NCBI GenBank assembly: GCA_902540785.1
Contig: CACBOA010000004.1
Coordinates: 3,082-67,081 of the forward strand
Direction of reading: 5' to 3'
Length of the DNA stretch: 64,000 nt
From: an uncultured Pelagibacteraceae bacterium
Lineage (GTDB): Bacteria; Pseudomonadota; Alphaproteobacteria; Pelagibacterales; Pelagibacteraceae
This document shows, piece by piece, positions 1 through 64,000 of this stretch; position 1 is the first letter of the stretch; every line of letters begins with the position of its first letter. Both the position numbers and the translations under genes were made by a program. The notes under the pieces were generated by a model. That model made no database searches and was not told the origin of the DNA. It saw nothing but the letters and a program-made list of their open reading frames with translations.

Positions 1-633
1 AAAAGATTAATTGTGGACGCTTTTGCAAGGTTTCAAATTGTAGATCCTTTAAAATTTTATATTTCTGTAGGGAACGAAAGAGTGGCAAGATCAAGATTGG
101 CAACGATTATTAATTCGAGAATTAGAAATGTTCTAGGTCAACAAGAGCTTCAAACTTTATTATCTGAAGATAGAACAAAGCAAATGGCTTTAATTCAGGA
201 AGGGGTTAATAATGAAGCCGAAAATTTTGGAATAAAGATTAATGATGTAAGAATAAAAAGAGCAGATCTTCCTCAAGCAAACAGTGATGCGATCTTTAGA
301 AGAATGCAAACTGAAAGGGAAAGAGAGGCAAAAGAGTTTAGAGCAAGAGGTGCAGAGATGGCTGTGACAATTACTTCTACGGCAGATAAAGAAGTTACGG
401 TGATTTTAGCTGATGCACAAAAAAAATCAGAGATTATGAAAGGTGAAGGTGATGGTAAGAGAAATAATATATTTGCTAGTGCCTTTGGACAAGATCCAGA
501 ATTTTTTGCATTTTATCGAGCAATGCAAGCATACGAAAAAGCTTTGATAGGAGGTGAAACTTCATTAATTTTATCACCTGACAGCGAGTTTTTTAAATTT
601 TTTGGAAATATAAAGCAGCCTCAATCAAATTAA
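1..633 (+). CDS. hflC: Protease modulator HflC (5' truncated by window edge)
   Basis: Open frame from base 1 (KRLIVDAFARF...); SPFH-type DVRIKRADLP and RMQTERERE.KEFRA.G; C-terminal DPEFFAFYRAMQAY. Confidence 0.95.
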   Translation, partial: KRLIVDAFARFQIVDPLKFYISVGNERVARSRLATIINSRIRNVLGQQELQTLLSEDRTKQMALIQEGVNNEAENFGIKINDVRIKRADLPQANSDAIFRRMQTEREREAKEFRARGAEMAVTITSTADKEVTVILADAQKKSEIMKGEGDGKRNNIFASAFGQDPEFFAFYRAMQAYEKALIGGETSLILSPDSEFFKFFGNIKQPQSN

Positions 634-639
634 ATATTA

Positions 640-825
640 ATGAGTGAATTGATCATTGCATTTGGTCTATTCTTATTTATTGAAGGTATATTATATGCCA
701 TATTTCCATCAAAAATGAAAAGTATGTTAAAAAAATTGGAACTAATTCCCTCAGGACAACTTAGGACTGGTGGATTAGTTTTCGCGGTAATAGGTTTTAT
801 AATTATTTATTATGCGAAGATATAA
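640..825 (+). CDS. DUF2065/YjeT family small membrane protein
   Basis: 61 aa, two hydrophobic helices, LFLFIEGILYA.FP and LR..GL motifs; usual position after hflC. Confidence 0.85.
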   Translation: MSELIIAFGLFLFIEGILYAIFPSKMKSMLKKLELIPSGQLRTGGLVFAVIGFIIIYYAKI

Positions 826-2230
826 AAAAAAATTAAGAGTATTTCTTATCTCTATATTATTGTTATGCAATAATTCGCTTTCCTCTTTTTCAAAGGAAAT
901 TCCAGGGTCATTTGCTGATTTAGCAGAAAAATTAATGCCATCAGTTGTAAATATTTCAACTACAACAACGGTTACCACTCAATCTAATCCCTTTCCATTT
1001 CAGTTTCCACCCGGCTCACCATTTGAGGACATGTTCAAAGAATTTGGAGCTCCTCAAGAAAGAAAGTCTGCTGCATTAGGATCAGGTTTTATTATTGATG
1101 AAAAGGGAATAGTAATTACTAATAACCACGTAATTCAGGATGCAGAGGATATCATTGTAAGAGTTAACGGTGACAAAGAGTTTAAAGCTGAGGTAATTGG
1201 AGCAGATCCTCTTTCTGATATAGCAGTTTTAAAATTAGATTCTAATGAAAAATTCATTCCAGTTAAATTTGGAAACTCTGATAAAGCAAGAATTGGTGAC
1301 TGGGTAATTGCAATTGGTAATCCATTTGGATTTGGTGGGACTGTTACTTCTGGAATTATTTCAGCAAGAAATCGTTCATTAGGACTAACTCGATATGAAG
1401 ATTACATACAAACAGATGCATCAATTAACTCTGGAAATTCTGGTGGTCCTCTTTTTGATTTAAACGGAGATGTAATAGGAATCAACACAGCAATTCTTGG
1501 AAGAAGTGGTTCTATAGGTATTGGTTTTGCAATACCGTCTAACAGTGCAAAAATTGTAATAGACCAGTTAGTAGAATTTGGTGAAACTAAAAGAGGTTGG
1601 TTAGGTGTTAGAATTCAGGATGTTACAAAAGAAATTGCAGATGTTGAAAATTTAGATGAGCCTAGAGGTGCATTAGTTGCTAGTGTTGCTGATAATAGCC
1701 CTTCACAAAAAGCTGGTGTAAAGGCAGGCGATATCATACTTGAATTTAATGGTGAAAAAATAAAAGAGATGAAAGAACTTCCAACAATCGTTGCTAGAAC
1801 AGAAGTTGGAAAAAATGTAAAAGTAAAAATTTGGCGAAATAAAAAAGAGATAATTAAAACAATCACACTTGGTAGATTAGAAACTTCAGAAGATTTTAAA
1901 GTTGCTGACAAAAAAACTTCACCAAAAGAGACTTTAATAGATGAACTAAAAATAAACGTAAGGTTGATAAATAAAGAAGATATTAAAAGTAGAAATTTAC
2001 CTAACCAAACATCAGGGTTGGTAATCACTAAAATTGAAAATGATAGCCCGCTTAAAGGGTCTATTGAATTAAATAGTATTATTTTAGAGGCTCAAAAGAA
2101 AAAAATAAGATCGATAGATGACTTATCTGAAGTCGTAAAAAAAGTTTTAAATAGCAATCAAAAAACAATTTTACTAGTTATTTATAATAGTCAAAATCAA
2201 AGAAGATATATTGGTATTAAATTGAATTAA
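812..2230 (+). CDS. htrA: DegP/DegQ (HtrA) periplasmic serine protease with PDZ domains
   Basis: Signal peptide; TNNHV, DIAVL and IQTDASINSGNSGGPL catalytic motifs; RGWLGV PDZ start. Confidence 0.95.
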   Translation: MRRYKKKLRVFLISILLLCNNSLSSFSKEIPGSFADLAEKLMPSVVNISTTTTVTTQSNPFPFQFPPGSPFEDMFKEFGAPQERKSAALGSGFIIDEKGIVITNNHVIQDAEDIIVRVNGDKEFKAEVIGADPLSDIAVLKLDSNEKFIPVKFGNSDKARIGDWVIAIGNPFGFGGTVTSGIISARNRSLGLTRYEDYIQTDASINSGNSGGPLFDLNGDVIGINTAILGRSGSIGIGFAIPSNSAKIVIDQLVEFGETKRGWLGVRIQDVTKEIADVENLDEPRGALVASVADNSPSQKAGVKAGDIILEFNGEKIKEMKELPTIVARTEVGKNVKVKIWRNKKEIIKTITLGRLETSEDFKVADKKTSPKETLIDELKINVRLINKEDIKSRNLPNQTSGLVITKIENDSPLKGSIELNSIILEAQKKKIRSIDDLSEVVKKVLNSNQKTILLVIYNSQNQRRYIGIKLN

Positions 2231-2233
2231 TTT

Positions 2234-3142
2234 ATGGATTTAAAATCCAAAATTATTTTAATCTACGGACCCACAGCATCAGGAAAATCAGAATTCGCAG
2301 TAAAACTTGCAAAAAAATTAAAGGGTGAAATTATAAACGCTGATAGTATGCAAATATATAAAGAACTTAAAATTTTATCTGCTAGACCATCTAAAAAAGA
2401 TTACAAAAAGATTAAGCATCATTTATATGGATTTCAGTCTGTAAAAAAAAATTACTCATCAGGAGAATGGCTGATAGCTGCCAAAAAAAAAATTTCCGAT
2501 ATTAAAAAGAGAAAAAATGTCCCAATAATAGTTGGAGGCACTGGTTTATATTTCAAAACATTAACTGATGGGATAGTTAACATTCCGAAAATTCCAATTC
2601 AAATTAGAGAAAAAGTTAGGAAATTGAACAGTTCTATCGGAAATAAAATTTTTCTAAAAAAATTAAAAAAACTTGATCCAAAAATTCAAGATTATGTCAA
2701 TCCATCTGATACTCAAAGATTAATACGAGCTTATGAAGTTAAACTGTTCACCAAAAAAACATTACTTGATTGGTATAAGGCAACTAAATCAATTTTTGAA
2801 GATAAAGACTTTTATAAAATTTACATCGATTACCCAAGGGATATTTTAGTGAATAAGATTCACAACCGTACTCAAGACATGATCAATAAAGGCGCCATTT
2901 TAGAGGCTAAAAAATTTTTGAACATGAAGGTTTCAAAAAAAAGAACTGCAACTAAGGCAATAGGCTTAATTGAAATTAAGGACTTTATTGATAAAAAAAT
3001 TGATATTAATGAGGTTATTGAGAGAATATCAATAAAGACTAGGCAGTACGCTAAAAGACAGGTTACTTGGGGCAGAGGAAATATGATGGATTGGAACAAA
3101 ATCAGGCATACTAGGCTGAACAATTTTATTAAAAATATTTAG
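2234..3142 (+). CDS. miaA: tRNA (adenosine(37)-N6)-dimethylallyltransferase
   Basis: GPTASGKS, NADSMQIY, VGGTGLY, TRQYAKRQ.TW. Confidence 0.95.
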   Translation: MDLKSKIILIYGPTASGKSEFAVKLAKKLKGEIINADSMQIYKELKILSARPSKKDYKKIKHHLYGFQSVKKNYSSGEWLIAAKKKISDIKKRKNVPIIVGGTGLYFKTLTDGIVNIPKIPIQIREKVRKLNSSIGNKIFLKKLKKLDPKIQDYVNPSDTQRLIRAYEVKLFTKKTLLDWYKATKSIFEDKDFYKIYIDYPRDILVNKIHNRTQDMINKGAILEAKKFLNMKVSKKRTATKAIGLIEIKDFIDKKIDINEVIERISIKTRQYAKRQVTWGRGNMMDWNKIRHTRLNNFIKNI

Positions 3143-3160
3143 ATATTTTTTTTCTTTACC

Positions 3161-3190
3161 TTGACCAATAAGCACAACTTCAGCTAGATT
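3161..3190 (+). promoter_or_regulatory. Putative sigma70 promoter of ilvB, likely leaderless transcript
   Basis: TTGACC (3161-3166), 18 nt spacer, TAGATT (3185-3190), then 6 nt to ATG 3197; no SD sequence. Confidence 0.6.
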
Positions 3191-3196
3191 GCTTAA

Positions 3197-4962
3197 ATGT
3201 CTAAATTATATTCAGGAGCTGAAATTGTTTTTAAATGCCTTGAGGATCAAGATGTCGAATTTATTTTTGGTTATCCTGGAGGTGCAGTTCTTCCAATTTA
3301 TGATGAATTAAAAAATCATTCTTCTATAAAGCATATATTAGTTAGACACGAACAAGGTGCCGGTCATGCAGCTGAGGGTTATGCCAGGTCGTCCGGTAAA
3401 CCTGGTGTTGTTCTAGTTACTTCTGGACCGGGAGCTACAAATGTAGTTACAGCTTTGACTGATGCTTATATGGACTCAGTACCATTAGTATGTATATCAG
3501 GACAAGTACCAACGCATTTGATAGGAACAGATGCCTTTCAGGAGTGTGATACAACAGGAATTACTAGACCATGCACAAAACATAACTGGTTAGTAAAAGA
3601 CATTAAGGAATTATCAAAAACTCTTCATGAAGCCTTTAGAGTCGCCACAACAGGAAGGCCAGGTCCTGTTTTAGTAGATATTCCAAAAGATATTCAATTC
3701 GCAAAAATCAAATATACGAAACCAAAAAAAGAAAAAAAATCTAATGGAAAATTGCATAACAATTTTTCTCAAGATGAAATTAATGAATTAGTTGACTTAA
3801 TTGCGAAAGCAAAAAAACCTGTAGTTTACACTGGTGGTGGAGTTATCAACTCAGGCCCAAAAGCAAGTGACTCGTTAAGAGAGTTTGTGAGAATGATTGG
3901 TTTCCCAATTACATCAACATTACAAGGTTTGGGAGCTTTTCCTGGTGACGACAGTCAGTTTATAGGTATGCTTGGTATGCATGGAACTTATGAGGCGAAT
4001 AATGCTATGCATGATTGTGATTTATTAATAAATATTGGAGCAAGATTTGATGATAGGATAACTGGAAAGATAGACGAGTTTTCTCCAAAATCTAAAAAAG
4101 TTCATATTGATATTGATCCATCTTCGATTAATAAAATAATAAAAGTTGATTTAGCAATCGTGGGTGATGTGAATGAGGTTCTCAAAGCAGCCGTTAAAAC
4201 CATTAGTCAAAAAAAAAATGGTTTTAAAAATTCAAATAAACAAAATGTTTCTAAGTGGTGGGAAAAAATTGAAAAATGGAGAGAAAAAAACTCACTTGGT
4301 TTTATAAATAGTAAAGAGACTATTAAACCCCAGCATGCTGTGCAAAGATTATACGAATTAACAAAAAATCAAGACACGTTCATTACTACAGAAGTCGGTC
4401 AACATCAGATGTGGGCTGCACAACATTATAAATTTAATAAACCTAATAGGTGGATGACATCTGGCGGACTCGGAACAATGGGGTATGGTCTCCCAGCTGC
4501 AGTAGGTGTTCAAATTGCGCATCCTGATAAGCTTGTTATTGATATTGCTGGCGAAGCATCAGTGCTAATGACCATGCAAGAAATGTCAACAGCAGTCCAG
4601 TATAATCTGCCAATTAAAATATTTGTTTTGAATAATCAATATATGGGAATGGTAAGGCAATGGCAGGAATTACTTCATGAAAAAAACTATTCCGAAAGTT
4701 ATTCAGAGGCATTGCCAGATTTCGTAAAATTAGCAGAGGCATATGGATGTAAAGGTATTAAAGCTGATAATCCAGATGAATTAGACCTCAAAATAAATGA
4801 AATGTTAGAGCATAAAGGTCCAGTAATTTTTGATTGTAGAGTTGATCCTAATGAGAATTGCTTTCCGATGATACCATCAGGAAAACCTCACAATCAGATG
4901 ATTTTAGGTCCAAATGATAAAAAAGATAATAAAATTACAGGTAAAGGAAAAGCCTTAGTTTA

Positions 4963-4963
<1 letters not shown>
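3197..4963 (+). CDS. ilvB: Acetolactate synthase large subunit
   Basis: FGYPGGAVLP, RHEQGAGH, TSGPGATN, GTDAFQE, GMVRQWQ. Confidence 0.97.
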
Positions 4964-6554
<1,591 letters not shown>

Positions 6555-6592
6555 TTTCTTGATCCAAATTGGGTAAATTTAGCTGATTTATT

Positions 6593-6620
6593 TTGCAATC
6601 TAAACGATAGGTTGTATATT
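6593..6620 (+). promoter_or_regulatory. Putative promoter of leuA-mre operon
   Basis: TTGCAA (6593-6598), 16 nt spacer, TATATT (6615-6620); AGGGAA before ATG 6638. Confidence 0.4.
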
Positions 6621-6637
6621 TCTTAGGGAACAATTTT

Positions 6638-9249
<2,612 letters not shown>

Positions 9250-9252
9250 AAG

Positions 9253-10482
9253 ATGGCCTCTAGCAGAGATGATTTTATAATTGCAATTCGTTCTGCTTTT
9301 TTAAAAAAAAGCACTCAACAAAAGTTTTCATTATTAACTTTAGTTTTTATTTCCATTTTTATAATTGTTTTATCTAGTTTTGATTTAAAGTTCATAAGGT
9401 ATTTAAAGGCAGGAATTAGTGAAGCAGTATACAGGTCTTCCTTTATTGTCTCAATACCTGAAAACTTTTTAAAAAATACTTTTTTTGAAATAAGAGAATA
9501 TTCAACTTATTTTCAAAATTATAAGACAAACCTAGAAGAGCTCAATGAGTTAAAGTCTAAAAGCATCTCGGATAAAATAACTCAATTTGAGAATGAGGAA
9601 TTAAAAAAGCTTATTAATAATTACACTTTAAGTTCAGATAAAATATTAGCCAAAATAATTGTTGATCATGACAGTCCATATTTGAGAAGTATTATTATTA
9701 ACAAAGGTAGTAAGGATAATATTAAAATCGGCACCAATATTTATGACAGGTCATATTTAATTGGTCGAGTAGTTGAGGTAAATTATAAAACCTCAAGAGT
9801 TTTATTGTTATCTGATCTTAATTCAAATGTTCCTGTAACGATAGCACCACAAAATATTCAAGCAATAATAACAGGTACTGGTGAGAACTATGGAGAAATA
9901 AAATATATTAAAGAGGGTATTTCAGATTTAATTTTAAAGGATAGCATTGTTTATACATCAGGTACGGGTGCAATTTTTAAAAGTGGCATCCCTATTGGGA
10001 GAGTGGTTGTTAACGATACAGGGAGTTCAAAAAAATTTAAAGTAGACTTTTACAGTGATTTTAGTCAATTGAAGTACGTTTTCGCCGAATTAGTTACCAA
10101 AACTGAAGTTAAGAATGAAGTTCAGCAAGTTGAAATAGAAAATTCACAAAAAAACAATACTGTGGATACAAAATTACAAATATTAGAAGACGAAAAAAAA
10201 ATTATTGAACAATCCAATTTAAGATTTAAAGATGAGAATGAATTATTAAAAATTACGATTAATAATTTAAATAAACAAATTTTAGACTTTAGAAATGAAG
10301 TTTATGATCAAAAACAAATAATTGCTCAGTATAATATTGATTTGGATGAAATTGATTTTTTAAGATTGAATTTAAAATTTGGTCATGAATGTCGTAAGTC
10401 TTTTTTAAATAATGACGGTTTTGAAGTAGGAACTTTAGAATATAAAAGTTGTGTAATGAATAAAGGACAGGCTAATGACTAA
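9253..10482 (+). CDS. mreC: Rod shape-determining protein MreC with extra C-terminal extension
   Basis: N-terminal TM, ENEELKKL coil, IIINKGS, LIGRVVEV, VYTSG.G.IF..GIPIG; about 130 extra residues at the C-terminus. Confidence 0.9.
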   Translation: MASSRDDFIIAIRSAFLKKSTQQKFSLLTLVFISIFIIVLSSFDLKFIRYLKAGISEAVYRSSFIVSIPENFLKNTFFEIREYSTYFQNYKTNLEELNELKSKSISDKITQFENEELKKLINNYTLSSDKILAKIIVDHDSPYLRSIIINKGSKDNIKIGTNIYDRSYLIGRVVEVNYKTSRVLLLSDLNSNVPVTIAPQNIQAIITGTGENYGEIKYIKEGISDLILKDSIVYTSGTGAIFKSGIPIGRVVVNDTGSSKKFKVDFYSDFSQLKYVFAELVTKTEVKNEVQQVEIENSQKNNTVDTKLQILEDEKKIIEQSNLRFKDENELLKITINNLNKQILDFRNEVYDQKQIIAQYNIDLDEIDFLRLNLKFGHECRKSFLNNDGFEVGTLEYKSCVMNKGQAND

Positions 10483-10981
10483 TTTTAAATCAAGAGGTTT
10501 TTACTTTAAATTCTACTCTTTTTTGCCAATAATAGTGTTATTCGTTTCTGTATTAAATGAATTTGACCTAAATTATTTGAAATTTAAATACTTCTCGTTC
10601 AATTTTCCTTTTATTTTAATTTTTTTCTTTACTTTAAAAGATTTTAAAAATTTTGATTATCTTTTAGTTTTTCTAGCAGGCTTGATAAATGATACGGTTG
10701 TTGGATTGCCTCTAGGAATTAGCAGTTTATCTTATATATTAATCTGTACCGCAACCTCTTATTTGAGAAATATTACAATTAGACCTAACCCAATAAAAGA
10801 TTGGTTTTATTTCTTATTTGTAATAAGTCTGATAAACTCAATAAATTATTCAATTTTGACTTTATTTTTTTCATACGACCTTTTACTTCTGAGTTATCTG
10901 GTAAATATTTTTTTTACTTTTGTTTTATATATACTTTTCACTTATTTATTTAAATACTATTTGAAGGGGATAAATGATTAA
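10475..10981 (+). CDS. mreD: Rod shape-determining protein MreD
   Basis: 168 aa polytopic membrane protein with FLAGLINDTVVGLPLG, between mreC and PBP2. Confidence 0.85.
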   Translation: MTNFKSRGFYFKFYSFLPIIVLFVSVLNEFDLNYLKFKYFSFNFPFILIFFFTLKDFKNFDYLLVFLAGLINDTVVGLPLGISSLSYILICTATSYLRNITIRPNPIKDWFYFLFVISLINSINYSILTLFFSYDLLLLSYLVNIFFTFVLYILFTYLFKYYLKGIND

Positions 10982-12848
10982 TTCATCAAGTGATAACGTA
11001 AAAAAATTAAATTCGATTAATCGTAGAATGTTTATAACGGGATCGCTAAAGTTTTTTATTATGGTTGGAATTATAAGTAGATTGTTTTTTTTACAAGTTA
11101 AAGAAAATAAAAAATATCTTACACTATCGGATAAGAACAGAATTAGAGAATGGAAATTAGCTCCTGTTAGAGGCGAGTTTCATGACTACTTTGGTAATGT
11201 GATAGCTGGTAACTTTGAAGCATATCAGTTACATGTGATACCCGAGCAAGTAGAAAATTTTAAGTATGTTATCTACAGGCTAAAAGACTTATTAGAGTTA
11301 TCTGACACAGAGTTTAAAAAAGTTTTAAAGAAGAAAAAAGAAATTAAACCTTGGGAAACTCTAATAGTTTCAAACAACTTAAGTTGGGATAAATTTTCAA
11401 AAATAAATAACCATTTGTATGACTTAAATGGAGTAAAACCTGTCATCTCTATTTCAAGAAATTATCCTTTTAATGAAAATTTTACTCATATAATTGGTTA
11501 TGTTAGTCAGGCAAATGAGCAGGATATTGAAAATACAGAACTAATAAAAAAGAATTTTGTACCTGGTCTTAAAGTTGGAAAAATTGGATTAGAAAAATCT
11601 TTTGAGGAAAAATTGATTGGAACTAATGATATTGAGAGATACGAAGTAAATGCATATGGTAGACGAATAAGTCAGCTTGAGTTTCAAAAAGGTAAAAAAG
11701 GTCAAACGCTAAAACTTACAGTCGATACAGAAATTCAAAAATTAGCCAACGAACTATTAAAAGAGAAAGCAGGATCTATATGCGTAATGGATATATTTAC
11801 TGGTGAAGTTATTGCTATGCACTCATCCCCCTCATTTAATCCAAATTTGTTTGTTTTTGGTATTAGTCAAGATAATTGGCAAATAATCCGTAATGATCCA
11901 ATGAAACCACTATTGAATAAAACTTTGCAAGGTAGATATTCTCCAGGCTCAACATTGAAACCCATTGTAGCCTTATCTGCTTTAGAAAATGGAATTATAA
12001 ATACGAACTTTACTGTCAGATGTACTGGAAAAACCGAGTTGTATGATCAAACTTATCATTGCTGGAAAGAAGAAGGTCATGGATATGTTAGTCTTAGAAA
12101 CGCTATGAAGATGTCATGTGATACTTATTTTTATGAGATAGCAAGAAAACTTGGCGTAGATAAGTTAAGTGAAACTGCAAAAAAATTTGGCTTAGGAAAA
12201 AAAGTTTTTGATAACTTGTTTGAAATTGAAAAAGATGGACTAATTCCTAATACACAATGGAAAAAAAATGCTTTAGGTAAAGGATGGTTATTAGGAGAAA
12301 CAATAATTACTGGAATTGGTCAGGGATATATTCAAACTACACCAATTCAACTATGTTTAATGACAGCTCAAATCGCTAATGGAGGATATAAAATTTACCC
12401 AAAAATAATTATAGATGATAAAGATAAAATGAAGCCAGATGATTATTACACCCCCCTTTATAAAAATTCTAGAAATATAAGAATCATCCAAGATGCAATG
12501 TTTGGTTCTACTAATGAAGTAATGGGAACTTCTTATAGGTCAAGAATTGACAATCCAAAATATCAATTTGCTGGCAAAACAGGAACAGCCCAGGTTAAAA
12601 AAATTACTGAAAGAGAAAGAGAGTTAGATCTAAAAACCTCCGAGATTCCTTACGAACAAAGAGATCATGCTTTATATATCGCGTACGGTCCATATGTAAA
12701 CCCAAGATATGCACTAAGTATTGTGGTGGAGCATGGTGGTAATGGAAGTACAACCGCCGCTCCAATGGCAAAGAAATTATTTAAACTTATTATTGATCGA
12801 CATCAAATGAGACAGTCAATTAATGAAAAAAAATATTTGGAGATTTAG
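10974..12848 (+). CDS. mrdA: Penicillin-binding protein 2
   Basis: PGSTLK (SxxK), SCD (SxD), KTGTAQ; N-terminal TM. Confidence 0.95.
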   Translation: MINSSSDNVKKLNSINRRMFITGSLKFFIMVGIISRLFFLQVKENKKYLTLSDKNRIREWKLAPVRGEFHDYFGNVIAGNFEAYQLHVIPEQVENFKYVIYRLKDLLELSDTEFKKVLKKKKEIKPWETLIVSNNLSWDKFSKINNHLYDLNGVKPVISISRNYPFNENFTHIIGYVSQANEQDIENTELIKKNFVPGLKVGKIGLEKSFEEKLIGTNDIERYEVNAYGRRISQLEFQKGKKGQTLKLTVDTEIQKLANELLKEKAGSICVMDIFTGEVIAMHSSPSFNPNLFVFGISQDNWQIIRNDPMKPLLNKTLQGRYSPGSTLKPIVALSALENGIINTNFTVRCTGKTELYDQTYHCWKEEGHGYVSLRNAMKMSCDTYFYEIARKLGVDKLSETAKKFGLGKKVFDNLFEIEKDGLIPNTQWKKNALGKGWLLGETIITGIGQGYIQTTPIQLCLMTAQIANGGYKIYPKIIIDDKDKMKPDDYYTPLYKNSRNIRIIQDAMFGSTNEVMGTSYRSRIDNPKYQFAGKTGTAQVKKITERERELDLKTSEIPYEQRDHALYIAYGPYVNPRYALSIVVEHGGNGSTTAAPMAKKLFKLIIDRHQMRQSINEKKYLEI

Positions 12849-13976
12849 ATGTATCAACATACTAGATTAACAAATAACAATTTTACTTTTTTTCAAAAAT
12901 TTAGAAATTTTGATTACATTTTACTAATTTGTATTTTGTTGCTTGGTTTTATTAGTTTAGCAACAATGTATTCGACTGATGGAGGTAAGATTTTGTTTCA
13001 TACAAAAAGTCATTTTATAAAATTGATGATTTTTACAATGATGATGCTTTTTATCTCATTTATTAATATTAAATTTTGGTTTTCTATTGGCTACCTATCT
13101 TATTTGGGTGTGGTCGGTCTTTTAGTATGGACATATTTTTTTGGAATAACTTCCTCAGGGTCACAAAGATGGATGAACTTATACTTCATAAATTTACAAC
13201 CATCAGAACTTATGAAAATATTTATAATTTTATGTTTGGCAAAGTACTTCCACAGGATGAAATTAGAGAATGTTAATTCTGTCTATACAATTTTAACTTC
13301 ACTCATAATTATTTTATTACCCATGGGTCTTGTGATAGTTCAACCTGATTTGGGTACTTCAGTACTAATAGCTGTTAGCGGAATAGCTGTTTTGTGGTTT
13401 GCAGGAATTAATCACAAATATTTTATTTATACTATGTTAGGTTTTGTAATTTCGTTACCATTTGTAATAGCATTTTTAAAACCTTATCAAAAGTTGAGAG
13501 TTTTAACTTTTCTAAATCCAGATAAAGATCCTCTTGGTGCGGGTTATCAGATTATTCAATCCAAAATTGCGGTTGGATCTGGAGGTATTTTTGGAAAAGG
13601 GTTTTTAAAAGGTACTCAAAGTTATTTAGAATTTTTACCAGAAAAGCATACTGATTTTATATTCACTCTGTTTTCAGAGGAGTTCGGCTTTGTTGGTTCA
13701 GTGGTTCTACTAGTAATTTATATTATTATAATTTATCGCATAATTGCTATTGGAGCTAATTCTAGAAGTTATTTTGCTAAACTTTTTTGTTATGGTTTTG
13801 GAGCCGCTATTTTTGTTTTTATTACAATAAATATGAGCATGGTTCTAGGCTTGCTACCTATAGTTGGATCTCCATTGCCAATAATGTCATATGGAGGCTC
13901 TTCAATGTTAGCTACCATGATTGGCTTTGGAATAGTGATGAGTGCGAGGGTACACAGCCAACAATTAATCGCCTAA
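12849..13976 (+). CDS. rodA: SEDS peptidoglycan glycosyltransferase RodA
   Basis: QPSELMK, QPDLGT, GYQIIQSKIAVGSGG, LPEKHTDFIF, SYGGSS. Confidence 0.96.
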   Translation: MYQHTRLTNNNFTFFQKFRNFDYILLICILLLGFISLATMYSTDGGKILFHTKSHFIKLMIFTMMMLFISFINIKFWFSIGYLSYLGVVGLLVWTYFFGITSSGSQRWMNLYFINLQPSELMKIFIILCLAKYFHRMKLENVNSVYTILTSLIIILLPMGLVIVQPDLGTSVLIAVSGIAVLWFAGINHKYFIYTMLGFVISLPFVIAFLKPYQKLRVLTFLNPDKDPLGAGYQIIQSKIAVGSGGIFGKGFLKGTQSYLEFLPEKHTDFIFTLFSEEFGFVGSVVLLVIYIIIIYRIIAIGANSRSYFAKLFCYGFGAAIFVFITINMSMVLGLLPIVGSPLPIMSYGGSSMLATMIGFGIVMSARVHSQQLIA

Positions 13977-14026
13977 GTATAATTTGTCGCTTAAATTTTT
14001 TCAGAGAATAATTGTATATTTTTTCA

Positions 14027-15268
14027 ATGAATAAAAATTTAAACATAGGTGTTGTTGGTGCTGGTATTCAAGGTATTTCGAATGCTCTTTTTTTACAAAA
14101 AAAAGGTTTCAAAGTAACAATATTTGATCGAGAAAAACCTGGTAGTCCTGTCGCCTCATATGGCAATGCTGGTCACTTTTCACCATACGCATCCTTATCG
14201 TTGAATAGAACAGATATTTTAATGGATGTTCCTGCCATGTTATTAAGCTCAACAGGTCCTTTAGCTTTAAAATGGAATTATGTACCAAAAATGATTCCTT
14301 GGTTTTTAAAATTTATTTTTAATACGACTGAAAGTAAAATGATGCATACTGCAAAAAATATGCACCAAATTTTAGACTTAGCTCTTCCCGCTTATGATGA
14401 ACTATTTGAAGAAATTAATCTAGAAAACTTAGTTGAAAATAAAGGAATTCTTTACGTTTGGAATGATAAAAATCTAAAAAGTAGAGAACTAGAAATCAGA
14501 GTAAGAGAAGAGTTAGGTGTTAAACAACAACTGGTAGATAAAAAAGATATACATGATTTAGAACCGAATCTTAAAAAATTTTATCATGCGGGAGTTTATT
14601 ACCCATACGCAAGACATGCCAGAAACCCAAAAAAGATTTTATTAAAACTTTTTGAACTTTTTTTAGCTAAAGGTGGAAAATTTCAAAATAAGAATATTTT
14701 AAATATTAATTTTGAAGGAGAGAGACCTATTTTGTTGAGTGAAAATGAAAGTTTCGTTTGTGACAAGATTGTAATAACTTGTGGAGCTTTTTCTAGGAAA
14801 CTAACCGATAAATTGAATGAAAAAATTCCATTAGATACAGAGAGAGGTTACCATGTTCATTTTAAAGATTGTGATCATCTTTTAAGTAGACCAGTCATAT
14901 TTCATAATAGAGGTTTCGGTATAACACCAATGGAACAAGGCTTAAGAGTAGTTGGCACTGTGGAATTTGGTGGTTTAGATAATCCTGCTTCAAAATCAAG
15001 AATTAATAATTTAATCAATAATGCAAAGTATATGTTGGGGGACCTTCCTGAGCATGAAGATGAGTGGTTAGGCTTTAGGCCAACATTACCAGATTTTTTG
15101 CCAGTAATGGGTCCATCTAAAAATTATAAAAACGTGTTTTATTGTTTTGGACATCATCATTTAGGATGGACATTAGGTCCAATATCTGGAAAGATAGTTT
15201 CTGGAATGATAGCTAAAGAAAATACAAATTTAAACTTAGATCCTTATAGTTCGACAAGATTTTCTTAA
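14027..15268 (+). CDS. dadA: FAD-dependent D-amino acid dehydrogenase-like oxidoreductase (DadA family)
   Basis: GAGIQG Rossmann motif, ASYGNAG, W.GFRP.LPD.LPV.G, FGHHHLGWTLGP; ATG 14027 preferred over TTG 14012. Confidence 0.8.
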   Translation: MNKNLNIGVVGAGIQGISNALFLQKKGFKVTIFDREKPGSPVASYGNAGHFSPYASLSLNRTDILMDVPAMLLSSTGPLALKWNYVPKMIPWFLKFIFNTTESKMMHTAKNMHQILDLALPAYDELFEEINLENLVENKGILYVWNDKNLKSRELEIRVREELGVKQQLVDKKDIHDLEPNLKKFYHAGVYYPYARHARNPKKILLKLFELFLAKGGKFQNKNILNINFEGERPILLSENESFVCDKIVITCGAFSRKLTDKLNEKIPLDTERGYHVHFKDCDHLLSRPVIFHNRGFGITPMEQGLRVVGTVEFGGLDNPASKSRINNLINNAKYMLGDLPEHEDEWLGFRPTLPDFLPVMGPSKNYKNVFYCFGHHHLGWTLGPISGKIVSGMIAKENTNLNLDPYSSTRFS

Positions 15269-15272
15269 TTTC

Positions 15273-16169
15273 GTGTCAAATAAAAACTATTTAGCATACT
15301 TCTTTTTAGTGCTCGCAACATTTTGTTGGTCAGGTAATTTTATAGTTGGAAAATTTGCAACATTATTTGAAATTCCTCCTTTAACTTTAAATGTTTTTAG
15401 ATGGATCTCCGTTTGGTTTATTCTGATACCTTTTACCTACAAAGAAATTTTCAAAAATCTATCCTATATAAAAAAAAATTGGCTTGTAATTAGTTTTATG
15501 GGAGTAATTACAATAAGCACATTTAATTCTGTAGTTTATTTTGCTCTTAATTATACACAAGTAATAAATGCTGTACTTATGCTTTCAGCTATTCCTGCAG
15601 CAACAATTGTTCTATCATCATTAATGAAAATTGAAAAAACAAATATTTTTCAGTTGATTGGATTATTAGTTTCAATTATCGGTATAGGCTCAATAATTTC
15701 AAATGGAGATTTCCAAAAGATAATTTCTTTAGATTTTAATAAAGGCGATATATGGATGTTAGTTTGTGTAATTACCTGGTCTCTTTATTCAACTTTGCTT
15801 AAAAAAAATAAGTTTAAATTTTCACAATTTACCTTGATACAATTAATGGTTTCAGTAGGAATACTTTTTTTAATTCCGCAATTTTTTTACGAAAAATCAA
15901 TCGGTCTTGAATTAAATTTAAATAAAAATTTTTTTTTAATATTAACTTATGTGGCAATTTTTCCTGCCATAGCAGCTTATTATTTTTGGCAAAAAGGGAT
16001 TGAAATAATTGGTCCAAATCGAGCCTCTATGTTTATTCAATTGATGCCATTATTTAGTGCCATTATGGCAATTATTATTTTCAAAGAAAAATTTGAGATG
16101 TATCATTTTGTAGGAGCATTTTTCATATTGTCTGGCATTTATTTGTCTAATAGAAAAGTTTATGCTTAA
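15273..16169 (+). CDS. DMT/EamA family transporter
   Basis: About 10 TM helices, WSGNFIVGK start, IGPNRAS.F..L.P motif. Confidence 0.9.
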   Translation: MSNKNYLAYFFLVLATFCWSGNFIVGKFATLFEIPPLTLNVFRWISVWFILIPFTYKEIFKNLSYIKKNWLVISFMGVITISTFNSVVYFALNYTQVINAVLMLSAIPAATIVLSSLMKIEKTNIFQLIGLLVSIIGIGSIISNGDFQKIISLDFNKGDIWMLVCVITWSLYSTLLKKNKFKFSQFTLIQLMVSVGILFLIPQFFYEKSIGLELNLNKNFFLILTYVAIFPAIAAYYFWQKGIEIIGPNRASMFIQLMPLFSAIMAIIIFKEKFEMYHFVGAFFILSGIYLSNRKVYA

Positions 16170-17112
16170 AGTTGCAATTTTAGATGACTATCAAAATGTT
16201 TCACAACAGTTTGTGGATCTAAAAAAATTATCAGGAAAATATGAAATTAAAATTTTTAGTGAGCCTTTTGTAGATGAAGCTGATGCTATAGAGAAATTAG
16301 CAGAGTTTGAGGCTCTTCTTATAATGAGAGAAAGAACTCCTATAACAAAAAATTTGATAGAAAATTTAACTAAATTAAAATTTATAATCACTAGTGGGTT
16401 AAGAAATAAATCAATTGATTTAGATGTCGCGAAAAAAAGAAAAATTGTTGTCAGTGGTACTGAGAGCAATACTAATCCAACACCTGAATTAACTTGGGCA
16501 TTAATACTTGGATTAGCAAGAAACTTAAAAGAGGAAATTGACAATATGTATCAAGGTTATTGGCAAACTTCAGTTGGTGTAGAATTAAAAGGTAAAATTC
16601 TTGGTTTGATTGGCCTCGGAAAAGTAGGAACGCAGGTTGCTAAAGTTGGTAAGGCATTCGGTATGCAAGTGATGGCCTGGAGTGAAAATTTAAATTTAGA
16701 TACTTGTAAAGAATTAGACGTTCTGCCTTGTAGTAAAGAAGATCTAATAAAAAACTCTGACTTTTTATCTATTCATGTACAAGGTGGAGAGAGATATAAA
16801 AATTGTATTACTCTTAAAGAAATGGATAAGATGAAAAAGACCTCATTTTTAATTAATACCTCTCGGGGCCCCATAATAAACGAAGACGATTTGATAATTG
16901 CATTATCAACAAATGTAATTGCAGGGGCTGGATTAGATGTTTATGAAAAAGAGCCTTTATCAGAAAATAATAAATTAAGATTTTTACCAAATGCTTTATT
17001 AACACCTCACATTGGATATGTGACGGCTGAAAATTATCACGTTTATTTTACTCAAATGATCGAGTCACTAGAAGCCTGTGTTAATGGTGAACCAATTCGG
17101 GTGATTGAGTAA
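16162..17112 (+). CDS. D-2-hydroxyacid dehydrogenase family protein (SerA-like, no ACT domain)
   Basis: AILDDYQ, MRERTP, GLIGLGKVG, LINTSRGP, LDVY..EP, TPHIGY. Confidence 0.9.
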   Translation: MLKVAILDDYQNVSQQFVDLKKLSGKYEIKIFSEPFVDEADAIEKLAEFEALLIMRERTPITKNLIENLTKLKFIITSGLRNKSIDLDVAKKRKIVVSGTESNTNPTPELTWALILGLARNLKEEIDNMYQGYWQTSVGVELKGKILGLIGLGKVGTQVAKVGKAFGMQVMAWSENLNLDTCKELDVLPCSKEDLIKNSDFLSIHVQGGERYKNCITLKEMDKMKKTSFLINTSRGPIINEDDLIIALSTNVIAGAGLDVYEKEPLSENNKLRFLPNALLTPHIGYVTAENYHVYFTQMIESLEACVNGEPIRVIE

Positions 17113-17113
17113 A

Positions 17114-18007
17114 ATGGATTTACCTGTAGTTAATCATGAAGATTATTTTGCTAAAATTGGTGATGATCATAAATTTCCTATTAATAAATTTGGTGATCTT
17201 GCAGATTTTTTAATAAGAAATAAGATAGTAACAAAGTTTCATAAACCATACCCATGTTCAGATGAAACTTTAAAGGGTGCTCACTCTGAAAAATATATTA
17301 AAGAAATTAAAAATAAAACACTAGATGAAATTGGAGTTAAAAAAATTGGTTTTCCATTAGTTGATAGCGTAGTTCAAAGGTCGTTAGTTGCAACAGGTGG
17401 AACAGTGCTTGCATCTAAACTTGCAATAAATCACGGTATCGCTTGTAATACTGCAGGAGGAAGCCATCATGCGAATTATGATAGTGGTGCAGGATATTGT
17501 GTTTTTAACGATGTAGCAGTTGCCTCTCAATTTCTACTAGATAAAGAATTGGCAAAAAGAATATTAATTGTTGATTTGGATGTTCATCAAGGAAACGGTA
17601 ACTCAGATATATTCAAGGACAATAAAAATGTTTTTACTTTTAGCATGCATTCAAAATCAAATTATCCTGCTAAAAAATCAATTAGTGATTGTGATGTGGA
17701 GCTTAAAGACAATACAGAGGATAAGGAATATTTAAATATACTTAAATTTCATTTAAATAAATTAAATAAAGAAAATTTTGATTTTGTTTTCTATATTGCA
17801 GGAGTTGATATCCATTTTAATGATCGCTTGGGAAAATTAAAAATTTCGGATGATGGTATAAAAGAAAGAGATAAAATTGTTACAGAAAATTTTTTTTCTA
17901 AAAGAATTCCTCTTTGTGGAGTTTTAGGTGGTGGTTACAATAAAAATATTGATAAACTTGTTGAATTACACTCTTTTTTGCACCAGTCATGTGCTAAATT
18001 AATTTAG
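17114..18007 (+). CDS. Histone deacetylase family amidohydrolase
   Basis: HKFP..KF, GGSHHA, GYCVFND, VDLDVHQGNG, AGVD.H..DRLG, GGGY. Confidence 0.9.
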   Translation: MDLPVVNHEDYFAKIGDDHKFPINKFGDLADFLIRNKIVTKFHKPYPCSDETLKGAHSEKYIKEIKNKTLDEIGVKKIGFPLVDSVVQRSLVATGGTVLASKLAINHGIACNTAGGSHHANYDSGAGYCVFNDVAVASQFLLDKELAKRILIVDLDVHQGNGNSDIFKDNKNVFTFSMHSKSNYPAKKSISDCDVELKDNTEDKEYLNILKFHLNKLNKENFDFVFYIAGVDIHFNDRLGKLKISDDGIKERDKIVTENFFSKRIPLCGVLGGGYNKNIDKLVELHSFLHQSCAKLI

Positions 18008-18012
18008 TCGTT

Positions 18013-18390
18013 ATGAATAAAAAAAATCCCAATCTCACAGCTGAACAAAAATTAGTTATGTTTGAAGAAGGCACAGAGCGACCTGGGTCAAGTGAATTAA
18101 ATAATGAAAAGCGAGAAGGCAGTTACCATTGTGCTAATTGTGGAGAAAAATTATTTGATTCCAAAACAAAATATGAAAGTGGTTCAGGTTGGCCATCTTT
18201 TTATGAATCACTACCTGATGTTTTTGAAACAAAAACGGATCACTTATTAGGTTATGCTAGGACTGAATATCATTGTAAAAACTGTAATGCTCATCATGGA
18301 CATGTCTTTAATGATGGTCCACAACCGACTGGACAAAGATATTGTAATAATGGTATTTGCCTAGTTTTTGAACCAAAGAGTAAACAATGA
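18013..18390 (+). CDS. msrB: Peptide-methionine (R)-S-oxide reductase
   Basis: GTERP, two CxxC zinc pairs, SGSGWPSF, HGHVF.DGP.PTG.RYC.N. Confidence 0.95.
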   Translation: MNKKNPNLTAEQKLVMFEEGTERPGSSELNNEKREGSYHCANCGEKLFDSKTKYESGSGWPSFYESLPDVFETKTDHLLGYARTEYHCKNCNAHHGHVFNDGPQPTGQRYCNNGICLVFEPKSKQ

Positions 18391-18728
18391 TTATTAAGTA
18401 TATTAGTTTTTTAATTGGTATTATTTGGTCATATTCAATTATAAAAACACAATCTGTTTTTAGTAAAAAAGCTGGGTTAATTTTTAAAATTCTTATTACA
18501 AAAGTTTCTTGGTTTACCTTAATTGCAGCTTGTTACTTTGGTTATAAAAATTTTTCAATTAAACTTACTATAATTGGTATTATTATCGCTATCTTATTAG
18601 TTAATATTGGATTTTATTTTTCAAAAAAGTTTATCAATGAAAGGTTTAGTAAAAAACAAATCACAATATTTAAAAGTTTTTTTGAATATACTTTAATTTT
18701 TTGGGTTCTTTATTATGTTTTATTTTAA
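18387..18728 (+). CDS. Hypothetical membrane protein
   Basis: 113 aa with 3-4 hydrophobic segments; ATGA overlap with msrB; fills the gap. Confidence 0.65.
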   Translation: MIIKYISFLIGIIWSYSIIKTQSVFSKKAGLIFKILITKVSWFTLIAACYFGYKNFSIKLTIIGIIIAILLVNIGFYFSKKFINERFSKKQITIFKSFFEYTLIFWVLYYVLF

Positions 18729-18974
18729 AAGATCTTGTAGTTTATTTTCTTTCTCTAAAGCTCTAACTTCATCATAACCACCAATATGCTGATCATCAAA
18801 AAATATTTGTGGTATTGTTTTTTTTCCATTAGCTTTCTTTATCATCTCGTCTTTTGCACCTTCGATTTCAGCTACATTAATTTCTTTATAAGTTACATTA
18901 TTTCTTGTTAATAATCGTTTTGCTGCATCGCAATAATTACAGTATGGTCCAGTATATATCGTAACATTTTTCAT
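18720..18974 (-). CDS. grxC: Glutaredoxin 3
   Basis: CNYC dithiol, TIPQIF, IGGYD. Confidence 0.93.
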   Translation of the reverse strand: MKNVTIYTGPYCNYCDAAKRLLTRNNVTYKEINVAEIEGAKDEMIKKANGKKTIPQIFFDDQHIGGYDEVRALEKENKLQDLLK

Positions 18975-18977
18975 AGA

Positions 18978-19274
18978 CTATAGATAATCACCTTTTTTAA
19001 TTTTACTAGATATTTGTTTTCGAGAGTATTCAAATTTTTTTCTATGTTTGATACTTTTTTCATGAACTCTTTTTCTCCATAATCTAAATGAGGAGGGTTT
19101 GAGTGATCTTCGCATTATTCTTATGACATCAGATTCTGCATAACCTGTTTTTTTTTTAATTTCCTCAAATGTGACCCTATCAGCCCAGGCAGCCCATATG
19201 ACCCAATCTGGACTTTCAACGCTTGGCTCAGGATTCTTGACTTTAGTGATAGGCCTGTGACCTTTTTTTTTCAT
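18978..19274 (-). CDS. DUF2805/TIGR03643 family protein
   Basis: AW.DR..FE.I, VI.IMRRSLKPSSFRLWRKRV; start placed at ATG 19274 after an AAGGGA SD. Confidence 0.8.
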   Translation of the reverse strand: MKKKGHRPITKVKNPEPSVESPDWVIWAAWADRVTFEEIKKKTGYAESDVIRIMRRSLKPSSFRLWRKRVHEKSIKHRKKFEYSRKQISSKIKKGDYL

Positions 19275-19322
19275 AAATCCCTTATATTTCAAAAAAATCT
19301 ATAATGCATTTTTTTTAAGACC

Positions 19323-19394
19323 TGATATATTGTGATTTGATAGTCCTTCTTAGCCATCTTTAGCTCCCGGTTTTTAAGGACTATCTTTTTTTTT
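19323..19394 (+). promoter_or_regulatory. Extended -10 promoter plus structured 5' leader (10-bp stem and U9) upstream of rhtB; candidate cis-regulatory RNA
   Basis: TG-a-TATATT 19323-19331; GATAGTCCTT 19339-19348 pairs perfectly with AAGGACTATC 19376-19385; T9 19386-19394 abuts ATG. Confidence 0.65.
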
Positions 19395-20009
19395 ATGCTC
19401 CCCCTAGATTTTATCCTTTTTTTACAGATTATTATTTTTTTATTTATTACACCTGGTACCCCTAGAATAGTAATCATTTCTTATTCAATGAATTATGGAG
19501 TTAAAAATTGTATTTGGACAGCCTTTGGAGATGTTACCGCAAATTTACTACAGGCAACTTTAGTAATTTTTGTCATCGGTTCCTTTTTATCTGACAATCC
19601 AAATATCCTAAATATTTTTAAATGGATTGGTGTAATTTATTTAATTTATTTAGCTTATGATGTTTATAAGTCTTCACCCAAAGATGTTAATTCAAAAATA
19701 ATTAGCTCAAAAGGTACTTTTTCTTTTTATAAAGATGGTTTTTTAGTTGCAGGCACAAGTCCTAAGGCTTGGTTGTTCTTTCCTTTAATATTCCCACAAT
19801 TTATTGACTTTAGTGCCAATTATATCGTCCAATTTTTTATTTTAATTACTACTTATGTAGTTTTAGATTTTATTTCTTTGATTTGTTACGCTCTGTTGGC
19901 ACAAAAACTTATTACATGGATAAAAGCAAATCCAAAAACAATTAATACAATCTCAGCGAGTGTTTTGGTAATCATTGCCTTAATTATTATTGTTACACAA
20001 CAGTATTAG
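19395..20009 (+). CDS. rhtB: LysE/RhtB family amino acid exporter
   Basis: ITPGTP N-terminal motif, KWIGVIYLIYLA, GFLVAGTSPKAWLFF...FPQFI. Confidence 0.88.
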   Translation: MLPLDFILFLQIIIFLFITPGTPRIVIISYSMNYGVKNCIWTAFGDVTANLLQATLVIFVIGSFLSDNPNILNIFKWIGVIYLIYLAYDVYKSSPKDVNSKIISSKGTFSFYKDGFLVAGTSPKAWLFFPLIFPQFIDFSANYIVQFFILITTYVVLDFISLICYALLAQKLITWIKANPKTINTISASVLVIIALIIIVTQQY

Positions 20010-20098
20010 CACATATGTAAAGTTTTTTTGCCACTTGCAATACTTTAAAATTATTTATTAAATTAAGTATTAATTAATTAATAACAAAAGGAAATAAA

Positions 20099-21337
20099 AT
20101 GAAAATAAGCAAAATAATCTTGAGTTTTATTTCTGCAGTAGCAATTTTACTTTCAACTTCAGTTACATCATTTGCAAAAGTTGTTGGAGATAAGATTGTC
20201 TTAGGTGCTGCCATTTCATTAACTGGAAAATACTCATCTAATGGTGTTCATACACAAAACGGTTACAATATGGCTGTTGATAGAATTAACAGCATGGGTG
20301 GAGTAAAAGTTGGTGGAAAAACTTATAAGTTTGAAATCATTTATTATGATGATGAATCAAACCCAAAAAGAGCAGCTCAGTTAGCAGAAAGATTAATCTC
20401 ACAAGATGGTGTTGAGTTTATGCTTGGACCATATAGTTCAGGTTTAACAAAAGCAATTGCACCAGTTACAGAAAAATATGGTGTTCCAATGGTTGAAGCA
20501 AATGGTGCTTCTAGATCTTTGTTCACAAAAGGATACAAATATCTATTTGCAGTATTAGCTCCAGCAAACTTATATCTTGATGTTGCTATAGATTTAGCAG
20601 TTGAAAAGAATAACGGTAAGCCAGTAACAGTTGCAATGGCATTTGAACAAGATGCATTTTCTCAAGATGTAAGATTGGGAGTGCTTGATGCAATCAAAAG
20701 AACAGGCTCTAAGAAAGTAATAGATGATAAGTTACCGAAAGAGTTAAACGATATGGCTGCTACATTAGTTAAAGTAAAACAAATGAAGCCAGATGTTCTT
20801 GTAGTATCAGGTCATACAAAAGGTGCACTTACTGCAATTAGACAGATAGCTGAAATGAAGGTAGATGTACCTATGCTAGCGATGACACACTGCGATGCTG
20901 CGAAATTATCAAAACAACATGGTAAGAATTCACAGTATGCTTTATGTGCATCACAATGGCATAAGACATTAACTTATAAAGATAATTTCTTTAAAGATGG
21001 TATGAAATATGCAGCAGACTTTGAAAAAGAGTTTGGTTATGATCCACCATATCAGTCAGCAGAGTCTTCAGCTGCGCTGTTAGTATTTAAAGATGCATTT
21101 GAAAGAGCAAATTCTTTTGATCAGAAAAAAGTACGAGATGCTCTTGCAGCTACTAACATGCAAACATTTTATGGAAATATAAAGTTCGCAGAAGGTGGTC
21201 AGAATGTTGACAAGCCGATGGTTCTTTTCCAGGTAATGTGTGATGGCTCAGGAAAATGTGAAAACAAAGTTGTAGCTCCAACTAAATGGGCTTCAGCGAA
21301 GTTAATTCACCCAATTCCTAAGTGGTCTGAAAGATAA
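20099..21337 (+). CDS. HAAT (Liv-type) ABC substrate-binding protein, system 1
   Basis: Signal peptide; LGAAISLTG, YDDESNP, LGPYSSGLT periplasmic binding protein type 1 motifs. Confidence 0.92.
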   Translation: MKISKIILSFISAVAILLSTSVTSFAKVVGDKIVLGAAISLTGKYSSNGVHTQNGYNMAVDRINSMGGVKVGGKTYKFEIIYYDDESNPKRAAQLAERLISQDGVEFMLGPYSSGLTKAIAPVTEKYGVPMVEANGASRSLFTKGYKYLFAVLAPANLYLDVAIDLAVEKNNGKPVTVAMAFEQDAFSQDVRLGVLDAIKRTGSKKVIDDKLPKELNDMAATLVKVKQMKPDVLVVSGHTKGALTAIRQIAEMKVDVPMLAMTHCDAAKLSKQHGKNSQYALCASQWHKTLTYKDNFFKDGMKYAADFEKEFGYDPPYQSAESSAALLVFKDAFERANSFDQKKVRDALAATNMQTFYGNIKFAEGGQNVDKPMVLFQVMCDGSGKCENKVVAPTKWASAKLIHPIPKWSER

Positions 21338-21349
21338 AAACTAATCTAT

Positions 21350-21384
21350 AAATACCCCCTAAATTCTAGGGGGTATTTTTTTTT
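21350..21384 (+). terminator. Rho-independent terminator-like hairpin between SBP and permease
   Basis: AAATACCCCCTA / TAGGGGGTATTT stem, 5-nt loop, T-run. Confidence 0.8.
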
Positions 21385-21395
21385 AAGAGTTGATT

Positions 21396-22289
21396 ATGGA
21401 TTTCATGGTTTTCCAATATCCAATGATTACTGTTCAAGCTTGCTTGGACGGGTTACTTCTTGGTATTTTATTTGCTTTGATTGCATACGGTATGGCATTG
21501 CAATGGGGTGTCATGAATATTATAAATATTGCTCAAGGTGACCTAGTCATTCTTGGAGGCTATATTGCTTACTTCATGTATCTTTACGGAATACATCCAG
21601 CTTGGGGTGTGATTGTTTCTCCAATAATAATGTATTTTATTGGAGTTGGAATTTATAAATTAGTAATTAATAAAGTGGTCGATCGAGATTTATTCATCTC
21701 CATTCTTGCAACTTTTGGAATAAGTATTTTATTTATGCAATTAATGAATTTTGCATTTGGCGCAGATGTTGTTCTAGCCAATTCAGGTTATGGAACAACT
21801 ATGTTATTTGATAACAATGTTACCTTACCTAACTCAAAAATCTTTTCAGCTGTAATCAGTATTGTTTTTGCAATTGGTTTAGTTATTTACATGAAAAAAT
21901 CAAAATTAGGGAGAGCAATTCGTGCAACAGCACAAAACTCAAGAGCTGCAAAAATCTTGGGTGTTGATACAGAGAAAGTTTATGCAGCTACATTTGGAAT
22001 TAATGCTGCGCTTTGTGGGGTAGCAGGTGCTTTAATATCCATTACATTTACAATTCATCCATACATGGGATTACCATATACAATAAGGTCTTTTATGATC
22101 GTAATTGTTGCAGGACTTGGTAATTTACCAGGAGTAGCAATGTCTGGAATGGGACTTGGAGTTTTTGAAGAATTTGCTGACTATATTTTAGGAACTGAAT
22201 TTAGAATTGGTGCAGTATTTTTATTATTAGTTTTAATTCTCGTTTACAGAAGATTTAAACTGTCTAGGAAGAGAGAGTATTTAAAATAA
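21396..22289 (+). CDS. livH: HAAT ABC permease LivH-type, system 1
   Basis: GVMNIINIAQG, LGRAIRATAQN..AA..LGV, GLGNLPG. Confidence 0.9.
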   Translation: MDFMVFQYPMITVQACLDGLLLGILFALIAYGMALQWGVMNIINIAQGDLVILGGYIAYFMYLYGIHPAWGVIVSPIIMYFIGVGIYKLVINKVVDRDLFISILATFGISILFMQLMNFAFGADVVLANSGYGTTMLFDNNVTLPNSKIFSAVISIVFAIGLVIYMKKSKLGRAIRATAQNSRAAKILGVDTEKVYAATFGINAALCGVAGALISITFTIHPYMGLPYTIRSFMIVIVAGLGNLPGVAMSGMGLGVFEEFADYILGTEFRIGAVFLLLVLILVYRRFKLSRKREYLK

Positions 22290-23338
22290 TGAGTAAAAAT
22301 ATTCTTTTATATTCAGCAATTGTAATCTTTGGATTGGTGGCACCATTTGTTTTTCCTGCATTTAAAGTTCAATTATCCATTCTATGTGTATTGATAGTTT
22401 TAGCTACAACTTGGAATATTCAGGGTGGTGAAATGGGATACAATACATTCGGGAATATACTATTTTATGGTTTAGGCATGTATTTATGTGCATCTGTTCA
22501 AGTTGGTATGTTTTTCCCTCTTGCAGAATGGACAGAAAGTGGAGGTGAAAAAACTTTTGTTCATACTCCAGCTCAATTTTTTCAAGGTATGGCTGTTGGA
22601 CTTGTTGTAGCTGCAGTAGTTCCAACAATAGTAGCTGGGTTAATTGGATATGCGATTTTAGGTTTAAGAGGACATTATTTTGCTATTTGTACTTTAGGTT
22701 TAGGTGTTGCAGCAGGAGAAATTTCTGGAGGTATAGAAATTATAGGTGCAGGTCAGGGGTTTACTACTCCTCCATTTCCTGAGGTTGGCGGTCTTGAAGC
22801 AAGGGGAGAATTTTTTTACTTTTTAAGTTTTGGAGCTCTCATATTAACTTTTGTTGCGGTACGAGCAATCTATTCAACAAGATTTAGATTAATCTTAAAT
22901 GCGATTAGAGATAATGAGGATAAAGCTGAGGCAATGGGTATTGAAACAATGAAATATAAAATTATTGGTTGGATGGTATCTGCATTCTTTTGTGGTTTAG
23001 CAGGTGGTATTATGGGAGGACTAGTTGGATACATCGACTCAACTGATGTTGCTTTTGATGGAAGAGAAATGGGAGTATTCATGGTTTTAATGGCAATCTT
23101 AGGAGGCAAAGGAACTTTATGGGGACCAGTTATTGGTGCAACAGTATTTCATATTTTCAAAGAAGGGTTTTGGACATTCTTTTTAGGTTGGCAGTATGTT
23201 GCTTTAGGAGTTTTAATTGTTGTAATCGTAATTTATTTTCCTGAAGGGATTATGGGCTGGTTAAGAGAAAAATATCCCGAAAAATTTGGTGAAGTAATTG
23301 ATGAAAAAGATCGAAAGGCTCAAGTAGAACTTAAATGA
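22289..23338 (+). CDS. livM: HAAT ABC permease LivM-type, system 1
   Basis: LRGHYFAICTL, AIRDNEDKAEAMG, LGGKGTLWGPVIG. Confidence 0.9.
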   Translation: MSKNILLYSAIVIFGLVAPFVFPAFKVQLSILCVLIVLATTWNIQGGEMGYNTFGNILFYGLGMYLCASVQVGMFFPLAEWTESGGEKTFVHTPAQFFQGMAVGLVVAAVVPTIVAGLIGYAILGLRGHYFAICTLGLGVAAGEISGGIEIIGAGQGFTTPPFPEVGGLEARGEFFYFLSFGALILTFVAVRAIYSTRFRLILNAIRDNEDKAEAMGIETMKYKIIGWMVSAFFCGLAGGIMGGLVGYIDSTDVAFDGREMGVFMVLMAILGGKGTLWGPVIGATVFHIFKEGFWTFFLGWQYVALGVLIVVIVIYFPEGIMGWLREKYPEKFGEVIDEKDRKAQVELK

Positions 23339-24075
23339 GTATTTTAGAAGTAAACAATGTTAGTAAATCTTTTGGTGGAGTAAAAGCTAATGTAGATATT
23401 TCAATGTCAGTAGAAAAAGGCAAGATATTTGGACTGATCGGTCCAAATGGATCTGGTAAAACAACACTGTTCAACTCTATTGTTGGAACATATCCAATAG
23501 ATAATGGTTCAATAAAATTTAATGATAAAGAAGTCTCAGACTTACCCGTGCCTGTTATTGCAAAACTGGGTTTACTTAGAACTTTTCAGCAAACTAGAAT
23601 TTATGGAAAACTAAATTGCGTAGATAATATGTTAATTAGTCATAAAGGTAGTGATGAAAGTATATTAAAGATATTCTCAAAAATTCCACAAGATTTAACA
23701 GAAAAGGCAGAAAATCTTCTGAACTTCGTTGGACTTTATCAAAAAAGAAAATTAAGAGCTGGAGATTTATCTTTTGGTCAACAAAAACTTCTAGAGTTAG
23801 CAATGGCTCTGATGAATGAACCTGAAATGTTATTATTAGATGAACCTACTGCAGGGATCAATCCTACTCTTATAAATGGTATCATCGATAGATTAATTAA
23901 AGTAAATCAAGATTTTGGTATTACACTTTTGGTAATTGAACATAACATGAGAGTTATCATGCAACTAGCAGAAAGTATTTATTGTTTAGCACATGGTAAG
24001 ATGCTTGCTAATGGGACGCCTGACGAAATTAAAAATGACAAACGTGTAATAGATGCGTACTTAGGAGCACAATAA
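23335..24075 (+). CDS. livG: HAAT ABC ATP-binding LivG-type, system 1
   Basis: GPNGSGKTT, RTFQ, LSFGQQ, LLDEPTAG, VIDAYLG. Confidence 0.92.
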   Translation: MSILEVNNVSKSFGGVKANVDISMSVEKGKIFGLIGPNGSGKTTLFNSIVGTYPIDNGSIKFNDKEVSDLPVPVIAKLGLLRTFQQTRIYGKLNCVDNMLISHKGSDESILKIFSKIPQDLTEKAENLLNFVGLYQKRKLRAGDLSFGQQKLLELAMALMNEPEMLLLDEPTAGINPTLINGIIDRLIKVNQDFGITLLVIEHNMRVIMQLAESIYCLAHGKMLANGTPDEIKNDKRVIDAYLGAQ

Positions 24076-24860
24076 TGTCAAATCAATATGAAGTTTTAGG
24101 AAAAGCTCCAGTAGCAGAAGACTTAAAAAAACTATCTCCAAATAATATTCATCTTACTATTAAAAATATGAATGCTGGTTATGGTAAAATGGAAATTCTT
24201 CATAATTTCGATTTATTTGTCAGTAAGGCTCAATCTTTATGCCTGATTGGACCAAACGGAGCTGGTAAATCTACTATTCTTCACTCTATTTATGGGTTTA
24301 CAAATATTTTTTCAGGGCAAATAGAAATAGATGGAAAAGAAATCACAAATTTAACACCAGCTGAAAAATTGAAAACTGTTGGAATAGCATACATACTTCA
24401 GGATAATTCTGTCTTCCCAGATATGACTGTGGAGGAAAATTTATTAATGGGTGGATTTATTAAAGAAAAAACAGAAGAGTCATACGCGGAAGCTGAGCGA
24501 ATTTTTGAGAAATACGAAAGATTAAGAAACAGAAGAAACCAACCTGCAAAAGTATTATCAGGTGGGGAAAGAAGATTGTTAGAAATTTCAAGAGCATTGG
24601 TAATGAAGCCATCAGTTTTATTAGTTGATGAACCATCAATAGGTTTAGAACCAAGGTATATCGATATGGTATTTGAAATTTTAAGAGATCTCCAAGAGAA
24701 TGAAAAAAAGACAATTATTTTAGTTGAACAAAATGCTAAAAAGGGACTCGAGTTCGCAGATATTGGTTACGTGCTAGTATCTGGTCAGACTGCAATTGCA
24801 GGTAAAGGGGATGATCTTTTAAATAATCCAGATGTTGGTCGCCTATTTTTGGGTGGTTAA
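24075..24860 (+). CDS. livF: HAAT ABC ATP-binding LivF-type, system 1
   Basis: GPNGAGKST, LSGGE, VDEPSIGL, LVEQN, FLGG end. Confidence 0.92.
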   Translation: MSNQYEVLGKAPVAEDLKKLSPNNIHLTIKNMNAGYGKMEILHNFDLFVSKAQSLCLIGPNGAGKSTILHSIYGFTNIFSGQIEIDGKEITNLTPAEKLKTVGIAYILQDNSVFPDMTVEENLLMGGFIKEKTEESYAEAERIFEKYERLRNRRNQPAKVLSGGERRLLEISRALVMKPSVLLVDEPSIGLEPRYIDMVFEILRDLQENEKKTIILVEQNAKKGLEFADIGYVLVSGQTAIAGKGDDLLNNPDVGRLFLGG

Positions 24861-25564
24861 TGATTAGTACAAAATATTTTTTAAAAGGCTTCAGTGCTAT
24901 AAAGGGTGTTGGTAGTCCTGCCATAGCTTTAGGTGCAAGTTTTATAGCTATAGGCGCACTATTAAAAAATTTAGGTTTCACAATCCAACAAAGTATTTTT
25001 TCAACTTTTCTCACATACGCTTTACCTGGCTCACTAGTGATGGCTGAGTCAATGTTAATCGGAGCATCTTTGATAAATATTTTTTTAGCCGTTTGGTTGG
25101 TTAATGCGAGATTATATCCAATGACTATCGCGCTAATGCCGTTGTTGATGCACCAAGACCAGCCAAGATGGAAATATTATTTATCCTGTCATTTTATAGC
25201 AGTTTCTTCGTGGCTGATAATGAAGGATAATTATGAAAATATAGAAAAAGAAAATAGAATTGATTTTTGGATTGGAATTGGAGTAGCAACCTGGTCAGTT
25301 GCGATATTTTCAACAATTATTGGCTATGTAGCTTCTGATTTTTTTAATAAAGACATACTTATTGGTCTAGCAATTATAAATCCAATATATTTTATATGTA
25401 TGATGGTTGGAGCTATGAAAACTTTTCAAATAAGTTTATCGGTTATTTTAGGTGCAACCCTTGGTCCTATTTTTTATTTTTTATCAGCTGAGTGGTGTAT
25501 CTTGTTTGGTGGCTTCACGGCTGGAACTATAGCGTTTTTAATTGGAGAAAAAAATGGCAAGTAA
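24860..25564 (+). CDS. azlC: AzlC family permease
   Basis: Polytopic membrane protein with LVNARLY motif, followed by AzlD partner. Confidence 0.8.
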   Translation: MISTKYFLKGFSAIKGVGSPAIALGASFIAIGALLKNLGFTIQQSIFSTFLTYALPGSLVMAESMLIGASLINIFLAVWLVNARLYPMTIALMPLLMHQDQPRWKYYLSCHFIAVSSWLIMKDNYENIEKENRIDFWIGIGVATWSVAIFSTIIGYVASDFFNKDILIGLAIINPIYFICMMVGAMKTFQISLSVILGATLGPIFYFLSAEWCILFGGFTAGTIAFLIGEKNGK

Positions 25565-25877
25565 TATTTTAATTGTTATATTTGTCACATCTCTAGCTAC
25601 ATACTTATCAAGATTTTTAGGAGTTGTTAGTTCAGAAAAAATTAAAGAAACCTCAAAAATGTTCAGATGGTTTAATTGTCTTGCTTATTCAACTCTTGCT
25701 GCATTAATTGCTCGAATAGTTATTTTTCCATTAGGATCTTTAGCAGAAGTAGATTTATCAGTCAGAATTTTTGTGGTTTCTTTATGTATAATTATTTTCT
25801 TTTTAACTAAAAAAAATTTAGTTTACCCTACAATTTTCTCTGCTATCATACTATCTCTTATTACAAGTTTTGTATGA
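25554..25877 (+). CDS. azlD: AzlD domain membrane protein
   Basis: TYLSRFLG motif, 4 TM; GGAG SD before ATG 25554. Confidence 0.78.
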   Translation: MASNILIVIFVTSLATYLSRFLGVVSSEKIKETSKMFRWFNCLAYSTLAALIARIVIFPLGSLAEVDLSVRIFVVSLCIIIFFLTKKNLVYPTIFSAIILSLITSFV

Positions 25878-26788
25878 GCGAAAAGATTGATGGATTTCAA
25901 ATAGAAAAACACGAACTGTCATCTAGAATTGTCAATATTGACATCAGCGATGAAGTTTTGAGTAAACTCATTTTTCCATTTAATAAGTTCGATATTACTG
26001 CTCTAGAATACAAACCTTTTACAAGATTCACTATTGCAAAAAGTTTAGACGACTTGAGTAATAACAAATTATCAAAATTTTTAAATGAAATTTTAAAAGA
26101 TCGAAATACAGGATGTTTTATTATTAAACCTCAAAATTTAAATTCAAAAATTGATGATAATTTTTTAGTTAAACTATCAACTGCCATCTCTCATTTAGTA
26201 GGTATACCTAATTACGATGCTATGGCTGGTAAATATTATGCAAGATTTCATGTAAAGCACGTCGATAAAAGCGACTCTTATTTAAGGAAAGCGTATACAA
26301 ACATGGATCTTCATACAGATGGCACTTACGTAAAAGAGAAAACTGATTGGTTATTAATGTCAAAATTAGAGGAAAGAAATGCAGAAGGTGGTGAAACTGC
26401 CATGTTGCATCTCGATGATTGGGAACATTGTGATGAATTGTTTAATGATCCAACAGGACAGGAAAACTTTCTTTGGGGATCACCAAAAAGTAAAAATATA
26501 GACTATAAAGTTGAACATCCTATATTTTCAACAGATCAAAACGGTAGAGCTCAAATTTCTTATATAGATCAGTTTCCAGAACCAAAAAATATGAAACAAG
26601 GTATTTTTTTACAAAAGTTATCTGACAACTTAGAAGAGAGTAAAAATAAGATAATCACAAAACTTCCAGTGGGATCTTCAATTGTAGCAAACAACTATTT
26701 TTGGCTTCATGGACGAAAACCTTTTAAAGAAAATAAAGATTTAAGTAGAGAATTATTAAGAATAAGGGGTTCTTTTTTTATTAATTAA
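25874..26788 (+). CDS. csiD: Glutarate 2-hydroxylase (carbon starvation protein CsiD/GlaH), Fe(II)/2OG dioxygenase
   Basis: GKYYARF.VK..D.SDSYLR, LHTDGTYV (HxD), LHLDDWEH, NN.FWLHGR..F, RELLR.RG. Confidence 0.9.
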   Translation: MSEKIDGFQIEKHELSSRIVNIDISDEVLSKLIFPFNKFDITALEYKPFTRFTIAKSLDDLSNNKLSKFLNEILKDRNTGCFIIKPQNLNSKIDDNFLVKLSTAISHLVGIPNYDAMAGKYYARFHVKHVDKSDSYLRKAYTNMDLHTDGTYVKEKTDWLLMSKLEERNAEGGETAMLHLDDWEHCDELFNDPTGQENFLWGSPKSKNIDYKVEHPIFSTDQNGRAQISYIDQFPEPKNMKQGIFLQKLSDNLEESKNKIITKLPVGSSIVANNYFWLHGRKPFKENKDLSRELLRIRGSFFIN

Positions 26789-26818
26789 TATAAACAATTC
26801 TTTATAAGTATTTAAATT

Positions 26819-27586
26819 ATGAAATTAGGTTTTATTGGAACGGGTAAAATTACATCATCAGTTATAACTGGTATTTGTAATTCATCTATAAAATATAACA
26901 GGATATTTGTTTCTTCACGGAATAATAAAATCTCCAAAAATCTCAAAAAAAGATTTAAAAAAATTTCTATCGAAAAAAATAATCAAAAAATAATTGATAG
27001 TTGCAGTTGGATATTTCTAGCTGTCACGCCAACTGTAGGTAAAAAAATATTAAAGAATCTTAAATTTAGATCAAATCAAACTGTAATAAGTTTTATTTCA
27101 ACAATCACGATACCCCAATTGAAAAAAATAATAAAAGTTAAATCAGACATAGTAAGAGCGATACCGTTACCTCCGATTTCTTTAAAAAAAGGACCAGTTC
27201 CAATTTGTCCTCCAAATAAAAAAGTAAAAAGTTTTTTTGATAAACTTGGCTCAACTGTAGAGATTAAAAATGAAAAGTTATCAATTAATTTCTGGTCAAC
27301 ATCGGGGATGATGGCTGCTTATTATGAAATTTTAAAGATCATGAGTGATTGGTTGGTAAAAAAAGGAGTAAAGAGACAAGATGCACAGAAATATATTACT
27401 TCTCTATTTGTAGCTTTGTCTGAAGATGCAGTCGTAAACTCGAAGAAGGAACTCAAATATTTAGTAAAAGAGTCTCAAACCCCTAAAGGATTAAATGAGC
27501 AAGGTCTTAAACTTATGAGAAGTAAAGGTGTTTATAATTCAGTTGTAAAAACTTTGAATGATATACACAAAAGACTAAGCAAATAA
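26819..27586 (+). CDS. proC: Pyrroline-5-carboxylate reductase family protein
   Basis: LGFIGTGKI Rossmann motif, RAIPLP, SQTPKGLNEQG; substrate uncertain. Confidence 0.8.
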   Translation: MKLGFIGTGKITSSVITGICNSSIKYNRIFVSSRNNKISKNLKKRFKKISIEKNNQKIIDSCSWIFLAVTPTVGKKILKNLKFRSNQTVISFISTITIPQLKKIIKVKSDIVRAIPLPPISLKKGPVPICPPNKKVKSFFDKLGSTVEIKNEKLSINFWSTSGMMAAYYEILKIMSDWLVKKGVKRQDAQKYITSLFVALSEDAVVNSKKELKYLVKESQTPKGLNEQGLKLMRSKGVYNSVVKTLNDIHKRLSK

Positions 27587-27589
27587 TTA

Positions 27590-28375
27590 ATGTCACAAAA
27601 TATTTTAGAAATTAATAATTTGTCAAAATATTTTGGAGGACTAGCAGCAGTATCGGAGTGTTCTCTTAAAGTTAAAAAGGGAACTATTACAGGTATTATT
27701 GGACCGAATGGTTCTGGCAAAACCACTTTATTTAACCTTATTGCTGGAAATTTAAAATCCTCTGCTGGCAGTGTGATTTTTAATAATGAGAACATTACTG
27801 ATGTTCCTTCCTATGAATTATTTTCAAAAGGATTGCTAAGAACTTTTCAAATAGCTCATGAATTTACAAATTTATCTGTTTTAGAAAACTTAATGATGGT
27901 TCCAGGAAATCAATCTGGAGAAAAATTGGTTAATGCTTTGTTAAAACCCTCATTAGTTGCAAAAGAAGAAAGTCAAATTAAAGAAAAGGCTATGGAGGTC
28001 ATTAATTTTCTTAATCTTGGTCATTTGAAAAATGAATTAGCAGGAAATTTATCCGGAGGACAAAAAAAATTATTAGAACTAGGTCGAACAATGATGGTTG
28101 ATGCAAAATTAGTATTATTAGATGAGGTTGGCGCTGGTGTTAATAGAACTTTACTAAAGGATCTTGGAACAGCTATCGAAAAACTTAATAAAGAAAAAGG
28201 TTACACTTTTTGTATGATCGAACATGACATGGATTTTATAGGAAGATTATGTGATCCAGTGATCGTAATGGCAGAAGGTTCAGTCCTTTTCGAAGGTTCA
28301 GTTGAGGATGCAAAAAAAGATGAAAAAGTTATTGAAAGTTATTTAGGTAGAGGCTCAAAATTAAAGGATAATTAA
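27590..28375 (+). CDS. livG: HAAT ABC ATP-binding LivG-type, system 2
   Basis: FGGL.AV, GPNGSGKTT, LSGGQKK, IEHDM. Confidence 0.92.
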   Translation: MSQNILEINNLSKYFGGLAAVSECSLKVKKGTITGIIGPNGSGKTTLFNLIAGNLKSSAGSVIFNNENITDVPSYELFSKGLLRTFQIAHEFTNLSVLENLMMVPGNQSGEKLVNALLKPSLVAKEESQIKEKAMEVINFLNLGHLKNELAGNLSGGQKKLLELGRTMMVDAKLVLLDEVGAGVNRTLLKDLGTAIEKLNKEKGYTFCMIEHDMDFIGRLCDPVIVMAEGSVLFEGSVEDAKKDEKVIESYLGRGSKLKDN

Positions 28376-29083
28376 ATGGCATTTTTTGAAGGGAATAACA
28401 TGACCGGTGGATATGGAAATGGCCCTGACATAATTAATTCATGTTCAGTAAATGTTGAAAGAGGAGAAATAGTATCGATCCTTGGACCTAATGGAGCTGG
28501 AAAATCTACCGCGATGAAAGCAATGTTAGGCTTATTAAATTTAAAATCTGGTTCAGTAATTATCAATGGTAAAGATATTTCAAAACTTTCTCCACAAGAC
28601 AGAGTAAAAGAAGGCATCTCATTCGTTCCTCAAACAAAAAATGTTTTTGCAGGTATGACGGTGGAGGAAAATTTAGAGATGGGTGCTTTCTTAATAAACA
28701 CCGAATTTAAAGAGACTATTAATGAAATCTTCGAATTATTTCCAATTCTAAAAGAAAAAAAAAATCAATTAGTTGGTGAGTTATCTGGAGGACAAAGACA
28801 ACAAGTTGCATTAGGTAGAGCACTTATGATCAAGCCCTCTGTATTAATGTTGGATGAACCAACTGCTGGCGTATCACCTATTGTGATGGATGAATTATTT
28901 GATCATATCGTAAAAGTAAAAAGAACGAACGTAGCAATTTTAATGGTTGAACAAAATGCAAAACAAGCATTGAATATTTCTGATAGGGGTTATGTTCTGG
29001 TGACTGGGGAGAACCGGCACTCTGGCACTGGAAAAGAACTACTAGAAGACCCAAGAGTAAGAAGCTCTTTTCTAGGTGGTTAA
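28376..29083 (+). CDS. livF: HAAT ABC ATP-binding LivF-type, system 2
   Basis: GPNGAGKST, LSGGQRQ, LDEPTAG, VEQNA. Confidence 0.92.
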   Translation: MAFFEGNNMTGGYGNGPDIINSCSVNVERGEIVSILGPNGAGKSTAMKAMLGLLNLKSGSVIINGKDISKLSPQDRVKEGISFVPQTKNVFAGMTVEENLEMGAFLINTEFKETINEIFELFPILKEKKNQLVGELSGGQRQQVALGRALMIKPSVLMLDEPTAGVSPIVMDELFDHIVKVKRTNVAILMVEQNAKQALNISDRGYVLVTGENRHSGTGKELLEDPRVRSSFLGG

Positions 29084-29084
29084 T

Positions 29085-30095
29085 ATGGACTTTGTAAATG
29101 CAATTATACTTTTATTAAATTATATTTTTGTTCCAGCTTTAGCGTACGGATCTCAACTAGCACTTGGTGCAATTTTTGTAACATTGATTTACGGAATTTT
29201 ACGGTTTGCAAACTTTGCTACAGGGGACATGATGTCTTTTGGGACAATGTTTGTGATTTTATTCACTTTCTATTTTCAGTCTGTTGGAATTAGTTTTGGG
29301 GTTTTACCTACAGCCCTTCTCGCAATTCCTTTTGGTATTATTTTTATGGTTGGCTACATGCTGATAGTAGATAAATTAGTATTTAAATATTACCGAATAA
29401 ACAAAAGTCCCCCTGTGCAATTAGCGATGGTAAGTATTGGCGTGATGTTTGTTACTCAGGCAGTGGTTCGTATAATTATTGGCCCTTCAGATAGAAGATT
29501 TTTTGATGGAGAAAAATTTTTAATTAAAGCTGGTGAATTTAAAGAAATGACAGGATTAAACGAGGGTCTTGCAATAAAATCTACTCAAGTTATTACGATT
29601 ATTGTTACGTTGATTTTAGTTTCAACTTTGTTTTGGTTTTTAAATAAAACTAAGACTGGAAAAAGTATGAGAGCATACTCTGATAACGAGGATTTAGCAT
29701 TATTATCAGGTATCGATCCCAAAAAAATTGTCATGATAACTTGGGTCATAGCAGGCATTCTTGCAACAATTGGTGGTGCTTTATATGGTTTAGATAAAAG
29801 CTTTAAACCATTCACCTACTTTAATAATATGCTACCAATATTTGCAGCAGCTATAGTGGGCGGCATTGGTAATCCATTTGGAGCCTTTCTCGGTGGATAT
29901 GTAATTGCCTTCTCTGAAATATTGTTAACTTACGCTTATAGAAAATTTTTCATGTATGTTTTACCTGAAAGTATGGAGCCAGATGGTCTAATTCAATTAC
30001 TCTCTACAGATTATAAATTTGCAGTATCTTTTTCAATCTTAGTCATCGTCTTACTTTATCGTCCATCAGGTATATTTAAAGGGAAGGTGTTGTGA
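29085..30095 (+). CDS. livH: HAAT ABC permease LivH-type, system 2
   Basis: GILRFANFATGD, GKSMRAYSDN..LA.LSGI, GGIGNPFGA. Confidence 0.9.
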   Translation: MDFVNAIILLLNYIFVPALAYGSQLALGAIFVTLIYGILRFANFATGDMMSFGTMFVILFTFYFQSVGISFGVLPTALLAIPFGIIFMVGYMLIVDKLVFKYYRINKSPPVQLAMVSIGVMFVTQAVVRIIIGPSDRRFFDGEKFLIKAGEFKEMTGLNEGLAIKSTQVITIIVTLILVSTLFWFLNKTKTGKSMRAYSDNEDLALLSGIDPKKIVMITWVIAGILATIGGALYGLDKSFKPFTYFNNMLPIFAAAIVGGIGNPFGAFLGGYVIAFSEILLTYAYRKFFMYVLPESMEPDGLIQLLSTDYKFAVSFSILVIVLLYRPSGIFKGKVL

Positions 30096-31462
30096 GAAAA
30101 AATTTAAATGTAATTGCTGCATACAGTATAATGATGGGGCTGATTATCCTTGTTGGTATATTCCAGTCTTGGAACATAGCTTTATCAATATTTAATCTTT
30201 GTCTAATTTCAGCAGTAATGACAATGGGTGCCAACATTCAATGGGGTTATGCTGGTCTGATTAACTTTGGCATAATGGGTTTTACGGCTTTAGGTGGTTT
30301 AGCAGCTGTTTTAATCTCAGTAGATCCTGTTCAAGAAGCATGGAGTGTAGGTGGATTTAATATTTTATTCAGTCTTTTTCTTATAATAGCAATGGTATTA
30401 GCTGTCAGGTATATTTTAAAAAATTATAAGAAATCAAAAAACAGAACTTACATAGTAGCTGCAATTATAATTTTAGGAATTATAATCATAAGATTTATTT
30501 CTGAACCAGGAATTGAAGCTATTGAGGGAGTTAATCCTGCAAAAACTGGTTTTCTTGGTGGATTAGGTCTTCCAATTATTTTTTCTTGGGTTGTTGGAGC
30601 TTTTTTTGCAGGTGGATTAGCTTTTGTTATAGGAAAAGTTGCCTTAGGTTTAAGAGCTGATTATCTTGCTATAGCAACTTTACTAATATCAGAAATTGTT
30701 ATTGCAATTATAAAACACGAAGATTGGTTAACAAGAGGTGTTAAAAATGTAATTGGATTAAAAAGACCTGCACCTTATGAGGTAAATTTGCAACAAACAG
30801 AATGGTTTATAAGTCTTGTTGAAAAATTTAACTCAAGTAAATTAAATCTAATTACTGATTTAACCGAAAGACAAGCTACACTAAATCAACTGGTAATCGA
30901 GGGATCATCAGTTTTTGTAAAACTTTGTTACTCTGGATTATTTTTAGTTGTAGTAATTATTTTATTAATCTTAACTCAAAAAGCTCTCTATTCTCCTTGG
31001 GGAAGAATGATGCGAGCAATTAGGGATAATGAGGAAGCAGCCAATGCGATGGGCAAAAATGTAGTTAAACAACACCTTTTAATTTTTGTTTTAGGTTCAG
31101 CCATTGTTGGTATTGCGGGCGCAATGTTAGTTACTCAAGATGGCTTGTTTACCCCAGGAAGTTATAGACCTTTGAGATATACTTTCTTAATTTGGGTAAT
31201 GGTTATTATCGGTGGAAGTGGAAATAACTTTGGTGCAATTCTTGGAGGTTTTGTTGTTTGGTTCTTATGGATTGAGGCCGCACCAATTGGTCTTTACTTA
31301 GTTAATTTAACTACTGCTGGATTAGACGACACACACTTTTTAAAAGTACACTTAATTGAAAGTGTTCCATATTTTAGATTTTTAATGATGGGAGTAGGTC
31401 TCTTGGTCATAATGAGATATAGACCAAAAGGTATACTTCCTGAAAAAATAGAAATAAAATAA
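30092..31462 (+). CDS. livM: HAAT ABC permease LivM-type, system 2
   Basis: WGYAGLINFG, LRADYLAIATL, WGRMMRAIRDNE, RPKGILPE. Confidence 0.9.
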   Translation: MRKNLNVIAAYSIMMGLIILVGIFQSWNIALSIFNLCLISAVMTMGANIQWGYAGLINFGIMGFTALGGLAAVLISVDPVQEAWSVGGFNILFSLFLIIAMVLAVRYILKNYKKSKNRTYIVAAIIILGIIIIRFISEPGIEAIEGVNPAKTGFLGGLGLPIIFSWVVGAFFAGGLAFVIGKVALGLRADYLAIATLLISEIVIAIIKHEDWLTRGVKNVIGLKRPAPYEVNLQQTEWFISLVEKFNSSKLNLITDLTERQATLNQLVIEGSSVFVKLCYSGLFLVVVIILLILTQKALYSPWGRMMRAIRDNEEAANAMGKNVVKQHLLIFVLGSAIVGIAGAMLVTQDGLFTPGSYRPLRYTFLIWVMVIIGGSGNNFGAILGGFVVWFLWIEAAPIGLYLVNLTTAGLDDTHFLKVHLIESVPYFRFLMMGVGLLVIMRYRPKGILPEKIEIK

Positions 31463-31466
31463 GATT

Positions 31467-31538
31467 ATGAAATATATCATTACAGGTGCTGCATTGGCTT
31501 GGGCTTTATATATGGCTGATAAATATTTATTTTTTTAA
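31467..31538 (+). CDS. Unannotated 23-aa hydrophobic microprotein MKYIITGAALAWALYMADKYLFF
   Basis: Translated by hand: ATG 4 nt after livM stop, TAA 31536-31538 just before the terminator; one hydrophobic helix. Confidence 0.55.
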   Translation: MKYIITGAALAWALYMADKYLFF

Positions 31539-31575
31539 AAAAAAACCCCCAACAATAATGTTAGGGGTTTAAATT
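31537..31575. terminator. Terminator hairpin between convergent transcripts
   Basis: AAACCCC-c-AACA ataa TGTT-a-GGGGTTT, with an A-run on the left giving a U-tract for the minus-strand SBP gene. Confidence 0.75.
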
Positions 31576-31585
31576 TTAAGATAAA

Positions 31586-32767
31586 TTATCTTTGTTTTTT
31601 AGTTTTAAATTTTCCGCCTTTAACTTCTTGTTCTAAGAAAGAACCTTCAGCTTCACCGACGCTAGTAAAAGTAACACCAGTTGCACCTTCGTAGTCAACT
31701 TTTTTACCTTTAGCTAATAAATCTAAACCTTTTTTTAGTTCACCTGGATAAATTTTTGTTCCAGGGCTGTTAGCAACATCCATCACATTTTTTGCAATTG
31801 AAGCTCTATCAGCTGAGTTTCCTGCTTGCATTGCTAAAACGATTAAAGCAGCAGCATCGTACGACTCACCAGTGTATGGACCAGAGCTATCTATGTTTGC
31901 AGCACTTGCAACTTTAGAGAATACTCCAGCACCTTTTCCTGTTGATCCTGGCATTGAACCAAAAGATTTTCTTAAGTCTTTTCCAAATGCATCAACTAAT
32001 GATTGGCCGATCATTCCATCCGATAAAATAAATTTATCAAATGCACCAGAGTCTAAAGAAGCTTGAATAATTCCTTTACCACCTTGGTCTAGATATCCAA
32101 TTACAGCTACTGCATCCCCGCCTGCTGAGGCAAGAGTTGCTACTTCAGAGGAGTAGTCTGCTTTTCCATCTTCGTGAGCAGTTACAGTAGTAACTTTAAT
32201 CCCGTGTGCTTCTACAGCTGCCTTATAAACATCTGCTAAACCTTTTCCATAATCATTATTTGTATAAGTAATTGCAACACTTTTAACTTTTCTATCTTTA
32301 GTAATATCAGCTAGGATTTGACCACCTCTTGCATCTGATGGTGCAGTTCTAAAGAAATATCCTTTATCATCAAGAGTTGTTAATCCTGGTGATGTTGCCG
32401 ATGGTGAAATCATTACAACACCATTTGGAACCGCAACGTTTGATGCTATCGCACCAGTTACTCCTGAGCAATCAGCACCCATTATTGCTGCAACTCCTTG
32501 TGAAATAACTCCTTCAGCGGCTGCAGTTGCAGCGGCAGAGTCCACACATGTTGAGTCAGCTCTAATCACTGAAATTTTTTTTCCACCTAGTAGAGATCCA
32601 GAATCTGAAGCTTCCTTGAAAGCAAGCTCGGCTGACGCAGCCATAGCGGGGGTTAAAGATTCAATAGGGCCAGTGAAACCCAAAATTACACCCATTTTAA
32701 TTTCTGCCAAAACATTTGTTGAAAAAGTTGAAACAAATATGAAAGCAGCAACAATTAGTCTTTTCAT
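31586..32767 (-). CDS. HAAT ABC substrate-binding protein, system 2 (opposite strand to its permeases)
   Basis: Signal peptide; GVILGFTGP, GADCSG, ISPSATSP, FFRTAPSD, NNDYGKG; AGAGGA SD. Confidence 0.92.
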   Translation of the reverse strand: MKRLIVAAFIFVSTFSTNVLAEIKMGVILGFTGPIESLTPAMAASAELAFKEASDSGSLLGGKKISVIRADSTCVDSAAATAAAEGVISQGVAAIMGADCSGVTGAIASNVAVPNGVVMISPSATSPGLTTLDDKGYFFRTAPSDARGGQILADITKDRKVKSVAITYTNNDYGKGLADVYKAAVEAHGIKVTTVTAHEDGKADYSSEVATLASAGGDAVAVIGYLDQGGKGIIQASLDSGAFDKFILSDGMIGQSLVDAFGKDLRKSFGSMPGSTGKGAGVFSKVASAANIDSSGPYTGESYDAAALIVLAMQAGNSADRASIAKNVMDVANSPGTKIYPGELKKGLDLLAKGKKVDYEGATGVTFTSVGEAEGSFLEQEVKGGKFKTKKQR

Positions 32768-32903
32768 TATTATCCTCTATATTTAGTTAACAATTATTTT
32801 ATATAAATTTAATTAAATCCGATTTGTAAAGATTTTCAACAAGCAAATTATCTTATTTTATAATGCGTTTAATTAATCTAGACTTACTTCATATTAATTT
32901 AGT

Positions 32904-33650
32904 ATGAAATTAACCAAAATAGAACCACGGTTTAAAAAAAACTCTAATCCTAGGATTGGATTAATTGCTTTAGCTACTGATTTTATGATTGAGAAGGATT
33001 TTATAAACGTAATTAAAGATAAAGAGATTGATTTTTTTGTTAACAGAATTGAATGTTATAATCCCTTAACAAAAGAAAATTTAATAAAAATGTCAGATAA
33101 AGTGACTGAAGTTACAAATAATATTTTACCCAATGAGGATATAGATTGTGTTGTTTATGGATGTACTTCTGGAACAATAGCAACAGGTCATAATGTGATT
33201 GAGAAAAAAGTAAAGGCAGCAAAACCTAAGGCTGAGTTAACAACTCCCAGCACAGCTGCGATAAAAGCGTTAAAAAAATTAAAGGTAAAAAAATTAGCGA
33301 TCTTTACTCCGTATAGTAAAAAACTAAATAATGAGGTTGTTGAATATTTTAAAGAGGAAAAATTTGAAGTGGTCTCCAATTCATATTTAGATATAGCTGC
33401 AGATTATGACATTGGAAAAGTTGATCAAGATTTTATCTATGACTCTCTAGTTAATATGAATATTGAAGATGCTGATGCTTTATTCATTTCTTGTACAGCC
33501 TTGCCGGTTTTAAGCATTATAGATAGATTGGAAAAAAAATTAAACAAACCTGTTTTATCTAGCAATCAAACATTGATTTGGGATACTTTAGAAAAAATTG
33601 GAAAAAATAATGATATCAAAGGTTTTGGAAGTTTGTTTACCAATTATTAA
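32904..33650 (+). CDS. Asp/Glu racemase / maleate isomerase family protein (EutA-like)
   Basis: RIGLIALATD, YGCTSG and FISCTAL two-Cys motifs, TPY, SSNQ. Confidence 0.85.
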   Translation: MKLTKIEPRFKKNSNPRIGLIALATDFMIEKDFINVIKDKEIDFFVNRIECYNPLTKENLIKMSDKVTEVTNNILPNEDIDCVVYGCTSGTIATGHNVIEKKVKAAKPKAELTTPSTAAIKALKKLKVKKLAIFTPYSKKLNNEVVEYFKEEKFEVVSNSYLDIAADYDIGKVDQDFIYDSLVNMNIEDADALFISCTALPVLSIIDRLEKKLNKPVLSSNQTLIWDTLEKIGKNNDIKGFGSLFTNY

Positions 33651-33652
33651 TT

Positions 33653-34822
33653 ATGCTTTTTACAAAAGAAGAATACAAACAAAGATTATCTAAAGTTCAA
33701 AAAATGATGCAAGAAAAAGGCATTGAACTTTTGATTTCTCATGACACAAATAATATCAATTACCTGACTGGGTATGATGCTTGGTCATTTTATTACGCTC
33801 AATGTGCAATGGTTCATATAAATGCTGATGAACCTATATGTTTTGTAAGAGATCAAGATGCTGGAGGGGCTCACATAAAAACATATTTAAAAAAAGAAAA
33901 CATAATTGTTTATGATGAACATTATATTCATAGTTGGCCAAAACATCCTTACGATTATTTAGTTAAAGTTATTAAAGATAAAAAGTGGGATAAACTTTCT
34001 ATAGGATTAGAAATGGATGCTCATTATTTTACAGCATTTTGTTATGAAAAAATTAAACAAGGTTTACCAAATGCAAATTTGAAAGATTCAGAGAGACTGG
34101 TTAATTGGCCGAGGTTAGTAAAATCTGACGTTGAAATAAATTATATGAAATCTGCAGCAAAAATTTCTGAAATTGGAATGAAAACAGCTTTTGACGTAAT
34201 TAAACCTGGAGTAAGACAATGTGATGCTGTTGGTGAAATTCAAAAATCTTTATTTTATGGATCGCCCGAATTTGGTGGGGAGTATTCAAGTATCGCTACT
34301 TTATTACCAACTGGAAAAGGTACTTCAGCTTCACATTTGACTGCATCACAAGACAAATTTGTTGAGGGTGAGGCGACTATTATTGAATTATCAGGGGTTT
34401 TTAAAAGATATCATGCTCCAATGGCTAGAACAGTTTTGTTAGGAAAACCTGATCAATTAAAAATCGATACAATGAAAAAAACTATAGAAGCAATTGATGC
34501 AGGTATAAGCGCTACTAAACCAGGTAATACTGCTGATGATGTAGCACAAGCTTTCTGGAAAGTTTTGGATAAGTATGGAATAGAAAAGAAATCAAGAACT
34601 GGTTATTCAATTGGTATTGGCTATCCACCAGATTGGGGAGAGCATACATTAAATATTTATAAAGGTGATATGACTGTTCTAAAACCAAATGTTTGTTTTC
34701 ACATGATTGCTGTAATGCAATTTGGAGATTGGGGCGTTGAAGCTTCAGAAGCTATAAGAGTCACCGACAAAGGATCAGAACTATTTTGTAATATGTCAAA
34801 AGAACTTCACGTTAAAAGCTAA
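33653..34822 (+). CDS. doeA: Ectoine hydrolase-like M24 family protein (DoeA/EutD)
   Basis: YLTGYD.WSFY..Q, EMD..YF.A, LVNW.R.VKS, GG.Y..I..LLPTG, SHLT, RTGY.IG..YPPDWGE. Confidence 0.8.
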   Translation: MLFTKEEYKQRLSKVQKMMQEKGIELLISHDTNNINYLTGYDAWSFYYAQCAMVHINADEPICFVRDQDAGGAHIKTYLKKENIIVYDEHYIHSWPKHPYDYLVKVIKDKKWDKLSIGLEMDAHYFTAFCYEKIKQGLPNANLKDSERLVNWPRLVKSDVEINYMKSAAKISEIGMKTAFDVIKPGVRQCDAVGEIQKSLFYGSPEFGGEYSSIATLLPTGKGTSASHLTASQDKFVEGEATIIELSGVFKRYHAPMARTVLLGKPDQLKIDTMKKTIEAIDAGISATKPGNTADDVAQAFWKVLDKYGIEKKSRTGYSIGIGYPPDWGEHTLNIYKGDMTVLKPNVCFHMIAVMQFGDWGVEASEAIRVTDKGSELFCNMSKELHVKS

Positions 34823-34873
34823 TTATTTAAGGTTGATATTTTTTCGTACAAATGTTTTATAGTTACTTAATTT

Positions 34874-35959
34874 ATGTCGGTTAATAAAGAATTCGTTAAG
34901 TTTGATAAAGTAGATAAAAGTTACGATGGCAAAGTTTTAGTTGTCAAAGACCTTCAATTAGACATTGCTGAGGGTGAGTTCATTACTATGTTAGGTCCCT
35001 CTGGATCAGGTAAAACCACTTGTTTAATGATGCTAGCTGGATTTGAAACACCAACTAATGGAGAAATATACCTTGATGGAAATGCGATCTCCAGTATTCC
35101 TCCACATAAAAGAGGTATAGGAATGGTTTTCCAAAACTATGCTTTATTTCCTCATATGACAGTATATGAGAATTTGGCTTTCCCATTGAGAGTTAGGAAA
35201 ATTCCAAAAGATGAAGCGGATAAAAAAATTGATAAAGCTTTATCCATGGTGTCCTTACAAGGATTTGCACAACGAATGCCAGGTCAATTATCAGGTGGAC
35301 AGCAACAAAGAGTAGCAGTAGCAAGATCTTTGGTTTTTGACCCACAATTAGTTTTGATGGACGAGCCTCTTGGAGCTTTAGATAAAAATTTAAGAGAAAG
35401 TATGCAATATGAAATCAAACATATTCATGAAAGTATCGGAGTGACTGTTGTTTATGTAACTCATGATCAAAGTGAAGCATTAACTATGTCTAATCGAATT
35501 GCAGTTTTTAATGACGGAAAGGTCCAACAACTTTCAAGTCCAGATGAGTTATATGAAAAACCTGTTAATTCTTTTGTGGCAGAATTTATTGGAGAGAATA
35601 ATACTTTTGCCGGAGAAGTTTCTGATATTTCAGACGGAAAGTGTAAAGTTAAGTTAGCGAGTGCGGATATATTAGCAAACCCAATTTCCGTTAAAGGAAA
35701 AGGTGAGAGAACGACAGTTTCATTAAGACCTGAAAGAGCTTTGATTAATCCAAGTGATAAAATGGATAATATTCATAAAGGAAAAATTGAGGAAGTAATT
35801 TATCATGGAGATCACACAAGGGTTAGAATTAATTTATTAGGTAATTCTGAATTTATTCTTAAGGTCCCCAATAGTTCGTCTAATCTTGATATTAAATTAG
35901 GAAATGAAATTAAGATTGGTTGGAATAGTGAAGATGCAAGAGCACTAGATCCAAAATAA
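34874..35959 (+). CDS. potA: PotA-type ABC ATP-binding protein
   Basis: GPSGSGKTT, VFQNYALFPHMTV, LSGGQQQR, DEPLGALD, TOBE-like tail. Confidence 0.92.
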   Translation: MSVNKEFVKFDKVDKSYDGKVLVVKDLQLDIAEGEFITMLGPSGSGKTTCLMMLAGFETPTNGEIYLDGNAISSIPPHKRGIGMVFQNYALFPHMTVYENLAFPLRVRKIPKDEADKKIDKALSMVSLQGFAQRMPGQLSGGQQQRVAVARSLVFDPQLVLMDEPLGALDKNLRESMQYEIKHIHESIGVTVVYVTHDQSEALTMSNRIAVFNDGKVQQLSSPDELYEKPVNSFVAEFIGENNTFAGEVSDISDGKCKVKLASADILANPISVKGKGERTTVSLRPERALINPSDKMDNIHKGKIEEVIYHGDHTRVRINLLGNSEFILKVPNSSSNLDIKLGNEIKIGWNSEDARALDPK

Positions 35960-35999
35960 ACACCAGAAATATCTCAATTAAACAAGTAAAAAAGGGCTG

Positions 36000-36057
36000 T
36001 TGACTCTCATTATCGATCTTGTTGTAATAGTGTTTATACAAAACGTTTAAACGGAGG
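36000..36057 (+). promoter_or_regulatory. Internal promoter and RBS for the PotD-like binding protein
   Basis: TTGACT (36000-36005), 17 nt spacer, TGTAAT (36023-36028); GGAGG 36053-36057. Confidence 0.6.
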
Positions 36058-36061
36058 AAAA

Positions 36062-37177
36062 ATGAAAAAAATTAGTAAATTATTACTATCCCTATCTTTT
36101 TTGTTTTCTATAACTACATCAGCATTCGCAGTAACAGTTGCGTCTTGGGGTGGAGCTTATACAGAAAGTCAAAAGTTAGGTTATGGTGATCCTACTGCTA
36201 AAAAGTTAGGTATTCCGATCAATTGGGTCGACTACTCAGGTGGATTATCAGAAATTAAAGCACAGAAAGAAGCTGGCAAAATTACGTGGGATATAATGGA
36301 CGTATTTGCTATGGATACTATCAATGGCTGTGATGAAGGTTTATTTGTTAAATTTGATTTTGACAAAGACTTCCCAGCAGCTCCAGATGGAACTCCTGCA
36401 AGTAAAGATTTCTTTACTAGCATGCCTAGTGAATGTGCTGTAGGAAATATTTTATACTCTTGGAACTACGCTTATAACTCAGATAACGTTAAAGGTACTC
36501 CTAAGACTATCAAAGATTTCTTTAACACTAAAAAATTCCCTGGAAAAAGAGCTATCTACAAAGGCGCTCTAACAAACTTAGAGATTGCTTTAGCTGCAGA
36601 TGGTATCAAACCAGGTAAAGGTGGAGCAAAAATCTATAAAGCTTTAAACACTGACAAAGGTGTTCAAAGAGCTATGGATAAGATCAAAAAACTTTGCACA
36701 GACCCACAAGGTGGATGTGTATTTTGGTCTGCAGGTGCTCAACCACCAGAACTATTAATGAGTGGTGAAGTTGTTATGGCAACTGGCTGGAATGGTAGAT
36801 TCTTTAATGCTGCTGTTGGAGAAGGTGCTCCAATCGTACAAGTATGGGATGCTCAAGGTCTAGACTATGAGTATTTCGTACTAGTTAAAGGTTCGCCAAA
36901 CGAAGCTGATGCTAAAAAAGCTTTAGCTGAGATGACAAGTACAGAAGGTCTAGCAGGAAGTGCAAAATATATTGCATATGCACCTTGGAGAAAATCATCT
37001 ATTGCTGTAATGGAAAAAGGTGAGCCATGGTACAAAGATGGTAAGACAAACATGGTACCTAATATGCCAACTGCACCAGCAAACACTAAAAATTACTTCT
37101 TAGTAGATCCACTTTACTGGGCTGATAACGGAACAGAACTTGGTGAAAAATGGGAAGCAATGAAAGCAGGATTTTAA
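36062..37177 (+). CDS. potD: PotD-type ABC substrate-binding protein (polyamine/osmolyte class)
   Basis: Signal peptide; SWGGAY, DFF.TKKFPGKR, LE.ALAADG, WNGR. Confidence 0.88.
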   Translation: MKKISKLLLSLSFLFSITTSAFAVTVASWGGAYTESQKLGYGDPTAKKLGIPINWVDYSGGLSEIKAQKEAGKITWDIMDVFAMDTINGCDEGLFVKFDFDKDFPAAPDGTPASKDFFTSMPSECAVGNILYSWNYAYNSDNVKGTPKTIKDFFNTKKFPGKRAIYKGALTNLEIALAADGIKPGKGGAKIYKALNTDKGVQRAMDKIKKLCTDPQGGCVFWSAGAQPPELLMSGEVVMATGWNGRFFNAAVGEGAPIVQVWDAQGLDYEYFVLVKGSPNEADAKKALAEMTSTEGLAGSAKYIAYAPWRKSSIAVMEKGEPWYKDGKTNMVPNMPTAPANTKNYFLVDPLYWADNGTELGEKWEAMKAGF

Positions 37178-37216
37178 TTTTAAGTTTTAAAGATTAAAAT
37201 TTTATAATATATTGAG

Positions 37217-37249
37217 AGGGCGGTTATTTGATAACCGCCCTTTTTATTT
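37217..37249 (+). terminator. Terminator-like hairpin between SBP and permease
   Basis: Perfect 11-bp stem AGGGCGGTTAT / ATAACCGCCCT, TTG loop, then TTTTATTT and ATG 37250. Confidence 0.8.
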
Positions 37250-38503
37250 ATGAGCTCAGAAACAAAACAAATTTTAACAACTGACGGAATTCCTTTAGAA
37301 GTAAGCCTTAAAAAAGCAGAAAAGAAAAACAAGATTAAAGCTTTTTTACTTGTTGCTCCGTTATTGTTGTTCATAATTATTACATATGTGTTTCCAATAG
37401 GCGATATGCTTATGAGAAGCGTTGACGATAAAATGGTAACTGAAATGCTTCCTAAAACTTTTAAATCCATGGAAAAATGGGACGGACAGGATCTTCCTCC
37501 TGAAGAAGTATTTGAAGCTTTCTATTTTGATTTTCAAAAATTGATTGAAGAGGAACGAGAAGGAAAACTTTCAACACAACTAAATTATACAAAAAATGGT
37601 TTTAAAAGTATTATTAAAAAATTAAGAAGAAAGTCCAAATCTTTTGAAGAGGGTAACTATAAAGAACAAATTATGTCTGTTCATCGAAGATGGGCTGATG
37701 TTGAATATTGGAGAGCAATTAAAAGAAGAGCTCCTGCATATACTTATCAAAAATATTTAAAGGGGATTGATATGTATGAAAATGAAAAAGGAGAAATAAT
37801 TAATGTTCCTGAAGATAGGAGAGTTCATAGAATTTTATGGATGAGGACTTTAGAGATTGCATTCTTTGTTACAGTGTTTTGTTTTTTAATGGCATATCCA
37901 ATTGCACACTTACTGGCAACATTACCAATGAAGTATAGTAACCTGTTAATGATTTGTGTCTTACTTCCTTTTTGGACCTCATTATTAGTTAGAACTGCTA
38001 GTTGGATGATACTTCTACAACAGCAAGGAATAGTAAATGATTTCTTTGTTATGATAGGCCTGGTTAGTGATGATAACCGGCTAGAAATGATGTTTAATAA
38101 AACAGGTAGTTATGTTGCAATGACGCAAATTTTACTGCCTTTTATGGTTCTGCCACTTTACAGCGTGATGAAAACAATCTCTCCAAGTTTAATGAGAGCT
38201 GGTAAGTCATTAGGTGGAACACCATTTGTGGCTTTTTGGAAGGTCTATTTCCCTTTAACTATCCCAGGTATTGGAGCGGGATGTTTATTAGTTTTTATTT
38301 TAGCAATTGGTTATTACATTACTCCAGCTTTAGTTGGTGGAGCTTCAGGTACGTTAATAAGTAACCAGATAGCATTTCATATGAAAAGTACTCTTGATTG
38401 GAGTTTTGCTTCAGCAATGGGACTTATGTTGTTAAGTGGAGTATTAGTCATTTATTGGCTGTACAATAAATTAGTTGGAATAGATAACATTAAATTAGGA
38501 TAA
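37250..38503 (+). CDS. potB: PotB-type ABC permease with large extracytoplasmic loop
   Basis: LPFWTSLLVRT.SW, LLPFMVLPLYSVM, A..SLG, GYYITPALVGG. Confidence 0.9.
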   Translation: MSSETKQILTTDGIPLEVSLKKAEKKNKIKAFLLVAPLLLFIIITYVFPIGDMLMRSVDDKMVTEMLPKTFKSMEKWDGQDLPPEEVFEAFYFDFQKLIEEEREGKLSTQLNYTKNGFKSIIKKLRRKSKSFEEGNYKEQIMSVHRRWADVEYWRAIKRRAPAYTYQKYLKGIDMYENEKGEIINVPEDRRVHRILWMRTLEIAFFVTVFCFLMAYPIAHLLATLPMKYSNLLMICVLLPFWTSLLVRTASWMILLQQQGIVNDFFVMIGLVSDDNRLEMMFNKTGSYVAMTQILLPFMVLPLYSVMKTISPSLMRAGKSLGGTPFVAFWKVYFPLTIPGIGAGCLLVFILAIGYYITPALVGGASGTLISNQIAFHMKSTLDWSFASAMGLMLLSGVLVIYWLYNKLVGIDNIKLG

Positions 38504-38508
38504 ACAAA

Positions 38509-39363
38509 ATGGCTTTACCCAAATATACAGAACCACATTATAGAATTTGGCACTACGTTTATTTGACAATTTGTGCAGCAGTATTCTTTTTTCTTGTTGC
38601 ACCATTGTTTGTTATTTTTCCATTATCTTTTAATGCCGAGGAATTTTTAGTTTTTTCTGATGGAATGAAACGTTTAGATCCTGATGCGTTTTCTTTAAGA
38701 TGGTATCAAGATATGATTTATGGGACTAAAAATCCTTGGGGACTAGCTGCAAAAAATAGTTTTATCATTGCTATCTTTGCAACAATAGGCTCGGTAATAC
38801 TTGGAACAGTTGCGGCTTTGGGCTTGAGTAGCAGGCATATGCCTTACAAAGGTTTAATTATGGCAGTATTAATTTCACCTATGATAGTTCCTTTAATTAT
38901 TTCGGGTGTAGCGATATTTTTCTTCATGGCTAAAGTTGGATTAGCAGCCACTCACACAGGAATAGTACTTGCACATATTATTTTAGGAACACCATTTGTA
39001 GTTATTACAGTAACCGCAACTCTATCAGGGTTCGATCATAGTGTCACAAGAGCTGCAGCCAGTTTAGGTAGTGACCCAGTAAATACATTTATGAAAATCA
39101 CTTTACCACTTATTTTACCAGGAGTGATATCTGGAGGGCTATTTGCTTTTGTAACATCATTTGATGAAGTTGTAGTAGTTCTATTTTTAGCAGGATTAGA
39201 AAACACAACTATACCAATTCAAATGTGGACAGGTTTGAGGGAACAACTAAGTCCAACAATTCTTGCGGTTGCAACTTGTCTAATTATTTTATCAACATTA
39301 ATATTAGTTACCGCTGAACTTTTAAGAAGAAGATCTGAAAGACTCAGAGGTATAAATCGATAG
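38509..39363 (+). CDS. potC: PotC-type ABC permease
   Basis: FSLRWY, SPMIVP, AA.SLG, SFDEVVV. Confidence 0.9.
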   Translation: MALPKYTEPHYRIWHYVYLTICAAVFFFLVAPLFVIFPLSFNAEEFLVFSDGMKRLDPDAFSLRWYQDMIYGTKNPWGLAAKNSFIIAIFATIGSVILGTVAALGLSSRHMPYKGLIMAVLISPMIVPLIISGVAIFFFMAKVGLAATHTGIVLAHIILGTPFVVITVTATLSGFDHSVTRAAASLGSDPVNTFMKITLPLILPGVISGGLFAFVTSFDEVVVVLFLAGLENTTIPIQMWTGLREQLSPTILAVATCLIILSTLILVTAELLRRRSERLRGINR

Positions 39364-39375
39364 AAATTTCATTAC

Positions 39376-41598
39376 ATGAATATAAAAAATGTTGTGGTGA
39401 TTGGATCTGGTACGATGGGAAGTGGTATAGCAGCTCATCTATGTAATGCAAATATCCCAGTTACATTATTAGATTTAAAAACTGAAATTAGCGAAAAGGC
39501 TAGGGAAAGAATTCATAAATCTAGACCTCCATTATTAATCGATAAATCCAAAATAAATAATATTAAAGTTGGAAATATATCTGATAATTTTGATGTTGTA
39601 AAAAATGCTGATTGGATTGTCGAGGCGGTAGTTGAAAGAATAGATGTAAAACACCAAATTTATGAAAAAATATTTAAATCAAGAAAAGCAGGCGCAATTG
39701 TTTCATCTAATACTTCTTCGATACCTATAAAAGTTTTATCTCAAAACTTAACAGATACAGAAAAAAAAGATTTCTGTATAACTCATTTTTTTAATCCTGT
39801 TAGATATATGGGGCTATTAGAAATTGTTAAAAATGAGAACAACGATCTAAATAAAATAAATCAATTAAAAGAATTTTGTGAAACTGAGCTAGGTAAAGGC
39901 GCAATTGTTTGCAACGATACACCAGGATTTTTAGGAAATAGAGTGGGAGTTTATGCAATGCAAATTGCAATGACAGAAGCTTTTAAAATGAAGTTATCAG
40001 TTGAGGAGGCAGACGCTATTTTTGGAAGGCCGATGGGAATTCCAAAAACAGGTGTTTTTGGTCTCTATGACTTGATTGGGATCGATTTAATGGCTGATGT
40101 ATTAAAAAGTTTTATTAAAGAGCTGCCAGAAACAGATGAATTTCATGAAGTTGCTAAAGAAATACCATTGGTAAAAAAGTTAATTGAGACGGGTTATACG
40201 GGAAGAAAAGGTAAGGGTGGTTTTTATAGAATGAATAAATCTGGAACTACTAAAGTTATGGAGGCAATTAACCTTGAAACAGGTGATTATTCGCCAAGTA
40301 AAAAAATTGATATTAAGTCTGACAAAGTAGATCTTAAAGGATTAATTAACAGAAAAGATAAATACGGTGAGTATGCATGGTCCGTGATTTCAAAAATAAT
40401 AAAATATGCATCATCACTAGTTCCAGGGATTACTAATCAATTTAATGATATTGATGAGGCAATGCGATTAGGTTTTAACTGGGCCAAAGGACCATTTGAA
40501 ATGCTTGAGGAAATTGGTGTTCAAAACTTTTTTAATAAAGTTGATGATTTTAGTGGGAACAATTTTTTAGAGGAATTAAATAAAAATAAAAATGAAGATT
40601 TCTATGGAGAAAGACAGAAATACACCAATATTGAAACATTAGGTAAAGTTAAAAAAACAGCAATTAGTTTAGATGGCAATGAATCTGCGAGGATATATAG
40701 ATTTAAAGATTATAATATTGTTGAGTTTACCACTAAAGCTAATGCTTTAGATTATGACTCAATGGATGCGCTTAAAAAAGCAACAGACAAACCTTTAATC
40801 ATAATAAACGAGAGTATGCAATTCTCTGCTGGTGTAAACTTAACTTATACCATGCAGTTTGCAGATAAAAATGATTTTAAATCAATTGAAAAATTTATTA
40901 AATATTTTCAAGAGACGTGTAAGCATTTAAAATACTCAAAATATCCTGTGATCTCTGCTCCATCAGGTTTAACGCTTGGTGGTGGTTTTGAGGTTATGGT
41001 TCAAAGTAATTTTGTAGCATCCCACACAAATATTGTTGTAGGACTTGTTGAGACCATTGTTGGATTAATTCCTGCAGGTGGTGGATGTAAGGAAATGTTA
41101 GGCAGATGGTTAGAGACAGAACAAGCAAAAAAAGATCCAAATTTTGCTCCACTGAAAGTTTTTGATATTATTGGCTATGGAAAGACAGCTACCTCACCTG
41201 TAGAAGCTGAACCGTTGAAATATCTAAGACCTGAAGATGAAAAGATTATGAATAGAAACAGTTTATTAGAAATCTCAAAAAAAATCCTTAATGAAAATAA
41301 AAATTTTAAAGCACCTGAGGAGCTTGTATTTAAGCTTCCTGGGGAGAGTGTCAGAGGTGAAATGAATAAGATTATAGAAAAACTTTATAATGAAAAAGTG
41401 ATATTAGACCATGGTGTACAAGTTGCAAAAGAATTGGCAAATGTTTTAAGTGGTGGGGACACAACAATAGACAAAACATTAACCGAAGATGATTTGTTTA
41501 AGTTAGAGCTAGATGCATTTATGAGATTAATCGAAACAAAAAAAACACAAGACAGAATAAAACACACCTTAGCTACTGGTAAGCCATTAGTTAATTAG
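39376..41598 (+). CDS. 3-hydroxyacyl-CoA dehydrogenase / enoyl-CoA hydratase fusion (FadB/FadN-like)
   Basis: GSGTMGSGIA, EAVVE, SNTSS, HFFNPVRYM; C-terminal FSAGVNL, LGGGFE, GLVE..VGLIPAGGG. Confidence 0.92.
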   Translation: MNIKNVVVIGSGTMGSGIAAHLCNANIPVTLLDLKTEISEKARERIHKSRPPLLIDKSKINNIKVGNISDNFDVVKNADWIVEAVVERIDVKHQIYEKIFKSRKAGAIVSSNTSSIPIKVLSQNLTDTEKKDFCITHFFNPVRYMGLLEIVKNENNDLNKINQLKEFCETELGKGAIVCNDTPGFLGNRVGVYAMQIAMTEAFKMKLSVEEADAIFGRPMGIPKTGVFGLYDLIGIDLMADVLKSFIKELPETDEFHEVAKEIPLVKKLIETGYTGRKGKGGFYRMNKSGTTKVMEAINLETGDYSPSKKIDIKSDKVDLKGLINRKDKYGEYAWSVISKIIKYASSLVPGITNQFNDIDEAMRLGFNWAKGPFEMLEEIGVQNFFNKVDDFSGNNFLEELNKNKNEDFYGERQKYTNIETLGKVKKTAISLDGNESARIYRFKDYNIVEFTTKANALDYDSMDALKKATDKPLIIINESMQFSAGVNLTYTMQFADKNDFKSIEKFIKYFQETCKHLKYSKYPVISAPSGLTLGGGFEVMVQSNFVASHTNIVVGLVETIVGLIPAGGGCKEMLGRWLETEQAKKDPNFAPLKVFDIIGYGKTATSPVEAEPLKYLRPEDEKIMNRNSLLEISKKILNENKNFKAPEELVFKLPGESVRGEMNKIIEKLYNEKVILDHGVQVAKELANVLSGGDTTIDKTLTEDDLFKLELDAFMRLIETKKTQDRIKHTLATGKPLVN

Positions 41599-42234
41599 CA
41601 TTCTAACAGAATTAATAAAATCTGGTCTTAGCACATACTGAGATTTATCAAGGTACTTAATTTTTTTTAGCGCCTCTAAACCGTAAATTACTTTACCAAT
41701 AGGAGTGTATTCAGATTCATACAGCGGTTCATCTCTTAAAATTATAAAAAACTGACTATCTTCCGTATTGTAACTTTTTGATCTTGCTAATCCCACACTC
41801 CCTTTTTTGAAATCAAATGGAGTGTCTATCTCTGAATTTATTGTTCCTAAACCAGACTTGCCAGTGCCAATTTTTGCATAATTCAAGCTTCCTTTTTTAC
41901 CAAATTCTAAATCACCTGCTTGTACAAGTGTATCTTTTATTACTCTATGAAAGGCTGAATTGTCATAGGCTTTAGACTCAACTAGTTTCTTAAATCTTTG
42001 AACAGCATTTGGAGAAATTTGAGGATAAAGTTCAATTATAACATTCCCACAGGGAACATTTAAAATTGCGATATTTGAAGGATTTTCAAAAGTAATTTTT
42101 GTTGGATCATAATTTTTTACAAATAAACATTTATTCTTTATTAAAAAAAAAGAACCAAAAGAAAATATTGCCAAGGATAGTAAAAATATAAGAATTATTT
42201 TTTCTGATCTTGTTGCCTTAATTTTTTTGATCAT
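41587..42234 (-). CDS. Membrane-anchored cyclophilin-type peptidyl-prolyl isomerase
   Basis: N-terminal TM; FHRVI, Q.GD, GTG.S, SQFFI, YT..GKVI.G. Confidence 0.88.
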   Translation of the reverse strand: MIKKIKATRSEKIILIFLLSLAIFSFGSFFLIKNKCLFVKNYDPTKITFENPSNIAILNVPCGNVIIELYPQISPNAVQRFKKLVESKAYDNSAFHRVIKDTLVQAGDLEFGKKGSLNYAKIGTGKSGLGTINSEIDTPFDFKKGSVGLARSKSYNTEDSQFFIILRDEPLYESEYTPIGKVIYGLEALKKIKYLDKSQYVLRPDFINSVRMLIN

Positions 42235-42953
42235 AGGATAAAATTAGGATCAATTCTTAATAAATTTTTTTTTATAAAATTTATTTTTTTTTCTAAAATG
42301 GGGTCTTTATTTTTTAAATTGGTTCCAATCATCAAATGAGAAAAAACTTCTGCCATATCCTCAGATGCAGTAGATTGCGAGTATTCTGAGAAAAATCCCT
42401 TAGTATTACTATAGGTTTCTAAACCTAATTTATCGGTACAGGTGGAACATTCTGCATACTTAAAATCTGTTAAGTTGAAGTTCGACCAAGTGTTTTCATT
42501 AAATATATCTTTAAAACTGTCGTTAATTATATGAAAAACTTCATGATGAATTACTCTTTCGAAATATTTTTCATTAAACTTTATATCGAGAATTAATGTT
42601 TTCATTACATTATCTGGAATACCTGCTGTATTGATATTTGAGATTGATAAATCTTCACATAAAACAATGTATTTTAAATTTATTTTTTTTAAGAAAACTT
42701 GATTGTATCTGCTCAAATTTTTCTGAATAACTTTATACTTTTTATCTAAAGTTTTTTTTTCAGGGTCATAACAATTTATATTATTATCAACTCCTAGTGT
42801 GAAAGGTTGTTTAGCATACAAGTATCTAAGCTTATTTGGAGTTTTAATATCATATATTTCTAAATTTGGTATCTTGATGAGATTGTAAATGGTATCTGCT
42901 TGTGCTGAATTCAAAACTATAAAAAATAATATTATATATCTAAAATAAATCAT
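42231..42953 (-). CDS. Putative secreted zinc-dependent metallopeptidase
   Basis: Signal peptide (..SAQA-D), HEVFH (HExxH), downstream SEY....SEDMAE third-ligand motif. Confidence 0.7.
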   Translation of the reverse strand: MIYFRYIILFFIVLNSAQADTIYNLIKIPNLEIYDIKTPNKLRYLYAKQPFTLGVDNNINCYDPEKKTLDKKYKVIQKNLSRYNQVFLKKINLKYIVLCEDLSISNINTAGIPDNVMKTLILDIKFNEKYFERVIHHEVFHIINDSFKDIFNENTWSNFNLTDFKYAECSTCTDKLGLETYSNTKGFFSEYSQSTASEDMAEVFSHLMIGTNLKNKDPILEKKINFIKKNLLRIDPNFIL

Positions 42954-43007
42954 AAATCTTTATATAGAAGATATTCCAAATTAAAAGAATGTGATACAGT
43001 TTTTACT

Positions 43008-43967
43008 GTGAAAAAAAAAACTAATAAAGATCCAATTCAACCAGTTAGTGGAACAAAAGTTCCTAGGTTTGCAGGGCCTTCAACATTTGCTAGATTGCCA
43101 GAGCTTAGAGATGTAGAGAGTTGTGATGTTGCAATTGTTGGAGTTCCATTTGATGCTGGTACAAGTTTCAGACCTGGAGCGAGATTTGGACCTCAAAGTA
43201 TAAGACAGGCCTCAAGACACTTAAGAACAAATTATCATCCAAGTTATGATGTTGAGCCGTTTAAAATACAACAAGTGGCTGATGCAGGGGATATTACCTG
43301 CAATCCATTTAATATTAATGAAGCAATAAAACAGATAGAGATAGGAGCTGAGGAGTTATTAAAAAAGGTTGGAGGTATTATTTGTTTAGGTGGAGATCAT
43401 ACAATTGCTTTTCCTCTCTTAAAAGCAGTGAATAAAATTAACAATGGACCAGTCGCGTTAGTACATTTTGATGCTCATCTTGATACTTGGGATACATACT
43501 TTGGAGCTCCCTACACTCATGGAACTCCTTTTAGAAGAGCGAGGGAAGAAAATTTATTTTTAGACGATGCATCAATGCATGTTGGAATTAGAGGTCCTTT
43601 ATATAGCAGAGATGATATTAAGAATGACGAGAGTTTTGGATTTAAAATTATTCATTGTGATGAATTTCAATCAGAGGGCACGGATAATATCGCTGAGAGA
43701 ATAAAGAAAAGAGTAGGTAAAAATCCTTTATATTTATCTATAGATATAGACGTATTAGACCCAGCTTTCGCACCAGGTACAGGAACACCAGAAATTGCTG
43801 GAATGACCTCAAGGGAAATGGTGAATGTTTTAAGAGGCTTATCAGGCTTAAATCTTATATCAGCAGACGTAGTTGAAGTTTCACCAGCATATGATCATGC
43901 TGAAGTAACATCGCTCGCCGCTGCTACAATTGTTTACGAATTAACTAATTTATTTGCAAAAAAATAA
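43008..43967 (+). CDS. speB: Agmatinase (ureohydrolase family)
   Basis: GARFGP, GGDHT, FDAHLD, HGTPF, SIDIDVLDPAFAPGTGTPE. Confidence 0.9.
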   Translation: MKKKTNKDPIQPVSGTKVPRFAGPSTFARLPELRDVESCDVAIVGVPFDAGTSFRPGARFGPQSIRQASRHLRTNYHPSYDVEPFKIQQVADAGDITCNPFNINEAIKQIEIGAEELLKKVGGIICLGGDHTIAFPLLKAVNKINNGPVALVHFDAHLDTWDTYFGAPYTHGTPFRRAREENLFLDDASMHVGIRGPLYSRDDIKNDESFGFKIIHCDEFQSEGTDNIAERIKKRVGKNPLYLSIDIDVLDPAFAPGTGTPEIAGMTSREMVNVLRGLSGLNLISADVVEVSPAYDHAEVTSLAAATIVYELTNLFAKK

Positions 43968-43986
43968 CAAAGAGTTAGTAAAAATT

Positions 43987-45423
43987 ATGAAAGATAAAAA
44001 AAATTTTTATATAAATGGAAAATGGCAGGCTCCAAAAAGCAAACAACAAATTAAAGTTGTTAATCCTTCCACAGAAGAAAAATGTGCGATTATAACTCTT
44101 GGTAACAAAGAAGATGTTGATATTGCAGTAAGTTCTGCCAAAGAAGCTTATAACACCTGGGCTTTTTCAACTAAAGAGGAAAGAATAAAATTATTAGAAA
44201 AACTTTATGAAAATTATAAAAAAAGGTGGGCAGATTTTTCTGAAGCGATTACTACTGAAATGGGTTCACCAAAAGACTTTGCATCAAAACTTCATGTAGG
44301 CACAGGAGCTGCTCACATAAAATCGTTCATTAGACATCTTAAAAATTTTGAATTTGAAAAACCTTTAGGAAGTCATGCACCCAATCAAAGACTTTTATAT
44401 GAGCCTAAAGGTGTCTGTGCATTGATAACACCATGGAATTGGCCAATGAATCAGGTTTGCCTCAAGGTCATACCTGCCCTAGCATCAGGGTGTACAATGG
44501 TATTAAAACCTTCAGAACTTGCTCCATTGTCATCGATAATTCTCACCGAAATTATTGATGAAACAAATTTCCCCTCAGGAGTTTTTAATTTAGTAAATGG
44601 TGATGGAAATACAACCGGTGATGCTCTTATAAGACATCCAGACATTGATATGATTTCTTTTACTGGGTCAACTAAAATTGGGGCTTTGATTTCAAGAAAT
44701 ACAGCTAACGATTTTAAAAGAGTAAGTTTAGAATTAGGTGGCAAAGGAGCAAATATAATTTTTAAAGATGCCGATCCGAAAGCTATTGAATGGGGTGCTT
44801 TAAGATGTTTTAAAAATTCAGGTCAATCATGTAATGCACCAACAAGAATGTTAATTGAAAAATCGAATTATTCTGAAGCAATAAAAAAACTTAAAGCATT
44901 CACAGACAGTATAGAAGTAGGAGATCCTAAAAAAGAAGGAGAACATATTGGGCCAGTTGTATCAGAGTCTCAATATAATAAGATTCAGGATTTAATTAAA
45001 AAAGGCATTGATGAGGGAGCAAAATTAATTGCTGGAGGATTGGGAAAACCCGAAGGTATTGAAAAAGGATATTTTGTAAAACCAACTGTGTTTGTTGATG
45101 TAGATAACAGTATGGAAATTGCTAGAACTGAAATCTTTGGACCTGTATTGTCTGTTATACCTTTTGAGTCAGAGGAAGAAGCAATCAAAATCGCAAATGA
45201 TACTTCTTATGGATTAACAAATTATATTCAAACCCAAGATCAAGAAAAAGCTAGACGAGTTGCAAAAAAACTCAGATCAGGAATGGTTGATGTAAATTGT
45301 GCAGGACTATCAATAGACACACCTTTTGGAGGTTTTAAACATTCAGGAATTGGCAGAGAAGGTGGTGAGCACGGTCTTCAAGAATTTTTAGAAGTTAAAT
45401 CTGTTAGTGGATGGACTAATTAA
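43987..45423 (+). CDS. Aldehyde dehydrogenase family protein
   Basis: ITPWNWP, KPSE, FTGS, LELGGK, GQSC, EIFGPV, PFGGFK.SG.GRE. Confidence 0.93.
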   Translation: MKDKKNFYINGKWQAPKSKQQIKVVNPSTEEKCAIITLGNKEDVDIAVSSAKEAYNTWAFSTKEERIKLLEKLYENYKKRWADFSEAITTEMGSPKDFASKLHVGTGAAHIKSFIRHLKNFEFEKPLGSHAPNQRLLYEPKGVCALITPWNWPMNQVCLKVIPALASGCTMVLKPSELAPLSSIILTEIIDETNFPSGVFNLVNGDGNTTGDALIRHPDIDMISFTGSTKIGALISRNTANDFKRVSLELGGKGANIIFKDADPKAIEWGALRCFKNSGQSCNAPTRMLIEKSNYSEAIKKLKAFTDSIEVGDPKKEGEHIGPVVSESQYNKIQDLIKKGIDEGAKLIAGGLGKPEGIEKGYFVKPTVFVDVDNSMEIARTEIFGPVLSVIPFESEEEAIKIANDTSYGLTNYIQTQDQEKARRVAKKLRSGMVDVNCAGLSIDTPFGGFKHSGIGREGGEHGLQEFLEVKSVSGWTN

Positions 45424-46606
45424 GAGTAGATTTTTTTTTAATTCCCTCAAGAAATTTCAAACATTTTTTAAGTTCATTTAGTTCTATAAACTCATCAACT
45501 TTGTGAGCTTGTTCTATAGAACCTGGACCACAAACAACAGTACTGATACCTATTTCTTGAAATAATCCCGCTTCAGTTCCAAAAGAAACAACTTCCCTAG
45601 AATTATCACCAGTTAAACTTGAGACCAATTCACACGCTTCTGAATTATTTACTCGATCGAAACCTGTAACTTCACCAATTATTTCCTTTGTTATTTTTGA
45701 ATTAGGAAAAATTTTTTTCATTTCTGGTAATAAAATATCTTTTGCATATTCGTCTATTTGTTGATTTAGAAAAATGCCATCTTCTTTGACAACTGGTCTT
45801 GTCTCCCATTCAACACGACATTTGTCAGCTATTACATTATGAGCTATACCTCCAAATATACCTCCAACTTGTAATGTTGAAAAAGGAGGATCAAATATTG
45901 AGTCTATAGGTGCTCTTTTTTTTAATTCTTCTCTAAGCTCTATTAATTTGTTAGCATACCTTGATGCAAATTCAACAGCGCTGACACCTTTGTGTGGCAT
46001 TGAGCTATGTCCAGCTAGTCCCTCAAAATAAGTAGTGTATTCGTAACATCCTTTGTGTGCATCTATAATTTTCATATTTGTAGGCTCACCAACTATACAA
46101 ATTCCGTTTTGAATTTTTCTTTTTTTAAGTTCTTTAATTAATATTGGTGCACCTAAGCAAGCAGTTTCTTCGTCAAAAGTAAAAGAAAAATGAATATCTC
46201 TATTCAGATTAACTTTAGAAAAAATTGGAGCAAATGCTAAAGTGCATGCGATAAATCCCTTCATATCACAGGAACCTCTCCCATAAAGTTTATCTTCTTT
46301 AATTGTTGCTTTGAAAGGGTCTGTACTCCAACTCTTTGAAACAGGCACTGTATCAGTATGACCAGATAAAATTATAGGTTTAACGCCATTTGATTTTTTT
46401 GCTTTTATTGTTGCAAAAAGATTTACTCTTTTTTTTTCATCATCATATGTTTTAAATGAAGTTGCACCTAAATCATTTAGATATTTCTCACAATAATTAA
46501 TTAAATCATTGTTATCCTCTCCAGAAATAGTTTTAAATCCAATTAAATCAGATAAAATCCTAATAGAATTTTCGTATAATTTATCTAAATTTACTTCTGT
46601 ACTCAT
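45416..46606 (-). CDS. argE: Acetylornithine deacetylase-like M20 amidohydrolase
   Basis: SGHTDTVP, YGRGSCDMKG, DEE, GEPT, GTEAG, QAHK.DE. Confidence 0.88.
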   Translation of the reverse strand: MSTEVNLDKLYENSIRILSDLIGFKTISGEDNNDLINYCEKYLNDLGATSFKTYDDEKKRVNLFATIKAKKSNGVKPIILSGHTDTVPVSKSWSTDPFKATIKEDKLYGRGSCDMKGFIACTLAFAPIFSKVNLNRDIHFSFTFDEETACLGAPILIKELKKRKIQNGICIVGEPTNMKIIDAHKGCYEYTTYFEGLAGHSSMPHKGVSAVEFASRYANKLIELREELKKRAPIDSIFDPPFSTLQVGGIFGGIAHNVIADKCRVEWETRPVVKEDGIFLNQQIDEYAKDILLPEMKKIFPNSKITKEIIGEVTGFDRVNNSEACELVSSLTGDNSREVVSFGTEAGLFQEIGISTVVCGPGSIEQAHKVDEFIELNELKKCLKFLEGIKKKSTLN

Positions 46607-46635
46607 TAGTAATAATTAATATAAATATCTCATTT

Positions 46636-46977
46636 ATGAAAGAACAAATTACTTACGACATTTTTGAGAAGATAGATATTAGACTTGGGACAGTACTTTC
46701 AGTCAAAAAAAATGAAAAAGCCAGAAAACCATCTTTAGTTGTTGAAGTCGATTTTGGAAAAGAAATAGGTGTTAAAACATCTTCCGCCCAAATTACTCAT
46801 TTTTATAATGAGGAAAATTTAGTTGGTAAACAAGTGATTGGTGTTTGTAATTTTCCAGAAAAAAACATTGCTGGTATAAAATCTCAGTTTTTACTTTTAG
46901 GATCAATAGACTTTGAGGGAAAAGTGACACTGGTACATCCATCACAAAAAGCAGATAACGGTTTACCTATAGCATAA
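46636..46977 (+). CDS. csaA: CsaA-like tRNA-binding/chaperone protein
   Basis: F.KIDIR.G, VDFG.EIG.K.SSAQIT, NFP.K.IAG..S. Confidence 0.88.
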   Translation: MKEQITYDIFEKIDIRLGTVLSVKKNEKARKPSLVVEVDFGKEIGVKTSSAQITHFYNEENLVGKQVIGVCNFPEKNIAGIKSQFLLLGSIDFEGKVTLVHPSQKADNGLPIA

Positions 46978-46979
46978 AT

Positions 46980-47570
46980 ATGCACCCAGAGTTTTTATCA
47001 ATGGCACTCTTTTGGATTGTGGCTGCTTATACCCCAGGACCAAATAACGTTGTTGCATCTTACTCTGGTTTTAATTTTGGAATCAAAAAAACAATCCCAC
47101 ATATTTTTGGAGTTACCTTTGGGTTTACTTCTGTAGTATTTGCTTTAACAATCGGCTTGGTTAATGTTTTTAAACTGTTTCCAATTATACAAACAGTCTT
47201 AAAATATTTAGGAAGTTTATTTTTAATTTATCTAGCTTATAAAATTAGTTTTTCAAAACCATCTGATGAAAAAAAAAACGAAAACCCGATTTCCTTTTTG
47301 GATACTTTTATTTTTCAGTTTTTGAATCCAAAAGGCGTTTTAATTGGAATTATTATAGTCTCGACATATGTTGAATACGGAGAAAATTATCTTAATTATG
47401 CGACTCAAGTGGTTTTATTTGCTTTTATAGTATCTTTATCAAGCATCACCTTTTGGACTTTTGTTGGCAAATATTTAAGAAAATTTGCGACAAATGAGAA
47501 ATTTATTAAATACTTTAATTATGTTATGTCAGGGCTTCTTCTTTTGAGCATAATTACATTTTATATATAA
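46980..47570 (+). CDS. LysE family exporter
   Basis: TPGPNN, G..FG, FQFLNPKG. Confidence 0.88.
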   Translation: MHPEFLSMALFWIVAAYTPGPNNVVASYSGFNFGIKKTIPHIFGVTFGFTSVVFALTIGLVNVFKLFPIIQTVLKYLGSLFLIYLAYKISFSKPSDEKKNENPISFLDTFIFQFLNPKGVLIGIIIVSTYVEYGENYLNYATQVVLFAFIVSLSSITFWTFVGKYLRKFATNEKFIKYFNYVMSGLLLLSIITFYI

Positions 47571-47573
47571 GAT

Positions 47574-50243
47574 ATGAAACCAGGAAATAAAAATTCTTAC
47601 AATTCTTTATCTCACTTAGAGATTAATGGTAAAGATTTTAAATATTATTCTTTAAAAAAAGCTGAGTTGAATGGATTACAAGGTATTTCAAAATTACCGA
47701 AGTCATTAAAAGTTTTATTGGAAAATCTACTTAGGTACGAGGACGATGTATCAGTTAATAAGAGCCAAATTGAAGCTATAAAAAAATGGCTTGATACAAA
47801 AAAATCAAAAACAGAAATAGCTTATAGGCCAGCCAGAGTTTTGCTTCAAGATTATACAGGAATACCAGCAGTAGCTGATTTGGCTGCTATGCGAGAGGCT
47901 GTAAAAGAGAAAAATAAAGATCCAAACACAATTAACCCTTTGTCTGCAGTTGACTTAGTCATTGATCATTCCGTTCAAGTTGACCAATCTGCAAAAAAAG
48001 ACTCGTTTGAAAAAAATGTAGATATTGAATTTAAAAGAAATGGTGAAAGATATTCTTTTTTGAAATGGGGTCAAAGTGCCTTTAACAATTTTAGGATTGT
48101 TCCTCCAGGAACTGGTATTTGTCATCAGGTAAACTTAGAATATTTATCAAAAGTAGTTTGGTCAGAGGAGTATAAAGGTGACAAATATTTATTCCCAGAT
48201 ACACTTGTTGGAACAGACAGCCACACAACAATGGTTAATGGTTTATCAGTTCTAGGTTGGGGTGTTGGTGGAATTGAAGCTGAAGCAGGGATGCTTGGAC
48301 AACCTATTTCGATGTTAATCCCTGAAGTAATTGGGTTTGAAGTTACAAAAAAAATGCCAGAGGGTACAACTGCTACAGACTTAGTATTAACAGTGGTTAA
48401 AATGCTCAGAGACAAAGGTGTAGTTGGAAAATTCGTTGAATTTTATGGTGAGGGTTTAAAAAATTTAACTTTAGCTGATAGAGCGACAATAGCTAACATG
48501 GCTCCTGAATATGGAGCAACATGTGGATTTTTTCCGATAGATGAAGAAACTTTAAAGTATTTAGAATTTTCTGGACGAGATAAAGAAACAGTGGCAATTG
48601 TTGAAAAGTACGCAAAAGACCAAGGTTTATGGTCAAGTGACGAAATCGAGTTCACTGATAAAATTTCTTTAGATATGTCAACTGTAGTTCCAACTATATC
48701 GGGTCCTAAAAGACCACAAGACAAAGTTCTTTTAACTGACGCATCAAGTAATTTTAAAAAAGTATTTAAAGAGGCTACAGATAAAAAGGATTACAAAATT
48801 TCCAAGGTAAAAGACACAGATTATGAAATTAAGGATGGTTCAATATTAATTGCAGCAATCACATCATGTACCAACACTTCTAATCCAAATGTTCTAATTG
48901 GAGCTGGCCTTTTAGCAAAAAAAGCTGTTGAGTCAGGATTAAATGTTAAACCATGGGTTAAAACCTCTTTAGCCCCGGGATCTCAAGTAGTAACAGATTA
49001 TTTAGAGAAAGCCGGTCTGAATACTTACTTAGATCAATTAGGATTTAATTTAGTCGGTTATGGTTGCACAACTTGTATCGGTAATTCAGGTCCCTTGGCA
49101 GAAAATATAGTAGAGGCTATTCAAAAAGATAATTTATACGCCGTATCGGTTTTGTCAGGTAATAGAAACTTTGAAGGAAGAATTTCACCTCATATCAAAG
49201 CAAATTATTTAGCTTCTCCACCACTTGTTGTTGCTTATGCTCTTGCAGGGCACATGGAATTTGATTTATTTGAAGACTCATTTGGAAAAGATAAAAACGG
49301 TAAAGATATATTTTTAAAAGATATCTGGCCTTCAAATAAAGAAATAGAGGATACTTTGAAAAATTCCTTAAATGCAGATATGTTTGTTAAACGATATTCA
49401 AATGTATCTGAGGGACCAAAACAATGGCAAGAAATCAAAACAGAAAAAAGCAGCATTTACAATTGGGATGAAAATTCCACTTATGTAAAAAAACCTCCAT
49501 TTTTTGAAAATCTTAGCGATGAGCCAGAGGGCTTTAAAGAGATTAAAAATGCAAGACCATTACTGATATTAGGGGATATGGTTACCACTGATCATATTTC
49601 TCCAGCTGGCAATATTCAAAAAGATAGTCCAACAGGTGAATATTTTATGAATTATCAAATTCTTCCTAAGGACTATAATTCATATGGCTCTAGACGTGGA
49701 AATCATGAGGTAATGATGAGAGGAACATTTGCTAATATAAGAATTAAAAATGAAATGGCTCCAGGAACTGAAGGGGGTTTTACAAAATTGTATCCAGAAG
49801 AAAAAGTAATGTCAGTTTATGATGCAGTCGTGGAATATAAAAAAAGAGGAACTGATTTAGTTGTAATCGGTGGCAAAGAGTATGGCACAGGTTCCTCTCG
49901 AGACTGGGCTGCAAAAGGTACCAAACTTCTAGGAGTTAAGGTAGTAATTGCAGAGAGTTTTGAGAGAATACATAGATCTAATTTAATCGGAATGGGGATT
50001 TTGCCATTACAATTTACAGAAAATATGAATAGAAAAAATTTAAATTTATTGGGCTCAGAATTAATAAGTGTAGTAGACATTGAAAAAGGAATTAAACCAT
50101 CTGATAAAGTTAAAATTGAGATTAAGTATGTATCAGGTGACATTAGAATAATAGATACCCTATGCAGAATTGATACTAAAAATGAATTAGAGTATTATAA
50201 AAATGGTGGAATACTTCAATATGTTTTAAGAAATATGATTTAG
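47574..50243 (+). CDS. acnA: Aconitate hydratase A
   Basis: DHSVQVD, GICHQVNLE, GTDSHT, TSCTNTSNP, GCTTCIGNSG, TTDHISPAG, GSSRDWAAKG. Confidence 0.97.
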   Translation: MKPGNKNSYNSLSHLEINGKDFKYYSLKKAELNGLQGISKLPKSLKVLLENLLRYEDDVSVNKSQIEAIKKWLDTKKSKTEIAYRPARVLLQDYTGIPAVADLAAMREAVKEKNKDPNTINPLSAVDLVIDHSVQVDQSAKKDSFEKNVDIEFKRNGERYSFLKWGQSAFNNFRIVPPGTGICHQVNLEYLSKVVWSEEYKGDKYLFPDTLVGTDSHTTMVNGLSVLGWGVGGIEAEAGMLGQPISMLIPEVIGFEVTKKMPEGTTATDLVLTVVKMLRDKGVVGKFVEFYGEGLKNLTLADRATIANMAPEYGATCGFFPIDEETLKYLEFSGRDKETVAIVEKYAKDQGLWSSDEIEFTDKISLDMSTVVPTISGPKRPQDKVLLTDASSNFKKVFKEATDKKDYKISKVKDTDYEIKDGSILIAAITSCTNTSNPNVLIGAGLLAKKAVESGLNVKPWVKTSLAPGSQVVTDYLEKAGLNTYLDQLGFNLVGYGCTTCIGNSGPLAENIVEAIQKDNLYAVSVLSGNRNFEGRISPHIKANYLASPPLVVAYALAGHMEFDLFEDSFGKDKNGKDIFLKDIWPSNKEIEDTLKNSLNADMFVKRYSNVSEGPKQWQEIKTEKSSIYNWDENSTYVKKPPFFENLSDEPEGFKEIKNARPLLILGDMVTTDHISPAGNIQKDSPTGEYFMNYQILPKDYNSYGSRRGNHEVMMRGTFANIRIKNEMAPGTEGGFTKLYPEEKVMSVYDAVVEYKKRGTDLVVIGGKEYGTGSSRDWAAKGTKLLGVKVVIAESFERIHRSNLIGMGILPLQFTENMNRKNLNLLGSELISVVDIEKGIKPSDKVKIEIKYVSGDIRIIDTLCRIDTKNELEYYKNGGILQYVLRNMI

Positions 50244-50245
50244 AT

Positions 50246-50890
50246 ATGGATGAGGATATATCAATAATTAATTCAAATACGAGAAACGAAAAAATAAAAA
50301 ATTTTTTTTTAAATAATAAAAAAAAATTATTAGCTTTTTTGTTAGTTGTCGTAATCATGTTGATATTTTTTTTTAGCTATGGGGAGTTTAAAGATTATCA
50401 GAGACAAAAAGTTTCAAATTTATTTTATTCAACAATAATAGATTATGAGGAAAGCAAAAAAGAAAAAACTGTCAAAAAATTAACAGAAATTATTGAATTA
50501 AAAGATCCAACTTATTCTCCGCTTTCCTTATATTATATTTTAGATAATGATTTAATTTCTAATACTGATCGAATTAATGGTTTGTTTAATATTTTGATTA
50601 ATAAAACTTCTTTGGAAAAAGAGATTAAAAATTTAATAATTTATAAAAAAGGTTTGTATAATGCTGATCAAGTATCAGAAAATGAATTATTAGAAATTTT
50701 AAATCCAATTATTAAGTCTGAAAGTGTATGGAGTTCCCATGCATTGTATTTATTAGGAGAATATTTCTATTCAAAAAATCAAAAGCAAAAATCTAAAGAA
50801 TTTTTTAGTCAGATTATCAATTCAAAAAAACCGAATCCAGATATAATTACAGAGGCACAAAAGAGATTAAATAGAGATTTAAGTGATTAG
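50246..50890 (+). CDS. YfgM-like TPR membrane protein
   Basis: N-terminal TM after a basic segment, helical repeats; precedes a beta-propeller lipoprotein as in yfgM-bamB clusters. Confidence 0.65.
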   Translation: MDEDISIINSNTRNEKIKNFFLNNKKKLLAFLLVVVIMLIFFFSYGEFKDYQRQKVSNLFYSTIIDYEESKKEKTVKKLTEIIELKDPTYSPLSLYYILDNDLISNTDRINGLFNILINKTSLEKEIKNLIIYKKGLYNADQVSENELLEILNPIIKSESVWSSHALYLLGEYFYSKNQKQKSKEFFSQIINSKKPNPDIITEAQKRLNRDLSD

Positions 50891-52181
50891 AATTTTTATA
50901 TTTTTTTTGATATCTTTAATTTTAGTGAATTGCTCTCTAAATGAAAATTCAAAGATTTGGGGCAAGAAAAAAAAAAATATAGTTAATAAGAATATTGAAA
51001 TTGTATTTGATAAAAAAAAAATTTCCTATAAAGAACTAAATCCTAACATTAATTTAAATTTATCAAAAGTTAATATTAAAAATAATATTTTCGATAAAAA
51101 GAATAATTTTGGTATGCAAAATTATCCTGGGGAATTAAAAAAAATAAAAAACTTTAAATTTTCTAAGTTTAATAATGAGAATGAGTCAGATCTTGCCCCT
51201 TTATTCTTAAAAAATGGAGTAGTTTTTTTTGACAACAAAGGTTCGGTGATCAGATTTGATGATAAGCAAAAAATTATCTGGAAAAAAAATTATTACTCTA
51301 AGTTTGAAAAAAAAAATAATCCCAAACTTTCTTTTGCACTATCAGATAAAACACTTGTGGTTGTTGATAATTTATCTAATCTATTTTCAATAAATTTAGA
51401 AACTGGAGATTTGATTTGGAAAAATAAAAGTGATTATCCCTTTAACTCAGAAATTAAAACATTTAACGATAAGTTTTTCGCCATCGATATCAAAAATGTT
51501 TTAAGGTGTTATTTCATAAAGGATGGTTCAGAATGCTGGAATATTGAAACTGAAAAAACTCTGACAATAACAAGTTCAAAAAATTCTTTATTAATTGGAG
51601 ACAATATAGTCTATTTTATTAATAATTTAGGAGACCTGACAGCTGTAGAAATTTCCTCAGGAGATTTATTATGGCAACTTCCCACTCAAAGTAGAGATAT
51701 TATAAATGTCACTTATAATTTTAAAAATTCGAGGCTTGTTTCTGACAGCAAAAGTATTTTTTTTTCAAATAACAAAAACGAATTTTACTCGATAGATTTA
51801 AAAAATGGTTCCATAAATTGGATTAATAATATCAGCTCAAGCTTAACTCCAATTTTAGTTGATAACTTGATTATTACAGTTTCAGATAATGGTTATTTAT
51901 TTGTAGTTGATAAAGAAAAAGGAAATATAATTAAGATTAAAGATATTTATAAAATTTATAAAGATAAAAAAAGAAAAAAAAAAATTAAACCAATAGGATT
52001 TTCAATAAGTCAGGATAAAATTTATATATCTGGTAATGACGGTAAATTAATTATTTTAGAACTTAAAACCGGTAACGTTTTGAACGTAGAAAAAATCGCT
52101 CGAAATATAATGTCAAAACCCTTTTTATACAATAATCATTTATTTATGATTAAAAATGGTGCTGTTATACAATACAAATAA
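50883..52181 (+). CDS. PQQ-like beta-propeller lipoprotein (BamB-like)
   Basis: Lipobox-like ILVNC; repeated ..D.ETG.L.W / DG...W blades. Confidence 0.75.
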   Translation: MIRIFIFFLISLILVNCSLNENSKIWGKKKKNIVNKNIEIVFDKKKISYKELNPNINLNLSKVNIKNNIFDKKNNFGMQNYPGELKKIKNFKFSKFNNENESDLAPLFLKNGVVFFDNKGSVIRFDDKQKIIWKKNYYSKFEKKNNPKLSFALSDKTLVVVDNLSNLFSINLETGDLIWKNKSDYPFNSEIKTFNDKFFAIDIKNVLRCYFIKDGSECWNIETEKTLTITSSKNSLLIGDNIVYFINNLGDLTAVEISSGDLLWQLPTQSRDIINVTYNFKNSRLVSDSKSIFFSNNKNEFYSIDLKNGSINWINNISSSLTPILVDNLIITVSDNGYLFVVDKEKGNIIKIKDIYKIYKDKKRKKKIKPIGFSISQDKIYISGNDGKLIILELKTGNVLNVEKIARNIMSKPFLYNNHLFMIKNGAVIQYK

Positions 52182-52184
52182 AAA

Positions 52185-52616
52185 ATGTTTTTAAAATTTT
52201 TAGAAAAAATAGGTAGAAAAAAAATTGTTTTAGATAGGGGACCTTCTCATCCTGAATTTCATAAAGCAAAACCATGGATGAATAGATATTATGTCTTAAT
52301 GCGACATAGACCAAAGTGGTTTCCCTTTAATATTTTAATCCATGAAATGTTAGCAGATGATCATGGTAAGGGAGTCCATAACCATACATTTCCTTATATA
52401 ACAATAATACTAAGAGATGGTTATTGGGAAACACTAAGTACTGGAAAATTTTGGAGACCACCTGGATATATTGGGTTTAGATCAGCAAATAATCTTCATA
52501 GAGTTGATATTAAACCAGGTACAAAACCTCTAACAATATTTATATCTGGTCCTTTTGGACTTAGAAGGGGGCCAAGATCTGAATATGGCATTGATTTCAA
52601 GACCAAAAAAGATTAA
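52185..52616 (+). CDS. Cupin-fold hypothetical protein
   Basis: HNH.FP..TIIL..GYWE and LHRVD metal-binding cupin motifs. Confidence 0.7.
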   Translation: MFLKFLEKIGRKKIVLDRGPSHPEFHKAKPWMNRYYVLMRHRPKWFPFNILIHEMLADDHGKGVHNHTFPYITIILRDGYWETLSTGKFWRPPGYIGFRSANNLHRVDIKPGTKPLTIFISGPFGLRRGPRSEYGIDFKTKKD

Positions 52617-53674
52617 TGCCAAAGGATCTTGAAGAAAAATTCAAACTGCATTGTGAGTCTGAAAGTTTAGAAGTTAATCAAAACCAGATTAAAGTAATCA
52701 AAAAATTACAAAATTATTTTAATCAAAATTTTACATCCTCTTTACTCAAAACTTTATTTGTTAAAAATTCAAAAAAAGCTTTCTATCTACATGGTGGAGT
52801 TGGTGTTGGTAAAACAATGATCTTAAATTTTTTCTTTGATTTAATTAATCAAGAAAAAAAAAGACTTCACTTTAATGAGTTTATGTTGGAGTTTCACGAT
52901 TATGTACACAGTAAAAAATATAAAAATCAAGAGAACGTAGTAACTACTTTCGTTAAAAATTTAAAGTCAAAAGCATCACTTATTTATTTTGATGAATTTC
53001 AAGTTACTAATATTGTAGATGCTATGATTTTAGGAAAGCTCTTTGAGGAAATCTTTAAGGAAAATATTAAGATAATACTAACTTCAAATATTGAAATTTC
53101 TGAATTATATAAAGATGGCTTACAGAGAGATCAGTTTCTACCATTTATAGACATAATGAAAAAAAACTCTATCAATCACGAACTAACTATTGAAGATGAT
53201 TATCGAAAATCAAAAGAAAATCAAAAACAAAGATATTTTTTTCCCTTAAATCAAGAAACTAATTTTAAGATAAACAAATTTTTTAGAATTATTACGAAAG
53301 AAAAAAAAAATTCTCGTAAGGTTTTGAAAATAAAGGGTAGAGATTTTATAATAAAAAATTTTTACGAAAATATTTGCAGATTTAATTTCGATGAGCTTTG
53401 TGATCGAAATTTAGGAGCGGAGGATTATCTAGAGATAGTTAAAAATTCAAAATTTATTTTTATTGATGGAATACCACAATTTAACGATATCAATTCTAAT
53501 CAACAGCAAAGGTTTATAACTTTAATAGATATTATATATGATAAAAATTTACCTATAGCAGTAACTGCAAATCAAGATGCAAGTAAGTTTACCTCTTCGA
53601 GATCATTAAAGGAGCCATTTAAACGTACAATTAGTAGATTATATCAATTAACCTCCATGAAATATAATTTATGA
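52616..53674 (+). CDS. zapE: AFG1/ZapE family ATPase
   Basis: YLHGGVGVGKT, RLHFNEFM, FDEFQVTNIVDAMIL, LY.DGLQR..FLP, RTISRL. Confidence 0.93.
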   Translation: MPKDLEEKFKLHCESESLEVNQNQIKVIKKLQNYFNQNFTSSLLKTLFVKNSKKAFYLHGGVGVGKTMILNFFFDLINQEKKRLHFNEFMLEFHDYVHSKKYKNQENVVTTFVKNLKSKASLIYFDEFQVTNIVDAMILGKLFEEIFKENIKIILTSNIEISELYKDGLQRDQFLPFIDIMKKNSINHELTIEDDYRKSKENQKQRYFFPLNQETNFKINKFFRIITKEKKNSRKVLKIKGRDFIIKNFYENICRFNFDELCDRNLGAEDYLEIVKNSKFIFIDGIPQFNDINSNQQQRFITLIDIIYDKNLPIAVTANQDASKFTSSRSLKEPFKRTISRLYQLTSMKYNL

Positions 53675-54093
53675 GACAAAAATTTTATGATTTAAAAATA
53701 TATACTAATGGTCAGAAATTATATGATTTTACTGATCAAACCATTGAATGGATTAAAAAAAATGACTTTAAAAATGGTATGATAAATTTAAGTATTCAGC
53801 ATACTAGTGCATCATTAATTGTACAAGAAAATGCAGATCCAGATGTTCAAAAAGATTTGATCAATTATTTCAATAATTTAGTTCCAATGGATAATAAATT
53901 GTATATTCATACTACAGAGGGTAAAGATGATATGCCTGCACACATAAAATCATCAATAACAAATAACCAAATATCTTTAAGTATCAAAAACAGGAAGTTG
54001 TTACTTGGAACTTGGCAAGGAATCTATTTGTTTGAACATAGAATAAATCCTCAAACAAGATCTATCATTCATCATTTTTTAGGTGAGATTTAA
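53671..54093 (+). CDS. yjbQ: YjbQ/UPF0047 family protein
   Basis: HTSASL.VQENADPDV, H..EG.DDMPAHIKS, LGTWQGIYL.EHR. Confidence 0.93.
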   Translation: MRQKFYDLKIYTNGQKLYDFTDQTIEWIKKNDFKNGMINLSIQHTSASLIVQENADPDVQKDLINYFNNLVPMDNKLYIHTTEGKDDMPAHIKSSITNNQISLSIKNRKLLLGTWQGIYLFEHRINPQTRSIIHHFLGEI

Positions 54094-55511
54094 TTTTTTT
54101 TTAAGGTTTGGAAAGCCTCTAGAGCAGCTTTACGTGCCTCTTCATGGACAACTATTGGTTTTGGATAATTTTTTCCTATAACTGTTTTAATCGCTTCTTG
54201 ATATTTTATTTCCATCTCCCAGGGCTTATGTATAAATTTTTTTGGAACATTAGTTAGTTCGGGAACCCATTTTTTAACATATGTGCCCTCTTTATCAAAT
54301 TTCTCTCCCTGTAGAATAGGATTAAATATTCTGAAATAGGGTGCTGCATCAGCGCCACAACCAGCAACCCATTGCCATTGAGCTACATTATTAGCTTTAT
54401 TAAAATCTAATAAACAATTTCTAAAATGTTTTTCACCTTCAGTCCAATTTATTCTTAGATGTTTTACCAGAAACGAACCCACAACCATTCTTATACGGTT
54501 ATGCATCCAACCAGTTTCATAAAGTTCTCTCATCCCAGCATCAACAATCGGATAACCCGTCATACCTGATTGCCACGCTTTTAAAAATTTTTCATTTTTG
54601 ACCCAAGGAAACTTATCAAATTCTTTTCTATAATTTCCTTTCAAAAATTCTGGAAAATAATTGATTAAACTATGTGAAAATTCACGCCAACCTAGCTCAT
54701 TAATATATTTTCTGTAACCAATTCCTTTCGATTTAATCTCACTGCACTTTTTCCAAATAGTATTTACGTGAATTTGCCCATGTTTGATATAAGGAGACAA
54801 TTTCGATGTACCCTCGACAGAAGGATAATCTCTTGCAGTTCCGTAATCTTTAATTTTGCCATCAATTAGATTTTTTAGAATTTTTTTAGACTCTTCCTCA
54901 GAAACCTTCCAATATTTTTCAAACTTTTTATACCAATTTTTTCTTGGAAGAATATCTTTTGGCTCTATACAACCTTTAAAGAATGATAATGACTTTGTTT
55001 TTTTTTTGATACTATAATTTTTACTCGGCGGTGATCCTAAAAATTTTTGTTCAGCATTTCTCCAAAATGGAGTGAATACTTTAAAAGGTGTTCCATCATT
55101 TTTAGTTACTTCTTGAAACTCATTTAAAATATTTCCTTTAAAATATTTGTAATTAATCTGATTTTTAACAAAAATATCTCTAATTTTTTTTCCTTTTGCA
55201 ATTACGTCTGGTTCGTAAATTTTATTCCAATATATCGAAATATTGTCTTTTTTTTTAATCTTTGAAAATATATCCAGCTCATCACCTGCTAATATTTGAA
55301 GATTGATCTTAAATTTAGATAATTCAGACTTAAAGATTTCCAATGATTTTGAAAGCCACCATTTTTGTGCCTCTCTTTTGGTATCAAAGTCGTTTTTGTT
55401 GTAAATGTATAGGGCAAGTACGCTATCATGATTTTGGGTTGCGTAAGAAAGGGCAGGGTTATTTTCAATTCTAAAATCCTCTCTTATCCAAGTGATCGCG
55501 TTTTTTGTCAT
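54090..55511 (-). CDS. phrB: Class I CPD DNA photolyase
   Basis: W.REDFR..NP, TSKLSPY, ELGWREF, TGYPIVDAGMREL..TGWMHNR, WQWVAG.G.DAAPYFRIFNP. Confidence 0.93.
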   Translation of the reverse strand: MTKNAITWIREDFRIENNPALSYATQNHDSVLALYIYNKNDFDTKREAQKWWLSKSLEIFKSELSKFKINLQILAGDELDIFSKIKKKDNISIYWNKIYEPDVIAKGKKIRDIFVKNQINYKYFKGNILNEFQEVTKNDGTPFKVFTPFWRNAEQKFLGSPPSKNYSIKKKTKSLSFFKGCIEPKDILPRKNWYKKFEKYWKVSEEESKKILKNLIDGKIKDYGTARDYPSVEGTSKLSPYIKHGQIHVNTIWKKCSEIKSKGIGYRKYINELGWREFSHSLINYFPEFLKGNYRKEFDKFPWVKNEKFLKAWQSGMTGYPIVDAGMRELYETGWMHNRIRMVVGSFLVKHLRINWTEGEKHFRNCLLDFNKANNVAQWQWVAGCGADAAPYFRIFNPILQGEKFDKEGTYVKKWVPELTNVPKKFIHKPWEMEIKYQEAIKTVIGKNYPKPIVVHEEARKAALEAFQTLKKN

Positions 55512-55516
55512 AAAAA

Positions 55517-56638
55517 TTATTTTCTTCCCTTAGATAGCAGTTGTTTGTAAAGTTTAACATCTGCATTACCTTCGCATCCAATAACTAAAACATTTGAATT
55601 TTCATTAAGGTTTATCAATCTTCTAGCTTTTTGGTTGTTGCAAATTCCAATTAAAGCAATAATCCCTGGAGTAGCGCATTCACCACCTACAATTGAAGTT
55701 TTGCTGAACTTTTTATCTTTTAGACCAGCTACTGTTTTTGCAACATTTTTATCTGAAATTGAGACACAACAATTACTAGCTTTTTTTAATATTTGCCAGG
55801 GCACAAGAGACATTTCATTACAAGACATACCACCCATAATGCTCTCTTTTCTTATCTTTATTTTCTTTAACTTGTTATTTTTGACACTTTGAAGAACGCA
55901 ATCGGCTCTATCTGGTTCGACAATAATGATTTTTGGAATTTTTTTAAAATATTTTGCCACTCCAGCAACTAACCCTGCAGCTAAACCACCAACACCAGCT
56001 TGAAGAAATATATGAGTAATATACTGATTAGTTTGTTTAGAAATTTCTTTAATTAAAATAGAGTAACCTGCCATTGTTAATTGAGGAATATACTTGTAAT
56101 TTTTTGTAGATACATCTTGAATAATTTTCCAGTTATTTTTTTTTGAGAGTAATTGGCATTCTTTTAAGGATGCTTCATAATTTCCCCTTACTCTTATTAC
56201 TTCAGCACCAAATTTTTTAATTTCTTTTACTCTTGTTTCACTTACGTATTGACTAACAAAGATTTTACATTTCAATTTTAGTCTTTTTGCTCCCCATGCC
56301 ACAGATCTCCCATGATTACCAGCTGTTGCTGATGAAACGATTATTTTGTGTGCTTTTTTTGAAATTTTTTCTACTGCATAAGCACCACCAAGTGCTTTAA
56401 AGGATTTTAAGTGAAATCGTTTAGATTCGTCTTTATAAAATATATTTTTAAGCTGAAGTTTTTTATTTAATTTGTTTAATTTCAATAGAGGAGTTGGATT
56501 ATATCCTTTCCATTTAGATATATTTTTATGAGAATTAACCAATAAATTTGATGGTAAATATTTTAAAACATAATTTCTACTAAATTGAAAGTTTTTATTT
56601 ATTAAGAATTTGGAGTATTTCCATTTAAGATTTTGCAT
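55517..56638 (-). CDS. Diaminopropionate ammonia-lyase family PLP enzyme
   Basis: KDES.RF.LKSFKALGG.YA, ATAGNHGRSVAWGA, QAGVGGLA, GE. Confidence 0.85.
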   Translation of the reverse strand: MQNLKWKYSKFLINKNFQFSRNYVLKYLPSNLLVNSHKNISKWKGYNPTPLLKLNKLNKKLQLKNIFYKDESKRFHLKSFKALGGAYAVEKISKKAHKIIVSSATAGNHGRSVAWGAKRLKLKCKIFVSQYVSETRVKEIKKFGAEVIRVRGNYEASLKECQLLSKKNNWKIIQDVSTKNYKYIPQLTMAGYSILIKEISKQTNQYITHIFLQAGVGGLAAGLVAGVAKYFKKIPKIIIVEPDRADCVLQSVKNNKLKKIKIRKESIMGGMSCNEMSLVPWQILKKASNCCVSISDKNVAKTVAGLKDKKFSKTSIVGGECATPGIIALIGICNNQKARRLINLNENSNVLVIGCEGNADVKLYKQLLSKGRK

Positions 56639-56704
56639 TATAAATTTTTTTTATATTCAAACTATAAATAAACCTATATTAATATTTATACAAAGAAAAA
56701 CTAA

Positions 56705-57655
56705 ATGAAAAAAATATTAATCATCGGTGGTGGTGCAATGGGTTCTGCTTTTTCAATCCCATGTTTAGAAAATAATAATAAAGTTACAATAACAGAACCA
56801 TATAATAAAGTTTTCATTAAGAATTTATCCTCAAAAAAAAAATTTCATTCCTCTTTAAAAACTAATTTGCCAAAAAAGTTAAAATTTAAGAATTATTCAA
56901 AAGATATATTCAGAGAAAAGTTTGATTTGATTGTAATAGCATTGAGTCTTGCCGGAATTAATTTTATCGGAAAGGAATTGAAAGACTTAAAAATAAAAAC
57001 ACCATTATTAGTTCTTACTAAAGGACTAAAATATGATAAAAAAAGAAAAAAACTCTTAACTATTTCAGGGTTACTCAAAAATAATTATAATGTTGCAAAT
57101 GTGTCAGTTTTAAAAGGACCTTGTTTGGCTAAAGAATTAGCAAGAAAAAATAAGACAAGTGTAGTAATAGCAAATAAGAATATAAAAATAGCTAAATGGA
57201 TTGGAAAACAAATATCTACTAAATACTATCTAACTGAATTTTCTAAAGATGTTATTGGAGTAGAAATTTGCTCAGCAATTAAGAATATATATGCAATGGT
57301 TATAGGTTCAGGTCAAAATTTAAATGCTTCATCAGATTTATTTCAAAAAAGTGTAAATGAGATGAAATTTTTAATAAAACATTTCAAAGGAGATGAGACG
57401 ACGATACTTGGACTTGCTGGTATTGGTGACTTATATGTAAGTGCTGTGGGAGGACGAAACAGCAAAATGGGAGATTTTTTGGGCAAAGGTTTTACATTCA
57501 CAACAGCTAAAAAAAAGTTTATGCCAAAAGATACAGTGGAAGGTGAGCAATTAGCTAGAGAAATTGCTCCTTATATCTTAAAAAAAATTAATAAAAAAAA
57601 CATACCGCTGATGGCTCATTTGCTAAAGACGATACTATATAATAGAAAAATTTAG
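56705..57655 (+). CDS. gpsA: NAD(P)H-dependent glycerol-3-phosphate dehydrogenase-like protein
   Basis: IGGGAMG, TKGL, GP..A.E, D.IGVE..SA.KN, GLAGIGDL, RN, TVEG. Confidence 0.8.
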   Translation: MKKILIIGGGAMGSAFSIPCLENNNKVTITEPYNKVFIKNLSSKKKFHSSLKTNLPKKLKFKNYSKDIFREKFDLIVIALSLAGINFIGKELKDLKIKTPLLVLTKGLKYDKKRKKLLTISGLLKNNYNVANVSVLKGPCLAKELARKNKTSVVIANKNIKIAKWIGKQISTKYYLTEFSKDVIGVEICSAIKNIYAMVIGSGQNLNASSDLFQKSVNEMKFLIKHFKGDETTILGLAGIGDLYVSAVGGRNSKMGDFLGKGFTFTTAKKKFMPKDTVEGEQLAREIAPYILKKINKKNIPLMAHLLKTILYNRKI

Positions 57656-57735
57656 CCGATTAGAAAGTTATTTTCTACAAGCAGTCCGATGATAATTCCT
57701 ACTATCAACGCGAGAATTAATTTTTTTTTATCCAC
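57652..57735 (-). CDS. Unannotated 27-aa single-TM microprotein MDKKKLILALIVGIIIGLLVENNFLIG
   Basis: Translated by hand: GTG 3 nt after livM stop; KKK then 15 apolar residues with GxxxG; TAA overlaps the convergent gpsA stop. Confidence 0.6.
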   Translation of the reverse strand: MDKKKLILALIVGIIIGLLVENNFLIG

Positions 57736-57738
57736 TTC

Positions 57739-58803
57739 CTAAGTTTTTTTACCAAAAGACTTTAAATTTGTAGATGATGGGATTTTTGTCTTCCATTTCT
57801 GTTTTATATTTTCCCATAATTTTGCCATTCCTAAAGGTTCATAGATCATGAAAATAATCATCAATCCACCAAATATTACCTGTTCAATTGAGGATATAAT
57901 TGTAGCATCAATGGCACCATGAAAAACATTATTACCAATAGCATTAAGAAGAACTGGGAAAAGTAAAATAAATGCTGCTCCTATAAAAGCACCATTTATT
58001 GTACCAAGTCCACCCAAAATGCACATAAATAATATTTTAAAAGATAATTTAATATCAAATGCAACTGGTTCTAAAGATTTTAAATAACAAAATGCAAAGA
58101 GTGCACCTGCAACTCCACAATAAAATGCACTGATTGCAAAGGCTTGTACTTTTGTTCGTAATAATGACACTCCCATCGACTCCGCAGCGATATCCATGTC
58201 TCTAACTGCCATCCAATTCCTACCTGTACTACCTCTAGCCATATTCATCGCTAGTAAAGTTAAAACTGTTGTAACAGCCAGACATACAAAATACATTGCT
58301 AATGGTGTTGTAAATGGTTTTCCTAAGATAACTATGTCTTGTGCAGTTATAATTCCTGATGAGTCGTAGTTTTTAAACCAACCAAATTTATCTATCATCC
58401 ATATAATAAAGAACTGTGAGGCTAATGTAGCAACCATCAGATAAATTCCTCTTACTTTTAAACTTGGCAGACCAAACAAAATTCCAAAAGCTGCAGCAAT
58501 TAAACCTGACACTATTAGTGAGCCTACGAAACCTAAATCAGGCACTCTTAAAATAAGGTTAAACATTGCAAAAGCACCTGCCGCCATGAAGCCAGCAGCA
58601 CCTAAAGCTAATTGTCCTGTGTAACCCATAACAATTTGCTGTCCAATTGTAGCTAAAGCTAAGCAAAGCCAAGGTATCAATATAGAAGTGTACCAATATT
58701 CTGTTGTAATAAATGTAGGTATTACTAATACACTCAGAACCATACAAACAGCTAAGTTAATCAGGTCTTTTTTTGTATAAGTCATAAATACTGGTTTCAT
58801 CAT
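57739..58803 (-). CDS. livM: HAAT ABC permease LivM-type, system 3
   Basis: GYTGQLALG, GLPSLKVRGIYL..ATLA, GRNWMAVRDMDIAA, EPLGMA. Confidence 0.9.
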   Translation of the reverse strand: MMKPVFMTYTKKDLINLAVCMVLSVLVIPTFITTEYWYTSILIPWLCLALATIGQQIVMGYTGQLALGAAGFMAAGAFAMFNLILRVPDLGFVGSLIVSGLIAAAFGILFGLPSLKVRGIYLMVATLASQFFIIWMIDKFGWFKNYDSSGIITAQDIVILGKPFTTPLAMYFVCLAVTTVLTLLAMNMARGSTGRNWMAVRDMDIAAESMGVSLLRTKVQAFAISAFYCGVAGALFAFCYLKSLEPVAFDIKLSFKILFMCILGGLGTINGAFIGAAFILLFPVLLNAIGNNVFHGAIDATIISSIEQVIFGGLMIIFMIYEPLGMAKLWENIKQKWKTKIPSSTNLKSFGKKT

Positions 58804-58806
58804 AAA

Positions 58807-59715
58807 TTAAACTCTCCTAATAATTTTTTCTCCAAATAAACCTTCCGGTCTATATAATAAAAAGAATATTGCTAAGACGTAAGGAGCCCAACCTTCAATT
58901 GCGCCACCAAAAAACGGTCCAATGTATACTTCTAAAACTTTCTCTACTGCACCAATGATTAAGCCACCAATAATTGCGCCTGGAATAGATGAAAAGCCAC
59001 CTATAATTAAAACTGGCAAAGCTTTTAACGCTAAATCAACAAGAGCAAATTGAACACCAGCTCTTGCACCCCACATACATCCTGCAACTAATGCCACAAC
59101 TCCAGCAGCAGACCAAACTAGTAACATAATGTGTTTTAAAGGAATTCCTATTGAACTAGCGGCACCTGCATCATCTGCAACAGCTCTCAGACCCAGACCA
59201 ATTTTTGTATATTTAAATAGAAGGAATAAACCGATAATCATTATAGCTGCAACAAGTCCTGCAGTAATATCAAGAGCACTAATAAATAATTTTAAGTTAT
59301 CAGCAATCCACGGCACTGGAAAATCTCCTATACCTAAATCTAATCTTCTTACTTCTACTCCCCATGCTGCTTGAGCCAAGCCTTCTAAAACATATCCTAG
59401 ACCAATTGTGGCCATTAGCACCGTGTCCTCACTGGCATTCATGAGAGGTCTTAAAACAAATCTTTCGGTACACAAACCAACAACTACCATTAGAAGAGCA
59501 GCTAAAATAAAGGCAAGTACAAAAGGTATGTTAAAATCTTGCATGAAACCACAAAAAGCAAGCACTGAGAAAAAAACCATAGCTCCTTGTGAAAAGTTAA
59601 AGGTTGCTGAAGCTTTAAAAATTAGAACAAATCCTAAAGCTACCAATGAGTACATAGTTCCAGCAAGCAAACCGCCAACTAAAACTTCCATAAAAAATAA
59701 TAATTCTTCAACCAT
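58807..59715 (-). CDS. livH: HAAT ABC permease LivH-type, system 3
   Basis: ALGFVLIFKAS..FNFSQG, GLRAVADD, RPEGLFGE. Confidence 0.9.
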   Translation of the reverse strand: MVEELLFFMEVLVGGLLAGTMYSLVALGFVLIFKASATFNFSQGAMVFFSVLAFCGFMQDFNIPFVLAFILAALLMVVVGLCTERFVLRPLMNASEDTVLMATIGLGYVLEGLAQAAWGVEVRRLDLGIGDFPVPWIADNLKLFISALDITAGLVAAIMIIGLFLLFKYTKIGLGLRAVADDAGAASSIGIPLKHIMLLVWSAAGVVALVAGCMWGARAGVQFALVDLALKALPVLIIGGFSSIPGAIIGGLIIGAVEKVLEVYIGPFFGGAIEGWAPYVLAIFFLLYRPEGLFGEKIIRRV

Positions 59716-59724
59716 ATTTTTATC

Positions 59725-60519
59725 CTAGTGTTCTACTCCTAAATAAGCATCTATTACTTTTTGATTTGATCTTACTTCATCAGGCGTACCATCGCCAATA
59801 ACTTTACCATAATCAAGCACTACAACTCTGTCTGATATATCCATAACTACTCCCATATCATGCTCAATAAGAACCATAGTTGTGCCGAGTTCATCATTTA
59901 CTTTTAAAATGAACCTACACATGTCCCTTTTTTCTTCAACATTCATTCCAGCCATAGGCTCATCTAATAAAATTACAGATGAGTCTGTTGCAAGAGCACG
60001 ACCTAATTCCACTTTCTTTTGTAATCCATATGGAAGTTTTCCAACTGGTGTGTCTTTAATATCCTCAATTTCTAAAAAGCTAATTATTTCTTCAGATCTA
60101 TCTCTGTTTTCTTTCTCTTCTTTTTTTACCTTAGGTAGTTGAAATGCGACTTCAAGAAAATTTGTTTTTGTGTGAAGCTTTCGGCCTACTAAAATATTAT
60201 CTAGGACTGACATTCTTTTAAATAGAGCTAAGTTTTGAAAAGTTCTAGATAAACCCATTTGAGCCATGATATTTGGTGTTATATTTGTTATTTGTTGTCC
60301 CTTAAACGAGACAGTTCCTTGTTGAGGCTTATAAATCCCGTTTATACAATTCAGCATTGAGCTTTTACCTGCTCCATTAGGTCCGATTATAGCTCTAACT
60401 TCATGCTCAAGAACATCAAACGAGGTGTCAGTTATTGCTTTAACACCACCAAAAGAAAGAGAAATATTTTTTACTTCTAATATTGGTTTACCTATTTTAA
60501 ATTTTCTTTCTTGTGCCAT
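59725..60519 (-). CDS. livG: HAAT ABC ATP-binding LivG-type, system 3
   Basis: GPNGAGKSS, RTFQN, LPYGLQK, LDEPMAG, IEHDM. Confidence 0.92.
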   Translation of the reverse strand: MAQERKFKIGKPILEVKNISLSFGGVKAITDTSFDVLEHEVRAIIGPNGAGKSSMLNCINGIYKPQQGTVSFKGQQITNITPNIMAQMGLSRTFQNLALFKRMSVLDNILVGRKLHTKTNFLEVAFQLPKVKKEEKENRDRSEEIISFLEIEDIKDTPVGKLPYGLQKKVELGRALATDSSVILLDEPMAGMNVEEKRDMCRFILKVNDELGTTMVLIEHDMGVVMDISDRVVVLDYGKVIGDGTPDEVRSNQKVIDAYLGVEH

Positions 60520-60521
60520 CT

Positions 60522-61337
60522 TTAGTTAATTTTTTTCTTTGTTAAACTTTCTTCCTTAAGTACGTCTCTGAAATTTTTTCTGCCTTTCTTTGAAATACCT
60601 AAATATAATTCTTTTACTTGGTCATTACTCAATAAACTCTTAGCTGTCCCATCTAACATCACTCTTCCTGTTTCAATAATATAACCATAATCGGAATTTT
60701 TTAGTGCAACGTTAGTATTCTGTTCAGCAAGTAAAATACTAACTCCTTCTTTGGTATTTAATTCTTTCACAATATTAAAAATCTCAGCAACTAATTGAGG
60801 TGCAAGGCCCATTGTTGGCTCATCCAATAATAGCATTTTAGGTTTAGCCATCATCGCTCTTGCGACCGCTATCATTTGTTGCTCTCCACCTGATGTAAAT
60901 GCAGCTTGGCTTTTTCTTCTTTCCTTTAATCTTATGAAATAAGTATATATTTTTTCTAATTCTTGATTGATATCACCTTTTGATAATTTTCTTGAGTATG
61001 CCCCAGCAATAATATTTTCTTCAACAGTGAGGTGGCCAAAACATCTTCTGCCCTCTAATACTTGAACCATGCCAAGCCCAACCATTTGTGAGGGATTTTG
61101 TTTTTCAATTAAGGTACCATCATATTCTATAGTGCCTTTTGTTACTTTACCTCTTTCTGAGGCTAGCATAGTTGAAACCGCTTTTAATGTTGTACTCTTA
61201 CCCGCTCCATTTGCTCCAAGTAGTGCTACTACTTTTCCCTTTGGCACTTTTAATGAAACATCATGTAGAGCTAAAATAACATTATCATATGTTACTTCGA
61301 TATTTTTAATATCAAGTATGTTGGTTGAAGTGCTCAT
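60522..61337 (-). CDS. livF: HAAT ABC ATP-binding LivF-type, system 3
   Basis: GANGAGKST, SGGEQQM, LDEPTMGLAP, AEQN. Confidence 0.92.
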   Translation of the reverse strand: MSTSTNILDIKNIEVTYDNVILALHDVSLKVPKGKVVALLGANGAGKSTTLKAVSTMLASERGKVTKGTIEYDGTLIEKQNPSQMVGLGMVQVLEGRRCFGHLTVEENIIAGAYSRKLSKGDINQELEKIYTYFIRLKERRKSQAAFTSGGEQQMIAVARAMMAKPKMLLLDEPTMGLAPQLVAEIFNIVKELNTKEGVSILLAEQNTNVALKNSDYGYIIETGRVMLDGTAKSLLSNDQVKELYLGISKKGRKNFRDVLKEESLTKKKIN

Positions 61338-61373
61338 TAATTTTTTTCAATTATATTTATATTAAATTTTATT

Positions 61374-61417
61374 TAAAGGGGAGTTAGAATAACTTGATTA
61401 TCTAAACTCCCCCTTTA
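61374..61417 (-). terminator. Long imperfect stem-loop between SBP and ATPase genes (stabiliser or weak terminator)
   Basis: TAAAGGGGAGTT... / ...AACTCCCCCTTTA inverted repeat; no clear U-tract. Confidence 0.6.
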
Positions 61418-61444
61418 GTAGATATTAATTTATTTCTAAATTAA

Positions 61445-62785
61445 TTATCCACATTTTTTCGGTGTAATGTTGTTTTCTTTAGCAAATTTCGCTGCAGATG
61501 CCTCTACAAGACCTCTAATAAATGCAGGATCACCTGGAGCTTCCCAACCAGTTACCTGATTGAATTTAGTTCCATCCCACTGCATTACAGCAAATTTACC
61601 GGCACCTTCATGGTTTGCGCATGAAATAGCAAATGGAGCTAACATTCCTCCAACTCCAAGTTCAGTAAGTCTAGCTTCAGTCATGTTTAAATTTTCATAA
61701 CCATCTCTAAACTCAGCACCAGTTACTGCTTTACCAACTTTGTTATGCATTTTTTGAGCAATTCTTAACGCCTCAATCCACATAACGGCAGCACCTAGTC
61801 CTCTATTCCAGTAAACGGAACCAATCCTATTTGGATCAGCTAAGTTACCTTTTCCGGCACCATATACTTTATCTTTAATGTCTTTAACTAATGGATATTC
61901 ACCTGGTAAAGCATTTGCAACAGCATAAGTTCCCTTAGCTGCATCACCTGCTGGATACATATCCTCTTCGGCAGCACCGAATGTTACATACATCATTCTA
62001 TCTCTTGGGAAATTAATTCTAGCAGCGTTAGTCATTGCTGTTGAATTCATTCCAGAACCTGCTCCCCAGAAAGTAACCCAATCAGGTTTTTCTTTTCTGA
62101 TTTGCAGCCATTGAGATTGTTGCTCTAATCCTGGAGGTGGAATTGAGATTTCAATTAATTTCATTCCCCAATCAGAAGTTATTTTTCTCATTGCTGGAAG
62201 TGGTTCTCTTCCGTAAGCAGAGTCGATGTGTAAGTGAACGATTTTTTTACCTTTCATTTTATCTATACCGCCCTCTACTTGAGCCATAAACTTCAGTTTA
62301 ACCGCTATTTGTGACCAGTAGTGACTTGCAGCATTAAATACCCAAGGCCATACTCTTCCATCAGCACCGTCAGTTCTTCCATAACCATATTGAGCTAAAA
62401 CAACATTATCTTTAGCCATACGGTTAATCACAGCGTATGCTCCTGGTGTTCCTAAAGTATCAAACACTACTATTCTTTGACCATCTTTTTCTAAAAGTCT
62501 TTGGTAACATTCTACCGTTTTAACAGCGTTATATTCCGTCTCACACTCTTGCCATGTAAGCATTACTCCGTTTACTCCACCCGTCATGTTTACATAGTTC
62601 ATGTAATCAATTTGAGCCCCGTAGTAACCAGTACCCATTGCTGAGTAAGGTCCAACACGACTACTTGCTACTGGAAAATATTGTGTCTCAGCAGCAGATA
62701 CACTTTGAGGTAAAGTAAGTGAAGAAAATAAAGCGATAACTACTGTTAGAGTAGAAGTTAGCCTTTTAATTATTTTTGCTAACAT
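61445..62785 (-). CDS. HAAT ABC substrate-binding protein, system 3
   Basis: Signal peptide; R.GPY, GGVNGV, ECETEY, GYGR, DS.YGRE, QW.QIR; start placed at ATG 62785 after a GGAGG SD. Confidence 0.9.
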   Translation of the reverse strand: MLAKIIKRLTSTLTVVIALFSSLTLPQSVSAAETQYFPVASSRVGPYSAMGTGYYGAQIDYMNYVNMTGGVNGVMLTWQECETEYNAVKTVECYQRLLEKDGQRIVVFDTLGTPGAYAVINRMAKDNVVLAQYGYGRTDGADGRVWPWVFNAASHYWSQIAVKLKFMAQVEGGIDKMKGKKIVHLHIDSAYGREPLPAMRKITSDWGMKLIEISIPPPGLEQQSQWLQIRKEKPDWVTFWGAGSGMNSTAMTNAARINFPRDRMMYVTFGAAEEDMYPAGDAAKGTYAVANALPGEYPLVKDIKDKVYGAGKGNLADPNRIGSVYWNRGLGAAVMWIEALRIAQKMHNKVGKAVTGAEFRDGYENLNMTEARLTELGVGGMLAPFAISCANHEGAGKFAVMQWDGTKFNQVTGWEAPGDPAFIRGLVEASAAKFAKENNITPKKCG

Positions 62786-63012
62786 TATTCCTCCCTTATG
62801 TTTAGTTATGTTAAACATTCTAATAAGCTATAATCTAACCACATAGCTAGGGTTTCTGCAATTGATAATCATTATAAATTTAAAAAATATAATTCTTCTA
62901 GTAATGCAAAATTATACAACTTTTGATTGAAGAAAATTTTTCGTCTTAACTTTGATGATTATGATTGCATATCAACTAATTATAAAGTTTGAAGATAAGC
63001 TAGATTACGATT

Positions 63013-63795
63013 ATGAAAAAAATTTTGATAGTTGAGGGAAATTTAGAGGAAGAAAATAATACTTTTACTAAGGCTGGAATCCAAACTCACACCCAAAGTT
63101 TAAAAGAAAGTTTAGATTATTTATCGAAAGAGATAATGCTAGATATAGTTAATCCATCGTCAGATAAAAATGTTGATAGTTTCAACGATAAGTTGCACAT
63201 TTACGATGGTTTAATCTGGGGAGGAAGCAGTTTGAATATTTATAACGATACTCCAGAAATAAAAAGACAAATTGAATTTATGAAAAATTGTCAAAAAAAG
63301 GTTAAAAATATTCTAGGGATTTGCTGGGGCATGCAAGTAGCTGTGACTGCTGCTGGTGGCCAAGTTAAAAAAGCAAATGTATCTCATGTTGGGATCGCAA
63401 AAGAAATTGAGTTAAATGAAGAGGGCCTAAAGCATCCACTTTACAAAGATAAAGAAAAAAAATTTAATTCTGCAGCTTTTAATTATGATGAAGTAGTAAA
63501 AATTCCTGAAAACGGTATTTGTCTAGCGTCTAATAAAGTTAATAAAGTCCAAGGTTTATATTTTGAGGTAAATAAAACTAGAGTATGGGGTCTGCAATAC
63601 CATCCTGAAATAACTTATGAAAAAATGATAAGTCTAATTAATTTTAGAAGAAAAAGATTAATCGAAGATAGAAAAGTATTCGAAAATGAGAATGATCTCG
63701 AAAAGCATATCTCTTTTATCGAGAAAGAAATTCAGGTTACTGTTAAAGAAAAAAAAATGTTAGAGCTTAAAAATTGGCTTAAAGAGTTAAATTAA
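63013..63795 (+). CDS. Class I glutamine amidotransferase-like protein
   Basis: GICWGMQ nucleophile elbow and QYHPE His-Glu pair; stand-alone. Confidence 0.88.
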
Positions 63796-64000
63796 AATAA
63801 TCCCTCAATTTGGCCTTTTTGATTTAACTTTATATTATCAGCTGCTGGCACTCTTGGTAATCCTGGCATTGTCATTATGGAACCACAAACAACCACCACA
63901 AATTCTGCTCCTGATGATAATCTCACTTCTCTTATTGGTATTTCGTGATTTGATGGAGCACCCTTAAGTTTTGGATCTGTTGAAAAACTAAACTGAGTTT
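63792..64000 (-). CDS. fhs: Formate-tetrahydrofolate ligase, C-terminal part (not in ORF track; start outside window)
   Basis: Manual translation [15 protein letters not shown]...[24 protein letters not shown]...IEGLF* matches the FTHFS C-terminus. Confidence 0.93.

What the first reader, a model, noticed from the sequence alone, without database searches (positions are those of the whole stretch)
57652..57735. Hidden microprotein 2 after livM of HAAT system 3: a recurring livM-microprotein architecture
Seen: GTG 3 nt after the livM stop encodes MDKKKLILALIVGIIIGLLVENNFLIG, with a basic N-terminus, 15 apolar residues including GxxxG, and a stop overlapping the convergent gpsA stop as other convergent pairs do here (63792-63795). 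It fills the gap exactly. With the ORF at 31467-31538, both operons that end in livM are followed by one short helix with Lys near the N-terminus and an acidic residue plus hydrophobic tail (ADKYLFF, VENNFLIG). Inference: a possibly undescribed class of small accessory subunits or regulators of HAAT importers. This is my best candidate for a new system in the window.
Basis: partly seen in the sequence, partly recalled or inferred. Interest (0 to 1): 0.8.

Follow-up and report, generated by a model that had tools for sequence, protein, structure and literature searches.

The report
SAR11 importer's hidden membrane microprotein
A conserved 27-codon reading frame closes an ABC-importer operon in one genus of the abundant ocean bacterium SAR11; it is predicted to make a single membrane helix that likely binds and tunes that importer, but the broader "livM plus microprotein" class proposed for it does not hold.

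Summary
The ORF at 57652-57735 (-) is real. It follows this livM in 52 of 52 same-genus genomes carrying the operon; among 349 without it there was one contig-end fragment and two noise hits. It is under purifying selection (pN/pS 0.14), keeps its start across shifting overlaps with the livM stop, stays while neighbours change, and conserves one helix face (A9, L10, G13, G17). No Pfam or NCBIfam family matches. The proposed recurring architecture fails. The second ORF (31467-31538) is also real but is a family-wide microprotein found beside guaA, NlpC/P60, MazG-like and other genes, including in genera where that livM was not found. The two ORFs show no homology. Close orthologues of this livM in other genera and 29 alphaproteobacterial loci lack the peptide. 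This genome has 14 conserved hydrophobic small ORFs. Best reading (0.5): a genus-specific, non-essential KdpF-like partner of the LivHM permease; translation and binding are untested. Side finding: the cassette lies next to formate genes in 83 of 87 loci.

The parts
57652..57735 (-). ORF-A: 27-aa predicted single-pass membrane microprotein (basic N-terminus, helix L6-V20 with conserved A9/L10/G13/G17 face, conserved N-N-F tail); last gene of the operon
57739..58803 (-). livM-type permease of HAAT system 3 (PF02653)
58807..59715 (-). livH-type permease (PF02653)
59725..60519 (-). livG-type ATPase (PF00005 + PF12399)
60522..61337 (-). livF-type ATPase (PF00005)
61445..62818 (-). Substrate-binding protein (PF13458); closest solved structure 4RU0 (E 5e-101), ligand not given
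56705..57655 (+). Convergent gpsA-like gene; a variable neighbour (38 of 80 loci), not part of the cassette
63013..63795 (+). Divergent class I glutamine amidotransferase-like gene; formate-tetrahydrofolate ligase follows it at the window edge (G000 C4:66876-68558)
31467..31538 (+). ORF-B: 23-aa selected hydrophobic microprotein of a separate, family-wide SAR11 family; next to livM2 only in this genus

Best explanation
ORF-A is a conserved, purifying-selected 27-28-codon frame at the end of the five-gene HAAT cassette in genus g1 (Pelagibacter-like SAR11), predicted to encode one inner-membrane helix that likely packs against the LivH/LivM permease as a non-essential, genus-specific stabiliser or tuner, in the manner of KdpF. 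Shown: conservation, codon-level selection, fixed position, co-occurrence with the cassette, one conserved helix face. Inferred: co-transcription; translation by coupling to livM termination (start at -8 to +5 in nearly all loci, GTG in 151 of 176); N-in topology from the Lys/Arg cluster, which would put the N-N-F tail at the periplasmic surface; helix packing through the A9-G13-G17 face; the permease as partner. It cannot be an obligatory HAAT subunit, because 82-85% identical orthologous transporters lack it.
For: Present after livM3 in 52 of 52 genus genomes, 80 of 80 GTDB loci (76 by pattern, 4 by eye; these overlap the 52), and 39 of 39 informative metagenome loci (44 found, 5 with no upstream DNA). 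Of 349 genus genomes without livM3, 346 have no match, one (G270) has a fragment at a contig end and two are noise. The downstream neighbour changes: gpsA 38, HPP 33, SufU-like 8, none 1 of 80. The HPP gene sits upstream of the cassette in some loci while ORF-A stays. pN/pS 0.137. Variability along the helix is periodic at about 100 degrees, shuffle p 0.001, with A9, L10, G13 and G17 invariant in 52 variants. No RNA-structure signal (z -1.4 to +1.8). Precedent: KdpF and AcrZ modulate transporters (PMC7267776, passages).
Against: No translation, binding or transport data. Close orthologues lack it: in g15/g17 a MORN-like secreted gene follows livM, in most g14 a 103-aa anchored protein, and in G669 a sigma-54 regulator. 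ORF-B shows that a SAR11 microprotein can sit behind a livM across a genus with no apparent dependence on it. The genome holds 14 conserved hydrophobic small ORFs, 9 of them tight behind some gene. The genomes are kin and the cassette may be inherited as one block, so 52/52 may reflect one gain; a single clade is neither shown nor rejected (p-AU 0.40). No co-evolved site on LivH or LivM survived the control. Most genomes are incomplete (9 of 73 near-complete ones carry the operon).
Confidence: 0.5

Rival explanations
1. ORF-A is a real membrane microprotein but a passenger. It entered the 3' slot of the cassette once, is expressed from it, and acts on itself (GxxxG oligomer) or on an unrelated membrane target.
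For: The same slot holds unrelated membrane-targeted genes in other genera. ORF-B behaves this way at livM2. Two similar 38-39 aa microproteins have different neighbours in G000 and G073. GxxxG is also a self-association motif (established knowledge).
Against: It was never seen without the cassette, or lost from it, in genus g1, while HPP, FDH, Fhs, GATase and gpsA come and go. ORF-B does persist where livM2 was not found.
Confidence: 0.3
2. ORF-A serves the formate/C1 module around the cassette, for example as a partner of the HPP membrane protein or a membrane tether for formate dehydrogenase, rather than the permease.
For: A formate gene lies within 1.5 kb of the cassette in 83 of 87 informative loci.
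Against: The formate gene differs between loci (NAD-FDH, Mo-FDH alpha, Fhs) and HPP is absent from the 37 Fhs-type g1 loci, while ORF-A is constant. g14/g15/g17 have the formate genes without ORF-A.
Confidence: 0.1
3. The function is in cis: translating the short frame protects the operon's 3' end or insulates it from the convergent gene, and the product matters little.
For: No terminator-like site at the junction; the convergent neighbour abuts the stop in nearly all loci.
Against: Amino-acid-level selection with an invariant helix face and N-N-F motif is not expected of a mere spacer.
Confidence: 0.06
4. ORF-A is an extra C-terminal helix of LivM made by stop read-through or frameshift, or it is not a gene at all.
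For: In this window it is in frame with livM, one codon after a TAG.
Against: Offsets across genomes are -8, -4, 0, +2, +3 and +26, covering all three frames, with a start codon kept in each; selection as above.
Confidence: 0.04

Closest known systems
KdpF of KdpFABC (E. coli)
   Same: [quoted passage not shown] That it is about 29 aa and encoded in the kdp operon is recalled, not from a call.
   Different: No sequence match (no Pfam or NCBIfam hit); different transporter class; ORF-A is the last gene, genus-restricted, and binding is untested.
AcrZ (AcrB) and MgtS
   Same: Small transmembrane proteins that modulate a larger transporter (PMC7267776 passages; MgtS seen only as a reference title there).
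   Different: Encoded apart from their targets and stress-regulated (recalled); no sequence match; their targets are not ABC importers.
MntS (E. coli)
   Same: A small protein that binds a transporter and arose from a substrate-binding-protein signal peptide (bioRxiv 10.1101/2023.06.02.543501, abstract). ORF-A looks signal-peptide-like and sits where the binding-protein gene lies in most alphaproteobacterial loci.
   Different: ORF-A's profile scores the candidate donor N-termini no better than background (best rank 30 of 1400 scored, 3.5 bits; own binding protein rank 578).
HAAT (LivKHMGF-type) ABC importers, including SAR11_1346, SAR11_1361 and SAR11_0655
   Same: Five-gene composition with two PF02653 permeases, two ATPases and a PF13458 binding protein.
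   Different: Extra terminal microprotein; binding protein closest to 4RU0; formate-gene neighbourhood. No solved LivH/LivM relative was found in the PDB, so structures cannot say whether such subunits exist.

Membership tests
Small membrane protein modulators of transporters (KdpF/AcrZ kind) | Protein-coding ORF of at most 50 aa under selection | tested here: met
   26-28 aa in 176 locus copies; pN/pS 0.137
Small membrane protein modulators of transporters (KdpF/AcrZ kind) | One transmembrane helix | tested here: met
   Hydropathy only: 15 apolar residues, KD 3.39; helical conservation period
Small membrane protein modulators of transporters (KdpF/AcrZ kind) | Genetic linkage to the transporter | tested here: met
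   52 of 52 with, 0 clear of 349 without; within one genus only
Small membrane protein modulators of transporters (KdpF/AcrZ kind) | Translated in vivo | not testable with these tools
   Only unstranded RNA contigs available
Small membrane protein modulators of transporters (KdpF/AcrZ kind) | Binds the transporter and changes its activity or stability | not testable with these tools
   Peptide is shorter than the folding tools' 30-residue size; no experiment
Named small-protein families (Pfam, NCBIfam, PHROGs) | Profile match | tested here: not met
   0 families in Pfam and NCBIfam at E 0.01; PHROGs only E 0.02-0.06 to unknown families
Proposed livM-microprotein class | The two peptides are homologous | tested here: not met
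   hhalign probability 19.9%, 11 columns
Proposed livM-microprotein class | ORF-B is tied to livM | tested here: not met
Proposed livM-microprotein class | Recurs after livM in other lineages | tested here: not met
   0 of 26 other-genus livM2 loci; 0 of 23 other-genus livM3 loci (one at a contig end, some duplicated); 0 of 29 class-level loci; in 72 PF02653 loci from 15 genomes the only clear short hydrophobic ORF after a livM was ORF-B in g1
Signal-peptide-derived small proteins (MntS kind) | Homology to the signal peptide of a linked secreted protein | tested here: not met
   a 27-residue profile has little power for old events
LivM read-through extension | Constant frame with livM | tested here: not met
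   Offsets in all three frames

The most novel reading that the evidence does not exclude
ORF-A is a dedicated sixth subunit of a HAAT ABC importer, a transmembrane microprotein partner of a kind my searches found no record of for ABC importers, and the importer is an undescribed SAR11 uptake system for formate or a formate-releasing C1 compound whose activity the peptide tunes.
Probability: 0.25. Interest if true: 0.72.

Novelty: new member of a known kind. Interest (0 to 1): 0.42.

Why it matters
SAR11 genomes are streamlined, so a 27-codon gene kept in every g1 copy of this cassette is doing something. If it binds LivHM it extends small-protein control of transport to ABC importers and would be needed for faithful reconstitution of this system. 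The work also shows a largely unnamed layer of about 14 conserved hydrophobic microproteins per SAR11 genome (one of the 12 others scanned has a confident Pfam family), including the family-wide ORF-B. It points to a likely formate or C1 importer worth ligand screening. It does not support a general new class of HAAT accessory subunits.

Tried and rejected
Read-through or frameshift into LivM: rejected (offsets in all frames). Structured RNA: no signal. Promoter and terminator scan: nothing above shuffles. Phage origin: 0 of 134 pattern matches in viral contigs confirmed; no match in phage records. Signal-peptide origin from the downstream or binding-protein genes: no support. Co-evolved binding site: five LivH positions at residues 42-72 looked specific to ORF-A carriers, but the carrier L372 has the ancestral loop and similar signatures occur in all five proteins, so this is shared ancestry. 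Transcription: metatranscriptome contigs cover ORF-A in three runs of two studies, but no listed piece bridges livM and ORF-A with 31 letters on both sides, contigs give no strand, and no silent stretch was laid; inconclusive. Complex and structure prediction were not run because every natural ORF-A is 26-28 aa. ESM Atlas for a natural 32-aa ORF-B homologue: best score 0.78, unnamed clusters, lead only. The 55 hits among 1.84 billion representatives were ORF-B-like, many with unrelated extensions that look like assembly artefacts. Exact look-up: 3 of 10 peptides are on record, JGI/IMG only, unnamed. Literature searches listed nothing on these peptides; the library lacks most subscription journals. 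Earlier scan findings: none relevant.

Full report
Observation. The window comes from a Pelagibacteraceae (SAR11) genome of 29.7% GC (named relatives). A minus-strand operon runs binding protein (61445-62818), livF, livG, livH, livM (57739-58803). Three bases after the livM TAG a GTG opens a 27-codon frame, ORF-A (57652-57735), whose stop overlaps the convergent gpsA stop by 4 nt. It has a Lys cluster, 15 apolar residues with GxxxG and a short N-N-F tail.

It is a gene. livM3 was found in 52 of 401 genomes of the genus and all 52 have the frame behind it, at offsets -8, -4, 0, +2, +3 or +26 from the livM stop, starting with GTG or ATG. Over 20 disjoint pairs there are 73.5 synonymous and 34.5 non-synonymous changes, pN/pS 0.137; third codon positions vary most. 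Across 176 locus copies (redundant; 52 distinct proteins) the length is 26-28 aa, and A9, L10, G13, G17, N23 and F24 are invariant. Variability along the helix has a 98-degree period (shuffle p 0.001; the sequences are kin, so this overstates), leaving one small-residue face conserved. The RNA folds no better than shuffles. No Pfam or NCBIfam family matches; a 28-aa variant is on record only as an unnamed JGI/IMG call.

It belongs to the cassette within this genus. A profile search of the same 401 genomes gave 55 matches: the 52, one fragment at a contig end (G270) and two noise hits. In the 80 best GTDB loci (of 431 that encode a relative) it is present in all 80, while the next gene is gpsA (38), HPP (33), SufU-like (8) or off-contig (1). 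Of 44 metagenome matches, 39 have upstream DNA and all 39 show livM3 (37 by tblastn, 2 by the translated tail). None was confirmed in viral contigs or phage records.

It is not a general HAAT part. In 150 family genomes the profile found only the one other g1 carrier; the remaining hits were weak and inside long frames. After livM3, g15/g17 have a signal-peptide protein with MORN-like repeats (named by eye), most g14 have a 103-aa anchored protein overlapping livM, and a few have other genes. The 82% identical livM of G669 is followed by a sigma-54 regulator. Among 29 class-level loci, livM is mostly followed by the binding-protein gene and never by a coupled hydrophobic micro-ORF. Trees neither show nor reject a single origin of ORF-A carriers. 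One g14 locus used in these comparisons (L019, G068) is unpublished; no claim depends on it.

The second peptide breaks the proposed pattern. ORF-B (31467-31538) is under selection too (pN/pS 0.077) and follows livM2 in 20 of 21 g1 loci. It follows livM2 in none of 26 informative loci from other genera (one contig-end locus dropped). Matches occur in 81 of 151 genomes and 7 of 19 genera (a few at E near 0.01 are weak). I read 19 contexts: after guaA in G146, after NlpC/P60 in g2, after a MazG-like gene in g5, before a membrane transport gene in g17, and varied in g14 (families). g14 and g17 have it although livM2 was not found there with this query; g4 and g9 have livM2 with no ORF-B match. 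It was not found in the 60 genomes of the order's other family. ORF-A and ORF-B profiles align only over GxxxG (probability 19.9%).

Background. Comparing G000 with the whole of G073, 70 of 223 intergenic 18-59 aa frames are intact in both; 14 are hydrophobic with at least five synonymous changes, and 9 of those sit tight behind a same-strand gene. Excluding A and B that is 7 per 139 genes with room behind them, about 5%. Two of two terminal livMs is therefore unlikely a priori (0.25%), but the pair was picked after the fact and ORF-B's distribution shows the adjacency is incidental. Gene calls here were simple longest-ORF calls, so these counts are approximate.

Mechanism. I commit to a KdpF-like reading at 0.5. 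The peptide is likely made by coupling to livM termination, would insert N-in, and would pack its A9-G13-G17 face on LivH or LivM to stabilise or tune the importer in this genus only. Conservation, linkage and the helix face are shown; translation, topology, partner and effect are inferred. The main rival (0.3) is a passenger microprotein with another target. A candidate co-evolved LivH loop failed its control. RNA contigs were inconclusive. No solved LivH/LivM relative was found, and the peptide is too short for the folding tools.

What the importer carries. A formate gene (NAD-dependent FDH, Mo-FDH alpha or formate-THF ligase) lies within 1.5 kb of the cassette in 83 of 87 informative loci out of 100 examined, across four genera. 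Non-homologous formate enzymes recurring beside it suggest formate or a formate-releasing substrate; this is inference. Window systems 1 and 2 resemble the SAR11_1346 and SAR11_1361 region by gene order (PMC11485210, passages; no sequence comparison, and the csiD-like label for 25874-26788 is recalled), so system 2 is probably the dicarboxylate importer. Supplement passages of that paper were searched; file 1 could not be read.

Known comparisons. KdpF and AcrZ (PMC7267776, passages) and MntS (bioRxiv 10.1101/2023.06.02.543501, abstract) are functional analogues at most; membership in any named family was not met. Nine literature searches (listings only) showed nothing on these peptides.

Verdict. 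Observation confirmed; interpretation partly supported. A new, genus-restricted member of the small membrane protein kind, tightly linked to one HAAT importer, function untested. The recurring architecture is refuted. Interest 0.42.

Noticed in passing
window 57739-64000 and L251-L330, L453-L472: The system-3 HAAT cassette lies within 1.5 kb of a formate gene (NAD-FDH, Mo-FDH alpha or Fhs), often with an HPP gene, in 83 of 87 informative loci across four genera: a candidate formate or C1 importer.
   Followed up: partly
window 31467-31538: ORF-B is a family-wide 22-32 aa SAR11 microprotein with invariant G, Y and D-K-Y-x-F, unnamed, in changing neighbourhoods; two copies 1 kb apart in G116.
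   Followed up: yes
G000 C1:72243, C3:51343, C7:7643, C7:25030, C7:27050, C5:4412, C36:2410, C2:14262, C2:14363, C47:482, C6:27336, C7:18968: Twelve further conserved hydrophobic 25-59 aa ORFs with synonymous changes against G073; only DUF5989 matches Pfam over its cut-off. C7:27050 and C36:2410 resemble each other and have different neighbours in the two genomes.
   Followed up: partly
L006:2487-2798: In most g14 genomes a conserved 103-aa N-terminally anchored protein with two Cys overlaps the last 43 nt of livM3; no PHROGs match.
   Followed up: partly
L005:2553-2960: In g15/g17 a signal-peptide protein with MORN-like repeats (named by eye) follows livM3, with SCO-like and copper-chaperone-like genes convergent in L005 (named by eye).
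   Followed up: no
L464, L476 (G669, G892): Two high-GC genomes of another family carry an 82-84% identical copy of this transporter, in 2 of 26 family genomes, near an insertion-sequence-like gene in G669 (named by eye): possible horizontal transfer.
   Followed up: partly
L390, L386 (G114, G080): A 60-aa ORF sits between livH and livM of system 1 in two g1 genomes.
   Followed up: no
L407, L413 (G027); L417, L420 (G001); L105 (G378): Open frames of 630-724 aa span two permease matches, suggesting livH-livM fusions or lost stops.
   Followed up: no
window 57739-57800: The LivM3 C-terminal tail is longer and more variable in most ORF-A carriers (26-31 residues after the last conserved Trp motif) than in non-carriers (14-16), but the 28-aa type has short tails.
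   Followed up: partly
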